A stretch of 64,000 nucleotides of DNA, taken from IMG/VR virus record IMGVR_UViG_3300037132_000276, positions 1 to 64,000 of that record, one strand, 5' to 3'. The DNA is from a virus. A model generated the notes under the pieces. It ran no database searches and had not been told where the DNA came from. It saw only the letters and a program-made list of their open reading frames with translations. A program made the position numbers and the translations under genes. Numbering within the stretch: position 1 is the first letter of the stretch; every line of letters begins with the position of its first letter. Shown one piece after another: positions 1-64,000 of this stretch.

Positions 1-140
1 CTGCTGTTTCCCCAACTCTCGATTGACGGGCTGCTGTTTTCCCAACTCACGATTGACGGGCTGCTGTTTCCCCAACTCTCGATTGACGGGCTGCTGTTTC
101 CCCTACTCTCGATTGACGGGCTGCTGTTTTCCCTACTCAC
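1..140. repeat. 30-bp tandem repeat, at least 4.7 copies, coding
   Basis: ctgctgttt(c/t)ccc(a/t)actc(t/a)cgattgacggg units directly adjacent, with no spacers. Confidence 0.97.
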
Positions 141-320
141 AACATATTGATCATTATATCTGTTACATTCAATCTTCTTCTGAAAAACAATTCTGCCTTT
201 AATTTCCAGAATCTTATTTAGCTTTAAATCTACTTCGCAAATAACTTCCTGATTTTCTTCGACAATGTTTAGCTTGTCAAATTCTTCCTGTGACTGAATA
301 ATAATTTTTGTTCTTTCCAT
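1..320 (-). CDS. Phage protein with 10-aa tandem repeats ([EV]S[RW][EG]NSSPSI), runs off left edge
   Basis: ATG at 320 with AGGAG RBS; MERTKIIIQSQEEFDKLNIV... frame stays open to the window edge; absent from the ORF track because no stop is in the window. Confidence 0.85.
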   Translation of the reverse strand, partial: MERTKIIIQSQEEFDKLNIVEENQEVICEVDLKLNKILEIKGRIVFQKKIECNRYNDQYVVSRENSSPSIESRGNSSPSIESWGNSSPSIVSWENSSPSIESWGNS

Positions 321-333
321 AACCCAAACTCCT

Positions 334-618
334 TTATTTTATTTTGAGAATAATCTTTAATGAATAAACCGAAAACCAAAACACGCCCGAACCGGAAACG
401 ATTTTTATCCAGCTCGCGCTTTCGATTTTATTGTTTGTGAACTCTGATCCAACTATGCCGATACCGACAAAGAGGCATATCATAAAAACAACCGTGAATA
501 GTTGTTTGATAAATATTTTTTGTTGTTGGATTTCTTTGACAATGGAAGGTGGAATGGTAATTCCAGAATTGGCACAATTTTCATCCATTATAACCTCTTC
601 GTTTTTGTGAATTGTCAT
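334..618 (-). CDS. Small membrane protein (2 TM)
   Basis: Two hydrophobic stretches; in-operon position; start may be the second Met (MDENC). Confidence 0.6.
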   Translation of the reverse strand: MTIHKNEEVIMDENCANSGITIPPSIVKEIQQQKIFIKQLFTVVFMICLFVGIGIVGSEFTNNKIESASWIKIVSGSGVFWFSVYSLKIILKIK

Positions 619-644
619 ATAACAGCTTTTATATGTTATGTAAT

Positions 645-2657
645 TTAATATCCGTAAGTATTAAATACAAATTTTTCTAAACGTTCAGCATCTTTTTCTT
701 TTATCCTTAAGCTTTCGGCAATTCGTGAAAGTATAAGATTTTTTGGTGTCTCGGCTGAAAGCAACTCATGTTTTAATTCCATAAACTTTTCAACAAGCGC
801 ATGTAGTTTCTCGTCTGTAAGATCTTCAATGCCTCCGCCGGTGTTCATGCTGGTTTCCATTGCCTCTAACTCCATCAGATCGTTAACAACTATTGCCGCT
901 GCATCTTGAACATCTTTCGAAAAGTTGGCCATGTGATCAATTTTATTGCCGTCCTTAATTAACCGCTCACCTTCAAGTTTCCAAAGAGTGGAGGGACTTA
1001 CTGTCTGTCCGCCAACCCTAAGTTTATGCCCTTCGTTGGTATCATCACAAACTAAAAGATTATTGTTCCAAACCGCCCATCTTTTCTTAGTATAAAGACG
1101 TACCTGTTTTTCATTACTAAAGAAATAGGTTTTTGCCTCAATTCCCTTAGCGATTATTTCCTGGCGTAGTTTTTCATTCTGAAAGTGATCGCTGTTTATA
1201 CTTTGTATGTTTGGAAAGTCACGGATAAGCATTGAAAGGACATCTCCTATTTTCAGATAGTCAATGGAATAATTATTGTGCGGCTCCATAACTATTATTA
1301 CATCGATGATCGGCTTTTTGTTTGTTGTGATTACTTCAAGATTATCATCAATAAGCAGTTCCATTTTGCGGGCGTCAATGGTCTCATTGTAACCGCCAAC
1401 AATCACAAACCTATCTTTAGATTTGCTCGGGTCCATTGCAAAACATCGAACGCGCTTATCTCCGGTTAATGAAAGTATTTCAATTGAAGTAAACGTATGA
1501 ATTTTCCCGTCGCCTGTTTCCCGGGTTGTGTTGGTTGGTTTGTAGCTGATTTTATTCTGTATGCTGGTTGAAATTGCCTCACTTATTTTTATTGCATAAG
1601 GTTGGTAGAAGTTATCCTTAGAAATAGGTTTCTTACATTCGAATATTCTGGCGGCTCCTATCGGATCAGCTTTGTAGGCATCATCAAACATTTCCCGTGT
1701 TCTTCCCGGATTAAAATCCCATGTAGCTAACCTGCGGGCATAAATACCGTCAAGCTCTAAGCTCTTTTCATAACGTTCGTGGGTTAGATCCCATTCCGTG
1801 TCGTTTGGATATGCCCATCCCAACACTTTGGCAACTCTGTTCGGAAATGATGCCCGGGTATTTGCAAGTCCAAGCTCGTACAGCAAGCTTGCCATTTGAT
1901 ATTTAGCTTTTGTATTAGCGCGTGAAAGCTCATCGGCGTAAAACCTTAGCATGTGAATTCCTTCCGGAGCAGATGCAGCACTGTTAAAGCTAAATAGTCG
2001 GATCCCGCCTGCCCCCGGCTCTCTCACTGGGAATAGAACCTCCCTTTTCTTAAAATCCCCATGTTCTTCCCGAAGGTCCAGCCCCGCATAATGTTCAAAC
2101 CAATTATCACCCGTTTTGGGATCTTTCGTTAGTTTTAATACCTTCTTTACACTATCAAAAAAAGCCCTGCGCGCCTGGTCCTCGTCAACCGCTGAAACGT
2201 TTATTATATCAAACGTTTTTTCTTTTGTATAGGATACCGGTATTTTTGTAATCTTTGTAAAATATTCATGTGGATCTCTTAGGCAGTTTATATAGTAAAT
2301 GGCAAAAGCTGCATCACCCTCAGCCCAAAAGTTCTTCCCGCCCTTCATTCCGATTTCAAGCAGGATTTCATGGTTGGTTGTATCCCAAACTCCCGGCTTA
2401 TCTCCCCATGCAGCAAGATAGGCCGCTTTTTGCTCGCCTTCTACTGTACGGTGCAAAAACTCCTTTTGGAAGGATATAACATCAGTAATGTCTCCAACTT
2501 CACGCCTGAAATCAGTGTTCTTACTGGTGAATATCGCCGTCGTTCCCAAGAAGCTGGCGCTTTTGTTCTTCGCACTTGGTTTCAAATTTGGCGAATAGTC
2601 CAGCAGTGACAGGGGCATCTGCGATGACTTCGTCTCTGTATTTAATGTAGGTATCAT
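645..2657 (-). CDS. terL: Terminase large subunit
   Basis: Walker A-like GMKGGKN, Walker B FYADE, RNase H-like nuclease motifs (FAMDPS, SDHFQ, KDVQDA); follows an HTH gene. Confidence 0.88.
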   Translation of the reverse strand: MIPTLNTETKSSQMPLSLLDYSPNLKPSAKNKSASFLGTTAIFTSKNTDFRREVGDITDVISFQKEFLHRTVEGEQKAAYLAAWGDKPGVWDTTNHEILLEIGMKGGKNFWAEGDAAFAIYYINCLRDPHEYFTKITKIPVSYTKEKTFDIINVSAVDEDQARRAFFDSVKKVLKLTKDPKTGDNWFEHYAGLDLREEHGDFKKREVLFPVREPGAGGIRLFSFNSAASAPEGIHMLRFYADELSRANTKAKYQMASLLYELGLANTRASFPNRVAKVLGWAYPNDTEWDLTHERYEKSLELDGIYARRLATWDFNPGRTREMFDDAYKADPIGAARIFECKKPISKDNFYQPYAIKISEAISTSIQNKISYKPTNTTRETGDGKIHTFTSIEILSLTGDKRVRCFAMDPSKSKDRFVIVGGYNETIDARKMELLIDDNLEVITTNKKPIIDVIIVMEPHNNYSIDYLKIGDVLSMLIRDFPNIQSINSDHFQNEKLRQEIIAKGIEAKTYFFSNEKQVRLYTKKRWAVWNNNLLVCDDTNEGHKLRVGGQTVSPSTLWKLEGERLIKDGNKIDHMANFSKDVQDAAAIVVNDLMELEAMETSMNTGGGIEDLTDEKLHALVEKFMELKHELLSAETPKNLILSRIAESLRIKEKDAERLEKFVFNTYGY

Positions 2658-3294
2658 TATCTAATTGGTTACATGCATTGAAAAACGCATCCAACATCTC
2701 CTTTATAGTTTTTATGTCCATTATCTCGCCTTTCATCCGGAGAAAGGTTTCGAGAGTTTTCCTCAACTCAGAATTAGCCTTAACCTGAATGGCGTCCCGG
2801 TTGAAAAAGTCTTTTATCATCTGTATTGATTCGTATAACTTAGTAATTAGATTAAACTCTGATTTGCTTGGTTTCCCTTCCTCGGTTTCATCAAAAGTAC
2901 CTTTAAAGTAATCTATAATCTCTTTCTGATTTTCGGCTATTTTCTCAACTTCGGTTTTATTCCGGTCTATTATCTCAATCATGTTCTTCCCGATATAGGA
3001 AACGACATCAAAAGCATTTACAAACCCTTCGGCTATATACTCCCCTTTTTTAATAGCATGGACGGTTGCAACTGCCTTGCTGACTTTTTCCCGTCTTTTT
3101 TTCTCCTCTGGGGTTATTCGTGGCTTTTCATTTGGAACGCCATCCCTTTTGTCCATTCTTTTTTTAATATTGGCAACTGTCCCCTTTGCAACTTGATATT
3201 TTTTTGCAATGTCTCCATAAGATATATGCGTTGGCTGGCGTAAAATCGCTTCAATGGTTTCGCGGATATGATTAGGTATTACTTCACTGCCCAT
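2521..3294 (-). CDS. Probable terminase small subunit (N-terminal HTH)
   Basis: HTH ISYGDIAKKYQVAKGTVANIKK plus helical body; directly upstream of terL; GGAG RBS. Confidence 0.7.
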   Translation of the reverse strand: MGSEVIPNHIRETIEAILRQPTHISYGDIAKKYQVAKGTVANIKKRMDKRDGVPNEKPRITPEEKKRREKVSKAVATVHAIKKGEYIAEGFVNAFDVVSYIGKNMIEIIDRNKTEVEKIAENQKEIIDYFKGTFDETEEGKPSKSEFNLITKLYESIQMIKDFFNRDAIQVKANSELRKTLETFLRMKGEIMDIKTIKEMLDAFFNACNQLDNDTYIKYRDEVIADAPVTAGLFAKFETKCEEQKRQLLGNDGDIHQ

Positions 3295-3491
3295 AAATGT
3301 TCAATACTCCAAAATTAATTTTATTCTATAAAATGCGATTTTTTAACCTATATGTTCATTGTTCACTGTTCATGATGAACAACCACTATTCAAGTTGAAC
3401 GTTCACTAATCGTTTTTATTTAAGTTTTGACAAATAATATTGGCCTATTCTATCAAGTTTTTTTCAAAACACGACAATTGTGATTCAAATA

Positions 3492-3728
3492 TCATTCATC
3501 ACCGACATAATGATATTCTTTTCTTAATTCATCAATTGTAATTAATTTCCAAATCCCTTTATTATCCTGATAAGAGATCCAAGTATCGCCGACTTGTCGA
3601 ATACTTATTGGAGGTTTATTTGAGAAACTATACCATACTTGACCTGGCTCGACAATGTCTCTATCATTTTGGAGAGTGCCACATCTTAAAAGGAACAAAA
3701 AACTGATTATAAATAAATATTTTTTCAT
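3492..3728 (-). CDS. Small secreted/lipoprotein-like hypothetical protein
   Basis: MKKYLFIISFLFLLRC signal-like N-terminus; GAAGGAG RBS. Confidence 0.6.
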   Translation of the reverse strand: MKKYLFIISFLFLLRCGTLQNDRDIVEPGQVWYSFSNKPPISIRQVGDTWISYQDNKGIWKLITIDELRKEYHYVGDE

Positions 3729-3741
3729 GTTTTCTCCTTCT

Positions 3742-4119
3742 TTATTGTTTGATTTTAGCTAAATATTGCATTCCTATTATATCAACAGTTTTTATGTACC
3801 ACTCCTCAAATCCCTCCTTCTTGCCATAAGCTGATTTATAATAGACAAATAGTCTATTTCTAAGAATCTGTTGCGGCGACTTTCCCTTTGATTCAGAAAT
3901 TGGTTTAGATTCGGGAACGTTGAGCAAATCTTCATTAACAATTTCAATTAATTTGAAGAGGAAAAATCCAGATTTGTTATTTAGTTCAAAGAGCATAGCA
4001 TTTTCATTCGGCAAAAGCTCTCGATCGGTATCAACATTAAGCCTGAGCGTCCGATCAGCAAAAGTAGTAATTCTGGAAATAGTTGCTGGGACTAAAAGAA
4101 GTTTATCGTCATCTGCCAT
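3742..4119 (-). CDS. Hypothetical phage protein
   Basis: ORF with AAGGA RBS, co-oriented in operon. Confidence 0.75.
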   Translation of the reverse strand: MADDDKLLLVPATISRITTFADRTLRLNVDTDRELLPNENAMLFELNNKSGFFLFKLIEIVNEDLLNVPESKPISESKGKSPQQILRNRLFVYYKSAYGKKEGFEEWYIKTVDIIGMQYLAKIKQ

Positions 4120-4145
4120 TTTTAATCCTTTTTATAATAATAGTT

Positions 4146-4475
4146 CTATACATTATTTCTGAATATTTTTAATGTTAATAAAAAAAGGACTAATCCAAAG
4201 ATACCTACACAACAGGTTTTCCAAGATATGTTCAGGAATAGAGGAGTTATTAATATCACAATAATTATCATAAAAGAATATAGTAATGAGGCTTTTGTTA
4301 TTTTTGTTCTTTTTGAGGGATCTCCTACCCTAAAGGTTGACATAAATCCTATCGGTTTGGATGTTGGTTCTCTATCGTGCATTTTTTCTTCAGACATTTT
4401 ATCTCCCACTTTAATTTTCAGATTCTTAAGGGCATTAATAAAGCTATCTCCAACAAATATTGAATCCTTGTCCAT
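4146..4475 (-). CDS. Hypothetical membrane protein
   Basis: Two C-terminal hydrophobic helices. Confidence 0.6.
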   Translation of the reverse strand: MDKDSIFVGDSFINALKNLKIKVGDKMSEEKMHDREPTSKPIGFMSTFRVGDPSKRTKITKASLLYSFMIIIVILITPLFLNISWKTCCVGIFGLVLFLLTLKIFRNNV

Positions 4476-4622
4476 TTTATCAGGGCTTTGCCATTTAGTT
4501 AATATTTACATCCATTCGGACAAATAGCCTTTCCTGAATGCGTGAAATTCACTAAAGTGAAGCATCTTGGACAAATACCAACGAAATGCATGATTTTAGT
4601 AAAATAATATTTTAATTTTAAT

Positions 4623-4979
4623 TTAATCCTTAACATCTTCCTTCTCCGAATTTATTAAATCAAGGCAATCTTCACATATCCCCTCTTCATTCATGGGGAT
4701 GCCCCAAAGTTCACATTTTTTACAGCATGTTGGGCTATCGACGACGTGCGCAATTCCTCTTTCAAGAAGATCTTTGCTGGCATCCTTATAAATATAATCT
4801 TCCCGCATTCGATTAACGGCAAAGTCAATATACTCGTCTGTGATGAGAGATGACCCGCCGTCCGACCAGCCAATCTTTTTGGCTTCCTTTGAATTATGGG
4901 CAAATATCAATATTGCACATTCGGACCATCCCGCTTCTCTTGAAAATCCCATATATGGGAAAAGCTTGTTTTTATTCAT
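4623..4979 (-). CDS. Hypothetical protein with C-terminal Cys cluster
   Basis: CCKKC...CEDC; overlaps the upstream gene. Confidence 0.7.
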   Translation of the reverse strand: MNKNKLFPYMGFSREAGWSECAILIFAHNSKEAKKIGWSDGGSSLITDEYIDFAVNRMREDYIYKDASKDLLERGIAHVVDSPTCCKKCELWGIPMNEEGICEDCLDLINSEKEDVKD

Positions 4980-5757
4980 TTTCTATAAGCCCTTCTTTAA
5001 TTTCTGATAAGGTCTCTATTGATCGATCAATCTGACGTAAAACATTTTGGGGGTTAAATTTGACTATTTTTTGTTCCTTTAATAATCTCTCTAATGCATC
5101 AGTTAAGCGATTATCAAAAACATAGGTGCCGTATGATTTTAGAATCTCTTTTAAATTCTTTTGATCATTTTTGATCTTTTCGCACTCTTCTTTTATGTCT
5201 TCTAAGCTGGCAATTCTGTTTATTATTTCGGATTTTATTCTACAAGAAAGTTCTTTTGTGGATGTTTTACGCTGCAGCCATGCTTCAAAATATTCAATTT
5301 TATCATTAAAAAAGGGATAAGGATTTTCATTGATTCTGTTCATAATTATATATTGGAATATTTCTGAAGGTATTTGCTGCTCTCGGTATAATGCTTTTTT
5401 AATTATTCTATTAGATTTGCCGGTGCTATATATTAATCCAGCATGGGCATCTATCTCATCACGTTGAATAAGATCTGGAATACAGGCGAAATAAAATTCG
5501 TGACAAAAAGCAAAATAATTTTGGTATTTCTGATCTCGAAGAAAATCATTACGATTTACTTTAATTTCATACATCGTAACTTTGGGATTCCGCCAGCTTT
5601 TGGCCATAGCCATTGCATCTATTTTATAAAACTTATCAAACCAAGTAGATCCGGTTTTAACCTCAGTTAAATAAAAATCCTTTTGATGTCGGGATTCTAA
5701 AGATTTTTTAATATCGGCTGAGGTTATGTTAACTTCTTTTGCTTTAGATTCTTTCAT
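4972..5757 (-). CDS. MmcB-like PD-(D/E)XK nuclease-fold protein
   Basis: IDAMAM...YEIKVNRNDFLRDQKY..Y..FCHEFYFA pattern typical of MmcB-like phage proteins. Confidence 0.7.
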   Translation of the reverse strand: MKESKAKEVNITSADIKKSLESRHQKDFYLTEVKTGSTWFDKFYKIDAMAMAKSWRNPKVTMYEIKVNRNDFLRDQKYQNYFAFCHEFYFACIPDLIQRDEIDAHAGLIYSTGKSNRIIKKALYREQQIPSEIFQYIIMNRINENPYPFFNDKIEYFEAWLQRKTSTKELSCRIKSEIINRIASLEDIKEECEKIKNDQKNLKEILKSYGTYVFDNRLTDALERLLKEQKIVKFNPQNVLRQIDRSIETLSEIKEGLIENE

Positions 5758-5888
5758 GAATTAACCGTTTTGCTTATAATCGATTACCGTTCTCATAACT
5801 TGAGCATTTGAATTCTGGGGGAATATTTGTTAATGCTTCATTCCTTTTTGTTTTACAGGCGGGGCATTCCCGGGGAAAGGTTATGCAA

Positions 5889-6233
5889 TCACCCTCCATA
5901 AACGCCTGCCCGCAACTGTGACATTGTGCTGCATTTTGGCAATCTTGAACTACCCTTACATTTTCTACAAATTACTTCCTCATGACACCCAAGCACGTAA
6001 CCATCCATAGAATCGTGATAGCAATTAATATGTTTATGGTGCATCCCCTTCCCTTTACATTTATCACAAGGGGCTGTTTGATTTAAAATTGTTGCAAGTT
6101 GTGTAAACCATGCATATACATCCGATTTCGGAGATAAAAGAGAAAAAATCCTTTTGCAGTAAGTTTCAATCTTTTGCTGGATCTCTTTAATTTCCCGCTG
6201 CTTCCGGACTTTTTCTCTTTGTAATTCATTCAT
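5889..6233 (-). CDS. Zn-finger protein (CxxCxGxG repeats)
   Basis: CDKCKGKG and CRKCKGSS. Confidence 0.65.
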   Translation of the reverse strand: MNELQREKVRKQREIKEIQQKIETYCKRIFSLLSPKSDVYAWFTQLATILNQTAPCDKCKGKGMHHKHINCYHDSMDGYVLGCHEEVICRKCKGSSRLPKCSTMSQLRAGVYGG

Positions 6234-6234
6234 T

Positions 6235-7008
6235 TTATCTTGTTATCATCCAAAAATCTGACGAAAGATTGCTGTTCTCCAAATATGCAAAAGGAATGGT
6301 GAAATATCCCTTCTGTCCCCAAGCAATCCCCCATGAATTTCGGACAATAAATCGCTGTTGAGTTTCATTATACCCGACGGCCATTACAGCGTGACCGCCA
6401 AGCACCTGCTCGTGCTTTGCCGGCAGGTTGACAATTCCTGTTTGTGCAACTTGAGAAGATTCAAAACTTGAATAAACTGTAAACCCGAATACAAACGGGA
6501 ATCCAGACGCTAAGCAGTTCTGCATATCAACAAGCGTGTTTAATCGCTGATATTGCGCAATTTTGTGCTTTAGTGCATCGGCATAACATTGTGCGGTTGG
6601 TTTATTCTTAAATTTTGCTACGTTATAAGGCCATTCTGCTTCGGGGCACACTCCCTGAGATGCGAGCACTTTAACTCCGTCTCTTATCTGCGCTCCGGAG
6701 TCCTGGGAGATTGTTCCTTCAATTGCTCGCTCATCATAATAAACAAATAATCGGCTAAGATCAGCAAATGGTAATTTTTCGAGAACTTCCAAGAATTCCA
6801 ATGCGCCGACAAGTGCATTAGCCGTGCAGCTGCCAAGTTGTCCCTGGTCTTCAACCGGAGAACATCCGCTTCGAAGATCAACTATCTTTGGTAGAGTAAT
6901 TCCTTCTTTAACTTCATACAAATAATCTCTATGGTCCGGAAGATCCGGCTTCCATCCGTAGACGTGTTGAATGCTTTTGGTGCCAAAATTAAGATTTTGA
7001 TTGTTCAT
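6235..7008 (-). CDS. Papain-like cysteine peptidase (family C1A, xylellain-like)
   Basis: YGWKPDLPDHRD N-terminus, QGQLGSCTANA (catalytic Gln/Cys), GGHAV (His), RNSWG (Asn), WGQKGY. Confidence 0.95.
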   Translation of the reverse strand: MNNQNLNFGTKSIQHVYGWKPDLPDHRDYLYEVKEGITLPKIVDLRSGCSPVEDQGQLGSCTANALVGALEFLEVLEKLPFADLSRLFVYYDERAIEGTISQDSGAQIRDGVKVLASQGVCPEAEWPYNVAKFKNKPTAQCYADALKHKIAQYQRLNTLVDMQNCLASGFPFVFGFTVYSSFESSQVAQTGIVNLPAKHEQVLGGHAVMAVGYNETQQRFIVRNSWGIAWGQKGYFTIPFAYLENSNLSSDFWMITR

Positions 7009-7027
7009 AATTCTTCTCCTATTGGTT

Positions 7028-7282
7028 CTAAATATTGGTTAAGAAATATGGAATCGGATTCCTATTTCTCTCATAATTAATTATTGAATAAAGTTGAAAT
7101 GATTTATCAAAAATACTTGCGGCTAACCGGGGCGAAATTCTCAACTCTTTTGATTTTAAGTCGGTTAATATTGCCCTCAAAAACACAATTGTCGTTGTTC
7201 TTGCCGCGCCTTCAGGGTATTGTTCCGCTAATCGTTCGGGGCCAACGGCTCTTTCTTCCGGAATCATAAAGATTTCATCCAT
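7028..7282 (-). CDS. Hypothetical protein
   Basis: Translationally coupled ORF. Confidence 0.65.
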   Translation of the reverse strand: MDEIFMIPEERAVGPERLAEQYPEGAARTTTIVFLRAILTDLKSKELRISPRLAASIFDKSFQLYSIINYERNRNPIPYFLTNI

Positions 7283-7661
7283 TTGGATTTTCCTTCAAAT
7301 ATTTTTCTAGGATTTCGAAACATTTGAATATCCCCACCTCAAATGCATCTTGACGTGAAACCTGGTGCAATGTTTGGATATAGGGCATAAACGCATAAAT
7401 TTTCTTGCTGCGGATCTCACTAAACCACTTTACTCCCTTATTAAGATCGCCTTCACAAGTTGGGAGTGTGGATAAATAGATTCCTTTATTATCAAAAAAA
7501 TCTTCTAACAATCCGCAAATTTCATAATCGCCGGCAGTATCTTTTGCAAATGGCCCATAGATCGTATGTTCAATAATCTCAAATAAACTAAGTGCGCGAA
7601 TAAAATATTTGAATTGCTCCCATGATTCGGGGAATATCTCTGCAGTTTTTTCAAACTTCAT
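7275..7661 (-). CDS. Hypothetical protein
   Basis: ORF with AAGGA RBS. Confidence 0.7.
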   Translation of the reverse strand: MKFEKTAEIFPESWEQFKYFIRALSLFEIIEHTIYGPFAKDTAGDYEICGLLEDFFDNKGIYLSTLPTCEGDLNKGVKWFSEIRSKKIYAFMPYIQTLHQVSRQDAFEVGIFKCFEILEKYLKENPNG

Positions 7662-7796
7662 TTCCTTAGCCCTTCTTTTTTTTTACAACCTTGTATTTTA
7701 TTGGAAGTGGCTTTTATCTCCTCACCGCTCAGGTATAGGATTGTTAATAAATATTCAAGTTTACTTATAGCCATAAAAACCACTTCCAAATTTTAA

Positions 7797-8849
7797 TTAT
7801 GCTTCTTGGTGATTGACCCCATTTGAAATCTCAAATACTTTTGCTTGATTTGCTACCTCTTCAACTGCTGGGGAAAGAAGTGTGTCTACAACCGTTTGCA
7901 AGTCCCTAGCTGCCGACTCTTCTATGATGCCGTCGTTAACAGTTTTATCGATTCCCGCCTGGATTTGTTTCTTATGAGCCCAAAAATGAAGTTTTGTATA
8001 TTGATCTAAGCTTTCCGGACATTCATAAATATCACCCTGACCCAAATAATCATAAATTCCAACGTTGCATTTAGCATCATATTCGGCTCTGTCTTTCGAA
8101 CAAACCGCATATTCACTTATATCCTCACCAATTTTGCATTTATATTCGATTTCGCCGGTGGCCGTTCTTTCCGTTACCTGGTTTTTAACTTCTTCTTCAT
8201 GCTTAATGTTAGCCTGATCAATTTCGTAATAAGGCGTAACGTGCTGAATAAATGAGTAAATTAACATATTCGCAAGCTGCTGATGATAAATGACTCCGCG
8301 GGAATAAACACCCTCAACCAGCTCTTTTAGCATTTCAAAGCTAAGTTGTGCATAGTTGAGCTGGCTTTCTTTCATTAATTTTATCCCAAATTCAACAACC
8401 GGAAAACTTTTATGATTTTTATCAAAATTCTTGAAATCAAGTGTAAATTTGTCAAATATAATTTCGCTCCTCCGGATATAGACGATTAGCTTCCCGACGG
8501 CATTATCTTTAATGTACTGTTTCGGATCCTGCTCAATTTCCAAACGCCATTTTTCAATATTAAGATTTAGCGGCTCACCCTTGTAATTAAAATAAAACGT
8601 TGTGTTGTGATAAGGGACACTACCAATAAATTGATGAATGTGGTCTATCCTCTCGGTTATTGATTTCAAGGAAAGGTCAAATTTTTCTAATAAAGTGGTC
8701 CTGAATTTTTCTTCGGCTTCTGTGGCTCCCGAGTCGGCAACAATTTTAAGTTTCCACCAAGCTTCAACTTTTTTGGATATGGTCAAAAGACTAACAAAAA
8801 TTGCTAATAGCAATAAGACAATTACTAATGTTATAATTGTGTTTTCCAT
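7797..8849 (-). CDS. Hypothetical protein with N-terminal membrane anchor
   Basis: 350-aa ORF; hydrophobic residues 5-24. Confidence 0.75.
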   Translation of the reverse strand: MENTIITLVIVLLLLAIFVSLLTISKKVEAWWKLKIVADSGATEAEEKFRTTLLEKFDLSLKSITERIDHIHQFIGSVPYHNTTFYFNYKGEPLNLNIEKWRLEIEQDPKQYIKDNAVGKLIVYIRRSEIIFDKFTLDFKNFDKNHKSFPVVEFGIKLMKESQLNYAQLSFEMLKELVEGVYSRGVIYHQQLANMLIYSFIQHVTPYYEIDQANIKHEEEVKNQVTERTATGEIEYKCKIGEDISEYAVCSKDRAEYDAKCNVGIYDYLGQGDIYECPESLDQYTKLHFWAHKKQIQAGIDKTVNDGIIEESAARDLQTVVDTLLSPAVEEVANQAKVFEISNGVNHQEA

Positions 8850-8853
8850 TTTT

Positions 8854-9576
8854 TTAATATCTCCCGTTATTATTTGTTAATTCAGTTATTATGAAATTGC
8901 CTTCTTCTTTATAAATTGAAATAATTTTATTGTTTTTCTTTTTAACAGTAAGCTTCATTCTTCCGGTATAATTCCGGCGAAATCGTTTTGATGCGGTCAG
9001 CAAATCTTCAAAATCTTTTTCAAGCTTTGAAATATTGACCTCGATTAAATCTTGCTGATCGATGTCAATCTTTTTTATTTCTCCATGTTTCATAAAACAT
9101 TCAATCACAAATAGGCCGTTATCAAGTCGTTTTTGCGGCCATCCTTCGGGAATAATATTCTCGACATATTTATCGATCTCGTCGGGACTAAAGGGTATAA
9201 AATTCCCATCTTCATTGTAAAGAGATGTGACATCTCCGTCTTTAATTTTTATGGTTAATTTTATTTTCCCGGAATAATTTCTACGGAATCGTTTTGAATT
9301 AATAAGCAGTTTTTCAAGTGCGGTTTCCGTATTCATTTTATCGATTAGATCTGTAACGTTTTGGCCGTCGATATCAAATCTGTTAAGAGATCCGTTTTTC
9401 CAAAAGCTTTCGATAACGAACATCCCTGTTCTTACTCTTTTCTGCGGCCATCCCTCAAGAAGGGTATCATAAATGCATTTTTTGATAATCTTTGGATCAA
9501 ATGGATTTGCTGAAGGCAGCTTATTCACGATCGGAACATCTTTTTCTTTGGAGCGAGTGAACATATTATCTCCCAT
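8854..9576 (-). CDS. Protein made of two homologous ~100-aa halves
   Basis: EGWPQKR...FVIE...DID...SKRFRRNY.G..KLT...GNFI occurs twice. Confidence 0.85.
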   Translation of the reverse strand: MGDNMFTRSKEKDVPIVNKLPSANPFDPKIIKKCIYDTLLEGWPQKRVRTGMFVIESFWKNGSLNRFDIDGQNVTDLIDKMNTETALEKLLINSKRFRRNYSGKIKLTIKIKDGDVTSLYNEDGNFIPFSPDEIDKYVENIIPEGWPQKRLDNGLFVIECFMKHGEIKKIDIDQQDLIEVNISKLEKDFEDLLTASKRFRRNYTGRMKLTVKKKNNKIISIYKEEGNFIITELTNNNGRY

Positions 9577-9606
9577 AAGCTTATATGTGTTAATTTAAGT
9601 TAATTT

Positions 9607-10338
9607 TTATTCTGCTACAACTTTATTCTTTGAAGAAGTTTCATTTTCGAGAATCTGTTCGAAGAGTCTATCCCGATTCCTTCGTTCTTCTTTAGAAAAT
9701 CTTTTTATAATATTTTTCACTTTCGGAGTTTTAAATGTTTTTACTAAATCCCCCAAAGACATATTGACATTCTCGGTATCAGTATCAGTTTCCTCGTCAA
9801 TAGATTTTTCTTTTATCAGAACCCTTTCAGGCTTAATCCATAATTCGAGTTTGTATTTAATAGCATCTTCTTTTTTTACAAATCTTTCAAGGCCGTAATG
9901 AACCACTTTCACAAAACTCTCAAGGTATAATTTCCTTGATTCAGCAGCAGCATGGTTAACATTTTCCAGTAACTCTTCCCATGTATAAAAATCTATAAAT
10001 TTATCATAACTCAAAATATCAGCATGCGATGGTTCCGGAAATCTACATGTTGCAATCATAACCTCAATGGCATCCTGAAATTTTTCATCATTAAAACCTA
10101 AGCGGTCAATCATTATTTCCAATGTTTTATACCAATCGTCGGTTAATTTTGGTTTTGAACCTTTAATTAATTTACATCCTAATGCGAAAATCTCTAAACT
10201 AACTTTACCTGGCTTATAAATACTAATCTGGTTTGTTTTGATATTCCCTAACGGCTCGGGCCGTGCAAAGGTTTGTAAGGAAGTCGTTTGTCGCACCTGA
10301 AGATTTTTGCTCTGATTTTCCATTATTCTCTGATTCAT
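9607..10338 (-). CDS. Hypothetical protein, possible replication accessory/loader
   Basis: Overlaps the initiator gene; start is probably the second Met (MENQS). Confidence 0.6.
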   Translation of the reverse strand: MNQRIMENQSKNLQVRQTTSLQTFARPEPLGNIKTNQISIYKPGKVSLEIFALGCKLIKGSKPKLTDDWYKTLEIMIDRLGFNDEKFQDAIEVMIATCRFPEPSHADILSYDKFIDFYTWEELLENVNHAAAESRKLYLESFVKVVHYGLERFVKKEDAIKYKLELWIKPERVLIKEKSIDEETDTDTENVNMSLGDLVKTFKTPKVKNIIKRFSKEERRNRDRLFEQILENETSSKNKVVAE

Positions 10339-11101
10339 AATTTAATCCATTCCAGCCATTTGTGATCGAAAGATTAATTTTTTCAATTATTTTTGCAGTT
10401 CCGCCTTCAACTGTTCGTAAATATTTTATTTGCGAAGTGGCGGTTATTTTATCAATTGGTTTTCCGCGGATATGGTTTCTATTAACCCAGCGTCGCCATG
10501 TTTTTCGTAAGTCCTCGCTACTGCCATCAAGATTTATGTTAAAAATGCCAAAAAAGTATTTAACTCCTTCAATCTCTTCGTCATCTTCAGCTAAAGTCTC
10601 TACTGTGGGTTGAGAATCTTTTATGGTCTCACTATCTTTTTTAAAATCATTATTAATTTCATTTATATTTTCATTTTCAGTTTCAGCATTTGGATAACCT
10701 CTTACTCCATTTTTGGTTAAGTCTTGGTTAACCAAATTAGGGTTACCCCCTTGTTTTCCTGCGTTTTTACGTTTATTTGATAACTCAACTATATTTACAA
10801 TTTTACGGCAATAAATGGCTCCATCAGATTCTCGCCTACTAAACAATCCAATGTCTGCAAACGAGGTTAACCTCTTGGTTGTAGTTTGGTTATCCAAATT
10901 AAGAGCAATTGCTATCATTTCAGTGGTCATTGGTTTATTGTTAACAGTCAAATATCCTCTTTCCTTGCTTTCCCACATCAAAAAAATCAATTCCAACCAA
11001 ATCATTTTGTCTTCACGATTCAATATTTGTACTGCCGGATCTTTTTTCCAGTCACCTATGTAAAACGGCATTGCAGGTAAGTCGCATTTTTTATCGGGCA
11101 T
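10223..11101 (-). CDS. Phage replication initiator (DUF1376/YdaU-like)
   Basis: PFYIGDWKKDPAV N-terminus, AGKQGGNP linker, C-terminal SITNGWNGL motif. Confidence 0.8.
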   Translation of the reverse strand: MPDKKCDLPAMPFYIGDWKKDPAVQILNREDKMIWLELIFLMWESKERGYLTVNNKPMTTEMIAIALNLDNQTTTKRLTSFADIGLFSRRESDGAIYCRKIVNIVELSNKRKNAGKQGGNPNLVNQDLTKNGVRGYPNAETENENINEINNDFKKDSETIKDSQPTVETLAEDDEEIEGVKYFFGIFNINLDGSSEDLRKTWRRWVNRNHIRGKPIDKITATSQIKYLRTVEGGTAKIIEKINLSITNGWNGLNYESENNGKSEQKSSGATNDFLTNLCTARAVREYQNKPD

Positions 11102-11462
11102 TATTTATCTCTTTCTTATGCTGCGAATTGAATATTGGCTTTAATCTATTTATGAGTTTAATTTCGTAATCATAAAATCCCCGTTTCATCTCAATAAAAA
11201 ATAATATTGCAAAAGAATCGGGATCTAATCTTTCTATTTTAGAGGGAACTTTATGGATTTTACGTCTCTGTTTTAAGTTGATTGAACTCCCCACATAAAC
11301 AATTTCTCTTTCTTTTGTAAAACGATTAAATTTAACAAAGATATATACTCCACTTGTTTCTATTAAGTCTTTATAGGTCTTATCGTAAGTATTGAAACAA
11401 TACCATTTTCTTTCAATATATTCTAAAAACTTTTTTCTTAATACTGCAGGATCTTTTGCCAT
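11091..11462 (-). CDS. GIY-YIG endonuclease
   Basis: SGVYIF...VYVGSSINLKQRRKIH...E..LI..LKPIFN. Confidence 0.85.
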   Translation of the reverse strand: MAKDPAVLRKKFLEYIERKWYCFNTYDKTYKDLIETSGVYIFVKFNRFTKEREIVYVGSSINLKQRRKIHKVPSKIERLDPDSFAILFFIEMKRGFYDYEIKLINRLKPIFNSQHKKEINNAR

Positions 11463-11656
11463 GTTTTTAGAATCCGTATTAGATTAACAGAAAATTATTA
11501 TTATAATAATTAAAATTATTGCTGGTATAGCTATTATTGGAATACATCCAGATTCCTCTTTCCTATGTTTACATTTTACTTTACTGCATATGAAGCAATC
11601 AGATGGCGTTGCCATATTATATTTTCCATCGCATTTCTCCATAACACCTCCATTAT

Positions 11657-12061
11657 TTATAAAAGAGTTAATTGATCAAGTGGGATTATTTTCTTTTTCT
11701 CAACATTTAGAAACCATTCGCTAACAACTTGGGCGACCGTTTTCTTTTCACAAAGGGCAATATTTTTAATAATATTACCAGCGCGACTTTGTTCAGATTT
11801 TCTATATTTTTCCCATTCCTCGTCCGTTTCGGCAAGATAAAGTCCACAATCAGAATCCCTACATAATTTAATATGGTCCCGCTGGGCATTTTCACAATTA
11901 TCTCTAACTTTTCGCGTGAACGAGGGTTTTGAAAGCCAACCACCTTCAGCTTTATACTCTTGATAGAGCTTATCATAAGTCTTTGCGAATAATTTCCCGG
12001 GCTTAAGCTTGCTTATGATGTACTTGTAATCATTTAACTTTAGTTCGTCTTGCTTAGTCAT
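11657..12061 (-). CDS. Hypothetical protein, possible winged-helix
   Basis: ORF with GLYLAET.EE motif of small phage wHTH proteins. Confidence 0.55.
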   Translation of the reverse strand: MTKQDELKLNDYKYIISKLKPGKLFAKTYDKLYQEYKAEGGWLSKPSFTRKVRDNCENAQRDHIKLCRDSDCGLYLAETDEEWEKYRKSEQSRAGNIIKNIALCEKKTVAQVVSEWFLNVEKKKIIPLDQLTLL

Positions 12062-12115
12062 ATTATTTATATACTTTTATATGTTATGTTTATCAAATGA
12101 CTTTAATCATCTCTA

Positions 12116-13915
12116 TTAGAATAATTTGTTTGAAGCAATAACGTTACCGCTGCCGACTTCGATTAATTTACGCTGCGCTAAACGTTGTATGTAAGCATCT
12201 CTCGATGAGCGCTTATATTTCATTCTTTCTGTTATATCATCTCTTGAAATAGCATGGGGATATTCATTAATAAGTAATTCAAAAATGATCTTCTCGCCTC
12301 CGGACAATCTGTTCAACCAATAATCTCTTAGGTTTCTTCCGGTTGGGAGGGGTTCAAAATTTTCACCCAGGAACGCAAGACCTTGCTCTGTAGCCGTTAT
12401 AATGCCGTTGGATATATTGCAGCATCCTTTTTGTGTTAAACGCTGTAGATAAGCATCCCTGGATGATCTTTTATAACCGGTTAATATGGTTAGCTGTTCG
12501 CGGTCTACTCCATCTTCATGCTGGGCTATGGCGGTTAAGACTATTTTCTCACCTTTGCCGATTTCAAATTCGTTTTTATAATGATTTTTGAGATCGTTAC
12601 CCATTTTCAAAGCAATATCTGCGGGATTTCTACTAAAAACCGGTTTTAATACTTTGCCGTCCTTCCCTATAGCAACAAGTGAATAGTCATATGTTTTTGA
12701 AGAAGGATGATTGTCAATTTTAAATTCTTGCCATTGGGTTTCTGCTGGTAAAAGATTGTCCGATGTGATATCGCCTATTTTATTGATAAGAAAAGGAACG
12801 GTTTCTTGAATTTTGTCTATGCTTTTTTTGAATAATTTAAGAAGATTATCACCGAAATTCATGGTCTTTTCTATTTTTAACCTTAACAAGTTGTTCTCAT
12901 TTCTTAGAATTTTTAATTCATCGGTTTCTATAATCGTTGATTTTTGTTGTAAATGTCCCTTATTCTCCTTTTCTAACTCATGGATACGTTTTTTGAGGAT
13001 TTCCGGATCCGCCGCCTTTGCTTTTTCTATTGTTGATTTTAACTCTTCTGAAAGCTTCTCTATTTCAAGGGGTTCAAGTGGTTTAATGTTTATCGGCTTG
13101 CTTCCAAACTCGGGCGTACTGGATGCATTATAAGTCCACTTCTGATCAATTTTTATCTGTTTCGAAATTTTTAACCATTGAGGGCTCCAGATACGACATG
13201 TACCAACTTCAAGTTTAGGAAGATCGTCAGCAATTGAAGTGTCAACACCTTTTTCTTTCATCCAATCTTCAATAGCCCTCCTTTCGTGTGGGCCTGTCAT
13301 TTGAAATGCATAAAAACACTCTGTTTGATTTAAGGCTTTTTTATTTACTTCCTGCGGTCGCTGGGAAATTAAGCTGCCTCCAATCCCAAAGTTTCTGCCT
13401 AGCTTCCAGATCCGGTTAAAAGCGTGAACCATCCGCTCCTCGCCTTTTTGCGAATTTTGGGGAATAAATTCTTGGCATTCCTCCAGGCAAAGATGAACCG
13501 GCGAAGGCTTGCTTTTGTATCGAAAAAAGAAACGGGCAGCCCACTCGGTTGCAAACCTTGTTTTGTCGGCATCACTTTCAAATTGTGAAACGTCTATTAT
13601 TGCCGAAACATGTTTATCGGCTATAAAGTCTGCTATAAGTTTTCCGCCCCCAGGCTCTATCGGAATGTCTCCATGAAGACCGCCAAAAACATAAATTGTC
13701 TTTATGCCATCACTTTTGCCATCCGCAGCCAAACGTAATCCCCAATGAACACCCACGGGATCCAGGATAACAACCTGCATGCCCAAACGAAGCATTTCTT
13801 CAGCAAGCTTACCAAATGCATAAGTTTTGCCCGAACCCGTTCTTCCCATGAATGCATTTTTTTGAGTAATAACGTCACTCGGTAAGACTAAATTTTTTGA
13901 AATGTTTAATTTCAT
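12116..13915 (-). CDS. HerA/DUF87-like P-loop ATPase with coiled coil and two C-terminal wHTH-like repeats
   Basis: GRTGSGKT, ILDPVG, LEECQEF, GRNFGIG, SQRPQ; YKRSSRDAY(L/I)QRL twice. Confidence 0.85.
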   Translation of the reverse strand: MKLNISKNLVLPSDVITQKNAFMGRTGSGKTYAFGKLAEEMLRLGMQVVILDPVGVHWGLRLAADGKSDGIKTIYVFGGLHGDIPIEPGGGKLIADFIADKHVSAIIDVSQFESDADKTRFATEWAARFFFRYKSKPSPVHLCLEECQEFIPQNSQKGEERMVHAFNRIWKLGRNFGIGGSLISQRPQEVNKKALNQTECFYAFQMTGPHERRAIEDWMKEKGVDTSIADDLPKLEVGTCRIWSPQWLKISKQIKIDQKWTYNASSTPEFGSKPINIKPLEPLEIEKLSEELKSTIEKAKAADPEILKKRIHELEKENKGHLQQKSTIIETDELKILRNENNLLRLKIEKTMNFGDNLLKLFKKSIDKIQETVPFLINKIGDITSDNLLPAETQWQEFKIDNHPSSKTYDYSLVAIGKDGKVLKPVFSRNPADIALKMGNDLKNHYKNEFEIGKGEKIVLTAIAQHEDGVDREQLTILTGYKRSSRDAYLQRLTQKGCCNISNGIITATEQGLAFLGENFEPLPTGRNLRDYWLNRLSGGEKIIFELLINEYPHAISRDDITERMKYKRSSRDAYIQRLAQRKLIEVGSGNVIASNKLF

Positions 13916-13924
13916 TAATTTCCT

Positions 13925-14374
13925 CTAAGATTTAGAAATAAAATAAATGCTGATTATTGCAAAAACTAATCCAATAAATGTATTAAGAGTAAATCTATTG
14001 TCTCCAAAAAGAATATATAGAATAGCCATCATTACAATATATTTGATTTCATAAATCGAACTTACCATAACATTCTGATTTCTTGTGATTTCATACCACA
14101 ATAATGAAGTAATGCAGGTTGCTACATATAATAATGCCCAAATCCAATATTTTGAATCTGATTGGAATTTATGAAAATCACCTAGTATATCATTCTTGAA
14201 GATTAATGAACCTAAAATAAATAGAGTTAATCCTTCACAAAGCCATATCATCAAAAAGAATAAATAAGAAAAATTCTGAACAATCTTTTCATAGAAGATG
14301 CAACCAATTGCGGTTGATAAAGCAAGCGATATTCCCAATATTTGTGATTTTAGAGGGCTCAATTTTGATCGCAT
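13925..14374 (-). CDS. Multi-pass membrane protein (EamA/DMT-like half)
   Basis: About 5 TM helices. Confidence 0.55.
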   Translation of the reverse strand: MRSKLSPLKSQILGISLALSTAIGCIFYEKIVQNFSYLFFLMIWLCEGLTLFILGSLIFKNDILGDFHKFQSDSKYWIWALLYVATCITSLLWYEITRNQNVMVSSIYEIKYIVMMAILYILFGDNRFTLNTFIGLVFAIISIYFISKS

Positions 14375-14847
14375 TCATTAAAATATTGAACAACTTTTTC
14401 AACTATTTCAAGAGTTAATCCCGTGGAAAACTTTGTTAAAAAAAGCTTCTTTGCAAAATCATAGCATTGTAATTCCTCGGGTTGATCGTCAATAATGGCA
14501 AACCTTTCTATTGTATGCCGCGGGTTTAAAAGATAATGTTCCATATATTTTTTAATTTCTGCACCCCTACCTAAAACAGATGCGATTAAACTACTACCCG
14601 GATCCTCGACCCCCAAAAATGGTGTTACTCCAATTATCCGCGTACTTGTTGCATGGTTATAGTTAAATAATTCTTTAAAATGCACTAATCGCATTCCCCT
14701 TACTTTTCGGTTGCTGGTTATTACTATTTCAAGATCCGGCAATTCTGAAAGTAATTTATTATAAGCTTGAACATTCTTGGGGTTGAAAACATTGCTCATA
14801 GAATTTTGAGTAAGCACGCCATCGATATCAAGAAAAATTATATTCAA
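14359..14847 (-). CDS. HAD-superfamily phosphatase (Swiss Army knife RNA-repair-like HAD)
   Basis: FLDIDGVL, IVITS, RGAEI, FAIIDD, GLT. Confidence 0.85.
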   Translation of the reverse strand: MNIIFLDIDGVLTQNSMSNVFNPKNVQAYNKLLSELPDLEIVITSNRKVRGMRLVHFKELFNYNHATSTRIIGVTPFLGVEDPGSSLIASVLGRGAEIKKYMEHYLLNPRHTIERFAIIDDQPEELQCYDFAKKLFLTKFSTGLTLEIVEKVVQYFNECDQN

Positions 14848-14848
14848 T

Positions 14849-15337
14849 TTATTTTATTTCCCCAGTTACGGTTTTTTCAATTAATGACAATAAATTACTT
14901 CTTCCAACATGATGATTTAGAAAGCCTTCATAAGCATTCTGTTCAAACAAAAATTCTATCATCTCCCTATGTATATCGTTATTGTGTTTTGTAGCCTTAT
15001 CAAGATATTCATAATAAATATCTTCATCCTTTTCTTTTTCAAATAACTTTAATCGACATGGAATTAAAGGGATTAGATATCTTTGCAACCATAAATCATT
15101 GAATTCAAATACATGTTGCCCGCGAGATAATTTTAATAATTCATTTATTTCATCTTTATTGGCGGGATTAATTGAATTTGCTTTGTCTATTATTTCCCCA
15201 TTAACATCCGATAAAGGAATTATCATATCTCTGATTTGATAAAAACGGAAGCATTTATTAAAAGAATCGGATATGTGTCCTGTCCAAAATTCATATTTTT
15301 GTTCTAAGAATTCCGGTTTATAAGTATAAAGTTTCAT
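14849..15337 (-). CDS. Hypothetical protein
   Basis: Coupled ORF (ATGA overlap). Confidence 0.7.
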   Translation of the reverse strand: MKLYTYKPEFLEQKYEFWTGHISDSFNKCFRFYQIRDMIIPLSDVNGEIIDKANSINPANKDEINELLKLSRGQHVFEFNDLWLQRYLIPLIPCRLKLFEKEKDEDIYYEYLDKATKHNNDIHREMIEFLFEQNAYEGFLNHHVGRSNLLSLIEKTVTGEIK

Positions 15338-15576
15338 TTTATGCCCTTTCTTTCAGTATTAAGTTGTGTTAAGAAATCCGCAATATCGAGCAAACATGTA
15401 TTATTAAAAATTGCATCCGGTATATATTGGCTCCATATATGTTCTTTCCATTTTGGATACCATTGAATACACGCCAAGATAGCTCCGGACTTTTTGTTCA
15501 TGCATTTCCAGCAGTTTATTGTATCAACAATCCCTTCTTCAAATTTCAGGAATTTATAAATTGTTTTTTGCGGCAT
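15334..15576 (-). CDS. Hypothetical phage protein
   Basis: Coupled ORF. Confidence 0.7.
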   Translation of the reverse strand: MPQKTIYKFLKFEEGIVDTINCWKCMNKKSGAILACIQWYPKWKEHIWSQYIPDAIFNNTCLLDIADFLTQLNTERKGIK

Positions 15577-15737
15577 AATCTTTTGTTTCCGATTGTATTA
15601 TAAACCGTCTTTTTGTACCTCGTCTTTTGGTAGCTCCGGCAATGGCCGCAGGCGAGCATCTTCGAGTTTATTGGTTATCTCGTCAATGGCTCGATTATAC
15701 CCATAGTCTTGTGCAGTGAGGTAATCTCCCATCATTC

Positions 15738-15956
15738 TTAATCCAGACATAATATTAATCGCCTCTTTCCGCCTGCTGGCATAATTGTAAGAACTATTCC
15801 GTTATATGCCGCTGTATCTTTTTCTGCTTTGGCGGCTTCTTCAGAAAATTTTCGCGCATATCCCTTGTTGGTCGTCCATCCTGTTTTTAATAAATAAAAA
15901 TTTCTCTCTTTATCATATAAAACAAATTCAGGGGTTTTCATAGTTTTCGCTGGCAT
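15738..15956 (-). CDS. Hypothetical protein
   Basis: ORF with AGGA RBS. Confidence 0.6.
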   Translation of the reverse strand: MPAKTMKTPEFVLYDKERNFYLLKTGWTTNKGYARKFSEEAAKAEKDTAAYNGIVLTIMPAGGKRRLILCLD

Positions 15957-15985
15957 TGTAATTCCTAAATTGATTAAATGTTTAT

Positions 15986-16420
15986 TTAAAATGGGAGATC
16001 ATCATCTGTATTTGTGCTTTCGTCCGGAATCTCACCCTTGCTACTATATCCCGGCGAGCTTTCCTGGTGCTGTTGGCTGCCGGATCCTTCTTGCTTCTCA
16101 AGTGGAATAAGTTTTTCAGAGATTATTTCAGTAACGTATCTTTTAACTCCGTCTTTATCGGTGTAATCTCGTTTGGATAATCTTCCTTCGACGTAGATCT
16201 TTTTGCCTTTCTTGAGTGCCTCTTTCATGAAGTCTGATAGCTCCCATGAAACGCAATTATGCCATGTAGTCTCATTTATATAGTTGCCGTCTTTCCCTTT
16301 ATATGAGTTAACGGTGGCGATTGAAAAAGATGTTACCGATTTGTTGTTGGTTGTAAATCTGGTCTCAGCATCATTCCCGAGATTTCCAATAAGCATGATT
16401 TTGTTTAATGAAAATGCCAT
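15986..16420 (-). CDS. ssb: Single-stranded DNA-binding protein
   Basis: LNKIMLIGNLG.D, TTWHN, KG.KIYVEGRL, acidic tail DDDLPF. Confidence 0.97.
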   Translation of the reverse strand: MAFSLNKIMLIGNLGNDAETRFTTNNKSVTSFSIATVNSYKGKDGNYINETTWHNCVSWELSDFMKEALKKGKKIYVEGRLSKRDYTDKDGVKRYVTEIISEKLIPLEKQEGSGSQQHQESSPGYSSKGEIPDESTNTDDDLPF

Positions 16421-16421
16421 T

Positions 16422-17108
16422 TTATTTTATCCTCCTAAAGGTTATTATCCATACGAAAGGATTTGTTTCCCAGCCATATCCGCGTTTTTTATTTAATTCA
16501 TCCCAAAGAGCTGCGAAATAACTTTTATATTTATAGGGATCTCCATAATCCTTCGGCAAGAACTTTCCAGAAATTCTGACCAACGGAATGGCTGCACGTC
16601 CATTATTAGATTTATAACAATCTATTCGCATCCCCTCTTTCATCGCATCTTCTTCGGTAATATCTTGTACCCGTTCAACTTTCAAATCGGTTATCTCGAG
16701 CTGGATCCTTGAAATGTTTCTCGGCATGTGAATACTCGGTTTCCATTTAGGTGCCGGTATAAGTTCGGCTGCCGTTTTATTCCAATTGGCTTTATAAGCA
16801 GGGTTTCCATCGTCATCATAATTGGGAACAAAACTTTCTCTGCACCAAAGTTGATCAGCAGCATATCCATATCTTGCGGTAAAATATTCCGTACAATTTT
16901 CTCCGATTTTATTACATACTTCTTTAGGATCAGCAAAGTAATGTTTGCCGGTAATACTCCTATCCACTTGATCAGTTGCAGACCAGAAAACCCAATTATC
17001 TTTAATGGGGATTTTAGTTTTAATAATCCTTCTCGTTTGTGTTTTTTCTCCCCCTAAAATGGCTTGAATCATTGGAGTTGAAAAAAGTATTGGTCGCTCG
17101 TTCATCAT
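16422..17108 (-). CDS. ASCH/PUA-like phage protein
   Basis: ERPILFSTPMIQAIL..KTQTRR, WKPSIHMPR..SRI.LEIT..VERVQDITEEDA, W..NPFVW. Confidence 0.8.
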   Translation of the reverse strand: MMNERPILFSTPMIQAILGGEKTQTRRIIKTKIPIKDNWVFWSATDQVDRSITGKHYFADPKEVCNKIGENCTEYFTARYGYAADQLWCRESFVPNYDDDGNPAYKANWNKTAAELIPAPKWKPSIHMPRNISRIQLEITDLKVERVQDITEEDAMKEGMRIDCYKSNNGRAAIPLVRISGKFLPKDYGDPYKYKSYFAALWDELNKKRGYGWETNPFVWIITFRRIK

Positions 17109-17320
17109 GCACCCTTAGCCCTTATGCTTAATTCTTTAAATGAAACCGTCTCTTCAATAGTTTGTTTGTTAATGCTTTTTGATACATAAAAAGCTATGCT
17201 TTTGTTATTATGAACTTCGCGATATATCCCTACTTTGCCGCTGAAAAAAGCTTTCGCAAATATTTTAGTGTTGTTAAGTCGCATCTGATAATTTTTGCTA
17301 TTTTTATTTATATGAGCCAC
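17105..17320 (-). CDS. Hypothetical protein
   Basis: Short coupled ORF. Confidence 0.5.
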   Translation of the reverse strand: MAHINKNSKNYQMRLNNTKIFAKAFFSGKVGIYREVHNNKSIAFYVSKSINKQTIEETVSFKELSIRAKGA

Positions 17321-17329
17321 TTTAATCTC

Positions 17330-20095
17330 TCAGTTATAAACAAAATCCAAATACCCATCTTCGAACATTATTTTTTGTACTGCTAAATCCTGCAATGATT
17401 TCCTGTGAGTAATAACATAAGCCTTATTGACTTCGGACTTTTTATAAAATTCTTCGACCATTGTCATAAACTTTGTTGCATTTTCCTCTGCGAGCCCGTC
17501 ATCTTTCTCGTCGATCCAGGCGGTCCGAATGTCACATCCTATTTTCTTATTGGTTAGTGTGACCGCCAGTTGAATAGCTTCTTCAATCCATACCTTTTGG
17601 CCGGTACTCTTCTTTTTTAGTTCGCAAGAACCATTTGAATCAACAACATTTATATCAAAGACTTCTTTGAAATCTGATTTATCTTTTTTCAGTTTTGTGG
17701 TTTCAAATGTTATCCTGAATTTATTATCAAATATTGAGAGTAATTCATTAATAGTGTTTGTAATATCAAAGGAAAGATTCTCCATTTTCAAGATGGGTAT
17801 ACCGGTTTTATCAAAGGCATTAACCAAAAAATTCCAATCTTTTATATCTCGCTCGACAAATTGTAATTCTGCTTTTAGGGATTCTATTAAATCGAGGTTT
17901 ATTTGCTTCTGATTAAGTTTTTGATTTGAAGATGCAACATTTGTAGTCAACTCCTTTAATGCCAATTCAGTTGATATTTGAGTTTCGGTTAATTCTTTCT
18001 TTTTCGTCTCACTAATCATCAGATCTGCGTTCATATTGTTTAACTTTGAAACCAATTGATTATCTATTTTGCTGTTTAAATCTTCAATTTCACGTTTTAG
18101 AACGTTGACCTTCTCAAAATGGTTTTTGTGTAGATCCTCAATTTTTTCATAATAACTTACTTGTATCTTTTCTTTCTCTTTTTGGATTAGGTTGTTTAGA
18201 TTATTTATTTGTTTCCCATGCTCTTGCAGTCTTTCTATTGAGGTAATTTCTATTTTATTTAATTGTTCTTTATAATCTTTTAAACTTCTATTTTTATCAG
18301 ATAAAAGAATATTTGAGGCTTTTTTCTTAGAATTGAGATTATTTCTAGTGGTTTCAGCTTGTGTTAATTCTTCATTGATTTTAACCCAGTTCTCTTTATC
18401 TAACTCGGCTAAGACAGAAGCATTTTCCTTTATTTTAGGCTTGATTTCTTCCAATAAAGTATTAATATTTTTAATCTCATTTTCTATGATTTCAGTGAGT
18501 TTTCTGGAATTCTGGATTTTGAGCTTAGAACTTGCCAGATCTTCTAAAAGTTTTATTTTTTCTTCTATGTGTTTTGGTAAATCGGTCTTACTTTGATGAG
18601 CTGAAAGCAAATATAAACAGGATGACCCCTTAGTTGGAGAATCACAACCTGAATTTTCTATTTTGTTAATTTCCCCTTCATATTGTAATATTTTGGCATC
18701 TTTAAGTTCAATCTCATGCTCAGTTTTTTTAGATTCACTTATAAGTAAATTATGAGCCTCAAGATGCGTTTTCTCGGATTCCTGCTTTGCGCTTTTGGCG
18801 GCAACCAGTCGAGTTTCTTCGGTGATAAGATCATTTATTGTCTTTACAACTACTTCCCTTTCTGCGATTTTAGTGGATATTTTAGTAGAATTACTACATA
18901 TTTTATCTATTCTTGTAAATTCTTTTTCATATTCAGCAATTTCAGTGGTTACCGTTTCAATCTCTTTCCCAATATCAGACTTCTTTTTATTTAATAAGCC
19001 CTTCTGCTCAAGGTCGTTCTTATGAGTATTCTCCGCGGCAAGCGTTAATCTATTTATTTCTGATAGAAATTCATTACCTTGATCGAATTGCTCTATTTTA
19101 GAATCCCTCTCAATTTCAAGATCAGAGACTTCGGTAGTATTATTGAGTTCGGCGTCATTTAATAAAGATTCTTTCTGTTTTTTAGATTCAATATTCAGGA
19201 TGTTTTGTTTTGAACGCTCTTCATACCTAGCAATATTTTGTTTAATGACATCTATATCATAATTTGTTCTGTCAAGATCGCGCTTAAGAGTTTCGATCAA
19301 TTGTTCTTTTCCTGATTTCTCTAATACCATCTCTTTAATAGATTCGGAAGTAACATTAAGTCGATCATTTATATCATTGAGAGATTTTATTTCACCCTCT
19401 AATCTCTGCTGCTCTTCATAAAGACCTTTAGTTTTTTCATAAACGGTATTTTTATCAATCCCCGATTTTGTGAGGCGCTCCCGCTCCGCTTTATCTCCGT
19501 TTAGGAATGTTTTACCAATGTTACATAGAGGTTCATATCCATTAAGATTAGTCATCTGATAGAATATGTCTCTTCTGCCTGCAACTTTTAACCCGGCAAT
19601 TCCTTTTTGCTCTGCAGCGCTGAAACTACTATTAAAAAATATTTCTTTACTCCCCATAAGTTTTAATACAGCTTTATCATATGTACCAAGCTTGCCATCA
19701 TTCAGCGTGTCCCATAACTGAGCCTCCCAATTAACTTCGGAAGTGGTTAAAGGAAGGACATCACCCTCATATATCAATTTATAAAGATATGCTTCGCTGG
19801 CTTTGGTAATCCCATCAATAAGAATTTCACTTTTGTAGATATTGCCTTTATAATAAGCTATTACCGTACGCCCAGAATCTTTAAGCATGAAATGTTCAGC
19901 GAGATTTTCGTCTCTGGAAGCTAGGCAGCGGTAAAAATGCATATTATCGATTACAGTCGTTTTCCCCTTTCCGTTGGTGCCAATAAAATAGATTATCCCC
20001 GGGGAAAATTTATAGAAAGGAATTTCTACCTGGTCCAAACCAAGACCATCTTTAATTCCTATTGCGCCTTTTAATCTTAAAAAAAGAATGTCCAT
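17330..20095 (-). CDS. SbcC/Rad50-like SMC ATPase
   Basis: Walker A GTNGKGKTT, long coiled coil with central Cys pair, signature STGQK, Walker B WIDE, ITH. Confidence 0.9.
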   Translation of the reverse strand: MDILFLRLKGAIGIKDGLGLDQVEIPFYKFSPGIIYFIGTNGKGKTTVIDNMHFYRCLASRDENLAEHFMLKDSGRTVIAYYKGNIYKSEILIDGITKASEAYLYKLIYEGDVLPLTTSEVNWEAQLWDTLNDGKLGTYDKAVLKLMGSKEIFFNSSFSAAEQKGIAGLKVAGRRDIFYQMTNLNGYEPLCNIGKTFLNGDKAERERLTKSGIDKNTVYEKTKGLYEEQQRLEGEIKSLNDINDRLNVTSESIKEMVLEKSGKEQLIETLKRDLDRTNYDIDVIKQNIARYEERSKQNILNIESKKQKESLLNDAELNNTTEVSDLEIERDSKIEQFDQGNEFLSEINRLTLAAENTHKNDLEQKGLLNKKKSDIGKEIETVTTEIAEYEKEFTRIDKICSNSTKISTKIAEREVVVKTINDLITEETRLVAAKSAKQESEKTHLEAHNLLISESKKTEHEIELKDAKILQYEGEINKIENSGCDSPTKGSSCLYLLSAHQSKTDLPKHIEEKIKLLEDLASSKLKIQNSRKLTEIIENEIKNINTLLEEIKPKIKENASVLAELDKENWVKINEELTQAETTRNNLNSKKKASNILLSDKNRSLKDYKEQLNKIEITSIERLQEHGKQINNLNNLIQKEKEKIQVSYYEKIEDLHKNHFEKVNVLKREIEDLNSKIDNQLVSKLNNMNADLMISETKKKELTETQISTELALKELTTNVASSNQKLNQKQINLDLIESLKAELQFVERDIKDWNFLVNAFDKTGIPILKMENLSFDITNTINELLSIFDNKFRITFETTKLKKDKSDFKEVFDINVVDSNGSCELKKKSTGQKVWIEEAIQLAVTLTNKKIGCDIRTAWIDEKDDGLAEENATKFMTMVEEFYKKSEVNKAYVITHRKSLQDLAVQKIMFEDGYLDFVYN

Positions 20096-20104
20096 ATAAC
20101 CTTC

Positions 20105-20389
20105 TTAATTATTATTTGTGAATTGGAAAATATTTGTGAATTCTTCGGCAGTTTCTTTCGATAGATAATCTTTTGTAGAGTGTTCATCTATTGCCGGTTG
20201 TTTGGAGTTGGAAAGTATTTTTATCCCCTCTTCAGTTAATGAAGCGGTTGCAAGACAAGTGTCTTTATCATAATCGGTTATTTGCCCGAGTATTGTATGA
20301 TGATCACTATCATAAATATTGCAGTTGATAAGTTGAGGTACTTCTTGATCGGTTAGTTCTAAATGAAAAGATAATTTTGCAGCACTCAT
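20105..20389 (-). CDS. Hypothetical protein
   Basis: ORF with GAGG RBS. Confidence 0.65.
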   Translation of the reverse strand: MSAAKLSFHLELTDQEVPQLINCNIYDSDHHTILGQITDYDKDTCLATASLTEEGIKILSNSKQPAIDEHSTKDYLSKETAEEFTNIFQFTNNN

Positions 20390-20455
20390 ATAACCTCTAA
20401 ACGAATAATTGTAAAATAATTAGTTTAACATATAAAAGCAAATTAATGTTATGTT

Positions 20456-20770
20456 TTATTTATATTTTTTAAAAATCAATATATCGTCTTGTAGTTCCCA
20501 ATCTTCATGTCTTATAGCCACTGGCCATAATAATGCTTTGTGATTTTTGTTATCAAACCATATGCCAAAGCCATCTTTATTGGAATTTCTTATCTCAAAG
20601 TTTCGTTTAAAATATTCTGCAACCGCCACTACAATTGCACTTTCAAGCAGCATTGTTTTCTCGTCTAATGGAATATATCTATCAATAAACACGCAATTAA
20701 TTGGTGTCCCCCAAATTCCATTATCTTGTTTTTCTGATTCTATTTTAAAAGTATTGTTATCGATTCTCAT
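20456..20770 (-). CDS. Hypothetical protein (start moved to MRIDNN)
   Basis: ATG at 20770 forms an ATGA overlap with the helicase stop; the longer start in the track overlaps the helicase. Confidence 0.65.
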   Translation of the reverse strand: MRIDNNTFKIESEKQDNGIWGTPINCVFIDRYIPLDEKTMLLESAIVVAVAEYFKRNFEIRNSNKDGFGIWFDNKNHKALLWPVAIRHEDWELQDDILIFKKYK

Positions 20771-22383
20771 AATTGACCCCTCAGCCAAATTTTTCTTTTT
20801 TTCAACTCTATAATAGTTTCCTGCTCGATAGGTTTGCCACCATTTGCAATCCATTCTCTATGTGGTTTATCCCAATCCACAATAACAGCGTTGCACCCGG
20901 CCCATTTGCGAGCTAATTGACGGCTTAGACCTGTAATATCATCTCTGAGTGCGGCTTCCTTCTGAAATGCTGCCAGTTGTTTAAAAGATGGGTCTGCTGA
21001 GGCAATTACCATAGCCCTGGTATTAGAAGAGATCTGATTAGCAAGATTTGCTGGAAGTCCAAAAGCCCCGGCAACTCTACTCCCAAATAAACTTAATTGG
21101 ACTTGTGTTTTCTCGGTTACGTGAGCGCTTATAGCCTCATATTCTTTAGGATCTTTTTTCTGTTCTTCTATAAAGGAATTAATTTGAACAAATCTTTTTC
21201 GCTCTGAAAGCACGTGTTCCCGGGCGGTTTCAATCTGGTAAGCATATTCCAAAAGTTCAACATCTTTAGGAATATATAGATAGGCGTTCTGTTCCGGAAG
21301 CCCTTTTATGATCCGAACAAATCTTCCAACAACCTGCCTGAAAAACTTTTCACTTTTAACATTTGTTGCATATACTCCTACTCGTAATCGGCTTATATCA
21401 ACTCCTTCAGATACCATTTTCACGCATACCAACCATTTTCGGTTACCCCTTGAATGCATTTCAATGACATCACTACTTTCTTTATCGTCACTAATGGCAA
21501 CTGAAACCATTTCGCCATCTGTTACCTCTCTAATGAGCAGAGCTATTTTTCGGGCATGTTTTTGATCTATTGCAAAAACTAACCCGCCTGCGTCTGAGTG
21601 AGTTTTCCGGATTTCATTTAGCTTAATATCGGCATCAGTAATAATATGTCTCATCCAATCCCCCCGAGCGGAAAGGGCTGTTCTTAATCTTTCGCTTGAT
21701 TTTTCATCATTTAGAATATCTGTGAATGAATGAATGTATCTAATGCGATCTGTTTTCCATTCCATGATGCCATCATACGCCGGGAAGTAAATCGGTCTGC
21801 AGACCCCATCGGTAAGCGCCTCGGCATACCCATAGGTGAAGTTGGCATGGCTTATACCATCCACATATTTAACAAAAGGAATTCTATGATTGTCTTCTCT
21901 GAAAGGTGTACCGCTAAGGGATAGTTTAAATATTGCATTTTCAAAAGCATTGTTTAGTGCATTGCCCCATGTTAGGTTTTCGCCAGCGTGATGTATTTCG
22001 TCTGAAATTATTAATGTAGGGATGCTGTCAACAATCTGACGTGTTCTAATTAATTGATTTGCTAAAGCTTGGTAGGTAATTACTATTCCGTGATATCCAT
22101 TCATCACCACAAAATCCGGATCCAGGTCAATCCCATATTTATCAGCATCAATAGCCCATTGTCTTTTCAAATGATCAGTATGCACCAAGACTATAAAAAA
22201 TTTAATATGATTGCCGGTTAATAATCTATGAGCAAATCTTAAAGCATAACGAGTTTTACCAGATCCCGGGGTTGCCTCACAAAGATAATTCTTTGCTCCG
22301 CGCATAAACTCGGTTAGCGTGTCATCAAATGCCCGCGATTGCCAATTCCTTAATTCCGCATCCCAATAAGAAAGTATTCGCAT
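20767..22383 (-). CDS. Superfamily 2 (DExH) helicase
   Basis: ATPGSGKT, DEIHH, SGTP, EGVD, QVVGRFVR. Confidence 0.93.
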   Translation of the reverse strand: MRILSYWDAELRNWQSRAFDDTLTEFMRGAKNYLCEATPGSGKTRYALRFAHRLLTGNHIKFFIVLVHTDHLKRQWAIDADKYGIDLDPDFVVMNGYHGIVITYQALANQLIRTRQIVDSIPTLIISDEIHHAGENLTWGNALNNAFENAIFKLSLSGTPFREDNHRIPFVKYVDGISHANFTYGYAEALTDGVCRPIYFPAYDGIMEWKTDRIRYIHSFTDILNDEKSSERLRTALSARGDWMRHIITDADIKLNEIRKTHSDAGGLVFAIDQKHARKIALLIREVTDGEMVSVAISDDKESSDVIEMHSRGNRKWLVCVKMVSEGVDISRLRVGVYATNVKSEKFFRQVVGRFVRIIKGLPEQNAYLYIPKDVELLEYAYQIETAREHVLSERKRFVQINSFIEEQKKDPKEYEAISAHVTEKTQVQLSLFGSRVAGAFGLPANLANQISSNTRAMVIASADPSFKQLAAFQKEAALRDDITGLSRQLARKWAGCNAVIVDWDKPHREWIANGGKPIEQETIIELKKRKIWLRGQL

Positions 22384-22694
22384 TAATCTTTCTTCTTTAA
22401 TCCCAATCCATCTAACATTTCAGGCGACAATTTTATTATTTCTGATTCTTTTTTTAAGCCAATTATAAATACATCAAATCCCATTACTTTAGAAATAATT
22501 TGACGTAATCTTTGAAGATGAATAGACGAATTTTCGCCTATGACTATGAGTATGTCGTCTTTTGAAACTTGTAATTTCTTAATTGTTTTTAATATAGAAT
22601 TTTTTACCAAATGCTGATTACTTAAAGCAACTCCACTCCCGCCCTTTGGTGGATTTTTAGAGCCCACATTCTTTTTAAGCATCTTTTTTGTCAT
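22383..22694 (-). CDS. Hypothetical protein
   Basis: ORF with strong GAGAGGG RBS. Confidence 0.65.
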   Translation of the reverse strand: MTKKMLKKNVGSKNPPKGGSGVALSNQHLVKNSILKTIKKLQVSKDDILIVIGENSSIHLQRLRQIISKVMGFDVFIIGLKKESEIIKLSPEMLDGLGLKKKD

Positions 22695-22911
22695 AATCCC
22701 TCTCTCCTTTCATGTGAATAAGTTTCTCCGGCAAAGGTTACAAATTACAAAGCGCTAATTCTTTTAATTAGTTGTTCCTTTGCCGGAGTTAAAAAAAATT
22801 AATCCTGATTTAGTTCAAACCATTTTACCATGAGGTAATACCCCAAAACACAAAGCGCTATAAATGCAGCGAACATTAATCCCATTAAAATCCATCCCTT
22901 TAATTCTTCAC

Positions 22912-24123
22912 TCATTCGCTTACCGCCATGATTTCTGCGGCTCTCCGTTTTACGATATCAATTTTTGCAAGAATGGATTTGGTAACTTCCTGCCCGGTCA
23001 CCCTCCCGTATTCAATAACTTCTTCTTCAAGGGTTTTTGCTTCCATGATCGTTTCGGACCGGCTTTCCCTCTGATTAGGGACAATTTCAGAATCAAATCT
23101 TACTTGTTTATCCTCTCCAAGTAGTTTTGTAAATTCTTCTTTTTTCTCATCAGTAAGAAGACAATTTTCTTCTTCTGCAACTTTACAGCGAATACGGACC
23201 TCTGCATTCTCGGGGATTTCAGTATTGTAAACAATCTTCCCATCCTTAAACTCAGCCAATACTTCTATCATCGGCCTGGATCCTTTTAAAAGAACTCTTT
23301 CTATTTCCATCTCGTCATTATCAAACTTTACTACTTGAAAGCTTTTCTGTTCAATTTCACCCCAATTTTTATTTTGTATAGATCCGGAATAAATCATATT
23401 GGGAAGAATTGTCTGATACATGTGAATATGAGATAATGCATAATAATTGCAACTAGCTTTTTGAAGGCTGCTCGGGGATATAATCAAATCACCCTGGCTC
23501 AAGGTCTGTCCATTTGATAGCCGAGCACCTTGAATATTGCCGTGAAATCCCATGATTTTAGGACAATCAAAAGCATTATTAATCATACCAAGCGCCATCA
23601 TTAAACCGTCGAATATCTCACCAAAATCTTTATTATTTGCTTCTATGCTCTGATTCGCTATAAAAGCAGATTTAGTCGGATAAGGGACCATGTTTATAAT
23701 GATTTCCGGCCGTAAACCTTCTTGAGCAATCTTCTGATATTCGGATCTAAGAAGATCGGTGTATGTCGTCCCCGATCCATCATTAAAAAACCCCAACATC
23801 ACCGGCTGTTCAAATGCTAAAATATTTGGCTCTATTTTATGCAGCAAGGAAATAGAACTGGCTGCATCATGAAAAGCGTTTCCGCGAGTAATTGCTACAT
23901 ATTTTACAAGTCTTGAAATATTGCGCAAATATTCAAAAGCTAAATCAACTCCGGATCCTTCTTTAAACATTCGCGGAGTGTCGAACATATCCCCGCTATG
24001 CACCATATAATCAACATTATTTGTAGCGAGATATTCGACAATCTGATCGAGAGAATATCTAAGCTTTTGATTTTTTGATTCTCCGTCGATATGCCAATCA
24101 CCAGTGGTAAGAATTTTTATCAT
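22912..24123 (-). CDS. SbcD/Mre11-like metallophosphoesterase nuclease
   Basis: TGDWH, SGDMFD, GNAFHD, FHG, ALSHIH, YSGS. Confidence 0.92.
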   Translation of the reverse strand: MIKILTTGDWHIDGESKNQKLRYSLDQIVEYLATNNVDYMVHSGDMFDTPRMFKEGSGVDLAFEYLRNISRLVKYVAITRGNAFHDAASSISLLHKIEPNILAFEQPVMLGFFNDGSGTTYTDLLRSEYQKIAQEGLRPEIIINMVPYPTKSAFIANQSIEANNKDFGEIFDGLMMALGMINNAFDCPKIMGFHGNIQGARLSNGQTLSQGDLIISPSSLQKASCNYYALSHIHMYQTILPNMIYSGSIQNKNWGEIEQKSFQVVKFDNDEMEIERVLLKGSRPMIEVLAEFKDGKIVYNTEIPENAEVRIRCKVAEEENCLLTDEKKEEFTKLLGEDKQVRFDSEIVPNQRESRSETIMEAKTLEEEVIEYGRVTGQEVTKSILAKIDIVKRRAAEIMAVSE

Positions 24124-24143
24124 TTATGAATTCCCTTATATTT

Positions 24144-24764
24144 TTAGTCCCAAGTGTTCCGATATATTACGCCGCCAACAGCTCCTACTGTTAAGCCTAA
24201 AGCATCCGCAATCTTTTTTCTTCCCCAACCCGTGTCTTTTCTTAGCTGAATAATTTTTTTAACGACATCTTCATTCAGGAGTGTCCTGCTTGTATTTCGA
24301 CAATTAACCTTATTGGTCACAAATTGACAATTAGAAGGTTCGTAATTTCCATCATTTTCAATTCGATCAATTTTGAGTTCTTTAGACCAACCATTTTTAA
24401 TCGCCCAATTGTAGAATGAAATGAAACTATTTTTCCATTCATCACAAACCTTTATTCCCCTCTCGCCATATCTTTTATAAAACGTTGATTTAGGGTAATA
24501 GCATCTTTGTTTCATGTTGTACCAAGTATCCATTAATGGATGATTTGTCAGACCATGAGTCATTCTTTCTCTACAACCGCAACTTTTAGTATGACCTATT
24601 CTAAGTTGTCCAAGTTTTATGGATGCATATTGCCCGCAATCACATTTGCAAAACATCTTTCTTTCTATTTGTCCGCCCGCTTTAATATGTGGATTTACTT
24701 CAGCCATTATTTCAAGCATCCCATATTTTTTGCCAATCAGTTCTTCTATAGGTATTTTATTCAT
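24144..24764 (-). CDS. HNH-like free-standing homing endonuclease
   Basis: CKCDCG, SCGC, WYNMKQRC, YGERGIKVCDEW, IDRIENDGNYEPSNC; C-terminal HTH. Confidence 0.85.
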   Translation of the reverse strand: MNKIPIEELIGKKYGMLEIMAEVNPHIKAGGQIERKMFCKCDCGQYASIKLGQLRIGHTKSCGCRERMTHGLTNHPLMDTWYNMKQRCYYPKSTFYKRYGERGIKVCDEWKNSFISFYNWAIKNGWSKELKIDRIENDGNYEPSNCQFVTNKVNCRNTSRTLLNEDVVKKIIQLRKDTGWGRKKIADALGLTVGAVGGVIYRNTWD

Positions 24765-24948
24765 TTGCTGTCTCTTTTAAATTAAAAACCATGCACTTGC
24801 AATATTTTCGACGTGGGGGGCCGTCTAAATATGTGAGCGCTCATGCATGGTTTAATCTATCTCCCTTTTGAATGAATATTCAATTATTCCCCTTATGAAT
24901 CCGCTATATACCAATATTGAAGAGATTATAAACAATGTTATATCAAGA

Positions 24949-25356
24949 TCATCTAACATTTTCTTTCTCGTATAATTCATGGTCTCTCGGTTCTTTTTTT
25001 ACAGTTCTTGTACAACCTGTATATCTGCATTTGATTCCATTAGGATAATCTCTGCATATCTTAGGCCTATGCTCGTAGATATCACAATTATTTGTCACTG
25101 TATTAAAATTTCTGCAAGAATATACAGGAACCTCATTAATTAATTCATCATTTGTGGCTGGGTCAGTCTTTTGCATTCCTAAAAACTTAACCATTAGAAA
25201 AATTTGTTGAACTTTTTTCGAATCAAATTGATGATCGCCCCCATCATAATTTGCTTTGCCCTTCCCGATAAATAAAAGTTTTAATTTATTAGGTGTATGT
25301 TGTAAAGTGAATTTTTTACAACAATGTCCGGTGCATCTATTTATTTCTTCTGCCAT
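24949..25356 (-). CDS. YkgJ-like cysteine-cluster (CxxCxxCC-type) protein
   Basis: CTGHCC...C.IYEHRPKICRDYP. Confidence 0.8.
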   Translation of the reverse strand: MAEEINRCTGHCCKKFTLQHTPNKLKLLFIGKGKANYDGGDHQFDSKKVQQIFLMVKFLGMQKTDPATNDELINEVPVYSCRNFNTVTNNCDIYEHRPKICRDYPNGIKCRYTGCTRTVKKEPRDHELYEKENVR

Positions 25357-26561
25357 TATTTTGTGTCCGGCATATTTAATAAATCTTCTATGTATTTTAT
25401 ATGTTGTGTTGCGTTATACTTTTCAATCGGATGCTTACCGGTCCAGACTTTACCTTTTTGCTTTAAGAGTTCTTCAATCTTCTCCTTACGAATCTTAGGC
25501 GTCTGATCTTCAAACTCCTTCGCAGTAATCTTATTTAATTCTTGTGGTGTTGGATTACTAATTTGTGATTCAGCTTTTTTATCACTTGCTGTATTAGACA
25601 GTTTCTCCTCTGTGGGTTTGGGCTGCATGGTTTCAGCTTTCTCATTTTTGGGACTGCCAACGTTCTGTGATTCATTTTTTTTATCTTCCGGATCTGGAAT
25701 AATCTCAGTATTATCGGCATTGTTCTGTGGGATGACTAAGGGTTTTGGCTGAAAAATAGTTTCACTTTTAGCCCCATACATCAGATCAGATATACCAAGT
25801 TCTTTAGCCAATAGCGCCTCTTCAATTCGAGGATATTTCTCAATCAGCTTTGAAAGATCTTTTGTCACCGAAGGAATCAACAAAGGTTTTTTCAACTCTT
25901 CTAGAGTGAATGTATTAGGCATCTGAGGAATTGCATCCCGAATAGCTCTTGAATAACAGTTGGCGATTGCAAGTTTTTCCCCATCTCCGCGTTGCTTATC
26001 CAAAAAACTTGTAGTCCCTTCCTTTTCATCCTCTTTTTTCTTTTTATCAACCTGTGCCTGGAAAGAATAAAATCCTTCGGCAACTCCTTTTTTGAGTGTA
26101 CCGTCAATATCAAGACGTTCCCAAATTAGTTTATATTTTACATAATTTATCCTTCCATTTTCGTCACGTTCAATCTCTCCTACTCTATTAAGATCAACTG
26201 TTGTGATGTTCGCGGCGTCGGCTATTTCTTTCAATTTTCTGTTACTAAGCGCATATTTACCCGATTCTTTATCAACCAGGTAAATATCCCCATTTGATTT
26301 TTCTTTGTAGGTTACTTTTTGCCGGTCCTTATTATAAAAGAACCTATCTCCCAAAACTGTGTTTACGAATATGAGATGTGCTGTTAATATTAGTTCCGGT
26401 CTTGTGCCAAAGGTGATGGTCTTTGGGATAAGACTAATTGTTTGTTCCTCGGCAATTGCCAACAATTTTGCAAGTCCACCAGAGGAGTCTATCTTTGCCT
26501 GGCTTACCGTAGTCACCAAGCTATCTTTCTGCTCTCCACTCATCTTATTTCCCCCATACAT
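25356..26561 (-). CDS. Hypothetical protein, possible recombination/annealing factor
   Basis: Globular N-terminus plus disordered linker; lies upstream of SbcD-like gene; real start is probably MSGEQ at 26540. Confidence 0.55.
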   Translation of the reverse strand: MYGGNKMSGEQKDSLVTTVSQAKIDSSGGLAKLLAIAEEQTISLIPKTITFGTRPELILTAHLIFVNTVLGDRFFYNKDRQKVTYKEKSNGDIYLVDKESGKYALSNRKLKEIADAANITTVDLNRVGEIERDENGRINYVKYKLIWERLDIDGTLKKGVAEGFYSFQAQVDKKKKEDEKEGTTSFLDKQRGDGEKLAIANCYSRAIRDAIPQMPNTFTLEELKKPLLIPSVTKDLSKLIEKYPRIEEALLAKELGISDLMYGAKSETIFQPKPLVIPQNNADNTEIIPDPEDKKNESQNVGSPKNEKAETMQPKPTEEKLSNTASDKKAESQISNPTPQELNKITAKEFEDQTPKIRKEKIEELLKQKGKVWTGKHPIEKYNATQHIKYIEDLLNMPDTK

Positions 26562-26938
26562 TGATTATATATTTGATGAGCCGTTAAATTGGACATAATC
26601 TCACTTTCAACAGTGTTGATAGAGTTAATTATTTTTGTCTTTCTTTTTTGAATGGCAAGTTGTTGACTCTTGAGACTTTTTTCTGTTTCTGGGTCAAGAT
26701 TACGTGGTTTATTCTTATAAACATATAACTGCTTTAATATGTCTTGTTCCAAGCGGTTAAGAGAGTCTATTTGATTTTGTTTCTCTTTGGCCGCTTCATA
26801 TTTTACTTTACACCCCTCACAAGAATAAATCCCCTCCCCCATTCTGACTGTTTTGCCGCGTGCATTACAGTCACATACCGGCTTTCCATAGCCGTTATCT
26901 AAATGTACCGTGGATTTGATTAATTTTAGTGAATGCAT
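26540..26938 (-). CDS. Hypothetical Zn-binding/coiled-coil protein
   Basis: H..., CDC, CEGC followed by coiled coil. Confidence 0.6.
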   Translation of the reverse strand: MHSLKLIKSTVHLDNGYGKPVCDCNARGKTVRMGEGIYSCEGCKVKYEAAKEKQNQIDSLNRLEQDILKQLYVYKNKPRNLDPETEKSLKSQQLAIQKRKTKIINSINTVESEIMSNLTAHQIYNQCMGEIR

Positions 26939-26965
26939 TTTATTACCCTTTATGAATGTTTTTGT

Positions 26966-27130
26966 TTAATCAATTGATGGTTCTGCCAACATAAGATTAT
27001 TATTCTTAGCAAATCTGAATATTGCGGTTTTCATTTTTCTTGATGACCGGCCATAATACATTTTCCAAAGCTGCTCTTCTATCTGCCATTTTTTTAGTCC
27101 TGCGCATGCTGCTATAATTTTTTCAAACAT
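26966..27130 (-). CDS. Small hypothetical protein (54 aa, not in ORF track)
   Basis: MFEKIIAACAGLKKWQIEEQLW...; strong GGGAG RBS; fills an intergenic gap. Confidence 0.65.
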   Translation of the reverse strand: MFEKIIAACAGLKKWQIEEQLWKMYYGRSSRKMKTAIFRFAKNNNLMLAEPSID

Positions 27131-27151
27131 AACTCCCTTCCCTTAAGTTAT

Positions 27152-27502
27152 TCAAAAATATCTATGTGTAACTTTTTTCTTTTCCCAACCTTGATAATCA
27201 AATTTATTTTTGTGTTTCTCAATCAATAAGTTTACATCGCTAAGCAAATATTTTCTGGTGTATTTTGTCCTGCCTGGGATATGAGTTGTTACGGGTGCAA
27301 TTTCCGGATCTTTAATAAATACAAATGTCTTTCTAAACTGCTCGGAAGACATTCCGAATTTAAGAGCTGCTTGTCGTTCGCTTAGCATGGGATCATTTTT
27401 TTGGCTTTGAGTAAAAGCCGACATCATAAGTCCAAGTTTTACACCTTCCCAAAATACCGGTGAATCCGTTTTAAGAAATTCTAAGTTCATTGCGTTCTTC
27501 AA
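27152..27502 (-). CDS. HTH DNA-binding protein (excisionase-like)
   Basis: MLSERQAALKFGMSSEQFRK...RKYLLSDV pattern; start is probably ATG at 27490. Confidence 0.55.
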   Translation of the reverse strand: MKNAMNLEFLKTDSPVFWEGVKLGLMMSAFTQSQKNDPMLSERQAALKFGMSSEQFRKTFVFIKDPEIAPVTTHIPGRTKYTRKYLLSDVNLLIEKHKNKFDYQGWEKKKVTHRYF

Positions 27503-27647
27503 TTACTTTATGTGGGAACATATCTTTTATTATTTCTTTTTTAGCAATTCCTAATTCAGTTAACGTCAGATCTTCGTTGATATATCCATGCATCTTCAAC
27601 AACCCTAATTCGAAGAAATATTTTTCTTTATCAATTACTAATAACAT
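27471..27647 (-). CDS. 58-aa early protein paralogous to the C-terminal domain of the 57660-61433 toxin-like protein; candidate antitoxin
   Basis: MLLVIDKEKYFFELGLLKMHGYINEDLTLTELGIAKKEIIKDMFPHKVIEERNELRIS; below the 60-aa track cutoff; 20/33 aa identical to residues 1190-1222 of the large protein, with 12 of those 20 codons synonymously different. Confidence 0.85.
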   Translation of the reverse strand: MLLVIDKEKYFFELGLLKMHGYINEDLTLTELGIAKKEIIKDMFPHKVIEERNELRIS

Positions 27648-28092
27648 TTAAGCCTTCCAGTTTTTCACAATAATAATTCAGAGACTTTATTGCTGAGAAG
27701 TCATTCATTAAAAACATGAGCAGCACTAGATCGCCGACTCCAAGTTTTTTGCCGGTAATATCTTTTGCGTTCATCCAGCATTGAACTGCATTTTTGCTGC
27801 TTGCAAGTTTAGGGGCTAAATCTTTTTGTAGGACGTCACGATAAAGATCTCCAGATGTGTTGCGAATGTTCTTGATATAATTATCAAGTGCATCTTTTAA
27901 TATAGCACTGAATAACTCTAAGATCTCAAGAACTTGTTTCGGGTATCTATCGAGTTTTGCGACTGTGTATTGAGTAGTATAATTCGAAGCGTAACTCCCT
28001 TGAAGATGTTCAAAGACTACCGACTCTTTGTCGTAATCAATTTCAGTGGGAATTAATATGGGAAGAATGCAATATTTTTTTTCTGCGTTCAT
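27631..28092 (-). CDS. Regulatory protein, C-terminal half CII-like HTH
   Basis: QKDLAPKLASSKNAVQCWMN...KLGVGDLVLLM; position downstream of the immunity switch. Confidence 0.5.
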   Translation of the reverse strand: MNAEKKYCILPILIPTEIDYDKESVVFEHLQGSYASNYTTQYTVAKLDRYPKQVLEILELFSAILKDALDNYIKNIRNTSGDLYRDVLQKDLAPKLASSKNAVQCWMNAKDITGKKLGVGDLVLLMFLMNDFSAIKSLNYYCEKLEGLNVISN

Positions 28093-28135
28093 ACAACCTT
28101 CCTTTTTTTATTTGTGAATGTAGTGTTTTCGTGAA

Positions 28136-28345
28136 TTATTGATATTTACTTAAACATGTACCTCTAAGAAACTCATTTAGTATTTCTTGAACTTTTTCTC
28201 GGCGCTCTGTTCCTTTGCGCAATAAACCGCTTGCCATTATCATATCCATGTAAAAACGCCCAAAATATTCAAGATTATCTCCAATCAACTTTTTAAGTTC
28301 TTTTGGTCTTCTTGGTTCTTTTCGTTTTATCGGTTGCGATCTCAT
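28136..28345 (-). CDS. Small hypothetical early protein
   Basis: ORF in the early operon. Confidence 0.55.
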   Translation of the reverse strand: MRSQPIKRKEPRRPKELKKLIGDNLEYFGRFYMDMIMASGLLRKGTERREKVQEILNEFLRGTCLSKYQ

Positions 28346-28408
28346 TTCGAATGGATTCCCTTTTGTGAATTTTATTTGAATATTATTTTGCTTAGCAAAT
28401 TTTTCATG

Positions 28409-28603
28409 TTATGAATTAGTATCAGAAGTGAGAGAATTACGTTTAGCATATTCGGAAATACCCAAAGGGATTATCTCAGCATATACTTCGTTGATTTCTT
28501 TGTCAACATCGATGGCGATTTTTTTAATCAGCTTGTGATGTTCTCTTAGAATCTCGGCGCTTATTGTTTCTTTTTTCTCAATTTCTTTTTCGTTATTTTC
28601 CAT
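28409..28603 (-). CDS. Small early regulator (Cro-position; ribbon-helix-helix-like)
   Basis: TISAEILREHHKLIKKIA...INEVYAEII; near the start of the operon divergent from the repressor. Confidence 0.55.
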   Translation of the reverse strand: MENNEKEIEKKETISAEILREHHKLIKKIAIDVDKEINEVYAEIIPLGISEYAKRNSLTSDTNS

Positions 28604-28765
28604 AATATTATATTCTTATGCTGTTATAAAATTATTTTATGTTTTTAATTGCGATTGCTTTTGCTTGTATTGCTGGAATAAACTGTTTTCTAAGGAACCA
28701 GTAAACAAGTCTTTGATAAGTTTTCATTTTGTTATGTTCTCATGTTGTTGTAATAACCTAACACA

Positions 28766-28794
28766 ATTATAGTAGAATTATGCTATTTTGTCAA
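28766..28794 (-). promoter_or_regulatory. Early (lytic) sigma70-type promoter
   Basis: Minus strand TTGACA-aaatagcataattctac(17 nt)-TATAAT, a perfect consensus, divergent from the repressor gene. Confidence 0.9.
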
Positions 28795-28819
28795 GTAAAA
28801 AATAAAATAATTATTCTAT

Positions 28820-29299
28820 TTGAATAAAAAAGAAGAAATAGGGCACAAATTAAAGGAATTTGTAAAGAATAATTATCCTACTTTAAAAGATTTTGCCGAG
28901 AAAATGGGTAAAGGGAAAACTTTTTTTACGCGTTATTTCAATGGTACGAGTACTTTGGGAGGCGAACTTCTTTCAGAGCTTCGGGAAAAAAGTGATTATA
29001 AACTCGATCTTAATTGGTTATTGACTGGCAAGGGGGAACCTTTTTTGAATACAGATATTGGGGTGAAAGAAAAAATAGAACGTCCATATGATGTGGACAT
29101 AATCAGTCTTAGAAATGAAATACGTGATTTGAAAGCAAGCATGTATGATCTACAGGAAGAAAATAAGGAAATGAAATTATTGCTCACTGCGTTATTGAAA
29201 GATAATATCACTCTCGAAAATAAAAACTTGATATTAAGTGTGTTGTATAATAAAATTGATGATAAAGATGAAAATGCTTCTCTAGAAATATCTCGTTAA
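28820..29299 (+). CDS. CI-like repressor (XRE HTH)
   Basis: TLKDFAEKMGKGKTFFTRYFNG HTH, LDLNWLLTGKGEP motif; divergent from early operon. Confidence 0.85.
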   Translation: MNKKEEIGHKLKEFVKNNYPTLKDFAEKMGKGKTFFTRYFNGTSTLGGELLSELREKSDYKLDLNWLLTGKGEPFLNTDIGVKEKIERPYDVDIISLRNEIRDLKASMYDLQEENKEMKLLLTALLKDNITLENKNLILSVLYNKIDDKDENASLEISR

Positions 29300-29404
29300 T
29301 TTAAAAGATATAGATTAGATTTATCTTATTATAATTTTAACGTTGGCATTTCATTTTATTATTTTTGTAATTTGATGTATTAATTATAATTCGATGGGGA
29401 AGAA

Positions 29405-30787
29405 ATGAAAGCTAAAATATTCTTTTTCTTTTTATTCGTCTCATCTCTACTAATTGCGCAAGATATTGATTCTCTAGAGACGATACTATATAACTACAAA
29501 GACCTAAGAGATGTCGCTACCGAAAAAGTGAATGAGATACAATCCAAACATCCTCTTTATAGGATATTTGGGGATATCAAAGGTATTTATTATGATGGAG
29601 CAGTTATCCAGCTTATGGGCGTGGCTTTGCCGGTAGAAAATATTTTAGGTTCACCTGGCACAATGATTAATCGTGGAAATATTTTTATTACTTCTCCTAA
29701 AAAAGAGTATTATCTTCTTGCTGACGCTTATGAGGGGTACCATTATTATATTAGGACAGAAACGGCGGAAACGGTTCTCGGTGCGGCCACATTAGTAAAA
29801 TATTATGGGGACTTACCTAGAGAGGAAGGAGAAATATTAAAGGAAAAGCAAAACGAAATCAAGATATTAGATGAAAATATTAAAGTTATCGGAAAAGAGG
29901 TGGCAAAATTAAAAAGTGATATCTCTAAACTTAGGTCGAAACAACTTTACAAAGATGGCGAATATTATAAAAGTATTTCTGAACTCAATATAGTCATTAA
30001 ATATTCTCCCAATGATGAAGATATTTACGATATCCTTTATGACGATTACTTGGCCATAATTTTTCAAAGTAACAATATTGATGATTGTAAAAATACTATT
30101 TCACTTTTAGAAACGACTCTGTTTATTCCAAAATACACCCTTGCGCAATGCGCTCGACTTAGGAATGAATACTCGAATTTATGTATTAAAGTTGCTAAAG
30201 ATTATAACGAAAACAAACTTTATAATAATGCAGTTATGTATTGTGAGTTGGCGCTTAAATATGGCAATTATCTAGATGAGAATGACAAAAAAATCTATTC
30301 TTCTATCTATTACGATCAAGGGAACGACCAATTAAAACAAAATTTGATAGAGGATGCAAAAAAATCTTATAAGCAAGCGGTTCAGTTTGACATAACAGCA
30401 TCCCCGATGGTCTTCAGCCAGCTAAATTCACAGATGAAATCTGTTTTCTTATATACTACACTATCCACCATTTTACCGGGGATGGGTTTAATAGCTCAAG
30501 GAGAAAGCAACGGCTGGATCTATTTTGGCATATGTGTTACATCTGCAATGGTTGCAGTTGTTTATAATAAGGAGACAATGAATAATCCAGGAATTACTGT
30601 TGCCCAAGCTGAAAATAAAAAATCATCTATGGGAATAGTTGGTCTTTCCATAGGTGTTGGTTTAATAACTTATATCGTGGGGATTGTTAAAACGATCTCT
30701 AAAGTTAAAGAATATAACCAAAAGTATGATATTGGGTTTAATATCGACACAAAAAATATTAGCCTAGCGATGAAAATCAATTTTTAG
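29405..30787 (+). CDS. Secreted/membrane protein with TPR-like repeats (lysogen cargo)
   Basis: Signal peptide, coiled coil, TPR-like helices, PGMG motif plus TM helices, terminal Phe. Confidence 0.7.
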   Translation: MKAKIFFFFLFVSSLLIAQDIDSLETILYNYKDLRDVATEKVNEIQSKHPLYRIFGDIKGIYYDGAVIQLMGVALPVENILGSPGTMINRGNIFITSPKKEYYLLADAYEGYHYYIRTETAETVLGAATLVKYYGDLPREEGEILKEKQNEIKILDENIKVIGKEVAKLKSDISKLRSKQLYKDGEYYKSISELNIVIKYSPNDEDIYDILYDDYLAIIFQSNNIDDCKNTISLLETTLFIPKYTLAQCARLRNEYSNLCIKVAKDYNENKLYNNAVMYCELALKYGNYLDENDKKIYSSIYYDQGNDQLKQNLIEDAKKSYKQAVQFDITASPMVFSQLNSQMKSVFLYTTLSTILPGMGLIAQGESNGWIYFGICVTSAMVAVVYNKETMNNPGITVAQAENKKSSMGIVGLSIGVGLITYIVGIVKTISKVKEYNQKYDIGFNIDTKNISLAMKINF

Positions 30788-31036
30788 TTCATAATTTAAT
30801 TCTGCAGTGGATCTTTAAATAAGCATAAAAATAAGATTAGTGAAAGTTGCTGTGTTAAAAGATGTAGTTCTTTTTTCATCCCTTTGGACTATTGGACGCG
30901 GCAATCTTTATACATATGTTGATTAAGAATTATTATTGAGGAACTTTAAATAAGCATTAAGGGTTATCCGTCTTGGCAGCATATCATATATAAGCATTAA
31001 GATAGCAATTAATTCTAACAAATAAATAGAGGTTAT

Positions 31037-32032
31037 ATGTGCCCGACAAATTATACCGGATGGCGTATGCCATACGGCTATACCGCAAAGGATAAAAAAC
31101 CGTTTATCAACCCCAAAGAAGCGAAAGTAGTAAAACATATTTACGAACTTGCTCTTTCCGGAAGAAGTAAGCGCGACATTCTCTATGAGCTGAACAATAA
31201 AAAAGTTTTATCCCAAACTGGTAAAGAATGGAGTTCCGGCACCCTCGTCTATATTTTCAAAGAAGAGAAAATCATGTTTTATGCCGGGTATATAAATGGC
31301 GAAAAAGATACTCATGAACCCATTATCGATCTTCCAACTGCAAAAAAACTTATTTCCCAGTTGATTGTTAAAACACTCCGTCCACATAATAAAGAATATC
31401 TCTTAAGTAATTTAAACATTCTCCACTGTGGTTATTGCAAAGGTAAAGCCAAAACAGTTAGCCTTCCTATCGGAGTTGATCAGATGCGGGATTATTATCT
31501 TTGTACAACCAGGCAAATGTATGGCGCTCAGTCTGGAAAATGTAATGGCAGCAAAGTTGTCCCCCAAACAGAAGTGAATGAAACCGTATTAACAGATTTA
31601 ACGGTTCATGCCGGGAATATCAATCTTGAAAAATTCCTTGAATCATATACCGGCAAAATAAAGAAAGAGGTTGATACCAAGATAAAATCCATTAAAAGCG
31701 AAATAGATATTTTGATGGAAAAACAATTTAGTGCAACTTCAAAAACAGAGATAGCGGAAATAACAGAACAAATCAACTCGTTCTTACAGTCTCGACAGAA
31801 TATATTAGCTCCCTTTACTATGGTTGCAAATGTTAAAGATATACGAACTGCGAAGAAAATTAAATTCCTCCCTCTTCCGGAACAAAAAATTCTTATAAAA
31901 AAATTAATTTATCGAATAGATTTGTTCTCCGACAAAGTAATAGTTCACTATAATTTTGGCATTTCAGCAAACGGCGATAACAAAAATGAGTTGAGGATTG
32001 TTCGTGGCAAGCTGGTACGAAAGAAAAAATAG
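31037..32032 (+). CDS. Large-serine-recombinase-type DNA-binding protein (recombinase + Zn-ribbon + coiled coil) lacking the catalytic domain
   Basis: PYGY..., EAKVVKHIYE, LN, WS, HEPII, YLLS..LHCGYC, YYLC, C; begins at its own AGAGG RBS with no YxRxS resolvase domain. Confidence 0.82.
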   Translation: MCPTNYTGWRMPYGYTAKDKKPFINPKEAKVVKHIYELALSGRSKRDILYELNNKKVLSQTGKEWSSGTLVYIFKEEKIMFYAGYINGEKDTHEPIIDLPTAKKLISQLIVKTLRPHNKEYLLSNLNILHCGYCKGKAKTVSLPIGVDQMRDYYLCTTRQMYGAQSGKCNGSKVVPQTEVNETVLTDLTVHAGNINLEKFLESYTGKIKKEVDTKIKSIKSEIDILMEKQFSATSKTEIAEITEQINSFLQSRQNILAPFTMVANVKDIRTAKKIKFLPLPEQKILIKKLIYRIDLFSDKVIVHYNFGISANGDNKNELRIVRGKLVRKKK

Positions 32033-33122
32033 TCCTTTTATATGGTTGAAATGGTTTGACCCCCAACAAGGTGTTTATATCAGGGAATCAACAAATACAT
32101 ATTTCAGACCTTCAAAGATGGGATCGACTCCATGCTTGAAAGGGACAAAAGAAGGTATAAAAAAAGCAAATCAAATTTGTGAAGAAATTGAAAGTACTAT
32201 AAAGTATAATATTGCTGTATCACACTTTCCTGCTTTAAAAAGTAGTTTGTTGATTGGCGACGCTTTTATAATGTTCAAGAATATTAACCGGAATAAAAAT
32301 AAAAGCACTATTAAGAATTATGAACTTTTCTTCGAAGTTTTCAAAAAAACTTTTAACGAGAAAGATCCGGTAAATTCCATAAATAAACAGTTGGCAGACC
32401 TTTGGCTATCTTCAGTCCGGAGTATGAAAACCCGGGACGGGAAGATTTTTAGTCAGAACTATGTTTATGGATTTCAGAAGAACTTAAAAAAGTTTCTGGG
32501 ATTCCTGTTCGAAAACGAGTACCTAAAACCCTTCAAAATCAGTAAAGATGTTCAGGTAAATATTGAAGTTGGTAGAAAAATTATTTTCAGTGCGGGCCAC
32601 ATAAACAGGATCTTTGACAATCTCGATAAGACCAACGGCAATCTTAAAACCTGCATATATCTTCTCGCTTATACCGGATTACGGCCAACTGACATTCTTT
32701 CCATAAACGCTGAAGATATTGACCTGAAAAATAAAGCATACCAATATTACTCTCCTAAGCTCAAAAAACATATTACCGTTCCCATCCATCCAAAACTACT
32801 ACCAGCGCTTAAAGAACGTCTCTCAGCTATCGGAAAGGGTAGAATAATTGAATATAGCACGCATAATGCTTTAGCTCATGCTTTCAACAAATATCTACAG
32901 TTTTTGGAAATTGACGGTTTTGATTATACGCCCCGGACGTTCCGGAAATCGTTTGATACCTGGGCTTATGGGCTGGGGATGGATACAACAGCAAACAGTC
33001 GGTTGGTCGGCCATAGCATTACAACTGCAGAAAAACATTACCGGGAAGTGTATATGAACAGCCTTCGAAAGGAATTAAATAAGTTTGAACTACCCTCAAA
33101 AAAACAGCAAAAAAAGAAGTGA
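31998..33122 (+). CDS. int: Tyrosine integrase
   Basis: YTGLRPTD (R), PRTFRKS (HxxR variant), LVGHS, EKHY; adjacent to attP. Confidence 0.92.
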   Translation: MFVASWYERKNSPFIWLKWFDPQQGVYIRESTNTYFRPSKMGSTPCLKGTKEGIKKANQICEEIESTIKYNIAVSHFPALKSSLLIGDAFIMFKNINRNKNKSTIKNYELFFEVFKKTFNEKDPVNSINKQLADLWLSSVRSMKTRDGKIFSQNYVYGFQKNLKKFLGFLFENEYLKPFKISKDVQVNIEVGRKIIFSAGHINRIFDNLDKTNGNLKTCIYLLAYTGLRPTDILSINAEDIDLKNKAYQYYSPKLKKHITVPIHPKLLPALKERLSAIGKGRIIEYSTHNALAHAFNKYLQFLEIDGFDYTPRTFRKSFDTWAYGLGMDTTANSRLVGHSITTAEKHYREVYMNSLRKELNKFELPSKKQQKKK

Positions 33123-33126
33123 TTTT

Positions 33127-33379
33127 GGCACATTATGGGCACACTGGAAATTATCCCTTTTTCTCGTCTCCGTAAGTTGTTTATTTATAATGACTTAGTT
33201 GTGACCCCAACGGGATTCGAACCCATATTCCCGCCGTGAAAGGGCGAAAAATGGCATCTATCATATATAAGTATTTAGATGATAATAAGTGTTTTCAGTC
33301 TGATAATGCATTTTTTCACTCTTTAATATTAAAATAATTCGCATTTTCTAACTCTAATTTAGGCACATTTCGGGCACAC
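33127..33379. promoter_or_regulatory. attP region with integrase arm-type repeats
   Basis: GGCACATTATGGGCACAC (33127-33144) and GGCACATTTCGGGCACAC (33362-33379) flank the tRNA-derived core. Confidence 0.75.
33201..33246 (-). other. attP core: 3' half of tRNA-Glu(TTC), not a complete tRNA
   Basis: Minus strand CGCCCTTTCACGGCGGGAATATGGGTTCGAATCCCGTTGGGGTCAC has the anticodon arm, T-arm and 3' acceptor strand; no D-arm or 5' half. Confidence 0.9.
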
Positions 33380-33388
33380 AGATTTTTA

Positions 33389-34171
33389 TCATTTTATGAC
33401 ATCAAAAGCATAGCCATAATTAGCAAAAAACCATGAGTTTCCGATCCCGTGACCGAACTGCAAAAAATGTTTATTGTTAATCAACGCGCCTAAATTCCAA
33501 CCGATAAGATCGGTATTCGTCTGTAATAATCCAAGTCCCGGGATTAACTTTAACCGAAACTTAGTGATATCACTTTCAACTCTCACGAACTCATCCCTAT
33601 CAACAAATACCTGCAGATCTGAAACTGTTAAATATTTATTGATAAAATCAGGCGTAAATTTTTCATAACCGCTCCATTGCCCATCTGCATTCCTTGTAAG
33701 ATAGATGCTTTGTCCAAAAGGCATAAAATAGGTATGTCTCTTCATAATCGGTTTTGGATTAATCTGTACAGTATCCTTATTCTTATAGAATTCAGTCGAA
33801 TCCTTGAATTCTATTTTCGAACCATAAGGCAGGCATCCGGAGGAATCCTTTCCAACATTTATTATATGTCCTTGAGTTGATGAGATTATATCTTTTAAAT
33901 GAATATTGTCCTGGGTCAATGAAAGTATTTTCTCGTCTTTCTTTTTAAGAACTTTTTCGCTATCAATTAAATTGCTTTGGATGAAAGCATATTTTTGATA
34001 TAGCGTTTCATCTCCATCCTGGATTATCTTCATTGCAGTATCGTGTGCTAATTGATTCTGTTTATAGATCGCCTCCAACATCTTGTTGTTTCTTATGGTT
34101 AGGTACAGATAAACGCCTAAAGCAATAGCGATGCAGGAGATGACTACAATTATTTTGTATTCTTTACTCAT
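33389..34171 (-). CDS. Membrane-anchored coiled-coil protein, spanin-like
   Basis: N-terminal TM, coiled coil, beta-rich aromatic C-terminus; last gene of the late operon. Confidence 0.5.
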   Translation of the reverse strand: MSKEYKIIVVISCIAIALGVYLYLTIRNNKMLEAIYKQNQLAHDTAMKIIQDGDETLYQKYAFIQSNLIDSEKVLKKKDEKILSLTQDNIHLKDIISSTQGHIINVGKDSSGCLPYGSKIEFKDSTEFYKNKDTVQINPKPIMKRHTYFMPFGQSIYLTRNADGQWSGYEKFTPDFINKYLTVSDLQVFVDRDEFVRVESDITKFRLKLIPGLGLLQTNTDLIGWNLGALINNKHFLQFGHGIGNSWFFANYGYAFDVIK

Positions 34172-34188
34172 AGTAACACCAATCCTAA

Positions 34189-34656
34189 TTATTTTTCATC
34201 CGCTTCCGGTTCTTTCTCAATCGGAAGATTATTATGCCCTATAAATGGGAGCTCTGTATAATTGCATACGCCCCATCCAAGCCATAACAGCCATCCTAAA
34301 AATTTACCATATTTAGCCACATATCTATTGTATTGATCATTATGACCGCCCTCATGCTCGATTATGTCATTTGTTCCTCGGAATCCTTGAGCAAATTGAG
34401 CCGCTGTAACATCCCAACAAATTATATTTGTATTTTTACCATTATCTGTATAATATTCACGTTTGATAGCAGCACCTAATGGCCCCAAGAATTCCCCGGA
34501 TCCTATGATTGGATAATTGTCGCTAATATATACAGTCATTCCTTTATATGATTGTACCGTTACATTCTTCCCTGCTATATCTAATAATAGTTTAGATAGA
34601 TAAGGATAGAAGACGAGGATTAAGATTATTGCCAGTGCAATGATTGAATAGATCAT
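34189..34656 (-). CDS. Membrane-associated HExxH protein
   Basis: N-terminal TM, HEGGHNDQY, NLPIEKE. Confidence 0.6.
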   Translation of the reverse strand: MIYSIIALAIILILVFYPYLSKLLLDIAGKNVTVQSYKGMTVYISDNYPIIGSGEFLGPLGAAIKREYYTDNGKNTNIICWDVTAAQFAQGFRGTNDIIEHEGGHNDQYNRYVAKYGKFLGWLLWLGWGVCNYTELPFIGHNNLPIEKEPEADEK

Positions 34657-34699
34657 ATCATTTTTCTCCGCTAATGTTAAATACCCCTCACTATTCTAT

Positions 34700-35131
34700 T
34701 TATGTCGCCTGCACTAATCCTGCATCCACTTTTAACTGTGTGCCATAAGCGCGACAATTTTCAACAAAAGTATTATAATCTATGAACGCTTGTGGGGTCT
34801 GGGTCTTCGCAACATTATTAGCTAAGCGATTTAGTTTCAGCTCATCATCTACGCTATATTGCGCCCTGATCTTTGCAGTCACTATTTGATTTATGCTCTC
34901 ATAAAGCGGGCAAGTCAAGAGGATTGGTGAGATTGTTGCAAAATCAAGTTCTGCTACTTGACATTCGGAATGTTGGTTGGTGAGGAAGTTTGGATCCTGG
35001 GTGTCCACTCCCCAATATTGTAAACCATTTACTTCGGCATACATATATGAGATTTCGCCGCTTGTGACGATCCCGAGTGTGGTATCTTGCGGAGGCGCAA
35101 GAACTGTTTTTTTAACACTGAAATAACGCAT
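34700..35131 (-). CDS. Probable tail-fibre-associated/chaperone protein
   Basis: KIRAQYSVDDELKL...YNTFVENCR motif; follows the DGR. Confidence 0.55.
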   Translation of the reverse strand: MRYFSVKKTVLAPPQDTTLGIVTSGEISYMYAEVNGLQYWGVDTQDPNFLTNQHSECQVAELDFATISPILLTCPLYESINQIVTAKIRAQYSVDDELKLNRLANNVAKTQTPQAFIDYNTFVENCRAYGTQLKVDAGLVQAT

Positions 35132-36146
35132 TGTATATATCTCCTTTTTTGTTGTTAATAATCCATGTTTTTACAAAATTAATTTGATCGGGTACAACTT
35201 CTAAGATTTTATTTACTACATAGATCAATGAATTTGTCCGTTTAGAATGGCTTAAGAATGAGGCTATGCGCGAAATGTCCGGATCTTTTTTCAGTTTCCG
35301 CTTTATTCTAAATAGAGAACTTTTCCTGATTATTCTGATGTTAAACCAGGTCTTAAAACCTACAAAATCAATCCCGCTTCTCAAACTTCCTATTTTACTT
35401 TTCCTGTTTAGCTTGAGTTCAAGCTTTTCGATTTCCCTTTTTATTCGATTCCAACAGAAAAAAAGTTTACTCCGGCATCCATCGAGCAGAACAAAATCAT
35501 CCATATACCGAAAATAATCTTTAATCTTCAGCACTCTTTTAATGAAATTATCTATTGGGTTAAGCATCAGATTTGCAAGTATCTGACTGGTTACATTCCC
35601 CAACGCCAAACCAACGCCATGTTCTTTATCAAAAAATTTTGAGAACAGGTTTAGGGTTGGTTTACATTTTATTATTCTTTTTAATAGTCTTAATACATGT
35701 TTATGACTTATACTATAAAAATATTTCTTGATATCAAGTTTTAGATAATATCCCTGATTTTTATATTTAATCAGAGCACGTTTAAGGCCATCGCTGGCTT
35801 TGTGTGTGCCGTATCCTTCCCTGCATGCATAACTACACGAAAGGAATCGCTTCTCAATTATTTTTCTGGTTGCTATTAACAACGCATGCTGAACAATCCT
35901 ATCCTCCAAATGTGGGGCTTGAATTACTCGTTCTTTCGGTTCATGGACGGTAAACTGATATGCTGGTTTGGGATTATAATCACCGTTATCGAGTCTTATA
36001 AGTAAATCGCTTAAGTTAACTGCAAGATTATTCTCATATAGCAAGAAATTATCCTTATATGTTTTACGTTTTTTCACTTCATTAAACGCCTGGAGTAATG
36101 TTTCGTAATTACACCAAATCTTTTTCAAATTCCCATATCTTTTCAT
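35112..36146 (-). CDS. DGR reverse transcriptase
   Basis: DRIVQHAL, YACR.G.GTH, LKLDIKKYF, GLALGNVTSQ (SQ typical of DGR RTs), YFRYMDD, IDFVG; no maturase or endonuclease domain. Confidence 0.97.
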   Translation of the reverse strand: MKRYGNLKKIWCNYETLLQAFNEVKKRKTYKDNFLLYENNLAVNLSDLLIRLDNGDYNPKPAYQFTVHEPKERVIQAPHLEDRIVQHALLIATRKIIEKRFLSCSYACREGYGTHKASDGLKRALIKYKNQGYYLKLDIKKYFYSISHKHVLRLLKRIIKCKPTLNLFSKFFDKEHGVGLALGNVTSQILANLMLNPIDNFIKRVLKIKDYFRYMDDFVLLDGCRSKLFFCWNRIKREIEKLELKLNRKSKIGSLRSGIDFVGFKTWFNIRIIRKSSLFRIKRKLKKDPDISRIASFLSHSKRTNSLIYVVNKILEVVPDQINFVKTWIINNKKGDIYNALFQC

Positions 36147-36308
36147 TTTTAATTCCCGGATGATTAGAATTTCTAAATGTTCAATACTTTAATAATCATC
36201 CCGTTATATTTTCTCATATTTCTTTGAGAGGACAATGTTCCCTTTAACATTGTGAGTCAATCATTTTCCCCTTTGAGGAAAATGCTCTTAGACATAATTT
36301 GTTAGAGT

Positions 36309-36420
36309 CAGGAACGCGCCGAAATATTGTTGTTGCTGTTCGTCCGATTGTTGTTCAAATTGAGATACCAGACACCCGCATTCGTCGTGTTGTTCCAATT
36401 GCCGAAGCGTATCGGACACA
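36309..36420 (-). repeat. DGR template repeat (TR)
   Basis: 112 bp; matches VR except at 17 positions, all A in TR on the minus strand; 12 AAY codons in the VR frame. Confidence 0.97.
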
Positions 36421-36455
36421 TAGTCAAACATTGCCCTTTTGCCGCTTTTCGTATC

Positions 36456-36794
36456 CTATTGTAGTTCATCTTTTATCCACGCACCAACAAGTTTGCCAAC
36501 CTCATCAATTTTCAGTTGTGAAACTCTATGCTTTTGAGAATCTATATATTTCAACTCAAACGCAAGGTTCACAAACTGTCTTAAAACTTCATGTTTCACA
36601 TTAAGCTCGCTGATCGTTGTCTTTTTGTGAAACCGCTTATTAACCGTTATGGCGGATTCAAATATTTCATATCCAAGCTCCCTTATTTTATTTGCCATCA
36701 AATATTTTTCACTTTTCGGAAATTGCATAACCATAATGTGGTTATACAAAATCATATCCCGAATTTTCTTTACTATTAATAAATGTTCAGCCAT
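36456..36794 (-). CDS. avd: DGR accessory variability determinant
   Basis: Four-helix bundle pattern FPKSEKY.MA..IR...L..ELKYI...EVGKLVGAW; lies between VR and TR. Confidence 0.93.
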   Translation of the reverse strand: MAEHLLIVKKIRDMILYNHIMVMQFPKSEKYLMANKIRELGYEIFESAITVNKRFHKKTTISELNVKHEVLRQFVNLAFELKYIDSQKHRVSQLKIDEVGKLVGAWIKDELQ

Positions 36795-36824
36795 TTCTAT
36801 CCTATCACCATAAAAAAAATATAA

Positions 36825-36848
36825 GGGGATTCGCTACCGCTCATCCCC
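36825..36848 (-). promoter_or_regulatory. DGR target-recognition hairpin/cruciform downstream of VR
   Basis: Minus strand GGGGAT-GAGCGGTAGCGA-ATCCCC, 5 nt after the target stop. Confidence 0.8.
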
Positions 36849-36853
36849 ACATC

Positions 36854-38593
36854 TTAAACGTAAAGGCAGGAACGCGCCGAAAAAGAGTTGTAGCTGTACG
36901 TCCGAAAGCTGACCAAATAGAGAAACCAGACACCCGCAAACGCCGTGTTGTTCCAACTGCCGAAGCGTAGCGGACACAACTCAGAAACGATATATTGATA
37001 GAAATAATCTGTTCCAAATTTATTAGTGCCACTAGGACTTACGGAATTATAGTTCAAAGGCAATCCACAAGCTGTAAGTTTATAAGCATTGGTTGTTCTG
37101 CTTGTCGAGAATCCAAATACTTGATTTGTGCTATTCCCGTATAATTGACCGACAGGCCCATCCCGAAATATGGGCGTTAATAGGTCAAAGTTTGCGGCAA
37201 TAAATGTCGAGTTAAAATGATCTGAAGTTGTTACGCTATTACCGCCGGTAACATTCGCAAGAGCAACGCTTTCTTTTAATGCATAAAAACTACCCGTGGT
37301 GGCTGTAAACCCGGTTCCGGAATAATCAGCTGATAGTCCCGAACTATTAACATAACTGCTGTCATAATTACGTTGTAAATAAAAAGTATTAGCATCGATA
37401 ACGTTGACGGTAAAGAATGAGCCACCTATTAAATTATTCCACTCGGTTGTTGCTGCGCCGCCTGTCATTATCTGTATACCCGAAGTGTAACCATGTGTGG
37501 CAATTGTAAAAACTGCTTGAGCGGCGCGGGTAATTGCCGTGATATTTTTTGCCACAACATTGGCGGTCGTTAGCCCCTGGGCGACGATCCACTGATTGCC
37601 GTTAATATCGGAAACACCACAATTTTGACCATTGTGGGTTGTCTTTGAAAAAGTTGAACCACTTCCGGTTTTCTTTGCCGCTGTTTGCGTGCTCCAATAA
37701 CTATCGGTACATATTGTGAAGGTCACCGTTGCATCGTTAACGTCAGCGGTTGTATTATTACAGCCTTTCGGGAAGTTGATGGCCCCAGTCCCATCATACC
37801 ATGCGCAATATGCGGTACTTGTTGCCGTTTGTCCGTGTGCTAAGCTCAGTAATGCGATTGCATCGAGGATAAAAATTGATGTGGCGGCAAAATTATTACC
37901 ACGGGATTTAGCTGCTGCCCAAGCCCCGCCTAGATTATCTGCCGGCGCCTGTCCGTTGCTTTTACAATTGGAGAAACTTCCTGCATAAGCGTTGCTTCCA
38001 TTATTGTTTGTCGTTGCCGCTGAAGAAATTGGATTGCCGTTTTTAATCGATGATGCTATGCCCGCGGTGTTGTAAACAAAATTAGTCATTGACCAATCGT
38101 ATTTATCGAGGAAGAACCCTTCTTTAATAGATCCGCCGTCGACAAATGATCTATGAAGCGCGAAACTTGCCGCATTTGCATCTGTTTCATTTGCAAATGA
38201 GCGCTCGCCTAGTATATAAAGCGTATTATCAGAATTATACTTATAATAGAACTTCGGCACCCATACCATTATCGAATTATCGGTTAAACACAGATAATTT
38301 CCATAATTGTCGTTGCCGATGGTGAACGTTCCGGAAAGCGGAATCATATACGCGGGCAAAAGACTTGCCGGGCAGATACCGACTCCGAATCCTTGCCCCC
38401 CTTGAATCCCTATGTCGTTGACCGCGGTTGGAAATCCGGCTTTCGCCAGCACTACTTGAGGACTTATACGCTTTAATTTGTTACTTAAATTTGTTTCGCT
38501 CGCATCTAAGACCAACAACGTGTCGTTGTTGAGATCAATGTCATAAAGAAGATCAAGCGTATCAACGTTCTTACCCACTATTTCTGTTGCCAT
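36854..38593 (-). CDS. DGR target: receptor-binding/tail protein with C-terminal C-type-lectin-like variable region
   Basis: VR encodes the last ~40 aa (RFGSWNNTAFAGVW...FSARS); TTHNG..CGVSDINGN.W FGE/CLec-like motif. Confidence 0.93.
   Translation of the reverse strand: MATEIVGKNVDTLDLLYDIDLNNDTLLVLDASETNLSNKLKRISPQVVLAKAGFPTAVNDIGIQGGQGFGVGICPASLLPAYMIPLSGTFTIGNDNYGNYLCLTDNSIMVWVPKFYYKYNSDNTLYILGERSFANETDANAASFALHRSFVDGGSIKEGFFLDKYDWSMTNFVYNTAGIASSIKNGNPISSAATTNNNGSNAYAGSFSNCKSNGQAPADNLGGAWAAAKSRGNNFAATSIFILDAIALLSLAHGQTATSTAYCAWYDGTGAINFPKGCNNTTADVNDATVTFTICTDSYWSTQTAAKKTGSGSTFSKTTHNGQNCGVSDINGNQWIVAQGLTTANVVAKNITAITRAAQAVFTIATHGYTSGIQIMTGGAATTEWNNLIGGSFFTVNVIDANTFYLQRNYDSSYVNSSGLSADYSGTGFTATTGSFYALKESVALANVTGGNSVTTSDHFNSTFIAANFDLLTPIFRDGPVGQLYGNSTNQVFGFSTSRTTNAYKLTACGLPLNYNSVSPSGTNKFGTDYFYQYIVSELCPLRFGSWNNTAFAGVWFLYLVSFRTYSYNSFSARSCLYV
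36867..36978 (-). repeat. DGR variable repeat (VR)
   Basis: Ungapped 112-bp match to TR, with substitutions only at TR adenines. Confidence 0.97.
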
Positions 38594-38623
38594 TTTCTTA
38601 CCTCATCTATTTTGTTAAAATTG

Positions 38624-38863
38624 TTATAAACTGCTATATACTTTATTAATGCTTATATATGTCATGTTATCAGCAAGTAATAAATTTGTTTGACCATCGG
38701 GCAATTGTAATGTGGTTATTCCTACTAAGACAGAACTCTCCATCTGCAGGGCAATCTGCGTCCTTCCATCCGGGAGCAAAAGATAATCTCCGGCGGCCGT
38801 GGTTAGCACAATCCGCCTATTATTTTTTACTATCCTTCTCAGCAGAAGCAAAAGCCTTGACAT
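38624..38863 (-). CDS. Small LLxPDG-repeat protein, candidate adaptor for the DGR target
   Basis: 63-aa ungapped similarity to an insert in 41676-42386. Confidence 0.75.
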   Translation of the reverse strand: MSRLLLLLRRIVKNNRRIVLTTAAGDYLLLPDGRTQIALQMESSVLVGITTLQLPDGQTNLLLADNMTYISINKVYSSL

Positions 38864-38864
38864 A

Positions 38865-39206
38865 TTACCTCACTTCTATAAAGCTAAGTATTACACTTTT
38901 CCCATTTAATGAGCTATCAGTTGCCTTAAACCGGATGTAAGGCATATCGGCAAATGCAGACAAATCTATATGCACGCCTCTTAACTGGCCCAAGAAAACC
39001 GGTTCCGGATCTCCCAGCCGATCATAGTTGTCATACCAGGGACCATTCTCCAATACGGCAAGCTGTACGTTGACATTCTTCCCTTCAAAGGCCACATCGT
39101 CCGGACAAAGGATTCTACAAGCCGCACAATCATCAATATATGCCTCGTTTGTAGTATCCCCGGTAAATTTAAGTTCAATTGTTTTCTTATTAGACATTTG
39201 TTCCAC
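38865..39206 (-). CDS. Small beta-sandwich virion protein
   Basis: Coupled ORF in the tail module; PYIRF motif. Confidence 0.65.
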   Translation of the reverse strand: MEQMSNKKTIELKFTGDTTNEAYIDDCAACRILCPDDVAFEGKNVNVQLAVLENGPWYDNYDRLGDPEPVFLGQLRGVHIDLSAFADMPYIRFKATDSSLNGKSVILSFIEVR

Positions 39207-39213
39207 CTATATA

Positions 39214-40602
39214 TTATAATATCTGTTGTTGTTGCATCCCCACGCTTATCTGACGTGGATTGCTATTTGTGGTCAGCGCCACATTTAATGCTTCTATATA
39301 ATAGCTGTAAGTCACTCCGGGGGTAACCGCTGTGTCCGTCCAGGTTAATGCGGATGTTGTCGTAACTTGTTCGGTCCATGATCCGGTGCTTGGGTCAGCC
39401 GAATAACCGGTTAACTTAAAAACTTTATAATGATCGGCAGATGTTGAAGCATCCCATGCGACTACAACATTATACGTCCCAGCAGCATATGATAATTCAT
39501 GTTGCGAGAAAGTACTTGGCGGGGCTGTGGTGATGTTCTTGAAATCACTGTTTATCGTTCCGCCGCCGTTTACCGCTTTTATATAGTAACTGTAGGTATG
39601 ACCCAGAACTATTGTCGTATCCGAATAGGTTGTTCCCGTCAATCCGGTTGCAACCTGAGACCAACTGCCGGTTGTCGTGCTGGTATATATGCCTTCCGCC
39701 CTATAAACTTGATAGGATGTTGCGTATGTGCTTGCAGCCCAGCCGAGGCTTACCGCACTTCCGCTCATTGATGGCGCGCTCTGGGTAAATGCAGATGGTG
39801 CGTGTGTGGTGAGAATGCTTAGCAAGCCAGAGTTGGCAGCCCCACTTTCGTTACTCGATTGGATATAATAAGTATAAGTTGTATCCGCGGAAACCGTGGA
39901 ATCCGTATACGATAAACCCGATACCCCACTTGCGACTTGTGACCAGGTGCCGGTTAAAGTGTTGGTATAGGTGCCGGTGGCTCTAAATACTTTATATGCT
40001 GCTGCATATTGACTTGCCGTCCAGCTTAAGCTTACATTATTGCTTACCATTTGCGGCGTGCTCTGCGTAAAGCTTCCCGGAGGTGGCGCGGCAGCTGTTT
40101 CCCATTGCCAGACGATGTTCGCCAAAACATCTGACCAGGAAACACTTAATGTCATACTGTTATAATATTGGTATGGCCTATCGTCCCAATAATTAAGAAT
40201 GACCTGAAGAGAATAGTCAATGTAAATACTGCCGCCGCTTTGCACTGCTATGTTTGCAGCATTTGTTACGGCAATGTATGGAATATTAAAAGACGACAAG
40301 CTTCCCGTTGAAGAATTTATTCCAAGAGTTCTGCCGTCAACTATATAATAACTATATCCACCGATCGAAAATGAACCGCTCCCATAAGGAGGAACTGGCA
40401 TTGAAGTTGGATTAAGACTCCAAGACGCCTGGATATTTTGTAGATCAAAATACACGCCTATCAATCTTTTTTGTCTACCATAAGCATCAAGCGGGATTGT
40501 GGTGGACATACGCAAAAGAGATGCGAAAGCATGACCAGTACCATCATCAGAATTGCCATAACTTCCATGACAGATAATATTTGGATTTAAAGTCAAATTC
40601 AT
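39214..40602 (-). CDS. Virion protein with three fibronectin type III repeats
   Basis: Three copies of P..F.Q...V.L.W.AS..A..Y.V.R...W...YTD..V..G.TY.YYI.A.N. Confidence 0.88.
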   Translation of the reverse strand: MNLTLNPNIICHGSYGNSDDGTGHAFASLLRMSTTIPLDAYGRQKRLIGVYFDLQNIQASWSLNPTSMPVPPYGSGSFSIGGYSYYIVDGRTLGINSSTGSLSSFNIPYIAVTNAANIAVQSGGSIYIDYSLQVILNYWDDRPYQYYNSMTLSVSWSDVLANIVWQWETAAAPPPGSFTQSTPQMVSNNVSLSWTASQYAAAYKVFRATGTYTNTLTGTWSQVASGVSGLSYTDSTVSADTTYTYYIQSSNESGAANSGLLSILTTHAPSAFTQSAPSMSGSAVSLGWAASTYATSYQVYRAEGIYTSTTTGSWSQVATGLTGTTYSDTTIVLGHTYSYYIKAVNGGGTINSDFKNITTAPPSTFSQHELSYAAGTYNVVVAWDASTSADHYKVFKLTGYSADPSTGSWTEQVTTTSALTWTDTAVTPGVTYSYYIEALNVALTTNSNPRQISVGMQQQQIL

Positions 40603-41675
40603 ATTGAATATTCTAAACTAAGTGTGAAATACAAGTTTTTCGGCGTTCCGGTGACGGCGGTTATTACAAGCGCAATTTCATCGCCATCGCCGAGCAGTAT
40701 ATCGCTCGATGGCGTTGTTGTGGTCTTCGTTTGCGTTACCGATAGCCCGGTTAAGCCGGTAATATCTGATCCGTTTTTCTGTAATTTCACGGTTGCCGAA
40801 GTGCCGCTTAATATTTTGTATGTACATTTTTTAATTTTTATCGTCTGACCGTCCGGTTTACTTACCGCAAAAGGCATAATGACATAAAGATCCCCGGAAG
40901 CAACCTTCACTTCGTTTGTGATTGTAAATGTGTGCGATATATCTAAACTTGCTGGCGCTACAAGCCCCATTTGCAGGGTTATTAAATCGCGCATATCAGC
41001 GATGGAGGAAATAATACCTCCGACTACGGTCACATTTGCCAACAAATATTCATCAGCATCCAACGTGCCCGATTTTACGGATAGTTGGATTCCATTATGT
41101 TCGTAAATCAGATTATCTGCCGCTGCACTGATGGTATTTATGAAATAACCCCCGACGGAAAATTGGACTCCGGAAACCGATGCGTTTGGGAATGGGGTTT
41201 GCAAAACAGCTATTGTATCACTAGTAACATGGTCTATTTTGTAAATGCCGTTACCAAGAATGATACTTCTATTCTCTGCAAATATTTTTGTAAAGACAGT
41301 CCCAACTCCTGCTATTGCAGTATCTCCGCCTATAATTGATACTGTCCCATCCTCATAGTTATGCAGCTGATGTTTAAAAGCAATTTTATAAATTGTATCG
41401 GTTGATGGAATGGTTAGGCTATAATCTGCGACAAGTTTTACAGCAACCGGCTTACCATTTACGTCGAGGATTATAGCGTTCCCCGCTGTTACTTTTACCG
41501 TATTGTTTGTTAGCTGGCTTACCCCCCATCTGTCAAAACCAACAACGGCATTACGGATTATCCCGAAGTTGAGCGTCATGTTTAAAAACAGATCAAGTAC
41601 ATCTTTTTGTATTAACTCTTGCATCCGGTTAAATTCAATATCGCCATGTTTGAGAAAATTCTTGCTTGCAAACAT
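40599..41675 (-). CDS. Baseplate/tail fibre proximal protein
   Basis: Follows wedge genes; V.VTAG.A, G.GT.FT, LA.VTV...I.D.R motifs. Confidence 0.65.
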   Translation of the reverse strand: MFASKNFLKHGDIEFNRMQELIQKDVLDLFLNMTLNFGIIRNAVVGFDRWGVSQLTNNTVKVTAGNAIILDVNGKPVAVKLVADYSLTIPSTDTIYKIAFKHQLHNYEDGTVSIIGGDTAIAGVGTVFTKIFAENRSIILGNGIYKIDHVTSDTIAVLQTPFPNASVSGVQFSVGGYFINTISAAADNLIYEHNGIQLSVKSGTLDADEYLLANVTVVGGIISSIADMRDLITLQMGLVAPASLDISHTFTITNEVKVASGDLYVIMPFAVSKPDGQTIKIKKCTYKILSGTSATVKLQKNGSDITGLTGLSVTQTKTTTTPSSDILLGDGDEIALVITAVTGTPKNLYFTLSLEYSI

Positions 41676-42386
41676 TTAGTCACCTGTAAAAATTATATTT
41701 GTATTGATTGGTATTACCGATTTTAGAATCATTTCGTTATCGGGCTCTCTTCGAACTATATAGCCTCTATCAGTGGGGTAAAACTCAATTAAGTTTTCTG
41801 CGCCAACAAAATTGTTATCGCCGAAATTTGTCACACCGGTTATTATGCCGGTATCTTCAAAATCGTGAAAATAAAGAGCACTTTCTTTCAAGCCAAACAT
41901 TGCCTCTAAATCTTGTTTGATCCCCTTTTCGGTCCCGCGCTGCGTTAAATAATTAAGTCGGTTCAATAATCGGTTTTTTATCGGCTCTTCCTCAGTATAT
42001 GTTTCACTTAATGTTAAATATGTACTGCCATCAGGCAATAGTAAAACCGTATCCTCGCTTGGCAGTTCAACACAATTTAACTGTTCAAACCCCAAATCCT
42101 CATTTCTGATCACAAGCGGCGTTATGCCGTCAGGCATCAACAAAATATCGTCTCCGGGAGATGACACACATAATCGTTTATTATTATAAAATATTTTACT
42201 TTCTAAGGCATTTAGCAAAAGTCCTTTGCCCATCCAGTCTGCGTCACGCAAAGCACCCGCTTCAGTGGACAACTCCAAGAGTCGGTTCGCAATTGTTTTT
42301 AACAGCGCGTCTCTAACCTCGCTTTGGACAATAAAGGGCGGTAAATATTTTTTAAGTTTGTCTATATATGCATCTTGCGTCATCAT
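41676..42386 (-). CDS. Baseplate wedge protein (gpI-like) with inserted 63-aa module
   Basis: LKKYLPPF N-terminus, RGTEKGIK; directly downstream of baseplate J. Confidence 0.7.
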   Translation of the reverse strand: MMTQDAYIDKLKKYLPPFIVQSEVRDALLKTIANRLLELSTEAGALRDADWMGKGLLLNALESKIFYNNKRLCVSSPGDDILLMPDGITPLVIRNEDLGFEQLNCVELPSEDTVLLLPDGSTYLTLSETYTEEEPIKNRLLNRLNYLTQRGTEKGIKQDLEAMFGLKESALYFHDFEDTGIITGVTNFGDNNFVGAENLIEFYPTDRGYIVRREPDNEMILKSVIPINTNIIFTGD

Positions 42387-43531
42387 ATGATCAGGTAACT
42401 CTGTGTAATTGGTTGTGTCGTTATATTGTTTAATGTATCGAGTATCCCCAGATAAGTAAATACGGGCACTTCTTCAGCGCCGCATTGTACATTATCACGT
42501 GCATTATTGACAAAAAACCCGCTTAAGTCAATGCCAATAACACCCTCGGCTTTCATTACCTCGGTTATCAGATTATTATAGTTTATCGCCGCACCGAAAT
42601 CAAATACCGAAGCAACATAATCTGCTATCTTCGTTGCGATGTTGGCGAATGCGGTTATTGGACTGTAGCCTGACTGTAAAAAGATCGGTCCGCTTATTTC
42701 AATGCTTTTTCGTGAAGCATTAATACAAGTTATTTTTTGAAGTGCTCGCTGATTAGCATAGATATAATCAGCAATCGCCGTTAAATCACCTGCCGTATAG
42801 TCACTCAGATTATTTTTTACTAACGAAACAATTATTGAACTATTCGATAAAAGCAATGGTTTGGAAAGCAAAACCGTTTCATTTGCCGCCCTGGCGCATG
42901 CTTCATAAAACGCTTGTGTGCCCTGTGCGAGCAAATCAATTTGGGAAAGTATTCTTGTCCTTAGATCTTCGTCGCTTTCGGCATCTGCGCCGCCTTGAGA
43001 AGGGGCTAAATTTGTCACCGTAACGCCTGTAATTGGGATCAACAATGCGGCAAGTTCATTGGACGCGACTTGTGTGTTGCCCCCCGTTGTCAAGCTTTCG
43101 GATAGGACTATATCTCCAATGCTCGCGGCATTTATCGGCCGCTGTATGTTGGGATTTGCTGCGCCAAGAGTAATCGCGCTTAGCGTTTGATATTGAAGAG
43201 AGGAGTTTACCGAAGAGACAACAATTGTATTGACGGGTATTACCGTTTCCGCTGGTCCGTTAAATAACAAAATAGCACTACTAGTATTCGCCCCTAAACG
43301 AATAAGCTCCCATCTCGAAGCCAAAAGGTCAAGATCGTCACCGGCAGCGGTTGTAACAAACAGTCCCCGTTTGATCTGAAAGATGTCCGTCCACGCTTCG
43401 ACCAATGCGTTTGCTGCGGCATTTAATATTCCTCTGACCGCACCGTCTTTACCAAAATATGTTACCAGATCCGTTTCCGAAATAACATCGCCAGTCATAT
43501 CCTGCAGTATTTGATCTTTGGTTTTTATCAT
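42383..43531 (-). CDS. Baseplate J-like protein
   Basis: TAAGDDLDLLA, GGADAESDEDLRTRI, GT..Y. Confidence 0.93.
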   Translation of the reverse strand: MIKTKDQILQDMTGDVISETDLVTYFGKDGAVRGILNAAANALVEAWTDIFQIKRGLFVTTAAGDDLDLLASRWELIRLGANTSSAILLFNGPAETVIPVNTIVVSSVNSSLQYQTLSAITLGAANPNIQRPINAASIGDIVLSESLTTGGNTQVASNELAALLIPITGVTVTNLAPSQGGADAESDEDLRTRILSQIDLLAQGTQAFYEACARAANETVLLSKPLLLSNSSIIVSLVKNNLSDYTAGDLTAIADYIYANQRALQKITCINASRKSIEISGPIFLQSGYSPITAFANIATKIADYVASVFDFGAAINYNNLITEVMKAEGVIGIDLSGFFVNNARDNVQCGAEEVPVFTYLGILDTLNNITTQPITQSYLII

Positions 43532-43565
43532 TTTTAAGCTCTTGTAAACTTCTGTATGTTATGTT

Positions 43566-44363
43566 TTATATTACTACTGTAATATTATTTAGTGCTTGCA
43601 TTTCACTATGTATTGTTATTCCGTTTTGTGCTCTTTCTACGGTTAAATTATCTATGCTCACAATTCTTTTATCAAGATTTAATTGATTGGTTATCTCGAG
43701 CAAATACATTCCTTGAATTAATTCGAGAGGCAGTTCGCTACCAACCAGACTTCTCACTCCGAACTCATCTTCATATGGATATGCTAACGAATCTGTCATC
43801 AGTCTATTCATTACCCCTTGAGCAACTGTGTCCTGCGGCTCGAGTATCACCAGATCACCATTAACACATTTTAGATCATTCTGCGCATCTTTTCCCAAAA
43901 CCAATATTCCTTCCTGAGAACCGAATGTTGGTATATCATCATAGACCTTAGTCATCTCGCCCGTCCCGCCATTATCATCTAGCTCAACTTTTAGGACTAA
44001 ACCCGGCTCAAATTCCGATGTTGTGATATTATTTTTCTTCAGCAGATCTTCTAATGTCATTTTATATTTTAGCGCAATTCCCGTTGGCGTTTCAAAGGCG
44101 CTAACTATGTGCGTTATATTAATTTTTTGTGATGTTGGTGATACGCTCTTGGCAATAAACGCCTCTTTGCTCAGCCGCATAAATTTATGAACTGCCAACA
44201 TCTTCAAGATGTTTCTCCGCGTGTTGTTTAGATCCGCCAACATTTGAGTATAATTAATTGCATCGTATTCATCCGCCATACTTCGCTGTACGTCAACGAT
44301 TGCCAAATCGATTTGACGTAATGCTTCCCCAAGTTGAGTATAATATTCTGCCGCTGTTGTCAT
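43566..44363 (-). CDS. LysM-containing baseplate protein with gp25-like C-terminus
   Basis: HIVSAFETPTGIALKYKMTLEDLLKKNNI (LysM); GDLV..RL.T..FG..DKRI. Confidence 0.75.
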   Translation of the reverse strand: MTTAAEYYTQLGEALRQIDLAIVDVQRSMADEYDAINYTQMLADLNNTRRNILKMLAVHKFMRLSKEAFIAKSVSPTSQKINITHIVSAFETPTGIALKYKMTLEDLLKKNNITTSEFEPGLVLKVELDDNGGTGEMTKVYDDIPTFGSQEGILVLGKDAQNDLKCVNGDLVILEPQDTVAQGVMNRLMTDSLAYPYEDEFGVRSLVGSELPLELIQGMYLLEITNQLNLDKRIVSIDNLTVERAQNGITIHSEMQALNNITVVI

Positions 44364-44369
44364 AATTTC

Positions 44370-45137
44370 TTAAAATAGTTTTGCTGTTACATTTGAATAA
44401 GTTCTTGAAATTCCGCCGTTTGTTATTCCGCTTATGAAGTTAGATGCACTATTTATTGTGGCTGCCGTTATTTGTAGGCCTGCAACTCCCGCACCTATCC
44501 ACTTGGTTACGCCCTCGGCTCCGGCTAATACAGAGTTTACTGAAGCTAGTCCAGCATCCAACATCCCGCCGGGCATTGCAAGATTTTTTAATCCGATTAA
44601 CAACGGATCCAAGCCCTCTGCTTTAATCAAATCGCCAATTATTAAGAAGTCCAAGCTGTAACGCGGAAGCTGGGTATTCTCTTTTGCGTTCGCGTGTAAG
44701 TTCCAAGTTTCAATATTAATGTTACCAAACCGATGAAACCAAAAATCATAATAGTTAAGAGCATATATATAGGGCGAAGCGTCATTGGGGAATTTCGATT
44801 CCTTGCTTTTTCGGATAATGCTTTCTTCAAATTGAGAAAGTCTCGTAAAACCATCCATGACCGTACCCGCAACATAACGAGGCTCAATGCCAAAATGACC
44901 GTTAATGCTACATCTTTCCGGTTGGTAAGCATATCTATTCAAGAAAACCCTGCTGTCCGTCTGTGTCATTGCATCGCGGCTCATCAGCCTGTATTGGAAC
45001 TGCTGGGGCATAACCGCTAAATAAATTGTATCCTCTACAATTGCCCGATAATTACCATTCATATAATCGTTAAGCCCGACCTTTATGAGTTCGAATACGA
45101 TATATTTTAATTTTGGTAAGCTAAACATCTGTTTCAA
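44370..45137 (-). CDS. Baseplate/tube-initiator-like protein
   Basis: Position in baseplate cluster; MPQQF...R..TQT pattern. Confidence 0.55.
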   Translation of the reverse strand: MKQMFSLPKLKYIVFELIKVGLNDYMNGNYRAIVEDTIYLAVMPQQFQYRLMSRDAMTQTDSRVFLNRYAYQPERCSINGHFGIEPRYVAGTVMDGFTRLSQFEESIIRKSKESKFPNDASPYIYALNYYDFWFHRFGNINIETWNLHANAKENTQLPRYSLDFLIIGDLIKAEGLDPLLIGLKNLAMPGGMLDAGLASVNSVLAGAEGVTKWIGAGVAGLQITAATINSASNFISGITNGGISRTYSNVTAKLF

Positions 45138-45391
45138 GAGATTGTCCCTCCGCTTGCCGTACCACCCGTTAATGTGCCATTTGCAGGAGTTGAACCGGTT
45201 ACCGATCCCGCGGAAAAAGAGACTTCACCGCTTTTTACAAAGGTCTCTATAGCGTTTGCAATTGTAGTCCCCAAATTATTTGCCGCGGCCTCCGCCGCTG
45301 CTTTTGCGTCTGCATCGGCATTAGACTGATTAACGTTTGCTTTTAATGCATTTTGTATTGTTGTGGTTAATGTGCTGGTATCAAGTGCCAT
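45134..45391 (-). CDS. Small Ala/Gly/Thr-rich virion protein
   Basis: IANAIETFVKSGEV motif; baseplate cluster. Confidence 0.65.
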   Translation of the reverse strand: MALDTSTLTTTIQNALKANVNQSNADADAKAAAEAAANNLGTTIANAIETFVKSGEVSFSAGSVTGSTPANGTLTGGTASGGTIS

Positions 45392-45466
45392 CGCTCGCTC
45401 GGGGTGGAATACAATTTTGTAAAATACATTTGTCTAAATACGAATGATAAATAAGAAATTGCCATC

Positions 45467-45502
45467 TGGCTTTTGGTGTGAATTATGCAAAAACTATTGA
45501 GT
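45467..45502 (-). promoter_or_regulatory. Repeated late-region element, copy 1 (36 bp identical to 56560-56595)
   Basis: TGGCTTTTGGTGTGAATTATGCAAAAACTATTGAGT, with further imperfect similarity over ~45 bp. Confidence 0.65.
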
Positions 45503-46366
45503 ATCCATGAATGAACTTAATCTTTGGGTGATAGCATCAAATTGTGCCTTGTTCATCGGCGGGCTTATAGTGGGGCCCCCAGGACTGTTATTCGTCATTG
45601 CACAAATTGCCGTTATCAAATCATCGAGGATCTTCTTTAAAGTTTCGTCCTTCCCAACGCGGACAGTCGCCGTTTCGAACACTAAGCCCGTTTTATTAGC
45701 TAAAATGATATTCCCATGTTTATCTTTAAGCTTGAATTTTTCATCATCCTTAGTGTTATCGAAAAGCAACTGGGTGTATGTTGTTTTCCCATCTGCTGTT
45801 TGCAAATTCAGCGCAAACTTACCGTTTAAGGATAGCGAGAAATTACCGTTTGCCGCCTGATCACCCTCGATTTTTATCCCGACATTTCCATTTGTTTTTT
45901 TGCCTTTTAGGTAAAGAAATAAATTACCTTGCCCATCTTCTGTAAAAGAATAAAATCGATTATCATTATTTCGGCTTTTTTGTTTTTCCTGGATCTTATC
46001 ATAGTCCGTTGGCTGGGGATTAAGGACGGCGTCGACGTGGTTTAACGTGAGATCTTGTACTGGGCCAAAAACGACAACCCGGGCGTCAGTGCTGTTTAAA
46101 TAAGAATATAAAACACTTGCTCCATATTCCCGTATGGCACCCGACTCATCTATCAAATAAGGTTTTGGTAGATTCTTCTCGCCATTCTGAAAGTCCCATT
46201 CGCGTGTGAGAAAAAGAACCCGATCCAATGTCACTTCATGTTGTTGGGCGTCTCTAAATATTGTATTCCGGGTTTTTTGATAAAAGATAAATGCCCCGAT
46301 CTGTAAATCTAATTTAGGATTTATCTTTTCTCTACCAGATAAATTTTTCTTAAACCCGTCGCTCAT
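45494..46366 (-). CDS. Baseplate spike/puncturing-type protein
   Basis: Follows hub gene; beta-rich middle; LKKILDDLITAI...GPT.SPP.N C-terminus. Confidence 0.6.
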   Translation of the reverse strand: MSDGFKKNLSGREKINPKLDLQIGAFIFYQKTRNTIFRDAQQHEVTLDRVLFLTREWDFQNGEKNLPKPYLIDESGAIREYGASVLYSYLNSTDARVVVFGPVQDLTLNHVDAVLNPQPTDYDKIQEKQKSRNNDNRFYSFTEDGQGNLFLYLKGKKTNGNVGIKIEGDQAANGNFSLSLNGKFALNLQTADGKTTYTQLLFDNTKDDEKFKLKDKHGNIILANKTGLVFETATVRVGKDETLKKILDDLITAICAMTNNSPGGPTISPPMNKAQFDAITQRLSSFMDTQ

Positions 46367-48000
46367 AATTCAGTTATCTCCCGCCATTGAGCTCTAACGT
46401 TATCAATCGCATCAAGCTCCACTTTATCAACTGTTGGGGCTGCGTTAATATATGCGTTATAGTCTTCCAATTTTGGGCTTCTGTAATCAGCCCTATATTT
46501 ATTAAGCCATTTTGCTACCAAACCTCGTGGTGCGCCTCTGGTTAATTCGGTTGTAGTCCTGAAAAATTTACCATATGCGAACTCATGCGCCATACTGCTT
46601 ATATAATATTCAACTCCTTTGTAAATTTTATCTTCGTCCGGATCCAAATATTGTTTATCTTCATATATCAACCGTTGCCCAATCTTTAAATTTTCGTCAC
46701 CAATCCATGTAATCGACCCCGATTCAAAGTATGGATAGGCATACCATTCCAGACTTTTTTCTCTCTTATCCAGTAAATAATCAAGTTCGCCTTTTGGCTT
46801 GCCTGCAATTTTGGAAAGGTCTTGTGGGCTTTTATCTTCAATGCTTTTATTGTACTCGACCCTTGATTTTTCAAAATTTACAACCGTGGAGTCTAACTGC
46901 AAATGTCTCAAACCGTATTTTTTTATACTATCAAAATTCAGCAGCGGGAAAAGCGGTCCCAACTGTCCAAACAAAGAATTTGCTGGCGCCATTACGGACT
47001 GTTGGAAATTAACCGAGAAAGAATTCTTTAACTCATAATCAGAGATGCCGGTATTGTCAACTAATCTCTGCTCGCTATTTTTTGTGATTGCTTCTACTAT
47101 ATCATCGCCGTCAAAATTTACCCATCCGGTTATCGTATCATATTTTTTACTTACATTATGCTGAGGTATATAATCTTGAAAAGAGAACGGCTTCGGTCGG
47201 ATGGTCATCGTATTATACGCAAGCCCGTCACTCCCGGTCATTGTATCGAAAAAGATCTCATAAAAATCACGATCTATACATTGATAGATGTAACTTGCTA
47301 ATGGACCTGCAAATACCGAAAGGACTGGGTTATAAAGTTGCTCGCCTTTTAGAAAGTTAAACTTGAACGTCTCAGCCTTCTTGGGATCGAAAAAGGATTT
47401 AGCCATTACGCCCGAACCCCGCGCACCAACAATAACATCTGTATTTGTTGCAATGCAGTTGTTAATAATCCATTTAACCGCTTCTTCCGGCAAGCCGCCC
47501 TGAAAAATATTAGTCATGCTTTCCGGCATGTTGCCCCGCATGCCCTCCAAAAACGATACTCTATCTTCACCAAGTTTATCAATCGCTCCGGGGGTATATC
47601 TTAATAAAGGGAAATTTATTATCTCATCTCTTATCAAAAGTTTGGGCAATAACATCGAGCAATTAATAACCAATTCCCGTCGTGTACTGTTTCCGTCCGC
47701 AGAGACTCTCGGAAAGATATTATCAATACGCCCCAAAAATGTATGTGTACTGCTATTGCTGTCTATTTTTGCAGAGACAATTGAGTTTAGTTTTAAATTT
47801 CTCTGCGCTTCATTTAGGATTGCGTTATGGATAATGCTAGTGGGCAAACCACTTGTCGCACTTGGGTTAAGGACTAATGCCATTGTTCCAATTGAGGCGT
47901 CAACTGAATTCTGAATACGTACGCTGGAAATGTACTCGCTTATATTCTGATAACCCAGCTCGTTCCATATTTCTACAAGAGGTTCAATTTTTCTGATCAT
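46363..48000 (-). CDS. Baseplate hub protein
   Basis: After tape measure; KKYGLR, GSIT..GD..LKIGQRL, YYISS..HEF, T..LTRG. Confidence 0.8.
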   Translation of the reverse strand: MIRKIEPLVEIWNELGYQNISEYISSVRIQNSVDASIGTMALVLNPSATSGLPTSIIHNAILNEAQRNLKLNSIVSAKIDSNSSTHTFLGRIDNIFPRVSADGNSTRRELVINCSMLLPKLLIRDEIINFPLLRYTPGAIDKLGEDRVSFLEGMRGNMPESMTNIFQGGLPEEAVKWIINNCIATNTDVIVGARGSGVMAKSFFDPKKAETFKFNFLKGEQLYNPVLSVFAGPLASYIYQCIDRDFYEIFFDTMTGSDGLAYNTMTIRPKPFSFQDYIPQHNVSKKYDTITGWVNFDGDDIVEAITKNSEQRLVDNTGISDYELKNSFSVNFQQSVMAPANSLFGQLGPLFPLLNFDSIKKYGLRHLQLDSTVVNFEKSRVEYNKSIEDKSPQDLSKIAGKPKGELDYLLDKREKSLEWYAYPYFESGSITWIGDENLKIGQRLIYEDKQYLDPDEDKIYKGVEYYISSMAHEFAYGKFFRTTTELTRGAPRGLVAKWLNKYRADYRSPKLEDYNAYINAAPTVDKVELDAIDNVRAQWREITEL

Positions 48001-48083
48001 ATTTCGCCTGAGTTTCGAATCATTTTACTTGCTGCTTTTATTTCAATTCTTTATTTTGCACTTAAACTTAATTCGGTTCAACT

Positions 48084-48371
48084 ATGGCGCTTATAACTTG
48101 TAAAGAATGTGGCAAAAGCATCAGCGACACAACCGCTCGTTGCCCTAATTGTGGAGCGCCTAGAAGTAAAGCAGTTGGAATATCGTCCGGACGTAAAACT
48201 GTCGATATACTAGGTGGCATATTTTTTATTTTGTTATGCATCGTCTCGGGATTCTATCCTTTTTATGTTGGTTATCCAAAAGATTTTCCAGAATGTTTTC
48301 TCGCTTCATTTGTCTTGCTGATAATTGGTATAACATTTATTGTAGGGGCTCTTAAAACTCCATTAAAATAA
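48084..48371 (+). CDS. Zn-ribbon membrane protein (antisense moron)
   Basis: MALITCKECGKSISD..RCPNCGAP plus two TM helices. Confidence 0.85.
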   Translation: MALITCKECGKSISDTTARCPNCGAPRSKAVGISSGRKTVDILGGIFFILLCIVSGFYPFYVGYPKDFPECFLASFVLLIIGITFIVGALKTPLK

Positions 48372-48373
48372 CT

Positions 48374-51300
48374 TCAATGCCCTCCACCAAAAATTGAATT
48401 AGCGTTTCTACCCATATTCTCCATATGCTCGCTTGTAATTCCGTTAGCGGTCCTATCATGAATTATAATTTCTTTCGGATCATTACCGTTTTGTTGGTTA
48501 GTTAAAGCATATGAAATAGCCCTCGCTAATCTATCGTAATCAAAATGCTGAATGGCATTATCTTTTTCGGCGATTTTTGATTTATCGTTTGGCTCAAAAA
48601 AAGAATGTTCTTTTCCAATAGGAAAATATTTATTTACTGGATCTTCCTTTTGTCCCGCTATTTTTTTTGCTATCATCTCGCGCTTGGTCCATGATTCTAT
48701 GTCCAAGTTATTTACGTGGCCTAACATTTCAGTTTGTCGAGGCTGTAATTCTTTTATAAGTGCTTCAAGCTTTTTATGATTGTCTAACTTTATCTGTGGC
48801 GTTTCTTCCTGTTTTGACCTTGTGTTTATTCCTAAATCCTTCGCCCGCTCTTCATTTATTTGCGGTTTCGGAAGCTCTTTTACTGCCCTCTCTTTCGCTG
48901 GGGTTTCAAGTTCTTTGTGCTGCTCAAACTTTATCTCTGGGTGGATAGGCGCCGGTTCTGTTTTTATTTTTATTCCTAAATCCTCTGCATGTTTGATGTC
49001 TATCGGTTTCGGAAGCTCTTTTACTGCCCTCTCTTTCGCTGGGGTTTCAAGTTCTTTGTGCTGCTCTATTTTTGCATGAATTATTTCCGGTTTACTGGCG
49101 CTATTGTATGGGAGATAGTCAAAGTGATTCGGATCCGGTTTATCAACAAACTTCCCATCCTCCCATGATTTTTTAAAATCACCGCCCCATCTGATATTGT
49201 TCTCTTTCGCGTACTCTTCAAATAAAGTATTCAGCGCAGGATCTTTTGGAATATCGTATTTGGGAATTTTTATCATTTTGCCTTGTTCATTTACCTTAAA
49301 GGCTTCGATATCCATCGCCCCCTCGGTTTCTGAATTTTTATAATGGGGTGAGTTTGGTGCATGTCCTTTGCCGGTTGGGTCATATCCTTCCAGGAGATTA
49401 ACCAAATATTCACCGCGTGTATTCTCGGCAACAAATTCCCGTAACCTTTCAGAATTCTTTTTTACCCAACCCGCGGCAACTTCATTATGCTTGTCCTTTA
49501 TCTCTCCAAATCTTGTTTTATATGCATCAGAGCCCTCTAGATAATCCGCGCCTTTTGGTGGTGGAGCAATACCGAGGTCTTTCATAATTCTTTGGGCAAT
49601 CGTATCCATATCACCAATTGTAGCCGTCATTTTTTTCATGAATAATTCGTGATATTCCGCGCTGCTTCCCATTTTATTCCAAAATTCAGTGCTGGCTGTT
49701 GACATGTCATAAACAGTTGTACGCCATTTATCTGCCGCCTCATTTATTGTCCGCGCAATCTTTTCTTCCCGCGTTAATGATTCGGGAACGGCATTTTTAG
49801 CGGCTATATCATAATCTCCTTTATTCATTGCCTTAAATTTTGATTCGCCCATAAATGCATCAAAATCTTCTTGAGTAAATCCGTTTGGGTGCTCAGCAAT
49901 CTTTTTAGCAATGTCTGGTATCATACCCGCAGTTGGAATACTACTATCTTTGGTAGCATGAAGTCTTCTTTCTATAAGCCATTCATCACCTCCGAAATCC
50001 CTATTCATTTGACGAGCAATATCATTAAAATTTTCTACGCTGCCCATTATGCCTAGTTTTTTCCGCTCGGCAAATTTATTGAGATCGCCTCCCCCATATG
50101 CATTATATAGCCAAGCGTCTTCAGCTGGAGACCCAGGTTTGCCAAGCGAGTCGATGGCATTTAATCCTTGTGCTGCTTTGTCGCCGAGGCGACCGAAAGG
50201 TGAATCTTTTCCGAAAATCAGACTAGGCAACAATCCTATTTGTGATGCTTCACGGGTATCCATATTCATATTGACGTCAAGCATTTTTTCGTTGATGTCT
50301 TTTAACGCATTTAAAACATCAACAATCCTTTGTGAGCTTACATTCTCGCCATAGGTGCTCGTTGCAATCTTTCGCGCGTCTTCAAGTCCGGAAATTCCAA
50401 CATTTTGACCTGTCATTCTTGCTGATAAATTTAGCGAATAAATTGCATTCGGATCAATCCCCTTTGCACGGGCAAATGTTGTTTGTTCCCCATACAGTTC
50501 TTCATCCCATTTTCCACGTTGATCAGAAAAAGTGTTACGCATTCTCAACTTTTCTTCCGGCATATAGCCAAGACCTTCATCGACGTTTGATGAGAATGCC
50601 TCATTGCCAAGCCGCACTCTAGTCCTGGCGCGTTCGATATCATAACCCCTACTTTGTCCAACATATCCGCTTAGCGTTCCTGAACTTTCATTGAAAAATT
50701 TTAATTCTTCTTCTATCTCCATTCGCTTTCTTATATTTCCCTTGTCACCAAGTTCTGCAACTTTAGCGCCTTCTGATTGGCCGGTCATATATCCGCTTAT
50801 TCCACCAAGAATAGCGCCCCCTGCTATGCCCCACGGTCCAGCAGCAGTACCAATTTTTGCACCCAGCAAAGCTCCACCTAAAGCCCCGGCTCCCATACCG
50901 ATGATCCCGCCCCCTAATTCATAGTCACGTGTTCTTTCAGTTGTATATTTGAACGCTTCATTTTGTTGGCGTGCGTTGTACATCGCAAGCGGCGAACTAA
51001 AATCAAATGATGTACGTTCACGGGCGGCAACCTGCTCGGTCTTTGTTTCATATCTTAATCCTGCGTCAATTGCAACTCCCGCTAATGTAAGAACTCCGGC
51101 AGCGCGTAAACTCTGCAAAAGATTCCCGCTTCCCTTGCCCGCCTTCTCGATCTCATCTGAAAAATCTTTCATTCTCAGTTTTGCGGCTTCGATGTCATCG
51201 CCCATAGTTTTAAATACCCGATCGCCAAATTCAGTACCCGCGAATTTCTCCTTAGCTTCCTGCTGCATTTCCTCCATTTGCTGTACGGCAATGCGCTCTT

Positions 51301-51934
51301 CTTTCAGATATCTCTGTCCTCGGGCTTTTGTATATCCACCCTCGGCAATGTCGTATTCTAAATTTTTATGTCTTTGAAATTGTTCCTTCTCGATTGAACC
51401 AACTTTACGCATGTAGTCCTGAGCAAAATTAATCTGTTCAAGTTTTCCGGTTATATCTGGTATTTTTTGTGTGGCTTCTGCTGCGCCTTGTTTTGCTGAC
51501 GCGCGCAATATCTCTTTATGTGCCGGGTCGATATCTTTAAAATATTCTTCATCTAGCTGTGAGGGGATAAACTCAGTTCCTAAAGCAGCATAATCACTTC
51601 CAAGTTTTGTAAACTTTTTATTATAACTTGTTGTTTGTGCCCGAGTTAATTTTCCACTTTCAAGTGCAAGTTTGTAATCGGAAATGAGAGTTTTTTCGCT
51701 CGCTTGGATTTTTTCGAATTCAAATGAATCCTCTATCTTTGTAAGATGTTCAAGCTTTTTCGATTGCTGCGGAGTGAGCCCTTCTTGAAAAGCTGGACTC
51801 TGGATAGTCTCGCTCATTCGGTTAGAAATCGAAGAAGGGAGATTTGAAATTTCTGCTTTTAGTTGGTCTGCTCCCTCCAGAACCGGGAGTATGCGGGCAC
51901 GGATGCCTATGGAGAGTTCATTATTTTCGTTCAA
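48374..51934 (-). CDS. Tape measure protein with C-terminal M15-like peptidase motif
   Basis: After tube and chaperone; helical with Gly-rich TM segment; SPH..AMDI..WGGDF..DPNHF. Confidence 0.85.
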   Translation of the reverse strand: MNENNELSIGIRARILPVLEGADQLKAEISNLPSSISNRMSETIQSPAFQEGLTPQQSKKLEHLTKIEDSFEFEKIQASEKTLISDYKLALESGKLTRAQTTSYNKKFTKLGSDYAALGTEFIPSQLDEEYFKDIDPAHKEILRASAKQGAAEATQKIPDITGKLEQINFAQDYMRKVGSIEKEQFQRHKNLEYDIAEGGYTKARGQRYLKEERIAVQQMEEMQQEAKEKFAGTEFGDRVFKTMGDDIEAAKLRMKDFSDEIEKAGKGSGNLLQSLRAAGVLTLAGVAIDAGLRYETKTEQVAARERTSFDFSSPLAMYNARQQNEAFKYTTERTRDYELGGGIIGMGAGALGGALLGAKIGTAAGPWGIAGGAILGGISGYMTGQSEGAKVAELGDKGNIRKRMEIEEELKFFNESSGTLSGYVGQSRGYDIERARTRVRLGNEAFSSNVDEGLGYMPEEKLRMRNTFSDQRGKWDEELYGEQTTFARAKGIDPNAIYSLNLSARMTGQNVGISGLEDARKIATSTYGENVSSQRIVDVLNALKDINEKMLDVNMNMDTREASQIGLLPSLIFGKDSPFGRLGDKAAQGLNAIDSLGKPGSPAEDAWLYNAYGGGDLNKFAERKKLGIMGSVENFNDIARQMNRDFGGDEWLIERRLHATKDSSIPTAGMIPDIAKKIAEHPNGFTQEDFDAFMGESKFKAMNKGDYDIAAKNAVPESLTREEKIARTINEAADKWRTTVYDMSTASTEFWNKMGSSAEYHELFMKKMTATIGDMDTIAQRIMKDLGIAPPPKGADYLEGSDAYKTRFGEIKDKHNEVAAGWVKKNSERLREFVAENTRGEYLVNLLEGYDPTGKGHAPNSPHYKNSETEGAMDIEAFKVNEQGKMIKIPKYDIPKDPALNTLFEEYAKENNIRWGGDFKKSWEDGKFVDKPDPNHFDYLPYNSASKPEIIHAKIEQHKELETPAKERAVKELPKPIDIKHAEDLGIKIKTEPAPIHPEIKFEQHKELETPAKERAVKELPKPQINEERAKDLGINTRSKQEETPQIKLDNHKKLEALIKELQPRQTEMLGHVNNLDIESWTKREMIAKKIAGQKEDPVNKYFPIGKEHSFFEPNDKSKIAEKDNAIQHFDYDRLARAISYALTNQQNGNDPKEIIIHDRTANGITSEHMENMGRNANSIFGGGH
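48863..49066. repeat. 63-bp perfect direct repeat inside the tape measure gene (141-bp period)
   Basis: 48863-48925 equals 49004-49066; encodes EQHKELETPAKERAVKELPKP. Confidence 0.95.
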
Positions 51935-52281
51935 AGTTTTACAACCTCAATGTGTTTTAATGATTCTTTGAATACTTCATTTTCCTTTGCATCATAATTT
52001 GGATCTGCTGCTTTTTGCTTTAACATCTCTTCGATTACGGTTCCGGACCCGATATTTTCTAAATAGGATTTTGCTTTGTAGTCGTTATAATCACCATAGA
52101 TCTGTGTTTCGTTAGATGTTAAATATCGCTCATCGTTGCTTGAATAATTAAAGTGGTCTTTCCACCATCGTATAATATCGGTTTTATATTCTTTTAAGTA
52201 ATTTTGAAAATCAGCAGATAAAAGTTGCTGATCCTCATTTAACGACGACAGTCGTTTTAGCTTGCTCAGCCTGTTGACGAA
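51931..52281 (-). CDS. Frameshift extension of tail assembly chaperone (GT-like), not in ORF track
   Basis: 116 open codons (FVNRLSK...IIRWWKDHFNYSSNDERYL...EVVKL) entered at AAATTTTTTCG; stop overlaps the tape measure start (TTGA). Confidence 0.8.
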   Translation of the reverse strand, partial: FVNRLSKLKRLSSLNEDQQLLSADFQNYLKEYKTDIIRWWKDHFNYSSNDERYLTSNETQIYGDYNDYKAKSYLENIGSGTVIEEMLKQKAADPNYDAKENEVFKESLKHIEVVKL

Positions 52282-52798
52282 AAAATTTGCGTCTTTCGTT
52301 CACCATACCTGTGATCTTTAAGAGTTCGGTTTCCGTTTGCTGGAAGAATTCAAACCCATCCGGTTTATCTATACACATTACTTTAAGAAAAGCATATTCG
52401 CCCACACGCATCCGATCCTCGATAAGACCTATATACATATCATAATATTGATTTTTGAAAATTTCTTTGTAAAGTTTATTAAACGCGGTTATTTCTTCAT
52501 CTGTTTTCGGATTGGCAAGTTTTGTGACTTCGGCAAGTTTGTTTTTAAATTCCTCTTCGCCATATTTTTCATTATTGAACTGAATATGCTTATCATAAAA
52601 AGTAAATGCATGATTCTCGAGGCTTATAATTTTCTCAATTCCCCCGAGTAATTCTGCTGCTTCATTTTTAATCTGAATTTTTTCAACAACATTTGGTTCG
52701 GCGTTAAATACAAACGTTAACTCTTCTTCTTTCTTCGCCCCATTAGTCAGCCAATTGCCTTTAATTTTTTTTACTTCAATCTTCTCCCGTTCTGCCAT
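52235..52798 (-). CDS. Tail assembly chaperone
   Basis: Between tube and tape measure; slippery AAA TTT TTT CGT near the 3' end. Confidence 0.8.
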   Translation of the reverse strand: MAEREKIEVKKIKGNWLTNGAKKEEELTFVFNAEPNVVEKIQIKNEAAELLGGIEKIISLENHAFTFYDKHIQFNNEKYGEEEFKNKLAEVTKLANPKTDEEITAFNKLYKEIFKNQYYDMYIGLIEDRMRVGEYAFLKVMCIDKPDGFEFFQQTETELLKITGMVNERRKFFRQQAEQAKTTVVVK

Positions 52799-52823
52799 TT
52801 TATTCCCTCGAATTTATATTTGT

Positions 52824-52857
52824 AAAAATCCCCTCTCGCATTTTAAGCGAGAGGGAT
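52824..52857 (-). terminator. Intrinsic terminator after tail tube gene
   Basis: CCCTCTCGC/GCGAGAGGG 9-bp stem followed by a T-run on the minus strand. Confidence 0.75.
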
Positions 52858-52882
52858 AAAAATGAAATCATCTTAATGAGAC

Positions 52883-53452
52883 TTAAGAGCCAACTGCTGC
52901 TGGATAAGCCCCATGATCGGCGCTTGCCTGCGCAAGTCCCGGATTATCTGCTAACCATTCTAACCCGGTTAACCTCTCCAAATAGAGCATAGTGCCGTTT
53001 CTCATGTATTTTGTATTTGCATTCCACTGTCCGCTTTGGGCCTGAATTTTCACCTGGCGAAAAACATCTAGAACAAGTCCATTCAATTCAGCTCTTTCGT
53101 GAGATGCTATCTGAACCATACATTGAAGATAGTCACCCTTACCCAAATTGCGATAAGTTGGAAGACTATCATTTAGATGGAAGAAATACATACTCTGAAA
53201 TGATAGTTGGCCCGGGAGCATGGCGCCTTCCACAATTTCGATCACACGTCTTTCTGCCCATTCGGGCTCGGCTACAATTTGATATTGCTCGTTCCACGTA
53301 ATACCACTCCCTCTGGCAACAAGATTATTCTTGCCATCTGAGATTGTAAATCTTAAACTTGTGCCGTGGTGTTGCTGATAGTAAATATCTTTGTTGGAGA
53401 CGGTCCCTATCTTCACCGGTAGCGGCAACAAAACTCCTGTTGGATCTGGCAT
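52883..53452 (-). CDS. Tail tube protein
   Basis: Directly after sheath; beta-rich 189 aa; followed by terminator. Confidence 0.75.
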   Translation of the reverse strand: MPDPTGVLLPLPVKIGTVSNKDIYYQQHHGTSLRFTISDGKNNLVARGSGITWNEQYQIVAEPEWAERRVIEIVEGAMLPGQLSFQSMYFFHLNDSLPTYRNLGKGDYLQCMVQIASHERAELNGLVLDVFRQVKIQAQSGQWNANTKYMRNGTMLYLERLTGLEWLADNPGLAQASADHGAYPAAVGS

Positions 53453-53499
53453 AGTTAATTACTCCTATATTATTTATAAACTTTTATGTGTTATGTTCC

Positions 53500-55218
53500 T
53501 TACGATAATATTTTTACTACAAGTTCAAATCCAACAAAATCTGTTGCATCAAGAGGGATAATTTCCGGTTTTGTTTTTACCGCATTTCCCTCGCGCCATG
53601 CATCAATCATTCTGCGAGCGGTTATATATCCTTCACTTAAATATTTATCCAGGATTGCTAAACCTTGCAGTGATGCTTGAGCCGGTCCGTAACCATTCGC
53701 ACCCACCCCTACTTGCATTTGATTTTTGTACCCTTCATAAACAAAGTCAACAATCTGACGTTGCATAGTTAAATAACTATGTGCGCCGTCTACGGTCCAG
53801 ACTGTTGCATGATTCTGCCATGTATTTACACCCTGAACGATAAAGTAGCCATTAGCCCCTGTGCCAACTATCAACACACCGGCTGCCAGGAAGTTTGCTG
53901 TTTCAGTTGCTTTGTTGCTTTCACCAAAGAATTTCTCGACCGTGGTGGCTGGGACAACATCGCTGGTGAAATTATTCAAAACGGAATTTGCGCTGATCAT
54001 TCCGGCATGAAGAGGGGCAAGGCTCATATAAGCTGCTTTACCATTTATGCCCATGCCGGCAAGAATAACATCATCACTGTTAAGTGCTTTTGCCCTGGTG
54101 ATTGGATCGGTTACCGAGGTCAATGCTATGTCTCCAAGCGCGCAACCTGTTATAACCTGAATACTGTATTGAATAGTATTCCGGAGAGTCGCGGCAAGCG
54201 CACTATAAACTGCATGAACCGATGCGCTGCTGGATAGCACTCCAACCAAACGGAGTCTTACTTTGGTGTAATTTGTAAATTGTTCGAAAAACTGTCCCGC
54301 AGATGCCGCAAATGTGTCAAAACTTCCACCGCCGGTTTCCGTAGCAACCGGACTTGTTCCCTTAGTTGCGCTGGCAATTATCTGAAAGAATATTTTGGCT
54401 AATGTTGTGGGTACAGTTCCTGCATAGTTGTTTCTGCTCGCGGTTAAAATCTGACCGGAAGAGATCCAGTTAATAACATCGGTGATTGTCACCGTACTGT
54501 CAAAAGTTTTCACCTCTTGCCGATCGGTATCTTCCAGGAAAATGCGTCCGTAATCAGTTGTTGCGTATACCGCTGTTGGAAGATCAGCGACCCTGATCTT
54601 ATTGTTTACGGTGTCAATTTCGGCAATAGTTGTGGCTTGCGCGGTAGAAGAGGCATTACTCCAGAGTTTGATTGCCTGATTTACAGCCAGCCCTTCAACG
54701 TCATCCAAAGTCAGCCAGGTAGATGTAGTAGCGGTGTTAGCCGTCAAAAATTTTGTAAGCTTTGGAGGGATAACGGTGATCGTCGGTTTGCTACTTGCTG
54801 TGGCGATGGTGATTGAAATATCGTTGCCCGCGGCACCGAAGTATTTGTCTTTCGGCACGATGTCAAACGTGGTTACCGGTGTACCTGCGTTATCCATTAT
54901 AGTAGCCGATCCGTTGGTTAACGGCGCAATATTCACAAAATTTACTACTCCTGCACCGCCCTGAGCTGCATATTCCGCCGCCCTGGTTAAATCCGATGAA
55001 CCGAACCAATCTTTAGCATCGGCTATGCTACTGAATGATTTAATAAATTCATAAGATTTTCTTGTTGCGCTTGACGTGGAAGGCAATCCTTTTCTTGCAC
55101 TTCCCACAAAAATCAAGTTGTTAAACGCGGGTAATGATACACTGCCCAAGTTTACAACTTCTATAGTCCCATAAGCTCCCGGGACCGTGTAAGTTTTGCC
55201 ACCGATTGTAATTGGCAT
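53500..55218 (-). CDS. Contractile tail sheath protein
   Basis: Y.VPGAY N-terminus, FG..GNDISI, AGVL, IVQGVNTW, C-terminal sheath fold pattern. Confidence 0.9.
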   Translation of the reverse strand: MPITIGGKTYTVPGAYGTIEVVNLGSVSLPAFNNLIFVGSARKGLPSTSSATRKSYEFIKSFSSIADAKDWFGSSDLTRAAEYAAQGGAGVVNFVNIAPLTNGSATIMDNAGTPVTTFDIVPKDKYFGAAGNDISITIATASSKPTITVIPPKLTKFLTANTATTSTWLTLDDVEGLAVNQAIKLWSNASSTAQATTIAEIDTVNNKIRVADLPTAVYATTDYGRIFLEDTDRQEVKTFDSTVTITDVINWISSGQILTASRNNYAGTVPTTLAKIFFQIIASATKGTSPVATETGGGSFDTFAASAGQFFEQFTNYTKVRLRLVGVLSSSASVHAVYSALAATLRNTIQYSIQVITGCALGDIALTSVTDPITRAKALNSDDVILAGMGINGKAAYMSLAPLHAGMISANSVLNNFTSDVVPATTVEKFFGESNKATETANFLAAGVLIVGTGANGYFIVQGVNTWQNHATVWTVDGAHSYLTMQRQIVDFVYEGYKNQMQVGVGANGYGPAQASLQGLAILDKYLSEGYITARRMIDAWREGNAVKTKPEIIPLDATDFVGFELVVKILS

Positions 55219-55272
55219 ATTGTTACTCTCCTTTGTTAATTAATAAAATAATCTCTTATATGCTTTAGTATG

Positions 55273-55542
55273 TTATAGCTGAGCGACTATCGCTTCCCAT
55301 TCTGCAAATGTTTTTTCGGTTATGTTATTTTGACCGACATAATGAGCTAACCTTGCCGCTACCATCCACGATAAATCTTTAGCGCTAACAAACGCCTCTG
55401 CGCCGATTAAAACCTCTTCCGGTTTTGGCTGCCCTGCTGCTGGTTTTCCTTCAGCCATTGGCTGTTTATTGATCGCTGATTGTTGGTCGCTGATTGCAGA
55501 CGATAAATCGCCGAATGATGAAATCTTGTTATCTTTAGCCAT
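55273..55542 (-). CDS. Small virion-associated protein upstream of sheath
   Basis: Position; GGAG RBS. Confidence 0.65.
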   Translation of the reverse strand: MAKDNKISSFGDLSSAISDQQSAINKQPMAEGKPAAGQPKPEEVLIGAEAFVSAKDLSWMVAARLAHYVGQNNITEKTFAEWEAIVAQL

Positions 55543-55543
55543 T

Positions 55544-56482
55544 TCACTCTCCTATTACTAATTGATTTTGATCTACTTCATGTTCGTCAATTTCCAGATC
55601 GTCAACACGAACTTCATTTTCTATTTCATGAGCGAATATCACAGTCACTCCAACTGCATTCTCGCCGTGTATTGTTGGATTATAATAATCACCCTCAACC
55701 GTCACCTGACAATTATTGACCTTATAATTTCCTAGTGCTTTTATTAATCTCTCAAGTTGAAGTTTGTAGGCGCGGAACATGTTAGACACAAGATCACGTC
55801 TATCCGTTCCGGCCGTTGTGACAAATGTCGCTCTTATCAAATCGTTATCGGTACTACCGTATATTGTTCCCTGCCCATCCTCATTTTTCAGGTGTCCCCA
55901 ATAATCATGTTTGGTGGATCCGTTTATTCTCTCGATCATTATCCAGTTTTCATTCGGCTGACCAATCATAAATTGTTTATAAATTCCAATATCTCTTGTC
56001 AGATACATTTTATCACCGGAAATGTTTTTAACCGCATCAAACAATTTTTTAATTGCTTTGGCTGTTAAGTCTTTCCCATCCTGGATCCTTACCAATGCAG
56101 TAGGCAGCGGGGTTGCATTGGCGGAAAGCGGAGCGCTTACTTCTTTTGTGGTTTCGTCGCGGATAACCGCTTTGTAATAATATTTGGTATCGTTAAGAAC
56201 TATAAAGTTTGAATAGATGTAAGTATCTTCTTTTGTGGACTTAAATTTATCGAAAACAAAAAGTCCATTATAATTATATCCGGTTAGATCATCTATATGC
56301 GTAAAATAATTGTTGATTTCATCTTGCGAAACGTCGGTTAGGCTTCTTTGGAATATATAAACTTTCCAACTAAGTGGTCGGTCGGCAGGCGTTTGCCAAA
56401 GTATATCGAGCTGATTGCCAAACTGTTTAGCTATAACTTCAAATTTTTCAAGCGAGGTTACCGCCATGTTGCTTCTCTGCAT
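55544..56482 (-). CDS. Tail terminator/completion-like protein with N-terminal FN3-like domain
   Basis: L.W..P, YYYKA..S N-terminal domain; position before sheath. Confidence 0.55.
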   Translation of the reverse strand: MQRSNMAVTSLEKFEVIAKQFGNQLDILWQTPADRPLSWKVYIFQRSLTDVSQDEINNYFTHIDDLTGYNYNGLFVFDKFKSTKEDTYIYSNFIVLNDTKYYYKAVIRDETTKEVSAPLSANATPLPTALVRIQDGKDLTAKAIKKLFDAVKNISGDKMYLTRDIGIYKQFMIGQPNENWIMIERINGSTKHDYWGHLKNEDGQGTIYGSTDNDLIRATFVTTAGTDRRDLVSNMFRAYKLQLERLIKALGNYKVNNCQVTVEGDYYNPTIHGENAVGVTVIFAHEIENEVRVDDLEIDEHEVDQNQLVIGE

Positions 56483-56559
56483 TATGCACGAACTTGTAAT
56501 TCGTGATTATGTGGAAATACATTTTTGTAAATACAATGGATAAATAATTAAAAGTGGGA

Positions 56560-56595
56560 TGGCTTTTGGTGTGAATTATGCAAAAACTATTGAGT
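56560..56595 (-). promoter_or_regulatory. Repeated late-region element, copy 2
   Basis: Identical to 45467-45502, upstream of the tail gene block. Confidence 0.65.
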
Positions 56596-56742
56596 TGTGG
56601 AGTAAATGTGTTTTAATAAAAAGGTAACGACCCGAAGCTTTTATCGAGAAGCTACCATATTGGTTTGGGAGGAACCCAAACCGTTGGGTTGTATGTGCAC
56701 CCGAAAATTAAACATCTTTAAAATAACATGCAATAGCTTTTC

Positions 56743-57660
56743 TTAATTTGCATTTGGTAATATCCTTGCTATATCTTTTTTGGCGGCTTCGGCTAACATC
56801 ATTTGGACACTTTGCTTGGTGCTATCATATGTTTCACCTAAAATTCTCAGGGCTTCAACCTTTGGGTGGACCCATCCATCGGAATCCTCTGTCATAACCC
56901 TGAATGTCATATATAAGCTGTGCTGCGTTTTGTTGCTCGTTTCGTTCATAGATCCAAACTTGCCAAAATCAAATTTTTCTCGGTTAATATTTGGATTGGT
57001 TTCGAATCTTACCATATTTTTATAGATGCTGCCATCTTCCAACTCTGCGCCTTTAATATGAGTTAATTTATCGCCCCATAAATAGCCATTTTTTTGAACT
57101 CGCTTGGGGTTATTCCTTCTCAACAAGTCTGCATCTGCTATGGTCGTTGCCTGTCGTATGCTCCCCTCGTTATATTTATTAGATACAATGCTGGGCTTTA
57201 ATCTTACGGCTTCGCTGTAAACTTCTTGCGGCATTTCTCGTTTACTCTTAGCGCCCGGCGTTCCATGTTCAAAAGGAATAATCAAATATCGCTTGCCGTC
57301 TTTACTTATCCGCACTTTATCGCTTGTCTGTAAAGCTTTTTTCATGTCAAAGAGCTGGAAACCAGACTCTAAGTACTTCGCATAATCTTTTGTGTGCTCA
57401 ATTCTATAATAAAGTGGATCGCCCTGATATGGATATTTAATCCCTTCGACTATACCGCGAGCATAACCGCCTTCCGAATGCTTGAACTTACTTGCGGCAA
57501 CATTAAGCCAACTTTGCGTTACGTGATCACCAGCAACATGAATGGCTTCCTGCAGATAACTTCCATTCTTATCAAGTTCTTGTTCATAACGTCGCTGGAT
57601 CTCTCTTACGAGTTCGTTTAATGCAGAATAATCAAGGTCGTAAACAATTTCATAATTCAT
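56743..57660 (-). CDS. Neck/head-tail joining protein
   Basis: YAKYLESG..FDMK, DGKRYLIIPF.HGTPG, YMTFRV, GWVHP motifs of myovirus neck-region proteins. Confidence 0.7.
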   Translation of the reverse strand: MNYEIVYDLDYSALNELVREIQRRYEQELDKNGSYLQEAIHVAGDHVTQSWLNVAASKFKHSEGGYARGIVEGIKYPYQGDPLYYRIEHTKDYAKYLESGFQLFDMKKALQTSDKVRISKDGKRYLIIPFEHGTPGAKSKREMPQEVYSEAVRLKPSIVSNKYNEGSIRQATTIADADLLRRNNPKRVQKNGYLWGDKLTHIKGAELEDGSIYKNMVRFETNPNINREKFDFGKFGSMNETSNKTQHSLYMTFRVMTEDSDGWVHPKVEALRILGETYDSTKQSVQMMLAEAAKKDIARILPNAN

Positions 57661-60600
57661 TATTTTTTGTCCGGATCCTTGTCGGCAATGTTTTTCTTTG
57701 GATTTAAGATGGAATTAAAATCAGTCCCGCTTTCTTCTTCCGGAGAAAACTTATCTCCAAAATCTTTTTCAAATTTAGCCTCGCCTTCGGGGGTAAGTAT
57801 CATATTCTCGTCAATTAACCCATGCATACAGAGTAATCCAAGTTCAAAAAAGTCCTGTTCCGGATCCAGCTCATGATCTTCGGGGAATCCCGCCAACATT
57901 TTTATTTTTTCGCCATCAGTCAACGTCCCATTGCCCTTATCTACATTGTCCCCTGATTTATCCGGTTTGCCTAATGGTAAAGATTTTTCAATTTTTCCAG
58001 AACCTATTTTGTGAAATTCTTTATGAACATCGGGATGATGTATTTTCTCTCTTCCGTCAATTTTCTGATAGAATAGTTTTACACCTTCACCTAATGGAGC
58101 AGAGTTATCAAAAACGTCGAAATTGTCAAAGTCCTCTTTCAGCTGGAAAAATGCTTTGTGGGTCTGGTAATCACCGAACTCCTTTTTATATAAATCTGTC
58201 CCTATTGATCTTCCTCCATGTTGACCCCTCGCTTTGTCCCTTTCAATTCCGCTTTTAAGTGGAATATGAATAAATTTTGCATTTATCTGAAAAGTGTCAT
58301 ACTTCACGATTTCAAGTAGATCTCTAAGATTTTCCTCTCCCTTCATCGTGGTATCATAAACAACATCTTTCCCCTCTCTTACCGCCTCACGAATTAAATG
58401 TTTTGCTATTACCGAACTATCCTCATGAAGCTCCCACGGTTTTTTGTCGACCTCTTCTTTCCCGATTCCACGCTCATCGGCAATCATGTATTTAATAGCA
58501 TCCGGATCTATTACCACTTTATTTTGATTGAAAGAATGTCCCAATACCGAACTTTTGCCGCTACCGGGGAGCCCACCGGTAATATATAGCTGACCTATGC
58601 CATCACCCGCCTCGCTAAATAGTTTTTTCTTAATCGAACTGTACTCGGGTATTGCTTCGGCTACGACCTTCAACTTTAACGAGAATTCCGTTTCTCTTAA
58701 AGCATTCGGCTTTTTGGCACAATCCTCTGCCGCCTTAGCCAAATCCGGCGAAGCAAATTGTAATTCTTTCGGGCATGGATCGTTGTCCCCTTTTTTTATT
58801 TTAATACGAACGAAGAAGTTTTCACGATCAATATCGGATTTGTCCGGCATCTCCCCATCAACCGCATAACCTTTATCTTTCAATTCGCCAATAACTCTAT
58901 TGATTTTATAAGGACTACTTATAGCAAACGCCCCAATTAAAGCACTATTGGGTGCCTCCTCCCCATATTTATCGGCATTTCTTCTGATTTCCTTAAATAA
59001 AGCATCCTGTTTCTTAATTATTTTGTTGTTATTGCTAAATTCTAAATTTAAGGCATTTGCGACATCTTCAAGATCACGGAAAAACCAACTTTTTTGCCCC
59101 TTACCCAAATCAGCAAAATCCTCTGCTTTTTCATTATATCTATTATAATTTCTCATTTTCTCTAACGATTTTGCGCGTTCGGCGTTTTCTTTGGCCCGCT
59201 CCATTTCAACGGGGATTGATTGATCCTGACTTTTTTCCTCGGTTGAAATAGTAATGTTCTTATCAGAAAAATTATATTGAACTCCGCCCTCCATCGCTAA
59301 AACGGATTGATTTTTAGGAACGTTAATTACAGAATCAAATCCATTTTTTTCTTTAAGGAATAGCGAATAATTTCCATCGCTATTTTCATTAATGAGCTGG
59401 AAAGTGCCTTCATCTAAAAGATTACCGTCGTTATCGGTTACAAAAGCTTTGTTGCCAAGCTTATCCTGCAGCATGTCATAACTTTGTGCCGGCGTTATAG
59501 TCTTCCCCTTGCTTTTTTCTTCCGGCTGATTATTATTTTGACCCCCGGATTCTTTTTTGTTGAGAAATCTCCAGTGGGCGCCTTTGCCTTTTTCGTCGCG
59601 TTTTAATTGAAGCGTTCCGCCTTTCCCTTCTTTGGTTTGACCTTCCTTAGAATATGGTTCTTCAAATAAAGAAACTTGGGCCCCAAATGCTTTTACAAAG
59701 TTCTTAAAAATGCTTTTCATATATTCCGCCTTTTTCTCAAACACTCGCTCTGCAACTGCACTTTTCCAATTCAGACTTGCGCCGGTACCGTTTTTTATCG
59801 AAAGGCAATCAAATAAACCAATGTCTTTTATTTTCAGTTGTTCGGAGATTGAATTAAGTTTTTGTCTGAATATCACATCTTCAAAATCTTTATTTGTCAT
59901 CACGATTGAATTAACTCCGCCGCTTCTTCCGACTAACACCGCAATTTCATCAGCTGTTTCTTTTGAATTGTCAAGAGAGGAAGTGAGGTTAAACCTGCCG
60001 ACAATTGAGTTACGAGAATTCAGAGACAATACCTGTGCTTTGTCCCCTAGAGTAAATCTACCCTTATAAACAAATTCAACAATATCTTCGGGGGTATGAA
60101 TATTATTTTGAGAGATGGTGGCGTTTTTATTGAAAATTTGCCTGCTGAATCGAAAAGCTTTTAAATTTTTAGCATTTTTCCCATGTTCTGTATTTGTCAA
60201 TTGTCCATGTCCCCAAGCTGAGCCATGCGGTTCGAAAAAGCCATAACTACCTTCTCGCGCATCAATTATTACCGCGGGCATCATTACAACATCTTTAGGC
60301 AGCCCATCTTTTATCTTTAACCATATATTTTGGTCTTCATTTGATGGATCAAGATTCCCGCTTGGATGGTTATGTACGAAATGAAGCTTGGTTGTTCCAA
60401 ATCTATTAATTGCATCCCATATTTGACTAGGGGAAACCAAAGAAGAATTGAAATTTCCGGTTGAAATATGCTGAACAATTATCCCATGCTTTTCGGTCTC
60501 GTGGGCTACAAAACAATGCTCTACCGCCTCATCCTGCAGCTGATTAAAAATATAAGCAACATCATCCGCCGTTTTTATCGTTTCATGCGCTGCATAAAAT

Positions 60601-61433
60601 TTTAGCTCTTTATAAGCTTTATATTTACGCTCAAAAACAGATTCCTCGCCTTCCTGTAGCGGCCGATAGCTTAATGGTAGGCTTTGCCTAATCCAATCTT
60701 TTATTTTTGGATTAGGTTTAATGACTGCCTGTTTCTTTTTATCAACCTCCAATAATTTGGCGTGCTTTTTTTTAACCGCTTCATAAAGTTCGTGACTATA
60801 ATTTGCGGAATCCCCATTGTTTACATCTTCAAGATATTGCTCCATTTCATACATCGTCATTCTCGCCGCAACATCTTCCGGTTTTGTCGAAACTTCTATA
60901 CTCGCCAAGCCTGCAAGGGCTGAATTCTTTTTCTGGTTAATCTTTTTTGGTTTGTGGATATTGACTTTATTTTCTTTTTTGCCAATTTCTTCAATTGCTC
61001 CTTCAATCATATTATCAACAATCGATTTCACTCCTTCAATATCTTCATCAGTAATTTTTTCATGTTTATTTATTTTTTCAACAAATGTTTGTTTGATATG
61101 GTCGCATATATTCCAAAGATCGTCGGCGATTCTTTTGCCATCAGCACTATGAACATTATTAAGAATTTCTTGCGCCTTTTTACTTAATCTATCAACATGT
61201 TCAGAAACCGGACTATCTGAATATTCCTTTATAATTTTTTCGTCTCTGTCTTCTTCTTTATCCGCGTTTTTCCAACGCAACTTACCGCTACCGACAATCT
61301 CCAATTTACGTTTATCTCCTGGCGCAAACTCTTTTTCTGCTCCTGCAATCGGTTTGCCAAAAATATTAATTTGTGCGGGATCGTTGCCCTTAATGGCCTT
61401 TGAAAGAGTTACGGGTTTGCTAAATATTTTCAT
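57660..61433 (-). CDS. Polyvalent protein: RadC/JAB domain, degenerate second JAB, zeta-toxin-like P-loop kinase, C-terminal small domain
   Basis: E..HFVHNHPSGNLDPSNED (JAB, H354/H356); GGLPGSGKS (953-961), IDPDAIK, VYDTT, RGQHGGR, FDNS. Confidence 0.88.
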   Translation of the reverse strand: MKIFSKPVTLSKAIKGNDPAQINIFGKPIAGAEKEFAPGDKRKLEIVGSGKLRWKNADKEEDRDEKIIKEYSDSPVSEHVDRLSKKAQEILNNVHSADGKRIADDLWNICDHIKQTFVEKINKHEKITDEDIEGVKSIVDNMIEGAIEEIGKKENKVNIHKPKKINQKKNSALAGLASIEVSTKPEDVAARMTMYEMEQYLEDVNNGDSANYSHELYEAVKKKHAKLLEVDKKKQAVIKPNPKIKDWIRQSLPLSYRPLQEGEESVFERKYKAYKELKFYAAHETIKTADDVAYIFNQLQDEAVEHCFVAHETEKHGIIVQHISTGNFNSSLVSPSQIWDAINRFGTTKLHFVHNHPSGNLDPSNEDQNIWLKIKDGLPKDVVMMPAVIIDAREGSYGFFEPHGSAWGHGQLTNTEHGKNAKNLKAFRFSRQIFNKNATISQNNIHTPEDIVEFVYKGRFTLGDKAQVLSLNSRNSIVGRFNLTSSLDNSKETADEIAVLVGRSGGVNSIVMTNKDFEDVIFRQKLNSISEQLKIKDIGLFDCLSIKNGTGASLNWKSAVAERVFEKKAEYMKSIFKNFVKAFGAQVSLFEEPYSKEGQTKEGKGGTLQLKRDEKGKGAHWRFLNKKESGGQNNNQPEEKSKGKTITPAQSYDMLQDKLGNKAFVTDNDGNLLDEGTFQLINENSDGNYSLFLKEKNGFDSVINVPKNQSVLAMEGGVQYNFSDKNITISTEEKSQDQSIPVEMERAKENAERAKSLEKMRNYNRYNEKAEDFADLGKGQKSWFFRDLEDVANALNLEFSNNNKIIKKQDALFKEIRRNADKYGEEAPNSALIGAFAISSPYKINRVIGELKDKGYAVDGEMPDKSDIDRENFFVRIKIKKGDNDPCPKELQFASPDLAKAAEDCAKKPNALRETEFSLKLKVVAEAIPEYSSIKKKLFSEAGDGIGQLYITGGLPGSGKSSVLGHSFNQNKVVIDPDAIKYMIADERGIGKEEVDKKPWELHEDSSVIAKHLIREAVREGKDVVYDTTMKGEENLRDLLEIVKYDTFQINAKFIHIPLKSGIERDKARGQHGGRSIGTDLYKKEFGDYQTHKAFFQLKEDFDNFDVFDNSAPLGEGVKLFYQKIDGREKIHHPDVHKEFHKIGSGKIEKSLPLGKPDKSGDNVDKGNGTLTDGEKIKMLAGFPEDHELDPEQDFFELGLLCMHGLIDENMILTPEGEAKFEKDFGDKFSPEEESGTDFNSILNPKKNIADKDPDKK

Positions 61434-62164
61434 TGGTAGATTTCCTGGTTTAGGTTTATTCCCGCGTCATAAGCTGTTTTTTCCGGATTGGTAAATCTTC
61501 TTAAAACACATTTAATTTTTCTCGGTAATTCGTCGGTATCCGTTCCCCGGTCCATTGCCGCTTCATCCCAAACTTTAAATTGATGTAAGCAGGTAAATTC
61601 TACGGCATATGTTTCGCTGTTTGCTGGACCAAGTTGATTATTATGCTCATCAAGTAGCCAGCTGATAACCGTTAGCTTGCCCGCATCAAAAGTTTGTTCA
61701 CTTGCCTCATAGTCAACTCCGGAAACATATATTGTAGTCCCCTGGGAAACGGTTAATATATCCTTGACATCAAAAGCGTAAATTTTGTCCCTTACGCCGC
61801 GCCTTAGAATGTCTGTATTCCTGCGGATCTTGGTCAACGATGCAAGTACGTCACCGTGGGCAAGCGTTGTCCAGGCTCTTTGCTCGGCTCCGTCCAAATC
61901 GAATTTCGGGACGGTAAACTGCGCGCCGCCCTGAAAAATTACTCCCTGCTGACTATTGAGGAATTTCTCATTGAATTGTGTTTTAATAACAGAAATAGTT
62001 TCCGGACTTCCGAAATAAAACCCATGATTACAGGTGTGGTTAGGTAAAAAGCTCCCGTTATTGTCCTCGACACAATTGCATAATCTGGCAGGATAATATT
62101 TATAGGTCTGTTTAAACCTGCTTAATAAATTTCTGATCCGACTATCGATTACTCTTAATCCCAT
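61430..62164 (-). CDS. Neck/head closure-type protein
   Basis: CNC...TCNHGFYF N-terminus, GVDY; position in neck cluster. Confidence 0.6.
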   Translation of the reverse strand: MGLRVIDSRIRNLLSRFKQTYKYYPARLCNCVEDNNGSFLPNHTCNHGFYFGSPETISVIKTQFNEKFLNSQQGVIFQGGAQFTVPKFDLDGAEQRAWTTLAHGDVLASLTKIRRNTDILRRGVRDKIYAFDVKDILTVSQGTTIYVSGVDYEASEQTFDAGKLTVISWLLDEHNNQLGPANSETYAVEFTCLHQFKVWDEAAMDRGTDTDELPRKIKCVLRRFTNPEKTAYDAGINLNQEIYQ

Positions 62165-62182
62165 TGCAGCCTCTTAGATGGG

Positions 62183-63256
62183 TTATACGACTACGGCGTC
62201 AAGTCCCTTGCCGTATTTTCTCTGCAAAGACTTGATAAATTGATCTTCATCCTTTTTCAGATCTTCAACTATCTTATCGGTTTTGAAGGTTTTTGCGGTT
62301 TGAACTCCATCTATGCTCTCGCTTTCGCTTGCATTACGTTTGCGCGGATCTATAAAATTAAGCAGCGATAAATAGGCTTTCTTTGCAACTGCGACCCTTA
62401 TGCTTTCTTTTTCTATTGGATCTGCGTCCGGACGGAATAATCCGGAAGAATAGGTGACGACAAACATATTTGGAATACGCTCAAAATTACCGCCTCTCAT
62501 GATTGATATTCCCATTGCGGAAATGTTATTTATAAGCAGGGTATAAATTGCTGAAGTATCGCCGCCAGGTAATGGCAAAAATTCCAGAATCCCCATATTA
62601 TTATCATAAGTAAAATATTCTTTCCCGATATTTGCGATCTGGGCAGTTCCATACATAATCTTTATATCTATCAGCTCTATAATCGGCGGGTACCATAGCT
62701 GCATCTGCCAAAGATGCATTGAGAATCGTTCAAAATAATTATCCCGTTTTTCGACAAGGGTTCTGGGAGTAAAATATAATTCACAATCTCGCTCAAGATC
62801 TCCCTGGGCGGCCATTAAAAAGCTTTTTAATCCGGATTTGTCGGCTATATAATTATTGACCGCATCTTCATAGTCAAGATCCAGTTTACTTTTTGTGGCT
62901 AAAATAAAATCTATAAAATATTGAACCGGTACTATCTCCGCTGTGGGAGTAAGGGAGTTTGATAATAGCTGTGCATCTTCGGGATAATAATTGTCATCTA
63001 TATCGGCATCGGTCGAATAGAAAAATAATCTTATATATTGGGGGACTGTATCCGTGCTAATGGTTAATGCGGCAGTTCCATATAAATGGCTAGTGCTATC
63101 ACAGGTAAGCGGGACTTCTGAAAGTGTATGATCTTGACTGTCTTTTAGTGGAATACCATCTTCGCCGATTAGCGTCACATACACATGTTTTCCACTCGCG
63201 ATCGCTGTCTGATCCAGAACGATTGATTTTGATACTCCGATTAAGATTTTTTTCAT
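62183..63256 (-). CDS. Head-tail adaptor-type protein
   Basis: IPNMF.VTY.SG, SESIDGV motifs. Confidence 0.65.
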   Translation of the reverse strand: MKKILIGVSKSIVLDQTAIASGKHVYVTLIGEDGIPLKDSQDHTLSEVPLTCDSTSHLYGTAALTISTDTVPQYIRLFFYSTDADIDDNYYPEDAQLLSNSLTPTAEIVPVQYFIDFILATKSKLDLDYEDAVNNYIADKSGLKSFLMAAQGDLERDCELYFTPRTLVEKRDNYFERFSMHLWQMQLWYPPIIELIDIKIMYGTAQIANIGKEYFTYDNNMGILEFLPLPGGDTSAIYTLLINNISAMGISIMRGGNFERIPNMFVVTYSSGLFRPDADPIEKESIRVAVAKKAYLSLLNFIDPRKRNASESESIDGVQTAKTFKTDKIVEDLKKDEDQFIKSLQRKYGKGLDAVVV

Positions 63257-63792
63257 AATACATAGGGACTTAATTTAAAATTAGCATCTGAATAAAGATG
63301 TGTTTCCGAATTTCGCCGCTTGACTAATCCAAGAAGCACAACATAAATACCATTAACTTTTGCTTTATTGTATTGCTTTAGTTTAATTATCACAACATTT
63401 GTGTTGCCGGTATTCACCGCGTTTCGTAAAACAGGATTATCATATTTGCCGCTGAGCCGATATCCAACATTGAAAGTGAAGGCGACCATCGCATCAAACT
63501 CATGCCATTTCAAATTTCTACTAATCGTACGGTCAACATATTTTTCAAATCTATATAAATCTTTTATCAGCAATTGCTCGCCCTGGGATTTGGTGATTAT
63601 TTCATTCTTAAATACATCTTTCCCGGTATGCCCATAACCAATCGTGAGCACATTTGCCGGACATCGATAACTTTTTGCTTGAAATCCTTCATAATACTTT
63701 ATTAACCCAACTCCAACCGAGGTTGTTTGTGGTAATGCGGCAGAAACAAAAATCAAAAGCAATAGCAGCAATATTTTGCTAAAGGATTTCAT
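63253..63792 (-). CDS. Endolysin, glycoside hydrolase family 24 lysozyme with N-terminal signal/SAR segment
   Basis: LIK.YEG...Y.CPA.VLTIGYGHT, FDA.V.F.FNVG, GLVKRRNSE. Confidence 0.93.
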   Translation of the reverse strand: MKSFSKILLLLLLIFVSAALPQTTSVGVGLIKYYEGFQAKSYRCPANVLTIGYGHTGKDVFKNEIITKSQGEQLLIKDLYRFEKYVDRTISRNLKWHEFDAMVAFTFNVGYRLSGKYDNPVLRNAVNTGNTNVVIIKLKQYNKAKVNGIYVVLLGLVKRRNSETHLYSDANFKLSPYVL

Positions 63793-64000
63793 GCGGAGAG
63801 GACTATCCAGGTTACTACCGAGACAATTATTGTTGCTGAATAAAGTGCAGCGGTGAGCACTCGCATCCGATCGCCGTCTGGGGCAATAATATTGCCAGTC
63901 TTTTTCGTAAAATCAATTGTGGTAAATAGCCATTGCATTAACCATGCGAGCAAACTTATGATTGTCCCTAAGAATGCAGCAAGAACAATTATTTTTATCA
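63789..64000 (-). CDS. Probable holin (partial, begins beyond right edge)
   Basis: Open frame IKIIVLAAFLGTIISLLAWLMQWLF...IIVSVVTWIVLSA with two TM helices; ATGA overlap with endolysin. Confidence 0.6.
   Translation of the reverse strand, partial: IKIIVLAAFLGTIISLLAWLMQWLFTTIDFTKKTGNIIAPDGDRMRVLTAALYSATIIVSVVTWIVLSA

Follow-up and report, generated by a model that had tools for sequence, protein, structure and literature searches.

A short early gene of a temperate phage encodes a truncated homologue of the acidic domain at the end of a late polyvalent protein

Results

A 58-aa gene in the leftward early operon

The DNA analyzed here (the window) covers the initial 64 kb of an IMG/VR record of 92.6 kb, which is designated G000 and estimated to be 72% complete. 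The phage encodes a tyrosine integrase together with a cI-like repressor and is temperate. In translation, the ends of the record have approximately 41 amino acids in common (80% identity; window positions 1-147 and G000 positions 92298-92603), which may correspond to terminal redundancy or to a repeated gene end. The early region of the window contains the following features.

27152..27490, minus strand: downstream early gene, 112 aa from the ATG at 27490
27471..27647, minus strand: 58-aa early ORF, truncated member of a winged-helix-like family with a predicted strand, helix, beta-hairpin and helix
27631..28092, minus strand: upstream early gene, 153 aa, with orthologues at ~30% identity in the related phages G002 and G004
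28766..28794, minus strand: sigma-70-type promoter of the leftward early operon, 12/12 match to TTGACA-17-TATAAT
28820..29299, plus strand: cI-like repressor gene, divergent from the early operon, with PHROG 8/4 transcriptional repressor matches

The initial annotation of this DNA placed the 58-aa ORF about 1.1 kb downstream of an early promoter. As proposed, a sequence identical to the sigma-70 consensus at all 12 positions was found at this distance upstream of the ORF (28794-28766, minus strand). The N-terminus of the 58-aa product reads MLLVIDKEKYFFELG. At its start the ORF shares 17 nt with the end of the 153-aa gene, and its last codons overlap the start of the 112-aa gene. Overlap with both flanking genes suggests that translation of the ORF is coupled to that of its neighbors. 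Three homologues of similar size (58-61 aa), P0002 (88% identical), P0003 (69%), and P0005 (64%), have the start, the stop, and the C-terminal NELRIS sequence in common with the 58-aa ORF. Overlap with the downstream gene may explain why NELRIS is invariant in this clade. P0003 and P0005 are encoded on contigs of 7.3 kb and 22.8 kb, respectively. A P0002-like variant was present on a pond-metagenome contig (contigs of four sequencing runs, with low and patchy cover), and the best DNA match for the record among sequencing data was a peat metagenome. No RNA sequencing run was listed as containing the sequence.

The 58-aa ORF had no match in Pfam, PHROG, NCBIfam, or PADLOC, and tblastn against cultured phages returned only chance-level matches. 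Scans of viral contigs with the ORF, its neighbor, P0011, and P0017 found nothing. The conserved homologues and the overlaps with its neighbors indicate that the 58-aa ORF is a real gene.

A zeta-like kinase and an acidic tail domain in a late polyvalent protein

The second locus lies 30 kb away, in the late block that contains the virion genes.

57660..61433, minus strand: gene for the 1257-aa polyvalent protein, late/virion block
60300..60569, minus strand: RadC-like JAB domain, residues 289-378 (Pfam PF04002, E 6.9e-13)
58104..58589, minus strand: Zeta_toxin/AAA_33 P-loop kinase, residues 949-1110 (PF06414, 45.7-49.8 bits, cut-off 22.3)
57921..57992, minus strand: variable linker from IEKS, residues 1148-1171 (27-42% identity among orthologues)
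57750..57920, minus strand: acidic winged-helix-like tail domain, residues 1172-1228 (HMM 86-88 bits)

The combination of RadC and Zeta_toxin domains in one protein encoded in the late block, together with two more such proteins, identifies the 1257-aa product as a polyvalent protein. In the portion of their survey available to us, Iyer, Burroughs, Anand, de Souza and Aravind (2017; PMC5512222) list zeta-toxin-like kinases, RadC, and occasional wHTH/HTH domains among the components of polyvalent proteins, and propose that zeta-like kinases of polyvalent or MuF-fused proteins weaken the cell wall at entry. The 1257-aa protein resembles these proteins in combining a RadC-JAB domain and a zeta-like kinase in one product of the virion block. 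Unlike the catalogued domains, its small acidic C-terminal domain matches no family above threshold, and the same portion of the survey describes no early-gene paralogue of a polyvalent-protein domain.

The two other giant proteins are also encoded in the late block. The first (2183 aa; L007:7629-14180, G000 69.6-76.2 kb) contains InPase and SNF2 helicase domains and the second (1175 aa; L007:16381-19908, G000 78.4-81.9 kb) contains a ddrB-like ParB domain, a content that resembles that of the Dar system of phage P1. A repeat (70% identity in translation over 27 codons) was also detected between positions 45370-45516 and 56451-56612, two sites of the late operon located 11 kb apart.

The kinase domain retains an intact Walker A motif (GGLPGSGKS), has an IDPD motif, and scores above the Pfam gathering cut-off for the zeta toxin family. 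Since PF06414 also matched in each of the 14 control genomes, this match does not establish that the kinase is toxic or that it has the UDP-GlcNAc (or NAD) kinase activity of zeta toxins. The best Foldseek matches of the kinase, obtained with a low-confidence model, were PezT (2p5t) and zeta (1gvn) with E values of 4e-3 to 7e-3; these matches were weak, and polynucleotide (PNK) and adenylate kinases were mixed in with them. Searching the PDB with the kinase sequence retrieved no solved zeta toxin, and PDB profile searches gave only chance-level matches.

The IEKS motif and the flexible linker that had been noted after the kinase are both present. Among orthologues of the large protein, identity amounts to 69-77% in the kinase, 27-42% in the linker, and 61-80% in the tail domain, indicating that the kinase and the tail fold as units of their own, connected by a variable tether. 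All orthologues whose C-terminus is complete have the fusion, which is confined to one orthologous lineage of phage proteins. No module cassette, recognizable by its KAFGxQ motif, is inserted between kinase and tail, and in the orthologue P0006 a new cassette follows the tail. A conserved K-S follows the kinase and is similar to the one with which module cassettes start. On a 5554-bp JGI contig, an orthologous large gene is split within the tail region into pieces of 527 aa (P0027) and 71 aa (P0030), the latter beginning with MHGLIDEN; the split may reflect a frameshift or faulty assembly.

Modeling of the kinase and tail by AF2 gave a mean pLDDT of 58, and the placement of the tail was of low confidence. 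Co-folding of kinase residues 909-1154 with the 58-aa protein gave values of 0.84, 0.00, and 0.00 in separate runs, which speaks neither for nor against binding.

The early ORF is a divergent and truncated homologue of the tail domain

Residues 1190-1222 of the 1257-aa protein (nt 57768-57866) read DPEQDFFELGLLCMHGLIDENMILTPEGEAKFE. Gapless alignment of this segment with the 58-aa product revealed 20 identical residues out of 33, 12 of which are specified by different codons, and identity at the nucleotide level was 56/99 nt. BLASTP together with a codon count reproduced the protein-level homology that the initial annotation had described: residues 5-36 of the small protein aligned without gaps to residues 1189-1220 of the large protein with 19/32 identities (E 4e-9). 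In an all-against-all comparison of the 877 six-frame ORFs of the record, the pair was recovered with an E value of 4.9e-6 and was among very few intragenomic protein matches. The 58-aa ORF and the tail are the only two members of the family in the whole record.

The 58-aa ORF spans approximately two thirds of the domain. It lacks an N-terminal helix, KxKVLMxWD, which is present in the tail and in all other family members. In a maximum likelihood tree, the four small-ORF sequences formed a long-branch clade (3.2 substitutions per column), and the fused domains formed a separate clade among the full-length stand-alone proteins. This separation indicates that the early ORF is not a recent copy of the tail. 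Thus, the description of the ORF as a stand-alone copy of the tail holds in that the two are true homologues; it fails in that the early protein is a divergent, truncated, and near-neutral offshoot and not a close copy of the acidic tail.

A rare domain family with winged-helix-like predictions

Members of the family were collected by an exhaustive HMMER search of 1.84 billion representative proteins with a five-sequence profile (A1). Seventeen proteins were recovered, comprising three fused forms, 13 stand-alone forms, and P0012. The fused forms were P0004 (1257 aa, matched at 1185-1236 and evidently the window's own protein) and P0006 and P0007, which are zeta-kinase-bearing orthologues of the large protein. 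Among the stand-alone forms, P0005 (61 aa) belongs to the small-ORF type and the other twelve are full-length proteins with 64-101 aa. A word-index search for longer proteins had returned no fused forms (the exhaustive search found them). Profiles of the small-ORF clade and of the stand-alone proteins only (A4) aligned by hhalign with 97.8% probability (E 9e-13). By tblastn, neither the tail domain nor P0008 detected anything in cultured phages, and P0008 detected nothing in plasmids. P0012, a 1415-aa NCBI protein encoded on a 25-kb contig, contains seven tandem WQDFKELGLLSPxSMHQAVTExG repeats; these resemble the family core FFELGLLxMHG...LTxxG, and the protein may be a distant, repeated relative.

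In full-length members, the KxKVLMxWD helix is followed by the motif (D/E)xDPEEDFFELGLLxMHGLIDxxLxLTxxGxKxF. No Pfam family claims the domain above threshold, and no family of PHROG, NCBIfam, or PADLOC covers it either. The closest was PF24409 (wHTH-PRTase_assc), whose helix-3/wing region was matched in seven of 20 members; the best E value was 8.4e-5, and all scores were below the 27-bit gathering cut-off (17 bits for P0008). An Atlas structural neighbor (TM 0.62) adds to the resemblance, and the family differs from PF24409 in that no PRTase association was seen. The structural neighbors of P0016 in the Atlas were wHTH families. The AF2 model of the 58-aa protein (pLDDT 77) consists of a strand, a helix, a beta-hairpin, and a helix, and its top Foldseek matches were MarR, YodB, and HypR winged helices at E values of 0.6 or higher, which is below significance, as were the results of a wide VIA-align search (Z of at most 4.3). 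Where canonical wHTH domains carry two helices, members of this family carry a single N-terminal helix plus an acidic loop.

The similarity of FFELG to a carrier-protein motif raised the possibility of a PP-binding domain (PF00550). This candidate was rejected: the family reads FFELG-L-L-x-MHG, with no serine as in the (D/H)S motif that follows FFxLGG and to which phosphopantetheine is attached, and PF00550 matched only at E ~0.1.

Full-length members carry net charges of -5 to -21 (pI 4.0-4.9), and the tail domain a net charge of -14 (pI 4.1); values for the small-ORF clade range from -4 to +1. The strong acidity of the full-length members makes a protein-binding module likelier than a DNA-binding one. 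We therefore regard the shared domain as a rare, uncatalogued family, predicted to be winged-helix-like and more likely to bind protein. A winged-helix-like interaction element had been offered as the alternative in the initial annotation and provides the best fit to the PF24409, Foldseek, and Atlas matches, all of which are weak.

Several stand-alone homologues are located on contigs of 160-994 kb, one of them a Bacteroidota MAG; P0021 is on a contig of 807 kb and P0015 on one of 257 kb, and P0019 corresponds to MGE5680367.1. Scans of genome contigs found nothing, and the metagenome scan found one locus (L006). There, the gene for P0016 (77 aa; MBU1097312.1) immediately follows hsdM, hsdS, and hsdR in a type I restriction-modification locus. 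Next come genes for a protein of 195 aa and a membrane protein of 1009 aa with no known family, and hsdR fragments lie beyond them. No P-loop kinase was found beside P0016, the sole stand-alone context that was read. The three genes, encoding the 77-aa family member, the acidic 195-aa protein, and the 1009-aa membrane protein (which has no Pfam or PADLOC match), form a cassette (L006:9977-14058, Ga0180007_10000003) between the complete hsdR and two hsdR 3' fragments. This arrangement looks like an insertion with duplication in a type I R-M operon and could represent an embedded defense or regulatory module.

The early ORF is absent from related kinase-bearing phages

Orthologues of the large protein were available from three related records, G002 (66 kb), G003 (53 kb), and G004 (93 kb, classed as a provirus), which are 62-73% complete and whose early proteins are ~30% identical to those of the window. 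The relatives also include a copy on a 166-kb contig of an Ignavibacteriaceae MAG. G001, which is closest to the window in its tail sequence, is fragmentary and contains no early region. Whole records were searched in six frames by unfiltered hmmsearch with three profiles, the window's own record serving as the positive control. G002, G003, and G004 each gave a single match, which was the tail, and no second family member.

A syntenic early block is present in G002 and G004, where the 153-aa gene and a 401-aa gene both have orthologues. The order of the early products in these two phages is 150/162 aa, 110/111 aa, a Zn-ribbon protein, and 358/370 aa. The first two early genes overlap by 17 nt in both phages, with nothing between them. 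The small ORF was expected to co-occur with zeta-bearing alleles but was absent from three of three kinase-bearing relatives, and its slot in the early operon was empty in two. Since the relatives keep the kinase and the tail in the absence of the small ORF, the 58-aa ORF is an insert specific to the sub-lineage of the window. We interpret it as an accessory insert between two conserved early genes, dispensable in these relatives and unlikely to be required as an obligate antidote. A non-homologous substitute encoded elsewhere in G002 to G004 is possible.

Discussion

The accessory early gene encodes a minimal, truncated member of the domain family, and a full-length member forms the tail of the polyvalent protein. 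We consider it probable, if by no means certain, that the two are old paralogues and that a mobile family, mostly composed of small stand-alone bacterial proteins, was the source of both phage copies. The tail would serve the kinase unit as an adaptor or a regulator. The early protein would bind the same class of partner as the tail, adding to its effect or competing with it, and would not be a required neutralizer of an injected toxin.

The role of the tail could be narrower. In an account that we think unlikely but that fares best among the alternatives, the tail is a kinase-specific module acting in cis, either autoinhibitory or substrate-recruiting, and shares nothing but ancestry with the early ORF. 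The equal conservation of kinase and tail across the variable linker, the constancy of the fusion in orthologues with a complete C-terminus, the location of the P0006 cassette after the tail rather than ahead of it, and the dispensability of the small ORF all argue in its favor. It is weakened by family members that stand alone without kinases, and the AF2 model, in which the tail is not confidently placed, lends it no structural support. Constancy of the fusion in one lineage is compatible with a kinase-specific role of the tail, and a cis-regulatory role for the kinase is plausible.

The winged-helix-like predictions, the rare wHTH/HTH domains in the polyvalent proteins covered by the accessible part of PMC5512222, and the lower acidity of the small-ORF clade relative to the remaining family would also accommodate a DNA-binding function, the 58-aa protein regulating early transcription and the tail tethering the polyvalent protein to DNA. 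We hold this to be improbable: the tail and the full-length members are strongly acidic, the conserved helix FFELGLLxMHG is hydrophobic and acidic instead of polar and basic, and the small ORF is devoid of the first helix of an HTH.

The initial annotation proposed that a toxic zeta kinase is kept silent by its tail while it is made late in infection, that the tail is cut away within the head, and that the kinase enters the next cell in its active form, to be neutralized by the early 58-aa paralogue only if the phage genome is transcribed. Several observations are in line with this proposal, including the intact Walker A motif and the IDPD motif of a kinase that passes the PF06414 cut-off, a tail that is acidic like epsilon antitoxins and always present in orthologues, the conserved K-S after the kinase, as at the start of module cassettes, and the position of the paralogue 1.1 kb downstream of a consensus promoter, within the early operon. 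Inhibition of a zeta kinase by a domain fused in cis is established for EzeT (reviewed in PMC10532202). As in epsilon/zeta, PezAT, and EzeT, a P-loop kinase recognized by the Zeta_toxin model is joined here to a small acidic domain. Unlike in these systems, the candidate inhibitor is C-terminal, is predicted to be winged-helix-like, and does not match epsilon or PezA in sequence; epsilon and PezA antitoxin genes sit beside their toxin genes and are inherited with them, whereas the trans copy is 30 kb away from the kinase gene and missing from G002 to G004.

The comparative data do not support the proposal. Three relatives keep the kinase and the tail without the small ORF, and P0016 has no kinase neighbor. 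Helix 1 is missing from the early ORF, whose product is near neutral and falls on a long, separate branch. Among 20 family members, no epsilon or PezA antitoxin family of Pfam was matched at E <= 1, and the predicted fold does not appear to be the three-helix bundle with which such antitoxins occlude the ATP site. The kinase match itself recurs in all of the control genomes. Moreover, an immune lysogen that is superinfected would receive the toxin while the antidote gene is repressed, which would be a cost to the prophage. We therefore consider an injected toxin with an early antidote to be quite improbable, slightly more so than DNA binding. A weaker version, in which the tail is a lid in cis on an injected kinase and the truncated early paralogue is an optional, additional neutralizer in trans in one sub-lineage, appears scarcely more credible and, if anything, marginally less so; if true, it would tie the survival of the host after injection to early transcription of the phage.

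The location of the gene among virion genes, beside two giant cargo-like proteins, would suit a tail that targets head cargo to the capsid, with a functionally unrelated small ORF, but this is very improbable given the second copy of the domain in the genome and the stand-alone homologues encoded on bacterial contigs that reach 994 kb, and a general capsid tag was rejected because the domain is absent from the other two giant proteins.

Phages can supply paralogous functions twice, as illustrated by the ADP-ribosyltransferases of T4, of which Alt is injected from the virion and ModA and ModB are expressed early. Unlike these enzymes, which have known targets, the early and late proteins described here have only a small, putative binding domain in common, and packaging of the late protein is putative.

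If it were true, the toxin and antidote reading would give phages a novel means of punishing cells that destroy phage DNA. The evidence points instead to a more ordinary case, in which an uncatalogued acidic domain moves among bacterial loci, a polyvalent protein, and an accessory early gene. The occurrence of a common domain in an early gene and in a late protein does not imply that the two form a matched pair. The stand-alone proteins offer a simple handle for identifying the binding partner of the kinase module's tail.
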